Shown here piece by piece: positions 1 through 64,000 of a DNA stretch of 64,000 bases. This DNA comes from Macrostomum lignano (lineage: Eukaryota), in NCBI GenBank assembly GCA_002269645.1, contig NIVC01002410.1:48800-112799 (forward strand). Direction: 5' to 3'. The notes under the pieces are model-generated. The model was not told where the DNA came from. It ran no database searches and saw only the letters and a program-made list of their open reading frames with translations. A program made the position numbers and the translations under genes. Position 1 is the first letter of the stretch. Every line of letters begins with the position of its first letter.

Positions 1-631
1 CGTTTGCCTAAAAATAGCTTGGCAAGATTGGTGGAGAGACCTTACACTTTCTGCAATCGGAATTACAGAACCAATTTTTGGGGCTGAATAAATAGTTTTT
101 TAACACTGGCACTGGCACGAGTTTCATTAGAAAATTTGCAGAATTTCAATATTTATGCAGCAGTAAAAAATCTCGAAAAAATTCCGCTAGAAATTTTTGA
201 TCGTTGTCTGCTATTAAAATGCTATTGTGTATTATCAGAGTTCTTTATTAAATAAAAGATGGTAAGACTGTAAAGCATTCTTAAAATTATTTCTTTGTGC
301 AAGATTGAGCAATCTGCACCTGCTATTTTAATTTCAAAGTCTCGTTTTTTCAATTTTGGTATAAAATTATTTGGCTGATTTTGCTGATTTTGCTGCCTCC
401 GCATTTAATTGGTGATTTCTCAGCGACTCAGCTGCTTTCTCTGCGCTCTTTCTTAAGCTTATCCCTCTGTTTCCATCCACTTCCATATAGGCCATTTAAA
501 TACTAGGTACGTGCATGCGTCAAATACATATAGAGGTGAAAAATTTATGTATTTTTGTCTGTATTTTCTAGTATGTGCGTATTTTTAAGAACTTATTACT
601 AAGAATTTATTACTATTAACGGTAGGATAAC

Positions 632-980
632 GGGTCCGTAGCCCAGTGGTCTAGCGCAGGCTCTGATGTCCCAGCGGCCCAGGCTCGATTCCAAGTGCAG
701 TCGCATTAATTTGTGGCTAAATTGGAATCTCGGCTTGACTCTGCTCGTGCAATTAACGCCCTTGAGGGCCAACCCCCAAGGCACAGTGAAGTGTACATGC
801 CTAACGATAAATAAAGTTAGGGCCGCTGTGTGTGTGTGCCTGTGCGTGTCACTGCGTACGTATCCGCGCGCTTGTGTGCCTGCTCAGGGGAGTCGGCGGA
901 ATGGGCAGCAATGCCTCTCGCCGGTTGTGTGCCTATGTCGCTTAAAGTGCAAACACCTATTTGGGATGCCTTAAGGCCTA
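632..980 (+). mobile_element. tRNA-derived SINE, family A, copy 1
   Basis: A box TAGCCCAGTGG, B box GGCTCGATTCC (682-692), central TGAGGGCCAACCC..AAGGCACAG..GTGTACATGCCT shared with 28680-28920, 31699-32010 and 34085-34180. Confidence 0.75.
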
Positions 981-1539
981 ATAAAGACAACAGACAAGAG
1001 AGGACACAGAAAACTCATTTCGTTTTTTCTTCTTCAAATTTGTCAGCCCGCCAGTGTCCTTTGTGAATTGCTGCCGCAAGGATCCAGCGCTTTTAAGCTG
1101 GGTTCTACTCTAGTGTGCGTGTCTGGCTTTGCTCCACTCGTATATCAAATAAGACTCTCATTTGTCAAGGTGTGATGCGTGTTAAATTATTGAACAAAAG
1201 AGGGCAAATTTTCAAATCAAGAAAAAATTGCTTTTGTGTCTTTCTGCCTATCTGTCTGTAAGCTATCGTGGCTTTTCAATATTGAAATAGTTTATTGCAT
1301 TACATTCTGGGCAGCAATCCATAAGCAGATTAGTGAAGTCTCGTTTCCAATCCAGAATTAATTCCTAATCTGTTTGTTGTCCAGGAATCTGTTCAGGCGC
1401 AGATTTTAATTTAAAAAATGTCTGGTCGCCTCTGATAACCTTTCCCTGATTTTGTTTTCGTTAATAAAGGGCCTCGTGTAATTTCTGTGATCCTGCGAGT
1501 ATTGAACACCGCCCTTTTGTCTCTCTTATTAATTTCCAG

Positions 1540-4500
1540 GTGCCTTCGCATCAATCCAAAAGGCTTAGACGAGGAGAGCAAGGACTACCTGTCGCTGTAC
1601 CTTCTGCTAGTCAGTTGCGGCAGTAAAAATGAAGTACGCGCCAAATTTAAATTCTCTTTATTAAATGCCAAACGCGAGGAGACTAAAGCCATGGGTGAGT
1701 TTGGCCCACTTACTGCCCCATACTCCTAAGCCAGCTCATAATTTGTTTGAGAAAGAAACTCTTTAATCTGTTTACAACAGAGAGCCAGCGAGCCTACCGA
1801 TTCATCCAGGGCAAAGATTGGGGCTTCAAGAAGTTTATCCGGCGCGACTTCCTTATGGACGAAACTAATGGCCTGTTGCCGGACGATCGGCTGACCATTC
1901 ACTGCGAGGTGAGCTGGGGATTGGAGCGGGAGATTGGGAAGTGGAGCGGGAGATTGGGAAGTGGAGCGGGAGATTGGGAAGTGGAGCGGGAGATTGGGAA
2001 GTGGAGCGGGAGATTGGAAAGTAAGTAGAGTGGGAGATTGGGAAGTGGAGCGGGAGATTAGGAAATGGAGTGGGAGATTGGGAAGTAGAGCGGGAGATTG
2101 GGAAGTAGAAGGGGAGATTGGGAAGTGGAGCGGGAGATTGGGAAGTGGAGCGGGAGATTGGGAAGTAGAGCGGGAGATTAGGGAAGTAGAGTGGGAGATT
2201 GGGAAGTGGAGCGAGAGATTGGGAAGTAAAGCGAGAGATTGGGAAGTGCAGTTGGAGATTTGGATTGGAAGTAAAGCGGGGATTAGGAAGTAAAGTTAAT
2301 GGATTGTAAAGTAGAGTCGAGGATTAGGAAGATCTGGAGAGCGGGATAGTAGTGATAGAGTAGGATAGTAGAGTGATAGAGTAGGATAGTAGAGTGATAG
2401 AGTAGGATAGTAGAGTGATAGAGTAGGATAGTAGTGGTAGAGTGGGATGTTTCAGAGGGGAGAGCAAAGTCGCATAGAAGATTGGACGGAAAGTGTCGCT
2501 AGTTGGCGGTCAGAAGATTGGACGGAAAGTGTCGCTAGTGGGCGGTCCGAAGATTGGACGGAAAGTGTCGCTAGTGGGCGGTCAGAAGATTGGACGGAAA
2601 GTGTCGCTAGTGGGCGGTCAGAAGATTGGACGGAAAGTGTCGCTAGTTGGCGGTCAGAAGATTGGACGGAAAGTGTCGCTAGTTGGCGGTCAGAAGATTG
2701 GACGGAAAGTGTCGCTAGTTGGCGGTCAGAAAACGAGCTTAGCCGCGGGAGAAAACGAATAGAAAATCAATTTCTGTGCTCGTTGAACGCACAAACGCGG
2801 GATAAAATTGTAAAAAAGAAAATTTAGTGCGCAGCGCAGCTGCTATTGTAAGTGCGACATTCATTTATGCAACCTGCGCAGTAAATAGTTGTCTGTTATA
2901 TAATAATTATACATATATAATCTCCTTTCTGCGCATTCCCAGCCTGCACCGCATTAGCATTCCTTTATACGAGACCCCCATAAACCCAACGGTGCAACTC
3001 CTCTATTCAGCTAATTCAGCTCAAGTGCACAGTAATAATATATTCATAATATGCATAAACATGCTTATAACTACTCGTAAATAGGTCAATAATAATAAAT
3101 TGCGCCGGTGCACTGGCCTGGCTGTAACGAAGTTTATTGCGCTTGCCGCATCTGCTTTGTTCAGTGTTTTTTTTAAATTAGCGCGATTATTCAAATCGCC
3201 GTGAAGTATTGTTAAAGACGTAAAAAGTATAGAAAGACCCCGATGTCTAGTTTGTGCAGGGTCTAGATTGTAAAGATTCTAGATTGTGAGTATTCTAGAT
3301 TGTGAAGATTTTAGATTGTGAAGATTCTAGATTGTGAAGATTCTAGATTGTAAAGATTCTAGATTGTGAGTATTCTAGATTGTGAAGATTCTAGATTGTA
3401 AAGATTCTAGATTGTGAAGATTCTAGTTTGTGAAGATTCTAGATTGTGAAGATTCTAGATGGTGAAGATTCTAGATTGTGAAGATTCTAGTTTGTGAAGA
3501 TTATAGATTGTAAAGATTCTAGATTGTGAAGATTCTAGATTGTGAAGATTCTAGTTTGTGAAGATTCTAGATTGTAAAGATTCTAGATTATGAAGATTCT
3601 AGATTGTGAAGATTCTAGTTTGTGAAGATTCTAGATTGTGAGGATTCTAGATTGTGAAGATTCTAGATTGTGAAGATTCTAGATTGTGAAGATTCTAGTT
3701 TGTGAAGATTCTAGATTGTGAAGATTCTAGATGGTGAAGATTCTAGATTGTGAAGATTCTAGTTTGTGAAGATTATAGATTGTAAAGATTCTAGATTGTG
3801 AGGATTCTAGATTGTGAAGATTCTAGATTGTGAAGATTCTAGATTGTGAAGATTCTAGTTTGTGAAGATTCTAGTTTGTGAAGATTCTAGATTGTGAAGA
3901 TTCTAGATTGTGAAGATTCTAGATTGTGAAGATAAGATTGTGAAGATTCTAGTTTGTGAAGATTCTAGATTGTGAAGATTCTAGATTGTGAAGATTCTAG
4001 TTTGTGAAGATTCTAGATTGTGAAGATTCTAGATTGTGAAGATTCTAGTTTGTGAAGATTCTAGATTGTGAAGATTCTAGATTGTGAAGATTCTAGTTTG
4101 TGAAGATTCTAGATTGTGAAGATTCTAGTTTGTGAAGATTCTAGATTGTGAAGATTCTAGTTTGTGAAGATTCTAGATTGTGAAGATTCTAGATTGTGAA
4201 GATTCTAGTTTGTGAAGATTCTAGTTTGTGAAGATTCTAGATTGTGAAGATTCTAGTTTGTGAAGATTCTAGATTGAAAAAATTCTAGATTGTAAAGATT
4301 CTAGATTGTGAAGATTCTAGATTGTGAAGATTCTAGTTTGTGAAGATTTTAGATGGTGAAGATTCTAGTTTGTGAAGATTCTAGATTGTGAAGATTCTAG
4401 TTTGTGGAGATTCTAGTTTGTGAAGATTATAGATTGTGAAGATTCTAGATTGTGAAGATTCTAGTTTGTTAAGATTATAGTTTGTGAAGATTCTAGTTTG

Positions 4501-7500
4501 TGGAGATTCTAGTTTGTAAAGATTATAGATTGTGAAGATTCTAGATGGTGAAGATTCTAGTTTGTGAAGATTCTAGATGGTGAAGATTCTAGTTTGTGAA
4601 GATTCTAGATTGTGAAGATTCTAGATGGTGAAGATTCTAGTTTGTGAAGATTATAGATTGTGAAGATTCTAGTTTGTGAAGATTATAGATTGTGAAGATT
4701 CTAGATGTGAAGATTCTAGTTTGTGAAGATTCTAGATTGTGAAGATTCTAGATTGTGAAGATTCTAGATGGTGAAGATTCTAGATTGTGAAGATTCTAGT
4801 TTGTGAAGATTATAGATTGTGAAGATTCTAGATGGTGAAGATTCTAGTTTGTTAAGATTATAGTTTGTGAAGATTCTAGTTTGTGGAGATTCTAGTTTGT
4901 AAAGATTATAGATTGTGAAGATTCTAGATGGTGAAGATTCTAGTTTGTGAAGATTCTAGATGTGAAGATTCTAGATTGTGAAGATTCTAGTTTGTGAAGA
5001 TTATAGATTGTGAAGATTCTAGATTGTGAAGATTCTAGATTGTGAAGATTCTAGATTGTGAAGATTCTAGTTTGTGAAGATTCTAGATTGTGAAGATTCT
5101 AGTTTGTGAAGATTATAGATTGGGAAGATTCTAGTTTGTGAAGATTATAGATTGTGAAGATTCTAGATTGTGAAGATTCTAGATTATGAAGATTCTAGAT
5201 TGTGAAGATTCTAGATTGTGAAGATTCTAGTTTGTGAAGATTCTAGATTGTGAAGATTCTAGTTTGTGAATATTCTAGTTTGTGAATATTCTAGATTGTG
5301 AAGATTCTAGATTGAGAAGATTCTAAATAGTAAAGATTCTAAATCGTGAAGATTCTAGATTGTGAAGATTCTAGTTTGTGAAGATTCTAGATTGTGAAGA
5401 TTCTAGTTTGTGAAGATTCTAGATTGTGAAGATTCTAAATCGTGAAGATTCTAAATCGTGAAGATTCTAGATTGTGAAGATTCTAAATCGTGAAGGTTCT
5501 AAATCGTGAAGATTCTTGATTGTGAAGATTCTAAATCGTGAAGATTCTAGATTGTGAAGATTCTAAATCGTGAAGATTCTAAATCGTGAAGATTCTAGAT
5601 TGTGAAGATTCTAAATCGTGAAGATTCTAAATCGTGAAGATTCTAGATTGTGAAGATTCTAAATCGTGAAGATTCTAGATTGTGAAGATTCTAAATCGTG
5701 AAGATTCTAAATCGTGAAGATTCTAGATTGTGAAGATTCTAAATCGTGAAGATTCTAAATCGTGAAGATTCTAGATTGTGAAGATTCTAAATCGTGAAGA
5801 TTCTAGATTGTGAACATTCAGGATTGTGAACATTCTGTAGTTTGTGAAGTGGGAATTAAAATTGCTAGGATTTACTAAAAGCACTCTGTTGTACTTTACC
5901 GTACTCGACTATATGCTCATTACTAATTCATTGAATTTGTTCTGCTAGCGCCTTAGATTAAATTCAATACAGTATTGGGAACTGAGTCTCTGTAGCTGAA
6001 ATTTTAGCTATACTGTATAGGTATGTGATTTTAACTGGCTTGTAAGTCTTTTTGTTTTTCATTTCTGTTGCGTCGTGCAGGTGTCGGTGGTAGGCGAGAC
6101 GCAGAACGTCTCCGGCCAGTCGAACGCCCAGCCAGTCCGCGTGCCAGACTGCCGCCTAGCCGAGGAGCTGTCCCAGCTGCTTGAGCGCGGCCTTCACGCC
6201 GATGTTGCCCTGTGCGTTGGCGCCAACGGCGCCGAATTGCGCGCCCACAAATCGGTGCTGTCGGCTCGGTCGCCAGTGTTTCAGGTAAGCTTGAGTATTC
6301 TATAGCGTCTGATGTTTGTGCTTTTAAGTTGCTCTTCTGGTCTCTCTTCTCTATTTATCCAGCATACTAAAATGAAATGTTTCTATCCATCTAGGCAGGT
6401 ATGCGACTCATTTTTTAGAACAAATGGGCTCAACTGATTTTCAAAAAAACTATTGCACCGTTCCATCAGGAATTTTCTGGTTTCGGTATTCTCTGTTTCC
6501 TCTATATCTCCCCTGTGTCCTCTATATCTCCCCTGTGTCCTCTATATCTCCCCTGTGTCCTCTATATCTCCCCTGTGTCCTCTATATCTCCCCTGTGTCC
6601 TCTATATCTCCCCTGTGTCCTCTATATCTCCCCTGTGTCCTCTATATCTCCCCTGTGTCCTCTATATCTCCCCTGTGTCCTCTATATCTCCCCTGTGTCC
6701 TCTATATCTCCCCTGTGTCCTCTATATCTCCCCTGTGTCCTCTATATCTCCCTTGTGTCCTCTATATCTCCCCTGTGTCCTCTATATCTCCCTTGTGTCT
6801 TCTATATCTCCCCTGTGTCCTCTATATCTCCCCTGTGTCCTCTATATCTCCCCTGTGTCCTCTATATCTCCCTTGTGTCCTCTATATCTCCCCTGTGTCC
6901 TCTATATCTCCCCTGTGTCCTCTATATCTCCCCTGTGTCCTCTATATCTCCCCTGTTTCCTCTATATCTCCCCTGTGTCCTCTATATCTCCCCTGTGTCC
7001 TCTATATCTTCCTTGTGTCCTCTATATCTCCCCTGTGTCCTCTATATCTCCCCTGTGTCCTCTATATCTCCCCTGTGTCCTCTATATCTCCCCTGTGTCC
7101 TCTATATCTCCCATGTGTCCTCTGGTATCTCCCCTGTGTCCTCTATATCTCCCTGTGTCCTCTATATCTCCCTTGTGTCCTCTATATCTCCCCTGTGTCC
7201 TCTATATCTCCCTTGTGTCCTCTATATCTCCCCTGTGTCCTCTATATCTCCCCTGTGTCCTCTATATCTTCCTTGTGTCCTCTATATCTCCCCTGTGTCC
7301 TCTATATCTCCCCTGTGTCCTCTATATCTCCTCTGTGTCCTCTATATCTCCCTTGTGTCCTCTATATCTCCCCTGTGTCCTCTATATCTCCCCTGTGTCC
7401 TCTATATCTCCCCTGTGTCCTCTATATCTCCCTTGTGTCCTCTATATCTCCCCTGTGTCCTCTATATCTTCTCTGTGTCCTCTATATCTCCCCTGTGTCC

Positions 7501-10500
7501 TCTATATCTCCCTTGTGTCCTCTATATCTCCCCTGTGACCTCTATATCTCCTCTGTGTCCTCTATATCTCCCATGTCTCCTCTATATCTCCCCTGTGTCC
7601 TCTATATCTCCCCTGTGTCCTTTATATCTCCCCTGTGTCCTCTATATCTCCCTTGTGTCCTCTATATCTCCCCTGTGTCCTCTATATCTCCCCTGTGTCC
7701 TCTATATCTCCCCTGTGTCCTCTATATCTCCCCTGTGTCCTCTATATCTCCCTTGTGTCCTCTATATCTCCCCTGTGTCCTCTATATCTCCCTTGTGTCC
7801 TCTATATCTCCCTTGTGTCCTCTATATCTCCCCTGTGTCCTCTATATCTCCCCTGTGTCCTCTATATCTCCCCTGTGTCCTCTATATCTCCCCTGTGTCC
7901 TCTATATCTCCCTTGTGTCCTCTATATCTCCCCTGTGTCCTCTATATCTCCCTTGTGTCCTCTATATCTCCCCTGTGTCCTCTATATCTCCCCTGTGTCC
8001 TCTATATCTCCCCTGTGTCCTCTATATCTCCCCTGTGACCTCTATATCTCCCCTGTGTCCCCTATTATCTCCCCTGTGTCCCCTATTATCTCCCCTGTGT
8101 CTCCTATTATCTCCCCTGTGTCCCCTATTATCTTCCCTGTGTCCCCTATTATCTTCCCTGTGTCGTCTTTCATCTCCTGTGTCCCCTATTATCTCCCATG
8201 TCCTCTATATCTCCCCTGTGTTCTCTATTATCTCCCCTGTGTCCCCTATTATCTCCCCTGTGTCCTCTATATCTCCCCCTGTGTCCCCTATTATCTCCCT
8301 GGCCCTGTGTCCTCTATATTTCCCATGTCTCCTCTATATCTCGCATGTGTCCTCTATATCTCCCCTGTGTCCTCTATATCTCCCCTGTGTCCCCTATTAT
8401 CTCCCCTGTGTCCTCTATATCTCCCCTGTGACCTCTATATCTCCCCTGTGTCCCCTATTATCTCCCCTGTGTCCCCTATTATCTCCCCTGTGTCTCCTAT
8501 TATCTCCCCTGTGTCCCCTATTATCTTCCCTGTGTCCCCTATTATCTTCCCTGTGTCGTCTTTCATCTCCTGTGTCCCCTATTATCTCCCCTGTGTCCTC
8601 TATATCTCCCCCTGTGTCCCCTATTATCTCCCTGGCCCTGTGTCCTCTATATTTCCCATGTCTCCTCTATATCTCGCATGTGTCCTCTATATCTCCCCTG
8701 TGTCCTCTATATCTCCCCTGTGTCCCCTATTATCTCCCCTGTGTCTCCTATTATCTCCCCCTGTGTCCCCTATTATCTTCCCTGTGTCCTCTATTATCTC
8801 CTGTGTCCTCTATATCCCCCTGTGTCTTCTATATCTCTCCTCTCCTATATCTCCCCTTCTATTTCTCCCAGTCCTTTCTCACCTATCTGTCCACTCTTCT
8901 ATCTGTCATTTTCCTATCAATAGCAATCCGACTATCTTGCGATAGTAGCCGTCATCAATGAGCTTCAGTTATCTAGCGTGATAGTGTATTTAATAAAGGC
9001 ATCATCTCCTACAGGCCATGTTTGAGCACCAAATGGAGGAGAGCCGAGCAAATCGCGTCGAAGTGCCGGACCTGGACGAGGACACGATGCGCGAGGTGCT
9101 GCGCTACCTGTACACTGGCCGGGCGCCCAACCTGTCCAATATGGCCGACAGTTTGCTAGCCGCGGCGGACAAGTACCAGCTGGACAGGCTCAAGGTGAGA
9201 ATGCCAGGGCCTGTTTCAGCAGTTCAATATTAAGCTTTAAATAGGCTTTGTTGAAGCCTATTGTATGCAAAATATTTTTAGCCAAGCTTTCTTTTTCATG
9301 CAAGATTTCACGGTAAAAAATAGCGTACTAGATAATTGCGACCGAGATAAGCCTCAACTTCCCTAACTTTTATTTTTGAATATTGCCTGTCCTAGATTTT
9401 TTGTACTGCTTTCTTATATAGTGTTACTATTCATAGCGATTTGGGCAGGAAAACAAGGTTTAATATTAGAAGTTCAAAATCAGTCTACTAAAATCTGACA
9501 TCTCAAGCTACCAATCTGACATTTCCAGCTACTAATCTGACATCTCAAGCTACTAATCTGACATTTCAAGCTATTGATCTGACATTCCAGCTACTAATCT
9601 GACATTTCAAGCTATTGATCTGACATTTCCAGCTACTAATCTGACATTTCAAGCTATTGATCTGACATTTCCAGCTACTAATCTGACATCTCAAGCTACT
9701 AAACTGACATTTCCAGCTACTAATCTGACATCTCAAACTACTAATCTGACATCTCAAGCTACTAATCTGACATTTCCGGCTACTAATCTGACATTTCCGG
9801 CTACTAATCTGACATTTCCAGCTACTAATCTGGCATTTCCAGCTACTAAACTGACATTTCCAGCTACTAATCTGACATTTCAAGCTATTGATCTGACATT
9901 TCCAGCTACTAATCTGACATCTCAAGCTACTAAACTGACATTTCCAGCTACTAATCTGACATCTCAAACTACTAATCTGACATCTCAAACTACTAACCTG
10001 ACATTTCCGGCTACTAATCTGACATTTCCAGCTACTAATCTGACATTTCAAGCTACTAATCTGACATTTCCAGCTATTGATCTGACATTTCCAGCTACTA
10101 ATCTGACATTTCCAGCTACTAATCTGACATTTCAAGCTACTAATCTGACATTTCCAGCTACTAATCTGACATTTCCAGCTACTAATTTGACATCTCAAGC
10201 TATTGATCTGACATTTCCAGCTACTAATCTGACATCTCAAGCTATTGATCTGACATTTCCAGCTACTAATCTGACATCTCAAGCTATTGATCTGACATTT
10301 CCAGCTACTAATCTGACATCTCAAGCTATTGATCTGACATTTCAAACTACTAATCTGACATCTCAAACTACTAATCTGACATCTCAAACTACTAATCTGA
10401 CACCTCAAACTACTAATCTGAAATTTCCAGCTACTAATCTGACATTTTGGCTTCCAAAATCCATTTCATATTGAATTTCAGGTGATGTGCGAAGAGTCTT

Positions 10501-10754
10501 TAGCTGCCAGCCTCACAGTTGAGAACACGTGCGACTGCCTAGTGCTGGCCGACTTGCACTCCGCCGAGCAGCTCAGGCAGCACGCCTGCGACTACCTGCT
10601 GGGCCACGCCAACGAAGTGACGGAGTCAGCCGGCTGGGCCCAGATGGTCCGGCGCCAGCCGCACCTGGTTGCCGAGGCCTTTAAAGCCCTGGCTATGCAA
10701 GCCACGCCGCCGCTTGGTCCGCCTAGGAAGCGGCCGAAACCACAGCAGCCGTGA
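1540..10754 (+). CDS. SPOP: Speckle-type POZ protein (MATH-BTB-BACK Cul3 adaptor), 5' exons lie upstream of the window. Exons 1540-1694, 1781-1908, 6081-6284, 9015-9194, 10482-10754
   Basis: Spliced translation [26 protein letters not shown]...[25 protein letters not shown]...[13 protein letters not shown]|[10 protein letters not shown]...[14 protein letters not shown]|VMCEE...GPPRKRPK closely matches SPOP as recalled. All introns are GT-AG with consistent phases, and the C-terminal NLS is present. Confidence 0.97.
1915..2295. repeat. 20-bp minisatellite GGGAGATTGGGAAGTGGAGC
   Basis: Begins a few bases after the SPOP donor at 1909. Confidence 0.95.
2343..2730. repeat. 21-bp array (2343-2447) and 36-bp array AGAAGATTGGACGGAAAGTGTCGCTAGTTGGCGGTC (2476-2730)
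   Basis: Direct inspection. Confidence 0.9.
3260..5845. repeat. 16-bp minisatellite GTGAAGATTCTAG(A/T)TT with AAATC variants at the 3' end
   Basis: About 2.6 kb array in SPOP intron. Confidence 0.97.
6495..8850. repeat. 20-bp minisatellite TGTCCTCTATATCTCCCCTG
   Basis: Source of the spurious 845/507/436-aa ORFs. Confidence 0.97.
9490..10445. repeat. 21-bp minisatellite AATCTGACATTTCCAGCTACT
   Basis: Last SPOP intron. Confidence 0.97.
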
Positions 10755-11019
10755 ATGGCTAACAATTGAAATCGCAGTTTTATCACACGATAATATATAC
10801 ACGAGACTCATATAATTTTTATCGCTACTCCACGTCTCTTCCATACTTTAAAAGTGCGATTCACACGCTATGCATATCGTTGAGGTTTTGGATGGTAGAC
10901 ACGAGTACACACTGAAGGGTCGGAGAGGCAGATCTGAGATCCAGGTTTGCTAAATGCTGGATTAACTATTCGATATTTCCCTTACTGATCCTCTACTCTG
11001 TTTCTAAACTGCAATCCTA

Positions 11020-11332
11020 GGGGGTTGTAGCCTATAGTGGTTAGAGAGCAACGGACTCACGACTTGAAGGTCGGGGGTTCGATTCCCGATCCCAGTGGAA
11101 CAATTTGTGTCCTTGAGCAAGACACTTAACCCTGCATTTCTTCAGTTCACCCAGCTGTAAAATGGGTGCCAGCATTAGCTGGGGTAATTCAGGGTGTGTG
11201 TGGCGACCCCCCAGTCCTTGGACTGAACAGCCGTACGCAGCCTTCAGATGCGCTGCGCAATAGCTGCGGCTGAGCTGTCGGTTGCACATCTGGCCCAATT
11301 GGGAGCAGGCGTAATCAGTTATTATATTATTG
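11020..11332 (+). mobile_element. tRNA-headed CORE/V-type SINE
   Basis: tRNA-like head with GGTTCGATTCCC B box, then GTGTCCTTGAGCAAGACACTTAACCCT..CAGTT..CTGTAAAATGGG resembling the MIR/CORE domain, and a TTATTATATTAT tail. Confidence 0.8.
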
Positions 11333-12130
11333 TTTTAAACTTCACATTTAATTTCATTTTTCTGCTTTAATACAATTTTTCTGCGCCTGTTTTTTACCGT
11401 CTGTGAAGTGTCAATATGGAGCAAATAGGGGACATTTTTGTTCTTTTGCAGGCACTTCTAGGCCTCAATCAGCTAGAGGCCTAAGTATCCGTTTGTGCGT
11501 ATCGTTACTTTGTCATTTATGTTTAATCCTGAATATGATTTCTAGCTTTCTAGACCTGTTTCATATTGTAATCGAAACAATTGTTGTCCTTTTTTGTAGA
11601 GAGCTCTTTCGTATTCGGATTATTATAGCAAGAATCTGTACTGCACTATTTGTTATTGCATATATTGTTTATTGTGCGAACTCAATTTAATTAAATTTGT
11701 CTTCTATCCGATGTTTTTATGTCCTAAATTCCAGAATTTTGCTTTTCGGCACTTTTTTAAAAGTAATTGAAAATTTTCGGTTCATTTAAAATTGTAACTG
11801 TGAGGCAAAGGCAGTGAGTGCTCTAGTTGCACTTTTTATATTGCAAACTAGATCCTTTGTGTTGCTAGCATACGAGCTGTATTTCATTGTTTATTCACAA
11901 ACGACAGAGAATAAGTGCAAGCATGGCATTTTCCATTGTTTTTTTAGCGACTGTGAATGTTTTCTGTATTTAAACTAGGCGACCGTTTACACAGCTTTGC
12001 TCGTTTCCAATATCTTTCTCGTATGCTGTTGTCGCTTTGTGTATCGAAATAACGAATTTAGACTCTACATTCTCACTGAGGCTTGTCCAAACCCAATCCA
12101 GAGCCAATGCACACTCCTACAGCCCTTTAT

Positions 12131-12790
12131 TGGAGCCGATGTACACTCTTCTAGTCTAGCCTACCCCCTCAGCCCCTTATCGGAGCCAATGTACACTCTT
12201 CTAGTCTAGCCTACCCCCTCAGCCCCTTATCGGAGCCAATGTACACTCTTCTAGTCTAGCCTACCCCCTCGCCCCTTATCGGAGCCAATGTACACTCTTC
12301 TAGTCTAGCCTACCCCCTCAGCCCCTTATCGGAGCCAATGTACACTCTTCTAGCCTAGCCTACCCCCTCAGCCCCTTATCGGAGCCAATGTACACTCTTC
12401 TAGTCTAGCCTACCCCCTCAGCCCCTTATCGGAGCCAATGTACACTCTTCTAGCCTAGCCTACCCCCTCAGCCCCTTATCGGAGCCAATGTACACTCTTC
12501 TAGTCTAGCCTACCCCCTCAGCCCCTTATCGGAGCCAATGTACACTCTTCTAGTCTAGCCTACCCCCTCAGCCCCTTATCGGAGCCAATGTACACTCTTC
12601 TAGTCTAGCCTACCCCCTCAGCCCCTTATCGGAGCCAATGTACACTCTTCTAGTCTAGCCTACCCCTCAGCCCCTTATCGGAGCCAATGTACACTCTTCT
12701 AGTCTAGCCTACCCCCTCGGCCCCTTATCGGAGCCAATGTACACTCTTCTAACCTAGCCTACCCCTCAGCCCCTTTTCAGAGCCAATATA
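12131..12790. repeat. 50-bp tandem repeat GGAGCCAATGTACACTCTTCTAGTCTAGCCTACCCCCTCAGCCCCTTATC
   Basis: About 13 near-identical units, no spacers. Confidence 0.95.
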
Positions 12791-13559
12791 CACTCTCGAA
12801 AAATATTGATAACACTAAGTGCAAGCCAAAGCCAACGCAGATTATGTCAAATGCTTCTATCAGAGAACTATTCATTTGCAAAATAGTTGATTTCGTATTT
12901 AAACAGCGTGCGAAAGCGCTTCATCCTTCTTTGTCCGAGTCAATATTCGTGTTGTTGCTGTTACTATGCTTTTATACATTTGCCTTTTTTGTTGGAAAGA
13001 ATCTGATTCTGTCCTATATTTGTTATAGTTAGCGTTTCTACTGTTGAGTAAAACAAAAGCCGCCATTCAAACGCTGTTAGGCACTCAGTAGTTATTAATT
13101 ATTAACTGCATATATTGTTTCGTTCTGCCGAGTGCAGCTGCTGCGATGTTGTGCAGAGACAAAACAGAAAAATCAGTAAAAAATTGGTTTTATGAATGGC
13201 CTGCATCTTTTGCCTAATTAAGGCAATCAATTTTGTCTAACTTTCAGACTTTTTCATTGTCTTGCATATTTCAATTGAACTGAGTATTATTCAGACGGAG
13301 AATCATGGACTCTTAGAAGCGTTTAAAGATACGCCTGACCTTCAAATATACAAGAATGTATAGGAGAATATACATCGGATAGTTCAGGCTAGGCCAGGGC
13401 TAGTGGCGCAAATTAGTGCCAGCTGTTTTTTTTCTAAATATATTTGGTTTCTTGCTGTAATAATTAGCTTAAATAATATATAAATATAATGTATGCAGTT
13501 AATTAGGGTTAACTCTCAGCTTTGCTAAAGGTAATACAAGGGCTGTCCTAATCAGTTAG

Positions 13560-14100
13560 CGTATGCGCATGCATGCGTGTTTTTTTCAGTCACAGCCCCA
13601 CCCCCTTCTTCCTCTCCCACCCTATTAAAATATGGCATTCCATGTCGCTATGCACTTTTCTTAGTTGTCAGCAGCGCCTCCTCGCCGCCCCTGTTTATCA
13701 CCCGCCATTATTATGCTCGCGCTCGCGTGTGTCCTTGTGTTTTTTTATTTTTGGCCCAATTCGATTGGACTCGGACCAATCAGCGCCAGGAGTTCTCTTG
13801 GGCTGAGCTGCTACTGCCGCGAGCTTAAAGTCTAAGCTGACTTGTCGGACAGGACCTGCGCGCTCACACACACACACGCACACACACATCGCGCAAAATA
13901 GTCTACGTGAACTCTTCCCCGACCGACTCCTCTCTCCTTCTCTCCTCGGTACAGGCGCACTTGAGTACTTGGGTGGCGGCAGGCAGCCGTGCAGAACTGA
14001 TGATGACGCCAATGGCTCGCAGTTTTAGATTAGCTTACTTTGTACTGCTGGACCTATTTTTGCCGCTCCTCCTTCCCTGATCCTGTTTACAATTTTTTTT
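13560..14100. promoter_or_regulatory. CpG-rich promoter-like island upstream of TOP3B
   Basis: Local GC/CpG enrichment, paired CCAAT motifs (ATTGG and CCAATC at about 13763-13782), between the SPOP 3' end and TOP3B. Confidence 0.35.
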
Positions 14101-14307
14101 TCGATCGCTAGACCACCTCTCCTTCCCTCCCCCTGTCCCCACTGCCAATGCGTACAGTTGCGATCGTTCTTACTCTCATGATTGCTACTATAATTACATT
14201 CCAAAGCAGTGTAGTTGTTTGGTAATAATTATAAATATTTTTTAATTATATATTATTCATTAAAGTCCTGGTTGGTTATATTTATTACATGAATAATAAG
14301 GCAACGA

Positions 14308-14925
14308 AGACTATAGTTAAAAGTAAGTTAAGCGCCACAAAGACTATAGTTTAAATTAAGTAAGTTAAGCGCCACAAAGACTATAGTTTAAATTAAGTAA
14401 GTTAAGCGCCACAAAGACTATAGTTTAAATTAAGTAAGTTAAGCGCCACAAAGACTATAGTTTAAATTAAGTAAGTTAAGCGCCACAAAACTATAGTTTA
14501 AAGTAAGTTAAGCGCCACAAAGACTATAGTTTAAATTAAGTAAGTTAAGCGCCACAAAGACTATAGTTTAAATTAAGTAAGTTAAGCGCCACAAAGACTA
14601 TAGTTTAAATTAAGTAAGTTAAGCGCCACAAAACTATAGTTTAAAGTAAGTTAAGCGCCACAAAGACTATAGTTTAAATTAAGTAAGTTAAGCGCCACAA
14701 AGACTATAGTTTAAATTAAGTAAGTTAAGCGCCACAAAACTATAGTTTAAAGTAAGTTAAGCGCCACAAAGACTATAGTTTAAATTAAGTAAGTTAAGCG
14801 CCACAAAGACTATAGTTTAAATTAAGTAGGTTAAGCGCCACAAAGACTATAGTTTAAATTAAGTAAGTTAAGCGCCACAAAGACTATAGTTTAAATTAAG
14901 TCAGTTAAGCGCCACAAAGACTATT
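14308..14925. repeat. 37-bp tandem repeat GACTATAGTTTAAATTAAGTAAGTTAAGCGCCACAAA
   Basis: Units abut directly, with some shorter deletion variants. Ends about 130 bp before the TOP3B 5' acceptor. Confidence 0.95.
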
Positions 14926-15084
14926 AGTTTAAGCAAAACAAAGACTAGTTTGAGATCGATTTAGCGCTTTAATAACAAAATAACAGACAGGTTTGGCGCC
15001 ATAGACTTAGACTTTGCTAATCGTATCCCATGCCATTTCCCGTTATTCATGCTCTAGGGTCGCTGCCGCGCACCAGGCAGAGCC

Positions 15085-37563
<22,479 letters not shown>

Positions 37564-37839
37564 AAAAAACCCTGAAATTTGTGATTGCGCCGTCTTGGAA
37601 TTATGCAAAACAGATCGAGTATCAAATGTGGGTTTGGGAACCAGACGGTTTGCGCATAAACGCTCTGTCTAATCCAGAACTGAGAATCGTTTTAAGAGCC
37701 CCATCGTTAAGATTTCCCGGAGTCCCATCTCTTGTCTTGTTGATATTCCTTTGTATTTTCTCTCTTTTTCTAAAGCTTTTTTTCTGTATCTCATTAATGC
37801 GCTTCAGTTTTCTTAATATTCTGTCTTCATCTCCCTCTG

Positions 37840-38700
37840 TTTCACCCTTTTTCCTCTCCTCTTTCCCCTCTTCTCCCCTTTCTTTCTCCCTCTTCCCCTC
37901 TTCTCCTCTCTTCCCCTCTTTCCCTCTCTTCCCCTCTTCTCCTCTCTTCCTCTCTTCTCTCTTCCCCTCTCCTCTCTTCCCCTCTCCTCTCTTCCCCTCT
38001 TCTCCTCTCTTCCCCCTCTCCTCTCTTCCCCTCTCCTCTCTACCCCTCTCCTCTATTCCCCTCTTCCCCTCTCTTCCCCTCTCCTCTCTTCCCCTCTTCT
38101 CCTCTCTTCCCCCTCCTCTCTTCCCCTCTCCTTTCTTCCCCTCTCCTCTCTTCCCCTCTTCTCCTCTCTTCCCCCTCCTCTCTTCCCCCTCTCCTCTCTT
38201 CCCCTCTCCTCTCTACCCCTCTCCTCTATTCCCCTCTTCCCCTCTCTTCCCCTCTCCTCTCTTCCCCTCTTCTCCTCTCTTCCCCCTCCTCTCTTCCCCT
38301 CTCCTCTCTTCCCCCTCCTCTCTTCCCCTCTCCTCTCTTCCCCTCTCCTCTCTTCCCCTCTCCTCTCTTCCCCTCTTCCTCTCTTCCCCTCTCCTCTCTT
38401 CCCCTCTCCTCTCTTCCCCTCTCCTCTCTTCCCCTCTTCCTCTCTCTTCCCCTCTCCTCTCTTCCCCTCTTCTCCTCTCTTCCCCCTCCTCTCTTCCCCT
38501 CTCCTCTCTTCCCCTCTCCTCTCTTCCCCCTCCTCTCTTCCCCTCTCCTCTCTTCCCCTCTCCTCTCTTCCCCTCTCCTCTCTTCCCCTCTTCCTCTCTC
38601 TTCCCCTCTCCTCTCTTCCCCTCTTCTCCTCTCTTCCCCCTCTGCTCTCTTCCTCTCTCCTCTCTTCCCCTCTCTTCCTCTCTCCCCTCTCTTCCCATCC
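37840..38700. repeat. Polypyrimidine ~15-bp repeat CCCCTCTCCTCTCTT
   Basis: Almost pure C/T on the + strand, downstream of TOP3B. Confidence 0.95.
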
Positions 38701-39109
38701 TCTCTACTCGGCCCTTCGGAATCAGGCCTAAGTAAAATACAAATCTAATGTATTGGGCAGTCCGGTATGCTTATAAAGTTTAAACAATACCCTTCCCGTC
38801 AACTTGTTCATAGCTTTTTTCCTAGCTATGCACGTTACAGTCTTGCTGAGCAAAAGCTATGTTTATTTCGATAATACCTGCGTATTGTTATCAGGCTGTA
38901 GTTGCTAATGTTGAAAATTAATAACTTAAAAAAATCAATATTGTATTGTTTTGACTGCTATTAGGATTCGCCATTGTATTTAGTATTTCTTTCAATAATA
39001 CAATATTGATTTTTAATAATAAATAAAGGGCTTCTAGGACGTAATGTTTTCCTTGTATGCTTTTTTATTTCTTAGATTTTTTTTTGATATTTGTCAAGTT
39101 TTCAAGTTT

Positions 39110-41155
39110 GAGTGGGAAGTTTCTAGTTTGTGTGGGAAGTTTCTAGTTTGTGTGGGAAGCTTCTACCCATCTTTTCACCAGGAAGTTTCTAGTTTGTGTG
39201 GGAAGCTTCTAGTTTGAGTGGGAAGTTTCTAGTTTGTGTGGGAAGTTTCTAGTTTGAGTGGGAAGTTTCTAGTTTGTGTGGGAAGTTTCTAGTTTGAGTA
39301 GGAAGTTTCTAGTTTGTGTGGAAAGTTTCTAGTTTGTGTGGGAAGTTTCTAGTTTGTGTGGGAAGTTTCTAGTTTGTGTGGAAGTTTCTAGTTTGTGTGG
39401 GAAGTTTCTAGTTTGTGTGGGAAGCTTCTAGTTTGTGTGGAAAGTTTCTAGTTTGTGTGGGAAGTTTCTAGTTTGTGCGGAAGTTTCTAGTTTGTGTGGA
39501 AAGTTTCTAGTTTGTGTGGAAAGTTTCTAGTTTGTGTGGGAAGCTTCTAGTTTGAGTGGGAAGTTTCTAGTTTGTGTGGGAAGTTTCTAGTTTGTGTGGA
39601 AGTTTCTAGTTTGTGTGGGAAGTTTCTAGTTTGAGTAGGAAGTTTCTAGTTTGTGTGGAAAGTTTCTAGTTTGTGTGGGAAGTTTCTAGTTTGTGTGGGA
39701 AGTTTCTAGTTTGTGCGGAAGTTTCTAGTTTGTGTGGAAAGTTTCTAGTTTGTGTGGGAAGTTTCTAGTTTGTGTGGGAAGTTTCTAGTTTGTGTGGAAG
39801 TTTCTAGTTTGTGTGGGAAGTTTCTAGTTTGAGTAGGAAGTTTCTAGTTTGTGTGGGAAGTTTCTAGTTTGTGTGGGAAGTTTCTAGTTTGTGTGGGAAG
39901 TTTCTAGTTTGTGTGGGAAGCTTCTAGTTTGTGTGGAAAGTTTCTAGTTTGTGTGGGAAGTTTCTAGTTTGAGTAGGAAGTTTCTAGTTTGTGTGGGAAG
40001 TTTCTAGTTTGTGTGGGAAGTTTCTAGTTTGAGTAGGAAGTTTCTAGTTTGTGTGGGAAGTTTCTAGTTTGTGTGGGAAGTTTCTAGTTTGAGTAGGAAG
40101 TTTCTAGTTTGTGTGGGAAGTTTCTAGTTTGAGTAGGAAGTTTCTAGTTTGTGTGGGAAGTTTCTAGTTTGTGTGGGAAGCTTCTAGTTTAAGTGGGAAG
40201 TTTCTAGTTTGTGTGGGAAGTTTCTAGTTTGAGTAGGAAGTTTCTAGTTTGTGTGGAAAGTTTCTAGTTTGTGTGGGAAGTTTCTAGTTTGAGTAGGAAG
40301 TTTCTAGTTTGTGTGGAAAGTTTCTAGTTTGTGTGGGAAGTTTCTAGTTTGTGTGGGAAGTTTCTAGTTTGTGCGGAAGTTTCTAGTTTGTGTGGGAAGT
40401 TTCTAGTTTGTGTGGGAAGCTTCTAGTTTGTGTGGAAAGTTTCTAGTTTGTGTGGGAAGTTTCTAGTTTGTGTGGAAAGTTTCTAGTTTGTGTGGGAAGT
40501 TTCTAGTTTGTGTGGAAAGTTTCTAGTTTGTGTGGGAAGTTTCTAGTTTGTGTGGGAAGTTTCTAGTTTGTGTGGGAAGTTTCTAGTTTGAGTAGGAAGT
40601 TTCTAGTTTGTGTGGGAAGTTTCTAGTTTGTGTGGGAAGTTTCTAGTTTGAGTAGGAAGTTTCTAGTTTGTGTGGGAAGTTTCTAGTTTGTGTGGGAAGT
40701 TTCTAGTTTGTGTGGAAAGTTTCTAGTTTGAGTAGGAAGTTTCTAGTTTGTGTGGAAAGTTTCTAGTTTGTGTGGGAAGTTTCTAGTTTGTGTGGGAAGT
40801 TTCTAGTTTGAGTAGGAAGTTTCTAGTTTGAGTAGGAAGTTTCTAGTTTGTGTGGGAAGTTTCTAGTTTGTGTGGGAAGTTTCTAGTTTGTGCGGAAGTT
40901 TCTAGTTTGAGTAGGAAGTTTCTAGTTTGTGTGGGAAGTTTCTAGTTTGTGTGGGAAGTTTCTAGTTTGTGTGGGAAGTTTCTAGTTTGGGAGTGGGAAG
41001 TTTCTAGTTTGTGTGGGAAGGTTCTAGTTTGGGAGTGGGAAGTTTCTAGTTTGTGTGGAAAGTTTCTAGTTTGTGTGGGAAGGTTCTAGTTTGTGTGGGA
41101 AGTTTCTAGTTTGGGAGTGGGAAGTTTCTAGTTTGTGTGGGAAGTTTCTAGTTTG
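39110..41155. repeat. 20-bp minisatellite GTGGGAAGTTTCTAGTTTGT
   Basis: Between TOP3B and TAF7. Confidence 0.97.
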
Positions 41156-41704
41156 CTTGGGGCAAGTAGAATGCCAACTATCCTCGTCTACATTTTCTCA
41201 ATCTTTCCTTCCGCTTAACTTTGTGACTTAAGTGAGTGAGTCTATTTTTAGGAAAAACTTTTTTGTTGTTAGTTGATCCTTTCTTCCTTTGCCATCTCGG
41301 CATGCTTTTCCTGGACATTTTCTAAGAAATTTTTCTTTGGCGAGTTTCCGGCTATTTCTGACATGCATCAGTGCGCCTGCAGCGGTTTTCTCTTCTGATT
41401 TTTATTTATAGCTCTGCCAGCCAGTCTTGTCCTGGAATGGCTTGGCTTGTAGATTTTCATTCTTGAATGGAATTCGCCAACTTGAATGGAGTCAGTTGCT
41501 TCCGTCGCTCAGCTTTCTGCGGGTGACATGGGGACATGCTTTGCAGTTATTTTTTTGCTGCTAAAAATGGACTCGAGCGGCCTTTGCTTCTTGGTCAAAG
41601 TCTGGTTGTCCATGGTAGTAAGGACTTCCAGATGTTAATATGCAGCATTTTCTAATCTTCAAGCTTAGCCGTCGCCCTCCCATGTCTTCAGATTTCGACC
41701 GCTA

Positions 41705-42120
41705 GCCTCCCAGATCCTCAGTTGCTGGGCCAGTCTCCCAGATCCTCAGTTGCTGGGCCAGTCTCTTAGATCCTCAGTTGCTGGGCCAGTCTCTTAGATC
41801 CTCAGTTGCGGGGCCAGTCTCCCAGATCCTCAGTTGCTGGGCCAGCCTCCCAGATCCTCAATTGCTGGGCCAGTCTCCCAGATCCTCAGTTGCTGGGCCA
41901 GTCTTCCAGATCCTCAGTTGCTGGGCCAGTCTCCCAGATCCTCAGTTGCTGGGCCAGTCTCCCAGATCCTCAGTTGCTGGGCCAGTCTCCCAGATCCTCA
42001 GTTGCTGGGCCAGTCTCCCAGATCCTCAGTTGCTGGGCTAACCTCCCAGATCCTCAGTTGCTGGGCCAGTCTCCTAGATCCTCAGTTGCTGGGCCAGTCT
42101 CCCAGATCCTCATTTGCTGG
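41705..42120. repeat. 28-bp minisatellite CTGGGCCAGTCTCCCAGATCCTCAGTTG
   Basis: Just upstream of TAF7. Confidence 0.95.
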
Positions 42121-42197
42121 GCCACCGCGAGCCTCTGATATCATAAACCAGAGAAAATTGAATCGAATATTTTCAGTAAAGCAACAATAAGAGTCCA

Positions 42198-43919
42198 ATG
42201 TCTCAGCAGCAGCAGCAGACGCAGCCTGCTCAAGCTCGCGGTCACGCCCCGGTAGAGCCGGAGCAGTGCCTCATACTGCGCCTGCCCCAGCCAGCTGCTG
42301 ACAAGCTCAGGGGGGACATCGAGTCGGGCGCCCAGCTGCAGGACCGGCTAAGCCTGGAGGCCCGGCAGGATCTGCGCAGCTTCACTCTAACCTACGACGG
42401 CGAGACCCTGCCCGGCCGGCTGGTTGACCTGCCCTGCATAGTTGAGGGACTGAAGACTGCCGACTCGCGTACCTTCTACAAGGTGGCCAACATCACCCAG
42501 ATGCTGATGTGCGGCGAGGATGCCGCCTCAGCTTTGCAGACGCTTCAACGATCCTCGGGTAGTCGCCGCCGCAGATCGGCTTCGGCTTCGGCGACGGTCA
42601 CGGCGACGGCCGAGGAGCGGATGCACCAGTGGGATCACGGACTGACGCCGCCATTGAGAAATGTTCGCCGCAGGCGGTTCCGTCGGGTGTTGCGCAATCG
42701 CAGTATGGACATGCCGGAGCTGGAGAAGGAGGTCAAACGGCTGCTGAAAAACGATATGGAAGCGGCAGATGTCAAGTGGGAGGTGAGAGAGTTATTAGAA
42801 CTGAATTTAATTAGAACTCGGCAGATATAACCGCTTATAATTAGAACTGGATTGAGATAGAACTCGGCAGATATAGCCGCTTATAATTAGAACTGAATTG
42901 AGATAGAACTCGGTAGATATAACCGCTTATAATTAGAACTGAATTGAGATAGAACTCGGCAGATATAACCGCTTATAATTAGAACTGAATTGAGATAGAA
43001 CTCGGCAGATATAACCGCTTAGAATTAGAACTGAATTGAGATAGAACTCGGTAGATATAACCGCTTATAATTAGAACTGAATTGAGATAGAACTCGGCAG
43101 ATATAACCGCTTATAATTAGAACTGAATTGAGATAGAACTCGGCAGATATAACCGCTTATAATTAGAACTGAATTGAGATAGAACTCGGCAGATATAACC
43201 GCTTATAATTAGAACTGAATTGAGATAGAACTGGGCAGATATAACCGCTTAGAATTAGAATTGAATCGAGATAGAACTCGGCAGATATAACCGCTTATAA
43301 TTAGAACTGAATTGAGATAGAACTCGGCAGATATAACCGCTTAGAATTAGAATTGAATCGAGATAGAACTCGGCAGATATAACCGCTTATAATTAGAATT
43401 GAATTGAGATAGAACTCGGCAGATATAACCGCTTATAATTAGAACTGAATTGAGATAGAACTCTGTAGATATAACCGCTTATAATTAGAACTGAATTGAG
43501 ATAGAACTCTGTAGATATAACCGCTTAGAATTAGAATTGAATTGAGATAGAACTTGGCAGATATAACCGCTATATATGTGATTATGCACATGCACACAAA
43601 CATTCCTGTGTCAAAGGTGCTCACTGAAGAGGAGGCCTCTAAACTGGACTCGGCGTCTTCACAACAGCAGCAGTCGCAGCCTTCGGAGCAGCCCGCCGGC
43701 TCATCGCAAACTGTGGACGATGGCAGCAACAATCTGATGATGGCCACTCAGCTGTTTGGCGACATCAGCGACTCGACATCCTCCGGCGATAACGAGGGCG
43801 ACGATAGCGACGATGAAGAAGGCGAAGGCGAAGCTGGTGACGGCGACGGCGAAGGAGGCGATGACGGTGCAGATGATGCAGCTGAAAAAGCCGACGACAT
43901 TGACATGGAAGAGGACTGA
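42198..43919 (+). CDS. TAF7: TFIID subunit 7 (TAFII55 N-terminal domain), 295 aa. Exons 42198-42782, 43617-43919
   Basis: EQCLILRLP, GRLVDLPCIVEGLKT-D--TFYKVANITQML, WDHGLTPPLRNVRRRRFRR, PELEKEVKRLL...VKWEV followed by an acidic tail. Phase-0 GT-AG intron. Confidence 0.93.
42810..43570. repeat. 46-bp tandem repeat AGAACTCGGCAGATATAACCGCTTATAATTAGAACTGAATTGAGAT
   Basis: Fills the TAF7 intron. Confidence 0.97.
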
Positions 43920-46900
43920 TCCCGATTGCATAGTCCCGCTGAGGAAGAATCCCGATTGCATAGTCCCACTGAGGAAGAATCTCGATTGCATAGTCCCGCT
44001 GAGGAAGAATCCCGATTGCATAGTCCCGCTGAGGAAGAATCCCGATTGCATAGTCCCGCTGAGGAAGAATCTCGATTGCATAGTCCCGCTGAGGAAGAAT
44101 CCCGATTGCATAGTCCCGCTGAGGAAGAATCCCGATTGCATAGTCCCGCTGAGGAAGAATCCCGATTGCATAGTCCCGCTGAGGAAGAATCTCGATTGCA
44201 TAGTCCCGCTGAGGAAGAATCCCGATTGCATAGTCCCGCTGAGGAAGAATCTCGATTGCGTAGTCCCGCTGAGGAAGAATCCCGATTGCATAGTCCCGCT
44301 GAGGAAGAATCCCGATTGCATAGTCCCGCTGAGGAAGAATCCCGATTGCATAGTCCCGCTGAGGAAGAATCCCGATTGCATAGTCCCGCTGAGGAAGAAT
44401 CTCGATTGCATAGTCCCGCTGAGGAAGAATCCCGATTGCATAGTCCCGCTGAGGAAGAATCCCGATTACATAGTCCCGCTGAGGAAGAATCCCCGATTGC
44501 ATAGTCTTACTGAGGAAGAATCCCGATTGCATAGTCCCGCTGAGGAAGAATCCCGATTGCATAGTCCCGCTGAGGAAGAATCCCGATTGCATAGTCCCGC
44601 TGAGGAAGAATCCCGATTGCATAGTCCCGCTGAGGAAGAATCCCGATTGCATAGTCCCGCTGAGGAAGAATCCCGATTACATAGTCCCGCTGAGGAAGAA
44701 TCCCGATTGCATAGTCCCGCTGAGGAAGATTCCCGATTGCATAGTCCCGCTGAGGAAGAATCCCGATTGCATAGTCTTACTGAGGAAGAATCCCGATCGC
44801 ATAGTCCCGCTGAGGAAGAATCCCGATTGCATAGTCCCGCTGAGGAAGAATCCCGATTGCATAGTCCCGCTGAGGAAGAATCCCGATTGCATAGTCCCGC
44901 TGAGGAAGAATCCCGATTGCATAGTCCCGCTGAGGAAGAATCCCGATTGCATAGTCCCGCTGAGGAAGAATCCCGATTGCATAGTCCTGAGGAAGAATCC
45001 CGATTGCATAGTCTTACTGAGGAAGAATCCCGATCGCATAGTCCCGCTGAGGAAGAATCCTGATTGCATAGTCCCGCTGAGGAAGAATCCCCCGATTGCA
45101 TAGTCCCACTGAGGAAGAATCCCGATTGCATAGTCCCGCTGAGGAAGAATCCCGATTGCATAGTCCCGCTGAGGAAGAATCTCGATTGCATAGTCCCGCT
45201 GAGGAAGAATCCAGATTGCATAGTCCCGCTGAGGAAGAATCCCCGATTGCATAGTCCCGCTGAGGAAGAATCCCCGATTGCATAGTCCCGCTGAGGAAGA
45301 ATCCCGATTGCATAGTCCCGCTGAGGAAGAATCCCGATTGCATAGTCCCGCTGAGGAAGAATCCCGATTGCATAGTCCCGCTGAGGAAGAATCCAGATTG
45401 CATAGTCCCGCTGAGGAAGAATCCCGATTGCATAGTCCCGCTGAGGAAGAATCCCGATTGCATAGTCCCGCTGAGGAAGAACCCGATTGCGTAGTCCCGC
45501 TGAGGAAGAACCCCGATTGCATAGTCTTACTGAGGAAGAATCCAGATTGCATAGTCTTACTGAGGAAGAATCCCGATTGCATAGTCTTACTGAGGAAGAA
45601 TCCCCCGATTGCATAGTCTTACTGAGGAAGAATCCAGATTGCATAGTCTTACTGAGGAAGAATCCCCCGATTGCATAGTCTTACTGAGGAAGAATCCCGA
45701 TTGCATAGTCTTACTGAGGAAGAATCCCGATTGCATAGTCTTACTGAGGAAGAATCCCCGATTGCATAGTCTTACTGAGGAAGAATCCCGATTGCATAGT
45801 CCCGCTGAGGAAGAATCCCGATTGCATAGTCCCGCTGAGGAAGAATCCCGATTGCATAGTCCCGCTGAGGAAGAATCCCGATTGCATAGTCCCGCTGAGG
45901 AAGAATCCCGATTGCATAGTCCCGCTGAGGAAGAATCCCGATTGCATAGTCCCGCTGAGGAAGAATCCCGATTGCATAGTCCCGCTGAGGAAGAATCCAG
46001 ATTGCATAGTCCCGCTGAGGAAGAATCCCGATTGCATAGTCCCGCTGAGGAAGAATCCCGATTGCATAGTCCCGCTGAGGAAGAATCCCGATTGCATAGT
46101 CCCGCTGAGGAAGAATCCCGATTGCATAGTCCCGCTGAGGAAGAATCCCGATTACATAGTCCCGCTGAGGAAGAATCCCGATTGCATAGTCCCGCTGAGG
46201 AAGAATCCCGATTGCATAGTCCCGCTGAGGAAGAATCCCGATTGCATAGTCCCGCTGAGGAAGAATCCCGATTGCATAGTCCCGCTGAGGAAGAATCCCG
46301 ATTGCATAGTCCCGCTGAGGAAGAATCCCGATTACATAGTCCCGCTGAGGAAGAATCCCGATTGCATAGTCCCGCTGAGGAAGATTCCCGATTGCATAGT
46401 CCCGCTGAGGAAGAATCCCGATTGCATAGTCTTACTGAGGAAGAATCCCGATCGCATAGTCCCGCTGAGGAAGAATCCCGATTGCATAGTCCCGCTGAGG
46501 AAGAATCCCGATTGCATAGTCCCGCTGAGGAAGAATCCCGATTGCATAGTCCCGCTGAGGAAGAATCCCGATTACATAGTCCCGCTGAGGAAGAATCCCG
46601 ATTGCATAGTCCCGCTGAGGAAGAATCCCGATTGCATAGTCTTACTGAGGAAGAATCCCGATTGCATAGTCTTACTGAGGAAGAATCCCGATCGCATAGT
46701 CCTGATTGCATAGTCCCGCTGAGGAAGAATCCCGATTGCATAGTCCTGAGGAAGAATCCCGATTGCATAGTCCCGCTGAGGAAGAATCCCGATTGCATAG
46801 TCCCGCTGAGGAAGAATCCGATTGCATAGTCCCGCTGAGGAAGAATCCAGATTGCATAGTCCCGCTGAGGAAGAATCCCCGATTGCATAGTCCCGCTGAG

Positions 46901-47805
46901 GAAGAATCCCCGATTGCATAGTCCCGCTGAGGAAGAATCCCGATTGCATAGTCCCGCTGAGGAAGAATCCCGATTGCATAGTCCCGCTGAGGAAGAATCC
47001 CGATTGCATAGTCCCGCTGAGGAAGAATCCAGATTGCATAGTCCCGCTGAGGAAGAATCCCGATTGCATAGTCCCGCTGAGGAAGAATCCCGATTGCATA
47101 GTCCCGCTGAGGAAGAACCCGATTGCATAGTCCCGCTGAGGAAGAACCCGATTGCATAGTCTTACTGAGGAAGAATCCAGATTGCATAGTCTTACTGAGG
47201 AAGAATCCCGATTGCATAGTCTTACTGAGGAAGAATCCCCCGATTGCATAGTCTTACTGAGGAAGAATCCAGATTGCATAGTCTTACTGAGGAAGAATCC
47301 CCCGATTGCATAGTCTTACTGAGGAAGAATCCCGATTGCATAGTCTTACTGAGGAAGAATCCCCCGATTGCATAGTCTTACTGAGGAAGAATCCCCCGAT
47401 TGCATAGTCTTACTGAGGAAGAATCCCGATTGCATAGTCCCGCTGAGGAAGAATCCCGATTGCATAGTCCCGCTGAGGAAGAATCCCGATTGCATAGTCC
47501 CGCTGAGGAAGAATCCCGATTGCATAGTCCCGCTGAGGAAGAATCCCGATTGCATAGTCCCGCTGAGGAAGAATCCCGATTGCATAGTCCCGCTGAGGAA
47601 GAATCCCGATTGCATAGTCCCGCTGAGGAAGAATCCAGATTGCATAGTCCCGCTGAGGAAGAATCCCGATTGCATAGTCCCGCTGAGGAAGAATCCCGAT
47701 TGCATAGTCCCGCTGAGGAAGAATCCCGATTGCATAGTCCCGCTGAGGAAGAACCCCATAGTCCCGCTGAGGAAGAATTGCATAGTCCCGCTGAGGAAGA
47801 ACCCC
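43912..47805. repeat. 30-bp minisatellite CCCGATTGCATAGTCCCGCTGAGGAAGAAT, about 3.9 kb
   Basis: Starts at the TAF7 stop codon and produces all HSPAEEESR / SGFFLSGTMQ ORFs. Confidence 0.97.
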
Positions 47806-48234
47806 AATTTCGCAGAGTACGTACAAAGCCTGTGGTAAACAGAGTCCCCAAATTAATTGTTCGCATTGCTACTAAATATCGTTACTTTTTCTGCAAGTTC
47901 TGTCTGTACCCGCCTGGCTTTTCTGATTGATGAAATTTCAACTTTTCCGCAGCAATTCATTAATTGGCGTATTTTTCTTGCTCTCCAGTTCTAGCTAATC
48001 TGCTTTTGGCCTGTTTTTTGGTGCATTTCTGTCTGGTTAAGTGCGTACAGTTTTATATTATAAGTGCGTTTGCACTGAGGCTGTATAATTATTCTGTAAA
48101 TAAAACTCTGCCCATAGTGCGGCTGCTTACTGTTGCTTACGAAACAGAATAGTAATTTTAAAACTTTTTTATCCAATGCACTAACCGAGTTCGGTCGGCT
48201 TCATGTGTGAAGCATTTTAGAAACTTGAATAGAG

Positions 48235-49560
48235 GCATTTTAGTAGCTTGAGGGGCATCTTAGTTTCTTTATATCACATATTTCGGTCCCAAAAGACATT
48301 GTAGCTCGTGGCTTGAGGGACATTTTTAGTGTCTTATATGAATGACATTTTAGGCTCCAAGAGACATTGTAGAAGCTGAGGAGACGTTTTTAGGTCCTGA
48401 GAGACATTGTAGTGGCTTGAGGGACATTTTTAGTGTCTTATATGACATTTTAGGCTCCAAGAGACATTGTACTCGTAAAAGCTGAAGAGACGTTTTTAGG
48501 TCCTGAGACGAGACATTGTAGTGGCTTGAGGGACATTTTAGCCACTGGAGAATATTTTCAGGTCATGAGAGACATTTTAGTGGCTGGAGAATATTTTCAG
48601 GTCATGGGAGACATTTTAGTGGCTGGAGAGACACTTTTAGGTCCTGAAGAGACATTGTAGTAGCTTGAGTGACATTTTTAGGTGCTGAGAGACATTTTTA
48701 GGTGCTGAGAGACATTGTAGTAGCTTGAGGAACATTTTTAGGTTCTGAGAGACATTGTAGTAGCTTGAGTGACATTTTTAGGTGCTGAGAGACATTTTTA
48801 GGTGCTGAGAGACATTGTAGTGTCTTGAGGGATATTTTAATGTCTTATATGACATTTTAGGCTCCAAGAGACATTGTAGAAGCTGAGGAGACGTTTTTAG
48901 GTCCTGAGAGACATTGTAGTGGCTTGAGGGACATTTTTAGTGTCTTATATGACATTTTAGGCTCCAAGAGACATTGTACTCGTAAAAGCTGAAGAGACGT
49001 TTTTAGGTCCTGAGACGAGACATTGTAGTGGCTTGAGGGACATTTTAGCCACTGGAGAATATTTTCAGGTCATGAGAGACATTTTAGTGGCTGCAGAATA
49101 TTTTCAGGTCATGGGAGACATTTTAGTGGCTGGAGAGACACTTTTAGGTCCTGAAGAGACATTGTAGTAGCTTGAGTGACATTTTTAGGTGCTGAGAGAC
49201 ATTTTTAGGTGCTGAGAGACATTGTAGTAGCTTGAGGAACATTTTTAGGTTCTGAGAGACATTGTAGTAGCTTGAGTGACATTTTTAGGTGCTGAGAGAC
49301 ATTTTTAGGTGCTGAGAGACATTGTAGTAGCTTGAGGAACATTTTTAGGTCCTGAGAGACATTGTAGTAGCTTGAGTGACATTTTTAGGTCCTGAGAGAC
49401 ATTGTAGTAGCTTGAGTGACATTTTTAGGTCCTGAGAGACATTGTAGTAGCTTGAGTGACATTTTTAGGTCCTGAGAGACATTGTAGTGGCTTTGAGGAC
49501 ATTTTAAAGCCTTACGAGGACAATTTAGTAAACTAGTGGGCATTTTTGGGGCTTAAGAGA
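48235..49560. repeat. Composite GAGACATTTT(T)AG / GAGACATTGTAG repeat with a ~507-bp higher-order duplication
   Basis: Unique variants (e.g. ACTCGTAAAAGCTG at 48471 and 48978) recur at offset 507. Confidence 0.9.
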
Positions 49561-49623
49561 CATTTTGGTCAGCTTTAGTAATATTTATTTAGTGTCATTC
49601 ATGCACCTTGCCGCCACCTACAG

Positions 49624-52600
49624 GAGGCCTGGGCTCAGCTATTCAACACCTCGGATGGCGGCCTGGCACTCGAGCTGCTCTCCGATCGCTGCCAAATCGG
49701 TCGGGCCGTCGACTGCGACTTGTCCTTGGCCGGCAACCAGTTCGTGTCCGGGCACCACTGCGCCGTGTTCAAGGATCCCGACGGCGGAGTCTGGCTGCAG
49801 GACACCAGCATGAACGGCACTCTGGTCAATGGCCGTCGGATTCTTGGCGACGTGGCCGAGCTGCGACAGGATGACGTCATCACTGTCTGTCCGCTGCCCG
49901 GCAACTCTACGGTGGCATTTCGCCTCAAACTGCTCGGCCACGAACAGCCGGATGAAGCTAGCGAGTCTGGCAGCGCGGAACCGCCTCAAACTATGGTCAT
50001 TCCCGACACGACTCTACCCATAACTGACGGCGACAGCGGCGAGGACCCGACGACCGATCAGCCGCCGACTAAGCGAACTCGAACAGATGAAGCTAAAGAT
50101 AAAGCTGAAGCTGAAGATGAAGATGAAGATGAAGCTAAAGATGAAGCTAATAAATCGGCGGTCACTACCAAAAAGGGTAAGTTAATATCTGAATAAATCC
50201 CAATAATAAATCCAAATAATGCTACTTACTTAGTAGTAGAGGTAGTACTTCATTATAAAAAACATTTTACCATCTTTGACCGAAAAATGCTAAGCCCAGT
50301 AAGCCTACAAAACAAGAAGTAATCTGGACACCTTGCTATTGCATCTACAGGACCTGATCAACCGGCAATAATGTTGGCAGCAGATCCCAGCACAGTCAGC
50401 AAAGTGCCAACAGTTTCAGCCGATGCTGCCGCAGCATCCGCATCCGCCTCTGCTTCATCCTCCGCTTCCGGCGATCCAATGGAAGCCAATCTGAACTGCA
50501 CAATTTGTTGCGAAATATTTCACGACTGCGTCACCCTGATACCCTGTCTGCACGGCTATTGTGCCGGCTGTTACAGCCAGTGGCGACGGACTAATCCGGT
50601 CTGTCCGCAGTGTCGCGTACGTCCGGAACGCGTGACCAAGAACGTGCTGGTGACTAATCTAGCCGAGGCTTACCTGGCTGCGCATCCGGAACGGCGGCGC
50701 CCAGCTGAGGAGTTGGAGAAGTGCGAATCCTGTTTGGCTTTGGTTGGCGGGCGGGGGGCTGCGGTCTGGGGGCGGATTTTGTGAGTTGATGGGTAGAGAG
50801 CGGATTCTGCGTGGGTAGATGGGTAGAGAGCGGATCCTGTGTGAGTAGATGGGTAGAGGGCGGATTCTGTGTGAGTAGATGGGTAGAGCGCGGATTCTGT
50901 GTGAGTAGATGGGTAGAGGGCGGATCCTGTGTGAGTAGATGGGTAGAGCGCGGATCCTGTGTGAGTAGATGGGTAGAGCGCGGATCCTGTGTGAGTAGAT
51001 GGGTAGAGGGCGGATTCTGTGTGAGTAGATGGATAGAGCGCGGATCCTGTGTGAGTGGATGGGTAGAGAGAGGATCCTGTGTGAGTAGATGGGTAGAGCG
51101 CGGATTCTGTGTGAGTAGATGGGTAGAGGGCGGATTCTGTGTGAGTAGATGGGTAGAGCGCGGATCCTGTGTGAGTAGATGGGTAGAGGGCGGATCCTGC
51201 GGGTAGATGGGTAGAGGGCGGATCCTGTGTGAGTAGATGGGTAGAGGGCGGATCCTGTGTGAGTGGATGGGTAGAGGGCGGATCCTGTGTGAGTAGATGG
51301 GTAGAGGGCAGATCCTGCGGGTAGATGGGTAGAGGGCGGATCCTGTGTGAGTAGATGGGTAGAGGGCGGATCCTGTGTGAGTAGATGGGTAGAGCGCGGA
51401 TCCTGTGTGAGTAGATGGGTAGAGGGCGGATCCTGTGTGAGTAAATGGGTAGAGGGCGGATCCTGTGTGAGTAGATGGGTAGAGCGCGGATCCTGTGTGA
51501 GTAGATGGGTAGAGGGCGGATCCTGTGTGAGTAAATGGGTAGAGCGCGGATCCTGTGTGAGTAAATGGGTAGAGGGCGGATCCTGTGTGAGTAGATGGGT
51601 AGAGGGCGGATCCTGTGTGAGTAGATGGGTAGAGCGCGGATCCTGTGTGAGTAGATGGGTAGAGGGCGGATCCTGTGTGAGTAGATGGGTAGAGGGCAGA
51701 TCCTGTGTGAGTAGATGGGTAGAGCGCGGATCCTGTGTGAGTAAATGGGTAGAGGGCGGATCCTGTGTGAGTAGATGGGTAGAGCGCGGATCCTGTGTGA
51801 GTGGATGGGTAGAGCGCGGATCCTGTGTGAGTAGATGGGTAGAGCGCGGATCCTGTGTGAGTAGATGGGTAGAGCGCGGATCCTGTGTGAGTGGATGGGT
51901 AGAGCGCGGATCCTGTGTGAGTAGATGGGTAGAGCGCGGATCCTGTGGGAGTAGATGGGTAGAGCACGGATCCTGTGTGAGTAGATGGGTAGAGCGCGGA
52001 TCCTGTGTGAGTAGATGGGTAGAGCGCGGATCCTGTGTGAGTAGATGGGTAGAGCGCGGATCCTGTGTGAGTGGATGGGTAGAGCGCGGATCCTGTGTGA
52101 GTAGATGGGTAGAGCGCGGATCCTGTGGGAGTAGATGGGTAGAGCACGGATCCTGTGTGAGTAGATGGGTAGAGCGCGGATCCTGTGTGAGTAAATGGGT
52201 AGAGGGCGGATCCTGTGTGAGTAGATGGGTAGAGGGCGGATCCTGTGTGAGTGGATGGGTAGAGAGAGGATCCTGTGTGAGTAGATGGGTAGAGCGCGGA
52301 TCCTGTGTGAGTAGATGGGTAGAGCGCGAATCCTGTGTGAGTAGATGGGTAGAGGGCGGATCCTGTGTGAGTAGATGGGTAGAGGGCGGATCCTGTGTGA
52401 GTAGATGGGTAGAGGGTGGATCCTGTGTGAGTAGATGGGTAGAGGGCGGATTCTGTGTGAGTAGATGGGTAGAGGGCGGATCCTGTGTGAGTAGATGGGT
52501 AGAGGGCGGATCCTGTGTGAGTAGATGGGTAGAGGGCGGATCCTGTGTGAGTAGATGGGTAGAGGGCGGATCCTGTGTGAGTAGATGGGTAGAGGGCGGA

Positions 52601-54706
52601 TCCTGTGTGAGTAGATGGGTAGAGGGCGGACCCTATTGTAGATACATCCAGTTTCAGAGCAGTCTGTTTCTACACAACAATAGATTTAAAACTCATTCAG
52701 GCTCGACAGTCTCAACGACATCGGCCGGCAGGAGGCCTTCCCGGTGGTCAGACAGTCTCCAGCTGATGAGGACGAATCCGACGAAGAAGATGAAGACAGC
52801 GATGACGACGGCAATGCCGGAGTCGCCTACTTTGGAATGAACCAGCTGTTCGGGTTCGCAGGGCCGTACCCGACCTATCAGCTGCATCGGTTGGCGACCC
52901 CACCGCATTTGCGGCACGTCTGCCGCCAGTGCCCGGGCTACCAGCCGCCCGACCCGCAGCAGCCGCTGGCGCCGTTGCGAGCTGCCGGCGCGGGCCCGCC
53001 GCCTGTGGACGGCTGTCCCCATCTGGACGATCTCCGATGGGAGCCGCTGCAAGTTGCTCACGTGTCAGTCTCTGCCAGTTTAATGACCTCTTAGAGAATC
53101 GCCCTAAATATCCTAGAAAATCGCCCTCAGCCTCCTAGAGAATCGCCCTCAGCCTCCTAGAGAATCGCCCTCAGCCTTCTAGAGAATTGCCCTCAGCCTC
53201 TTAGAGAATCGCCCTCAGCCTCCTAGAGAATCGCCCTCAGCCTCCTAGAGAATCATCGTCAACCTCTCAGATAATAACCCTCAGCATCCTAGAGAATCGC
53301 CCAAAGCCTCCTAGAGAATCGCCCTCAGCCTCCTAGAGAATCATCGTCAACCTCTCAGATAATAACCCTCAGCATCCTAGAGAATCGCCCTCAGCATCCT
53401 AGAGAATCGCCCTCAGCATCCTAGAGAATCGCCCTCAGCCTCCTAGAGAATCACACTCAGCCTCCTAGAGAATCGCCGTCAACCTTTTAGAGAATCGCCC
53501 TCAGCCTCTTAGAGAATCGCCTTGACCTCTTTAAAAGCACTTTAAAGGATGAAGAATTGCTCAAAGTACTTTCAAATCCGCCTCACACCCCCAGCTGCCC
53601 GGACAACCAGGCCCACCTGCTGTGCCAGTGCTGCTGGCAGGCCTTCCCAGACCGCCGGGCCGACCCGTCCTGCCCGGCCGAGAATCGCCGATTCCAGTGC
53701 GCCCTGTGCCAGCGCTTCTTCTGCCACGCTTACTGGGGCTGCCGCCGGCCCGGCTGCCTCGGCTGCCTGGCCGAATTCGAGGATTTCACATTCGGCAGGC
53801 GCGTGCTCGAGGACGTTGTCAATGGCAACCCGGTTGAGTCCAAGGTGATTTTCCGAATGGCCCTAAATCACCCTTCAGATTCGCCATAAATCACTTTTCA
53901 GAGCCGGGCCCAACCATCCCTGAGAATCACTCCAAACCATCCCTGAGAATCACTCCATCCATCGCTGAGAATCACCCCATCCATCCCTGAGAATCACTCC
54001 ATCCATCCTGAGAATCACTCCATCCATCCTGAGAATCACTCCATCCATCCTGAGAATCACTCCATCCATCCTGAGAATCACCCCATCCATCCCTGAGAAT
54101 CACTTCATCCATCCTGAGAATCACTCCATCCATCCTGAGAATCACCCCATCCATCCTGAGAATCACTCCATCCATCCTGAGAATCACTCCATCCATCCTG
54201 AGAATCACTCCATCCATCCTGAGAATCACCCCATCCATCCTGAGAATCACTCCATCCATCCTGAGAATCACCCCATCCATCCTGAAAATCACTCCATCCA
54301 TCCTGAGAATCACCCCATCCATCCTGAGAATTGCTCCTTCAAGGATCCATCCCTAAAAATGACATCATCCCCAATTCCATTGTCGCAGATCCTCGCCGAC
54401 TACCTCATCGCCAACAATATGGGCGTTCGCGACCTGCTCCGAGAGTGCTGCGCCCGCCTGGCCGCAGGCGAGTACCGCTGCAGCCGGCCAGTCCGGCCGG
54501 ACACCCCTGTGTGCTACGCCTGCGGCCAGGCCTGCCTCCGAGAACTGGCCCTGGCCTATCGCTCGGGCCTGCCCGCCGCCTCCCTGCCTGCCGAGGCGGC
54601 CAGCCGGCCCAACTGTCACTGGGGCAGCGAGTGCCGCACTCAGTTTAATAAGCCGGAGCATGCGAAACGGTTTAATCACGCTTGCCGGCGGACCAAGTTT
54701 GACTAG
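49624..54706 (+). CDS. CHFR: E3 ubiquitin ligase CHFR (FHA, RING, Cys-rich, PBZ), about 630 aa. Exons 49624-50176, 50351-50720, 52701-~53061, ~53548-53844, 54389-54706. No in-frame start codon found in the first visible exon
   Basis: FHA IGRAVDCDLSLAGNQFVSGHHC..LQDTSMNGT; RING CTICCEIFHDCVTLIPCLHGYCAGCYSQW..CPQCR; AHLLCQCCWQAFPDRR; CALCQRFFCHAYWGC; PBZ RPNCHWGSECRTQ..HAKRFNHAC. The exon 3/4 junction is ambiguous by a few codons. Confidence 0.93.
50780..52630. repeat. 30-bp minisatellite GAGTAGATGGGTAGAG(C/G)GCGGATCCTGTGT
   Basis: CHFR intron 2; source of both 497-aa artefact ORFs. Confidence 0.97.
53090..53525. repeat. 22-bp repeat CCTAGAGAATCGCCCTCAGCCT
   Basis: CHFR intron 3. Confidence 0.93.
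53910..54335. repeat. 21-bp repeat CCTGAGAATCACTCCATCCAT
   Basis: CHFR intron 4. Confidence 0.95.
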
Positions 54707-54744
54707 CTTATTCTATTAGCCTGCTGTGCTTTGATGAGACCTTA

Positions 54745-54808
54745 GTGAGCTAGTTAGTTAGTTAGTTAGTTAATCAATTAGTTAGTTAGTTAGTTAGTTA
54801 TTTAGTTT

Positions 54809-54841
<33 letters not shown>

Positions 54842-54890
54842 CTAGCTAGTTAGTCAGTTAGTTAGTTAGTTAGTTAGTTAGTTAGCTAGC

Positions 54891-54926
<36 letters not shown>

Positions 54927-54935
54927 CAGTTAGTC

Positions 54936-54977
<42 letters not shown>

Positions 54978-55051
54978 CTAGTTAGCTAGTTAGTCAGTTA
55001 GTCAGTTAGTTAGTTAGTTAGTTAGTTAATTAGTTAGTTAGTTAGTTAGTC

Positions 55052-55106
<55 letters not shown>

Positions 55107-55107
55107 C

Positions 55108-55145
<38 letters not shown>

Positions 55146-55215
55146 CTAGTTAGTTAGTTAGTTAGTTAGTCAGTTAGTTAGTTAGTTAGTTAGTTAGTCA
55201 GTTAGTCAGTTAGTC

Positions 55216-55254
<39 letters not shown>

Positions 55255-55255
55255 C

Positions 55256-55290
<35 letters not shown>

Positions 55291-55342
55291 CAGTTAGTAG
55301 TTAGTCAGTTAGTCAGTTAGTTAGTTAGTTAGTTAGTTAGTC

Positions 55343-55373
<31 letters not shown>

Positions 55374-55402
55374 CAGTTAGTTAGTTAGTTAGTTAGTTAG
55401 TC

Positions 55403-55457
<55 letters not shown>

Positions 55458-55458
55458 C

Positions 55459-55496
<38 letters not shown>

Positions 55497-55514
55497 CTAG
55501 TTAGCTAGTTAGTC

Positions 55515-55573
<59 letters not shown>

Positions 55574-55620
55574 CAATTAGTTAGTCAACTAATTGATTAA
55601 TCAGTTAATTATTTAGTTAG
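54745..55620. repeat. (TTAG)n microsatellite
   Basis: Just after the CHFR stop codon. Confidence 0.97.
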
Positions 55621-56059
55621 TAGGCAATCAGTCATACCCATTCCACTGACCCATGAGCACGCACACGCAGATACATGTACTGTTAAAAATGAGCTCGTAC
55701 AAATGCATGCAAAATTTTCCGCAGTTTTCTTAAGTGCAGACTTTAAGCTGCTTCTCTGCAGAATTGCTTTGCCGTATAGTTTGTGTTCACCGTCTGTATG
55801 TTACTTAAGTTAGTAGCGATATTTGCGTTTGTTTAAATGTACAATCTGTTCAGTGTTTATTTCATTCCTTTTATTAAACACTAATTAAAACAAATCGAGA
55901 CGCTCTTTGACGCACAGACTTTGCATTATGAAAATGTTTGTTAACTTTCGACTTGAAGGATGTACATGATAACATTTTTTTTCATATAATTTTGGTTTGA
56001 CTTTTTTATTTACTTGACGGCTGGACGCTTGCTAAAGTCTTTTTAATACTGTAACCCCA

Positions 56060-56720
56060 ATGTCCTGTAACCCCAACCCACCGGTGGACATCCCCAATGT
56101 TCTTCAATCCCCAATCCACCGGTGGACATCCCCAGTGTCCTTCAATCCCCAATCCACCGGTGGACATCCCCAATGTCCTTCAAGCCCCAATCCACCGGTG
56201 GACATCCCCAATGTCCTTCAAGCCCCAATCCACCGGTGGACATCCCCAATGCCCTACGGTCCCCAGTCCACCGGTGGACATCCCCAATGCCCTACGGTCC
56301 CCAATCCACCGGTGGATATCCCCAATGCCCTACGATCCCCAATCCACCAGTGGATATCCCCAATGCCCTACGATCCCCAATCCACCGGTGGACATCCCAA
56401 TGCCCTACGATCCCCAATCCACAGGTGGACATCCCCAATGTCCTACGATCCCCAGTCCACCGGTGGACATCCACAATGTCCTACGATCTCCAATCCACCG
56501 GTGGAAATCCCCAATGCCCTACGATCCCCAATCCACCAGTTGACATCCCCAATGCCCTACGATCCCCAATCCACCGGTGGACATCCCAATGCCCTACGAT
56601 CCCCAATCCACCGGTGGACATCCCCAATGTCCTACGGTCCCCAATCCACCGGTAGACATCCCCAAAGTCCTTCAATCCGCAATCCACCGATGGACATCCC
56701 AATGTCCTCCGATCCCCAGT
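56060..56720. repeat. ~38-bp repeat CCCCAATCCACCGGTGGACATCCCCAATG...
   Basis: Upstream of the TMEM223-like ORF. Confidence 0.92.
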
Positions 56721-56755
56721 CCAAAGTGCTGATATAAAGTCAATCAACTAAATGC

Positions 56756-57706
56756 ATGCCCATGCCAAGCGCATCAGTGCTGCAGTTGCAGCATCGCTGC
56801 TGCCGTCTTGTTATTCAACGATACCTTCGATTGGTTGAGCAGCACCGACTGAGACTGGGACAGCAAGGCTACAGGCGCTGCAGCAGCGGAGGCGGCGGCA
56901 GCGACCTTGGCCGGATTGCGCGTCGCTTGCGAGATCAACCAAGACAGCAAAAGCAGCAGCAGCAGCAGCAGCAGCAGCAAGACCCGAATAGCCAGAGCGG
57001 AGCATGGAGCGAGTACTCAACCCAGACGGCCGAGTTCGCCTCAATCGGCTCCACCCAGACCAGCAAAGCGGTGCTGCTATTCGAGGCTCCGCCTCACCAG
57101 CTCTACAAGCGCAACTGCCTATCCGGTTTAATCGCTCTGCTTAGCGCCTATCTGATGTTCGACCACCTGCGGCATAGTCGGCTGATTGCCGGACACGAGG
57201 AGGCCGCCCTGCAGCGTCGCCTGATGAGCGACGATGATTTATTGCAGTCTGGCGATGGCGATTCTGTTGATGACGCCGCTGACACCAGCTGGCTAACCAG
57301 TCTGGCCTCCAGCCTGCCTAGCAGCAGCCTTGGCAGCCCCATCAACCTGCTCATCGCCGCCCTGCTCAGTCTCACCGCCCTGCTATCTGGCATGTACGCA
57401 TTTGCTCATCCGCTGCGTCTGGCCCGGCGTCTGGTGCTGGAGCCCGGCGGCCATCTGCTAGTGACCAGCCTGACTGGTGCGCGCCGAATTCCAATTAACC
57501 AACTGCGCGCCGCGGCGCCGGCCAACCTGCGCTGGATAGATATGGCGCCACTGTACACGGATCATCTGCTCATAGCGGCGCCGCCAGCTGAGCCGAATCA
57601 AAAGCGGCCCAGGCTGCTGGCCGTTGATAAGGACTCGCGTTTTGTTAAAGAGCCGACTCTGATGGCCGCCCTGGTTAAACAGGTCCGCATGCAAGCGGTC
57701 CGGTGA
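56756..57706 (+). CDS. TMEM223: TMEM223-like mitochondrial membrane protein (TMEM70/186/223 type), single exon, 316 aa
   Basis: Arg-rich N-terminus resembling a presequence, then VLLFE, two hydrophobic helices, RLARRLVLEPGG, IPINQL and LAVDKDSRF in the order I recall for TMEM223 (VLLFE..RSVRSVVLRAGG..VPLKQV..LLDKTGHF). Comparison is from memory only. Confidence 0.62.
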   Translation: MPMPSASVLQLQHRCCRLVIQRYLRLVEQHRLRLGQQGYRRCSSGGGGSDLGRIARRLRDQPRQQKQQQQQQQQQDPNSQSGAWSEYSTQTAEFASIGSTQTSKAVLLFEAPPHQLYKRNCLSGLIALLSAYLMFDHLRHSRLIAGHEEAALQRRLMSDDDLLQSGDGDSVDDAADTSWLTSLASSLPSSSLGSPINLLIAALLSLTALLSGMYAFAHPLRLARRLVLEPGGHLLVTSLTGARRIPINQLRAAAPANLRWIDMAPLYTDHLLIAAPPAEPNQKRPRLLAVDKDSRFVKEPTLMAALVKQVRMQAVR

Positions 57707-57754
57707 CTGACTGAAGCTCAGAAGCTGCCTTGTGCTTTTGTAGAATCTTAAATC

Positions 57755-58070
57755 ACCCTTGAGAATCGCCCTAGCAACTCCTGAGAATCCTTGAGAATCG
57801 CCACAAACCATCCTTGAGAATCGCCACAAACCATCCTTGAGAATCGCCACAAACCATCCTTGAGAATCGCCACAAACCATCCTTGAGAATCGCCCCAAAC
57901 CATATTTGAGATTCGCCACAAACCATCCTTGAGAATCGCCACCAAACCATATTTGAGATTCGCCACAAACCATCCTTGAGAATCGCCACCAAACCATCCT
58001 TGAGAATCGCCACAAACCATCCTTGAGAATCGTCACAAACCATCCTTGAGAATCGCCACAAACCATCCTT
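57755..58070. repeat. 23-bp repeat CCTTGAGAATCGCCACAAACCAT
   Basis: 3' of the TMEM223-like ORF. Confidence 0.93.
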
Positions 58071-58399
58071 GTTCTTTTTGAGTGTAAAATATGAAGCTGT
58101 AAACTTCCCATAATATAGCTCGTACCTGTAGGTTTAGACCTGCTTAATTACTACTATAGTAAACTGTAAAATCTTAATAATAAGAAACTTTAATTGCGAA
58201 GAAAATAATTTTGTTAGTGCAATTTTCATCGGAGCGTAAATTGTTAATTTCTACTATTGCTTAAATAAAATTTTAAGGAATCATAAAGTTTAATAAAAGG
58301 CTCGATTTGTCTTTACTTTTTTTGCCAGTACCTCATTTAGCAATACCGACAAACTATTTTTAGTATATAGATTCAGTGAGTAGACTAACAGAGTACAGT

Positions 58400-59172
58400 G
58401 ATTGAGCGAGTGACTGAGAGTCAGGTGAGGATTGAGCGAGTGACTGAGAGTCAGGTGAGGATTTAGCGAGTGACTGAGAGTCAGGTGAGGATTGAGCGAG
58501 TGACTGAGAGTCAGGTGAGGATTTAGCGAGTGACTGAGAGTCAGGTGAGGATTTAGCGAGTGACTGAGAGTCAGATGAGGATTTAGCGAGTGACTGAGAG
58601 TCAGGTGAGGATTGAGCGAGTGACTGAGAGTCAGGTGAGGATTTAGCGAGTGACTGAGAGTCAGGTGAGGATTTAGCGAGTGACTGAGAGTCAGATGAGG
58701 ATTTAGCGAGTGACTGAGAGTCAGGTGAGGATTGAGCGAGTGACTGAGAGTCAGGTGAGGATTTAGCGAGTGACTGAGAGTCAGATGAGGATTTAGCGAG
58801 TGACTGAGAGTCAGATGAGGATTTAGCGAGTGACTGAGAGTCAGGTGAGGATTGAGCGAGTGACTGAGAGTCAGGTGAGGATTTAGCGAGTGACTGAGAG
58901 TCAGATGAGGATTTAGCGAGTGACTGAGAGTCAGATGAGGATTTAGCGAGTGACTGAGAGTCAGGTGAGGGTTTAGCGAGTGACTGAGAGTCAGATGAGG
59001 ATTTAGCGAGTGACTGAGAGTCAGGTGAGGGTTTAGCGAGTGACTGAGAGTCAGATAAGGATTTAGCGAGTGACTGAGAGTCAGGTGAGAATTAAGCGAG
59101 TGACTGAGAGTCAGGTGAGGATTAAGCGAGTAACTGAGAGTCGGGTGAGAATTAAGCGAGTGACTGAGAGTC
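58400..59172. repeat. 30-bp minisatellite GAGTGACTGAGAGTCAGGTGAGGATTTAGC
   Basis: Ends about 17 nt before the RABL3 ATG. Confidence 0.97.
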
Positions 59173-59188
59173 AAATGGAACAAGTAGA

Positions 59189-60331
59189 ATGTCTGATCAA
59201 TTTTCGAAAACCCCACAACCGCCGGCACAGGAAGACACGCTCCGTGTGAAAATTCTGGTGCTTGGCGACTCCGGCGTTGGCAAGTCCTCGCTTGTACACC
59301 TGCTGACCAATCACAGCGAGCTGACCAATCCAGCCTGGACTGTGGGCTGCTCATTGCAGGTCGGCCTGCACGAGTACAGGTCGGAGCTGACCGGCCAGGC
59401 TGAGCGGTTGTTCTTCCTGGAGTTCTGGGACATCGGCGGCTATCCGATGCACAAGAACAGCCGCGGTGTGTTCTACCACGGTGTACACGGCATCCTGCTG
59501 GTGCACGACCTCACTAACAGGAAGACTGAGCTCAATCTCAGTCGCTGGCTGCACGAGAGCTGCCTTGGCGCTGACACTCCGCCAGTGCTGGTGATTGGCG
59601 CCAAGAGCGACCTGTGCAAAGCCGATGCGCTGGCCAAGCGGCCAAACGGTGGCGAAGCTGCCCCTCGGATTGGCTGTCCGGAGATCCTGCTCAGCTGCGT
59701 GGACACCAGATCGCTGAGCGCTGGCACCACCAATGCCGTCAAGCTGGACCGCTTCTATGATCAGGTCATCGAGTACAGGCTGCGGCCCAGGGCCTCCACT
59801 CCGCCTAGGGTTGGACAGGTGCGCAACTGGGTGTGCGATTCTGGAATGTCCGGCTATGGGATTATGGGATGTCCGGATATGGGACTCTGGGATGTCCGGT
59901 TATGGGATTCTCGGATGTCCGGCTATGGGACTCTGGGATGTCCAGAAAAGGGATTCTCGGATGTCCGGCTATGGGACTCTGGGATGTCCAGCAATGGGAT
60001 TCTGGGATGTCCGGCTATGGGATTCTGGGATGTCCGGATATGAGATGATGGGATGTCCTGTTATGGGATTCTGGGATGTGCAGATATGGCATTCTGGGGT
60101 GTCCGGCTTTGGGATGTCCGGCTATGGGATTCCGTCTATGGGATTCTGGGATTTTCCGGATATGGTCATGCCTGATTATTGGATTCTGATGTCTGCTGAT
60201 GTCACTGAAATGGCTATCGAGCAGTTCTGTCAACCCAGCTTGTGTCACAAATTCGTTCACTTTCGCACTTTCACTTGCAGGCAATTTCTCGTCCCAACCG
60301 TCAACAGTCGAAATTGCTTCACGGCGAATAA
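59189..60331 (+). CDS. RABL3: Rab-like protein 3, 226 aa. Exons 59189-59818, 60281-60331
   Basis: RVKILVLGDSGVGKSSLVHLL, NPAWTVGCS, EFWDIGG, GILLVHDLTNRK, AGTTNAVKLDRFYDQVIE. Donor CAG|GTGCGC at 59818 and acceptor TTTCACTTGCAG at 60280 give a final exon AISRPNRQQSKLLHGE*. Confidence 0.93.
59840..60150. repeat. 23-bp repeat GGGATGTCCGGCTATGGGATTCT
   Basis: RABL3 intron. Confidence 0.9.
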
Positions 60332-60629
60332 ATCGTGCTCAAAATTGCTCACGCTCAGTCCTACAATCTCGCTGTGCGATTGCGAAGTTTCAATTCATTA
60401 TTGAAGTGTGTCAGTTGTGCTCGAACAAAAACTCTTTAAATATATAAACTTACTGGTCTTTCTGAGTTCTCTCGCAGCATAATTTGAATTAAGCTATAAT
60501 TGAATACAATAACTACTTAAAGTAAATCTATTTTTTATTTTCATGTACGAGTACAGTTCGTGGTTCTTTCTGCGAGCTGATGAATGAAAATTGATTTATA
60601 AATGGAATTTAGAGTGCCATAGAAGCTTA

Positions 60630-61720
60630 GAAATGGAACATCATGGAAGCTAGAAATGGAACACCATGGAAGCTAGAAATGGAACACCATGGAAGCTTGA
60701 GATAGAACATCATGGAATCATGGAAGCTTGAGATTGAACATCATGGAATCATGGAAGCTTGAGATGGAACATCATGGAATCATGGAAGCTTGAGATTGAA
60801 CATCATGGAATCATGGAAGCTTGAGATTGAACATCATGGAATCATGGAAGCTTGAGATGGAACATCATGGAATCATGGAAGCTTGAGATTGAACATCATG
60901 GAGGCTTGAGATGAAACACCATGGAAGCTTGAGATGGAACATCATGGAAGCTTGAGATGGAACATCATGGAAGCTTGAGATTGAACATCATGGAATCATG
61001 GAAGCTTGAGATTGAACATCATGGAATCATGGAAGCTTGATATTGAACATCATGGAGGCTTGAGATGGAACACCATGGAAGCTTGAGATGGAACATCATG
61101 GAATCATGGAAGCTTGAGATTGAACATCATGGAGGCTTGAGATGGAACACCATGGAAGCTTGAGATGGAACATCATGGAATCATGGAAGCTTGAGATTGA
61201 ACATCATGGAGGCTTGAGATGAAACACCATGGAAGCTTGAGATTGAACATCATGGAGGCTTGAGATGAAACACCATGGAAGCTTGAGATGGAACACCATG
61301 GAAGCTTGAGATGGAACATCATGGAAGCTTGAGATGGAACATCATGGAAGCTTGAGATGGAACATCATGGAATCATGGAAGCTTGAGATTGAACATCATG
61401 GAATCATGGAAGCTTGAGATTGAACATCATGGAGGCTTGAGATGGAACACCATGGAAGCTTGAGATGGAACATCATGGAATCATGGAAGCTTGAGATTGA
61501 ACATCATGGAGGCTTGAGATGAAACACCATGGAAGCTTGAGATTGAACATCATGGAGGCTTGAGATGAAACACCATGGAAGCTTGAGATTGAACATCATG
61601 GAGGCTTGAGATGAAACACCATGGAAGCTTGAGATGGAACATCATGGAAGCTTGAGATGGAACATCATGGAAGCTTGAGATGGAACATCATGGAAGCTTG
61701 AGATGGAACATCAGGGAAGC
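60630..61720. repeat. 21/30-bp composite repeat CATGGAAGCTTGAGATGGAACAT(CATGGAAT)
   Basis: Between convergent RABL3 and the minus-strand gene. Confidence 0.95.
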
Positions 61721-62272
61721 TAGAAAAAAATCATGAAATATAGAAATGGAGAATTATAGAAAATAGAAATAAAACATCATTTGAGACTGCTAAATTATCG
61801 ACTCCCAAAAGGAGTTTCCCAACTTTAACTAGACTCTTGATTCTTTAACACGAAATATAGTGATCTAAGAGTTGGGAATGAAAAATATTCTTTCTCTTAT
61901 TCATCAAGCAAAACCCACAAGTTCAGTACACAATAAATTGAGTGCTCAGCTCGTATCAGTCAATTTAAATTTCTATAAAAGCATGGAAAAATTAAAACGT
62001 TCTCATCGACCTTTTGCCCACCTAGTCAGCCAAACCTTAAAAACCGGTATATATATTTTTATTGTTGGTTAAGCGGTGACCCAGTCAGAAAAAATATTCC
62101 AGGCCAAAAAATGATATAAATGTTCCGTGGCGAGAATGTGTGGAGAGTTCAGCAGAAAATGAACGCTAAAAAACAAATTTCTATGAATGAAATGAACTCT
62201 TAAACCTGGCAGAAAGATGAACAAAGTAAATTCTTAAAGACTGAGAAAAATGTCACTAGCACGGCACCGCGG

Positions 62273-64000
62273 TCAGTAGGCCGAGTTGGCCGGACTGCTA
62301 TTGACGGCGTCAAACGCATCAAACAGCTGCTGCTGCTGCTGCTGCTGCTGCTGCAGCCCCGCGCGGCCCGCCGGCTTTCCACCCTGAAGTCGAACGTCGC
62401 CCATGTCGCCGGGCGCGAACTGCTGCTGCTGCCTGCCAGCGCTGCTGGAGTACATGTGCTTCACCAGCTCGCGCTCGAAGCTGTTCAAGTCTTCGGAGCG
62501 CTCCTCGTCTTCGTGGTCGGCGGTTTCCGTCTTTTCGTTGCCGGCGTAGGGAGATCGAGACGACAGCAGCTGCTGGCGGTGCTGCTGAAACTGCTGATGC
62601 TGCTGCAGTTGCTGCTGTTGAAGCATCTGCTGCATCAGCTGAGGCGGCATCTCCTGGCCCGGCATGCCGGACTCGTCAAAGTCGGTCATGATGTCGGAGC
62701 TGCCGGTAGGAGGCTGGGCGGCCGCCTGCTTCATCCGCGGCATGCCGCTGCTGCTGGCCTGGATGTAGCTGTTGAGCGAGGGCGGCTTGCTGAACCGGCT
62801 GCCGTTCTGCCGCACCCGCAGGAGGGCGCAGTCGTCGCCAACGCTGCGCAGCTCGGAGGCGGGCACGCGCCCAGCTCCTGTCAGATTGATGGTGCTGTCC
62901 TGCTCTTTCTCGTTGATGATGCTGATGTGAGTCTTGATGGCCAGCAGAGAGTCAGTTGGTAGGGCGACATTCTCCGGCAGGCAGCTGAAGATCTTCTGCA
63001 GATGCTCCACAGGCAGTCGCAGAAACGTTTTTCGCCACTTGGTGGCTGTGAGGGCTCGGCGAATGATGTCGGCCAGGGAGTTCATCGGGCCGTTTTTAAC
63101 CTTGCAGTGCATGCGGTAGTACAGGCCCATCAGCAGTGCGATGGCGCAGTCCTGGTCCATGATCATGGGGTCCAGGCTCTGGATGCGGGCAACAAACCCG
63201 GCCTTGGTGTCGGGCGTCGGCTGCAGCTCAAGGAAGCAGCGGTTTTTGAACAGCGTCTCCAGCGCGCTGATCAAGTTGTGCGACTTGCGACACTCCGGGT
63301 CCTCGTAGTACGCCACGCGGGCGATGCGGCGGAACAGGCTGATCTTCTGGCCGAACCCGTCATCGTGCCAAATGGCCGAATGGTGATGGGCTCTCGAGCA
63401 GGCTGCTGATATTGATGTTGAGCCGCGTCTTCATAGTCTCGGTGCGTAGTGGAGAGTGTCGCGATATTTGAATACCTTTTGGCTGGCCTTGCTCTCATAG
63501 TGCAGCTCGAATGGCCGGCTGATGTCCAACGTTCAGCGCCTGTCCGTGCTTCATGAACGGCGGCGCCACGCTGCTCAGGGAGCTGATGGCCTCGTAAAAC
63601 TCCCGCCTGATGGCGACGCACACGGGCAGGATCTCGACAATGTCGCCGCCGGCAACGCCTCGCGCTGAATACGTCTGTGGCGAAGCTCTTCTGGTGCCCA
63701 TGGTTGACTCCGCTGCGCAGGATGATCTCCACCGACTTCTCCTCCTTGAGGTAGATGGCCAGACTCAGCGGGTTGAGGCTACAGCACGGCGTTGCGGTGA
63801 AACATGGACTGAGAGTCGCGCGAGTCGTTCCCGATGAGGTCTGGCTGGTCGGCGATCTGGAAGATCTGCTGGAAACAGCTCGGGCCTCTCCCTCACCATG
63901 GTGGTGAGACGGTGGTGCGACCTGCCACGGATCATGTTGATCATCCATTTCGTGTACGGGTGATGGCTGCGTAGGAACGGTGGTATGTTCAGGTGCGAGT
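62273..64000 (-). CDS. Uncharacterised protein with an ankyrin-like segment and Gln-rich C-terminus. Runs off the window, and the 5' part is interrupted by about 6 frameshifts (errors or pseudogene)
   Basis: Clean GC3-rich frame 63376->62273. Upstream coding-like segments alternate frames, including LNPLSLAIYLKEEKSVEIILRSGVN (ankyrin-like) and GVAGGDIVEILPVCVAIRREFYEAISSL. Confidence 0.6.

What the first reader, a model, noticed from the sequence alone, without database searches (positions are those of the whole stretch)
49579..49720. CHFR lacks an in-frame ATG and would be completed exactly by a spliced-leader AUG
Seen: the FHA-coding frame starts at 49624 (GAG GCC TGG GCT CAG CTA, EAWAQL) right after ...CCACCTACAG, and an in-frame TAA lies at 49579. 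The nearby ATG at 49601 is out of frame. The first in-frame ATG (DTSMNG, about 49810) is deep inside the FHA domain. Upstream lie 1.3 kb of repeat and the TAF7 3' region, and I found no convincing ATG-bearing exon there. Established: platyhelminth SL RNAs end in AUG, which in Schistosoma can act as the initiator Met. Inference: phase-0 trans-splicing at 49623 gives M-E-A-W-A-Q-L, which places the FHA Trp near the N-terminus as in other CHFRs. The gene's start codon would then be supplied in trans.
Basis: partly seen in the sequence, partly recalled or inferred. Interest (0 to 1): 0.75.

Follow-up and report, generated by a model that had tools for sequence, protein, structure and literature searches.

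The report
CHFR start codon from spliced leader
In the flatworm Macrostomum lignano the CHFR gene has no start codon of its own, and the AUG at the end of the trans-spliced leader almost certainly supplies it, a mechanism known in flatworms since 2006.

Summary
The window is Macrostomum lignano assembly Mlig_3_7, NIVC01002410.1:48800-112799. This species has a 35-nt spliced leader (SL) that ends in ATG.

The FHA-coding exon starts at 49624, directly after CTACAG. An in-frame TAA lies 45 nt upstream, and the first in-frame ATG falls at codon 63, inside the FHA domain.

- **Annotation.** GenBank lists this gene (PAA58109.1) as "partial". Its CDS begins exactly at 49624 (EAWAQLF...), and a five-exon model from the window reproduces that protein exactly. 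Three models from a separate set (UniProt) start at the same residue.
- **Gene copies.** The acceptor is identical in all three genomic copies. In the diverged copy, sequence upstream of it carries a 4-nt indel and loses the nearby ATG, while the FHA-coding part shows only synonymous changes.
- **Relatives.** CHFR proteins of other invertebrates begin M plus 2-8 residues before the same (E)AW[AG]QLV motif (e.g. MEEAWGQLV). An SL-made MEAWAQLF fits that pattern.
- **Second case.** A RABL3-like gene in the same window shows the same arrangement.

Direct SL-junction reads and protein evidence could not be obtained here. It is a new example of a known mechanism (Cheng et al. 2006), so interest is modest.

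The parts
49579..49581 (+). In-frame TAA that closes the FHA reading frame 45 nt upstream of the exon
49601..49603 (+). Out-of-frame ATG in the outron. It is not conserved (AAG in paralogous copy L003)
49604..49623 (+). Pyrimidine-rich tract and 3' splice acceptor CTACAG (49618-23). It matches the M. lignano trans-splice acceptor motif [T/C]TNCAG. These 20 nt are identical in all three genomic copies. CAGGAG (49621-26) is a possible NAGNAG tandem acceptor, in frame either way
49624..50176 (+). CHFR exon 1 (FHA domain). It is the first base of the GenBank partial CDS PAA58109.1. The proposed mRNA reads SL...AUG|GAG GCC UGG = M-E-A-W
50351..50720 (+). CHFR exon 2 (RING finger)
52701..53063 (+). 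CHFR exon 3 (acidic linker and start of the Cys-rich region)
53595..53844 (+). CHFR exon 4 (Cys-rich domain, PF17979)
54389..54706 (+). CHFR exon 5 (PBZ-type zinc finger CHWGSECRTQFNKPEHAKRFNH; stop TAG at 54704-06)
48308..49506 (+). 20/40/100-nt tandem repeat that fills most of the presumed outron or intercistronic spacer
48099..48104 (+). The only AATAAA between the TAF7 stop and the CHFR acceptor. It is the presumed TAF7 poly(A) signal and leaves about 300 nt of non-repeat spacer before CHFR
   Evidence: inference
42195..43919 (+). Upstream same-strand gene TAF7 (GenBank PAA58108.1, partial, with its own ATG at 42198). It is the possible upstream cistron
59231..60331 (+). RABL3-like gene. 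GenBank partial CDS PAA58111.1 starts EDTLRVKIL directly after CACAG, a second candidate for an SL-supplied AUG in the same cluster

Best explanation
The CHFR pre-mRNA of Macrostomum lignano is SL trans-spliced at the acceptor CTACAG|G (49623|49624). The 35-nt spliced leader ends in AUG. Joined in phase 0 to GAG GCC UGG, that AUG is the first AUG of the mRNA and the initiator codon, giving MEAWAQLFNTSDGG... with an intact FHA domain. The genome therefore encodes a CHFR ORF with no start codon of its own, which is why GenBank lists the protein as 'partial'. The gene may be a downstream cistron of a same-strand cluster (TAF7 > CHFR > unknown gene > RABL3-like).

Shown here: the organism, the exon structure, the absence of a genomic start, the conservation of the acceptor, and the annotated CDS start at the acceptor.

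Inferred: that the boundary is an SL junction, and that the SL AUG is the codon used.
For: - **Organism and locus.** The window is identical to NIVC01002410.1 of GCA_002269645.1.
- **SL.** The M. lignano SL ends in ATG, and 30-39% of its genes are trans-spliced (PMC8629364 and PMC5730564).
- **Gene model.** Five window exons translate exactly to PAA58109.1 ('partial', 617 aa), whose first codon is 49624.
- **How the annotation was made.** It trimmed the SL from reads and cut transcripts at trans-splice peaks. An unspliced 5'-partial ORF would instead have run up to the TAA at 49579.
- **Separate model set.** UniProt models A0A1I8HFM0, A0A1I8GC75 and A0A1I8F9R7 also start EAWAQLF. No model of any copy extends upstream colinearly.
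- **Gene copies.** The acceptor and 20 nt before it are identical in all 3 copies. Against the diverged copy L003, the upstream 130 nt carry 8 mismatches, a 4-nt indel and loss of ATG 49601. Exon 1 has 5 synonymous and 2 non-synonymous changes, none non-synonymous in the FHA domain, plus a 42-nt in-frame deletion.
- **No upstream exon.** No ATG...GT[AG]AG phase-0 exon lies upstream.
- **Orthologues.** They start M plus 2-8 residues before (E)AW[AG]QLV, e.g. MEEAWGQLV and MATEAWAQLV. Human Q14 aligns to the first exon codon.
- **Second case.** The RABL3-like gene is annotated the same way.
- **Precedent.** The flatworm SL AUG is a proven initiator in S. mansoni (Cheng et al. 2006, as cited in PMC9851317 and PMC12582326).
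Against: - No SL-junction read, cDNA or peptide could be retrieved. A scan of metagenome contigs for the junction found nothing, and the paper supplements do not list the gene.
- The annotated CDS starts in the two other copies are ragged (+6 and +12 nt). Some 5'-partial CDSs in this annotation do not abut an AG, e.g. the minus-strand gene at 63364 and TAF7 in L002. 'Partial' alone therefore does not prove a trans-splice site.
- The acceptor motif is common in the window.
- Phase agreement alone has a 1/3 prior.
Confidence: 0.8

Rival explanations
1. The acceptor at 49623 is used in cis. An unannotated upstream 5' exon, in the repeat-rich spacer or shared with TAF7, carries the real ATG, and the annotated transcripts are 5'-truncated.
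For: - One UniProt model (A0A1I8FKN3) joins TAF7 sequence to EAWAQLF at this same acceptor.
- Flatworm trans- and cis-splicing often share acceptors (PMC12582326).
- Ragged 5' ends occur in this annotation.
Against: - The fusion model is frameshifted: it uses the wrong frame of the TAF7 exon. A splice from that donor in the true TAF7 frame would be out of phase.
- No ATG...GT[AG]AG phase-0 candidate lies between 43920 and 49600, and only 13 ATGs are present.
- Seven models of this gene family start at or just after the acceptor, and none has an upstream exon.
- Orthologues need only about 1-8 more residues.
Confidence: 0.1
2. Translation starts at a downstream genomic AUG (codon 63 at 49810, or AIM at 50372 in exon 2). 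This would give a CHFR with no functional FHA domain, with exon 1 largely acting as 5' UTR.
For: In-frame ATGs exist at 49810 and 50372.
Against: - The FHA ORF is open for 184 codons and matches Pfam FHA and human CHFR FHA.
- Between copies it shows only synonymous change in the FHA domain.
- An SL AUG in frame and first on the mRNA would be met first by scanning ribosomes.
Confidence: 0.05
3. A near-cognate (non-AUG) codon in the 45 nt between the TAA and the exon initiates on an unspliced transcript, or the locus is a decaying copy or an assembly artefact.
For: - An in-frame ATT lies at 49594-96.
- M. lignano is a hidden polyploid with redundant copies, and copy L002 has a frameshift in its PBZ motif.
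Against: - That 45-nt stretch varies between copies, with 3 substitutions, while the acceptor is invariant.
- No annotated transcript includes it.
- The window copy and L003 keep a full ORF identical in all domains.
Confidence: 0.03

Closest known systems
SL-donated initiator AUG in flatworms (Cheng, Cohen, Ndegwa & Davis 2006, J Biol Chem 281:733; 'slORFs', PMC9851317)
   Same: An SL ending in AUG is trans-spliced in phase to an ORF that lacks its own start, and the AUG serves as the initiator Met. [quoted passage not shown]
   Different: The species is different (the free-living macrostomorph M. lignano) and so is the gene (CHFR). Use of the AUG is inferred here from genome and annotation, not shown experimentally.
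Macrostomum SL trans-splicing and operons (Wudarski 2017 PMC5730564; Ustyantsev & Berezikov 2021 PMC8629364; Wiberg 2023 PMC10468722)
   Same: The 35-nt SL is the same. The acceptor fits [T/C]TNCAG. The gene is evolutionarily conserved, the class reported to be enriched among trans-spliced genes. The same-strand neighbours have a repeat-inflated spacer, and about 300 nt remain once repeats are removed, below the 1-kb operon threshold.
   Different: In the text read here those papers do not analyse which genes depend on the SL AUG. They only note that the final ATG is a likely start codon. Operon membership of TAF7-CHFR was not tested here.
CHFR (checkpoint with FHA and RING finger domains) E3 ubiquitin ligase
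   Same: It has FHA, RING, a Cys-rich domain (PF17979) and a C-terminal PBZ-like zinc finger. It is 34-46% identical to human CHFR across four aligned blocks. The N-terminal (E)AW[AG]QLV motif is shared with other invertebrate CHFRs.
   Different: It has no genomic start codon, a long acidic linker, and repeat-filled introns.

Membership tests
Gene with SL-supplied initiator AUG (flatworm slORF) | The organism has an SL RNA whose exon ends in AUG | tested here: met
   The window was identified as M. lignano Mlig_3_7. The SL CGGTCTCTTACTGCGAAGACTCAATTTATTGCATG is taken from PMC8629364. The SL gene itself is not in the window.
Gene with SL-supplied initiator AUG (flatworm slORF) | A 3' splice acceptor lies directly upstream of the ORF with no cis donor or exon partner | tested here: met
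   A pyrimidine tract and CTACAG lie at 49604-23 and are invariant in 3 copies. No credible upstream ATG exon exists. None is annotated.
Gene with SL-supplied initiator AUG (flatworm slORF) | The SL AUG is in frame with the ORF, and there is no in-frame genomic AUG between the upstream stop and the conserved domain | tested here: met
   TAA at 49579. Phase-0 exon start at 49624. First in-frame ATG at codon 63, inside the FHA domain.
Gene with SL-supplied initiator AUG (flatworm slORF) | cDNA or RNA-seq reads carry the SL joined at this acceptor | not testable with these tools
   Support is indirect only. The SL-trimmed, trans-splice-cut annotation starts its CDS at 49624. A junction scan of metagenome contigs was empty.
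Gene with SL-supplied initiator AUG (flatworm slORF) | Translation initiates at the SL AUG | not testable with these tools
   Precedent exists only in S. mansoni. The N-termini of orthologues are consistent with it.
CHFR E3 ligase family | N-terminal FHA domain | tested here: met
   PF00498, E=3.4e-15. The best PDB match is human CHFR FHA, 1LGP, E=1.2e-9.
CHFR E3 ligase family | RING finger, Cys-rich domain and C-terminal PBZ-type zinc finger | tested here: met
Precomputed Pfam hits for PAA58109.1 are PF00097, PF13923 and PF17979.
M. lignano operon (polycistronic unit resolved by SL trans-splicing) | Same-strand neighbours, a downstream gene that is trans-spliced, and a repeat-adjusted intergenic distance under 1 kb | tested here: inconclusive
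   TAF7, CHFR, an unknown gene and the RABL3-like gene are all on the + strand. About 300 nt of non-repeat spacer follow the only AATAAA, at 48099. No transcript data are available to show a common precursor.

The most novel reading that the evidence does not exclude
Loss of the start codon may be common in M. lignano, not a peculiarity of CHFR. Two of the four consecutive same-strand genes from TAF7 to the RABL3-like gene (CHFR and the RABL3-like gene) are annotated with CDSs that begin, in phase 0, at the first base after a CAG acceptor. If a large share of the more than 20,000 trans-spliced genes have lost their own AUG, many GenBank proteins flagged 'partial' are in fact complete. Translation of thousands of conserved genes would then depend on trans-splicing. 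Start-codon loss would act as a ratchet that locks SL trans-splicing in place.
Probability: 0.45. Interest if true: 0.45.

Novelty: new member of a known kind. Interest (0 to 1): 0.27.

Why it matters
**Annotation.** PAA58109.1 and its paralogues, and probably many other M. lignano proteins flagged "partial", would be complete once the SL Met is added. Gene finders that demand a genomic ATG mis-model such loci. The frameshifted and fused UniProt models of this same gene show what goes wrong.

**Biology.** It would extend SL-AUG initiation, shown in a parasitic trematode, to an early-branching free-living flatworm. Full-length CHFR, a mitotic-checkpoint E3 ligase, would then depend strictly on trans-splicing.

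**Testability.** Transgenesis works in M. lignano, so the dependence can be tested directly.

It does not reveal a new mechanism.

Tried and rejected
- **First protein search.** The search with exon 1 alone found nothing, although the identical GenBank protein is in the collection. The word index is lossy, so that negative was discarded. The full-length model found the protein.
- **TOP3B search.** The TOP3B exon search returned no Macrostomum hit, and for a while I doubted that the window was M. lignano. The identity of L001 with the window settled it.
- **RNA families and SL gene.** An Rfam scan of the window found no family. A search for the SL sequence in the window found no SL gene.
- **Named data for the gene.** Supplements of four M. 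lignano papers, and a full-text search for Mlig022451, gave nothing on this gene. Wasik et al. 2015 is not held.
- **Junction in metagenomes.** An exact scan for the SL-exon junction in metagenome contigs gave 0, as expected.
- **Exact look-ups.** M+PAA58109 and M+RABL3 are not in the collection.
- **Representative search.** It found no other Macrostomum CHFR that could have carried an SL-translated N-terminus, but it did supply the orthologue N-termini.
- **Acceptor motif.** I rejected the YTNCAG match as significant evidence, because it occurs 221 times in the window.
- **ATG 49601.** I rejected it as a start. It is out of frame, has no downstream GT before the acceptor, and is AAG in copy L003.

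Full report
**The observation.**
- The frame reads *YLFSVIHAPCRHLQ|EAWAQLFNTSDGG..., with TAA at 49579-81.
- AG lies at 49622-23 and the first exon base is 49624.
- ATG 49601 lies 23 nt upstream, so it is out of frame, and no GT lies between it and the acceptor.
- The first in-frame ATG is 49810, codon 63.
- Pfam FHA matches exon residues 24-88 (E=3.4e-15).
- The best solved structure is the FHA domain of human CHFR (1LGP, E=1.2e-9).
- Region 48308-49506 is a 20/40/100-nt tandem repeat.

**Organism and gene.** The first two protein searches did not reveal the source. A five-exon CHFR model then hit [quoted passage not shown] (PAA58109.1, 617 aa). Fetching its contig showed that the window is NIVC01002410.1:48800-112799 of assembly GCA_002269645.1 (Mlig_3_7). 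Locus L001 is base-for-base identical to window 39624-64000. Exons 49624-50176, 50351-50720, 52701-53063, 53595-53844 and 54389-54706 translate exactly to PAA58109.1. The deposited CDS therefore starts at 49624 with EAWAQLF and has no Met, which is why it is flagged partial.

**Why that boundary matters.** M. lignano has one 35-nt spliced leader, CGGTCTCTTACTGCGAAGACTCAATTTATTGCATG. It is added to 30-39% of genes at acceptors with the motif [T/C]TNCAG (PMC8629364; PMC5730564). The acceptor here is CTACAG.

The Mlig_3_7 annotation trimmed the SL from reads, mapped the remainder and cut transcripts at trans-splice peaks. TransDecoder then called the ORFs. For a transcript whose genome-colinear part starts at 49624, that procedure yields exactly a 5'-partial CDS beginning at the first base. 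A transcript reaching further upstream would have given an ORF extended to the TAA at 49579.

Three UniProt models from a separate model set (A0A1I8HFM0, A0A1I8GC75, A0A1I8F9R7) also begin EAWAQLF. The two other GenBank copies begin 6 and 12 nt further in (WAQLF, QLFNTS). These are ragged ends, and they never lie upstream of the acceptor.

**Comparison of the three genomic copies.** The copies are L001, which is the window, L002 (NIVC01002993.1) and L003 (NIVC01000807.1).
- The last 20 nt before the exon, including the acceptor, are identical in all three.
- Against the diverged copy L003, the 130 nt upstream carry 8 substitutions and a 4-nt indel, and ATG 49601 becomes AAG.
- Exon 1 carries 5 synonymous and 2 non-synonymous changes. 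Neither non-synonymous change is in the FHA domain. There is also a 42-nt in-frame deletion in the acidic linker.
- Coding constraint therefore starts at the acceptor, and the nearby ATG is not conserved.

**Search for an upstream coding exon.** Between the TAF7 stop (43919) and 49600 there are only 13 ATGs. None opens an ORF that ends in a phase-0 GT[AG]AG donor. The few phase-0 GT sites are weak. Five are copies within the tandem repeat and one lies in unique sequence at 47969. One UniProt model (A0A1I8FKN3) fuses TAF7 sequence to EAWAQLF at the same acceptor. It reads the TAF7 exon in the wrong frame and is clearly a product of a frameshifted earlier assembly. I keep cis use of this acceptor as the main rival, at about 10%.

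**How much N-terminus is missing.** An exhaustive search of representative proteins with exon 1 returned many CHFR orthologues that align from their residues 4-9. Their N-termini include:
- MATEAWAQLVSTTD (Capitella teleta);
- MEEAWGQLVSLTD;
- MEGEAWGQLVSLTD;
- MSVNDEAWAQLV;
- MSAKEWAQLV.

The family starts M plus 2-8 residues before the conserved (E)AW[AG]QLV. The SL-completed MEAWAQLFNTSD fits this pattern, and there is no sign of a missing larger exon.

**Context.** TAF7 (42195-43919), CHFR, an unknown gene (56762-57706) and a RABL3-like gene (59231-60331) all lie on the + strand. The only AATAAA between TAF7 and CHFR is at 48099. Without the repeats, about 300 nt separate it from the CHFR acceptor. 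That is within the repeat-adjusted 1-kb criterion used to define M. lignano operons. Operon membership is an inference.

**A second case in the window.** The RABL3-like GenBank CDS (PAA58111.1, partial) was reconstructed exactly. It starts EDTLRVKILVLGD at 59231, directly after CACAG and in phase 0. None of six models extends upstream, although the genomic frame stays open to an ATG at 59189. The best solved structure is RABL3. An SL AUG would give MEDTLRVKILVLGD, the same length as human MASLDRVKVLVLGD (human sequence from memory).

By contrast, the unknown gene and TOP3B have their own ATGs. Some partial CDSs do not abut an AG. The AG-abutting starts are therefore not a convention of the annotation.

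**Comparison with what is known.** All reported flatworm SLs end in AUG. Cheng et al. (2006) showed that this AUG serves as initiator Met in Schistosoma mansoni. [quoted passage not shown] For Macrostomum, Wiberg et al. note that the SL's final ATG is a likely translation start codon (PMC10468722). I found no paper that treats CHFR or lists SL-AUG-dependent genes in M. lignano.

**Verdict.** The remaining doubt is that no SL-junction read or N-terminal peptide could be reached with these tools. The finding is a new, well-supported example of a known mechanism. Its practical value is for annotation, and its scientific interest is modest.

Noticed in passing
window 59189-59260 (RABL3-like gene, CDS 59231-60331): GenBank partial CDS PAA58111.1 begins EDTLRVKIL at the first base after CACAG. 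Six models from two annotations never extend upstream, although the frame is open to an ATG at 59189. This is a second likely SL-AUG-initiated gene (MEDTLRVKILVLGD).
   Followed up: partly
window 42170-42200 (TAF7 5' end): [quoted passage not shown] An SL AUG spliced there would be stopped after one codon. The GenBank CDS (PAA58108.1, partial) starts one codon before the ATG (PMSQQ).
   Followed up: partly
window 49621-49626: CAGGAG forms a NAGNAG-type tandem acceptor. Splicing 3 nt further in would still be in frame (MAWAQLF instead of MEAWAQLF).
   Followed up: no
L002 (NIVC01002993.1), equivalent of window ~54621-54624: This copy has a 1-nt deletion in a GGGG run inside the PBZ zinc-finger codons, which gives PAA53966.1 a frameshifted C-terminus. 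It is either a homopolymer assembly error or a decaying duplicate.
   Followed up: partly
window 43920-47810; 48308-49506; 50790-52640; 54750-55000: Long tandem repeats flank or fill the genes. A 30-nt repeat that is open in all three frames starts right at the TAF7 stop (about 3.9 kb). A 20/40/100-nt repeat lies upstream of CHFR. A 30-nt repeat fills CHFR intron 2. (TTAG)n follows the CHFR stop.
   Followed up: partly
UniProt A0A1I8FKN3, A0A1I8F6L8, A0A1I8IZ48, A0A1I8F932 (P0123-P0127): Models of the same gene family from a separate model set (UniProt) are frameshifted, start at out-of-frame ATGs, or fuse TAF7 to CHFR. This shows how gene finders fail on a gene that has no start codon.
   Followed up: partly
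window 15040-15090 (TOP3B 5' end): TOP3B has its own ATG at 15085 ([12 protein letters not shown]). A TAG|G site 27 nt upstream would be in frame and free of stops if it were ever used as an SL acceptor. This was not examined against any annotation.
   Followed up: no
(search tool behaviour): The word-indexed protein search missed identical or near-identical M. lignano proteins for two queries. Negative results from it should not be read as absence.
   Followed up: yes
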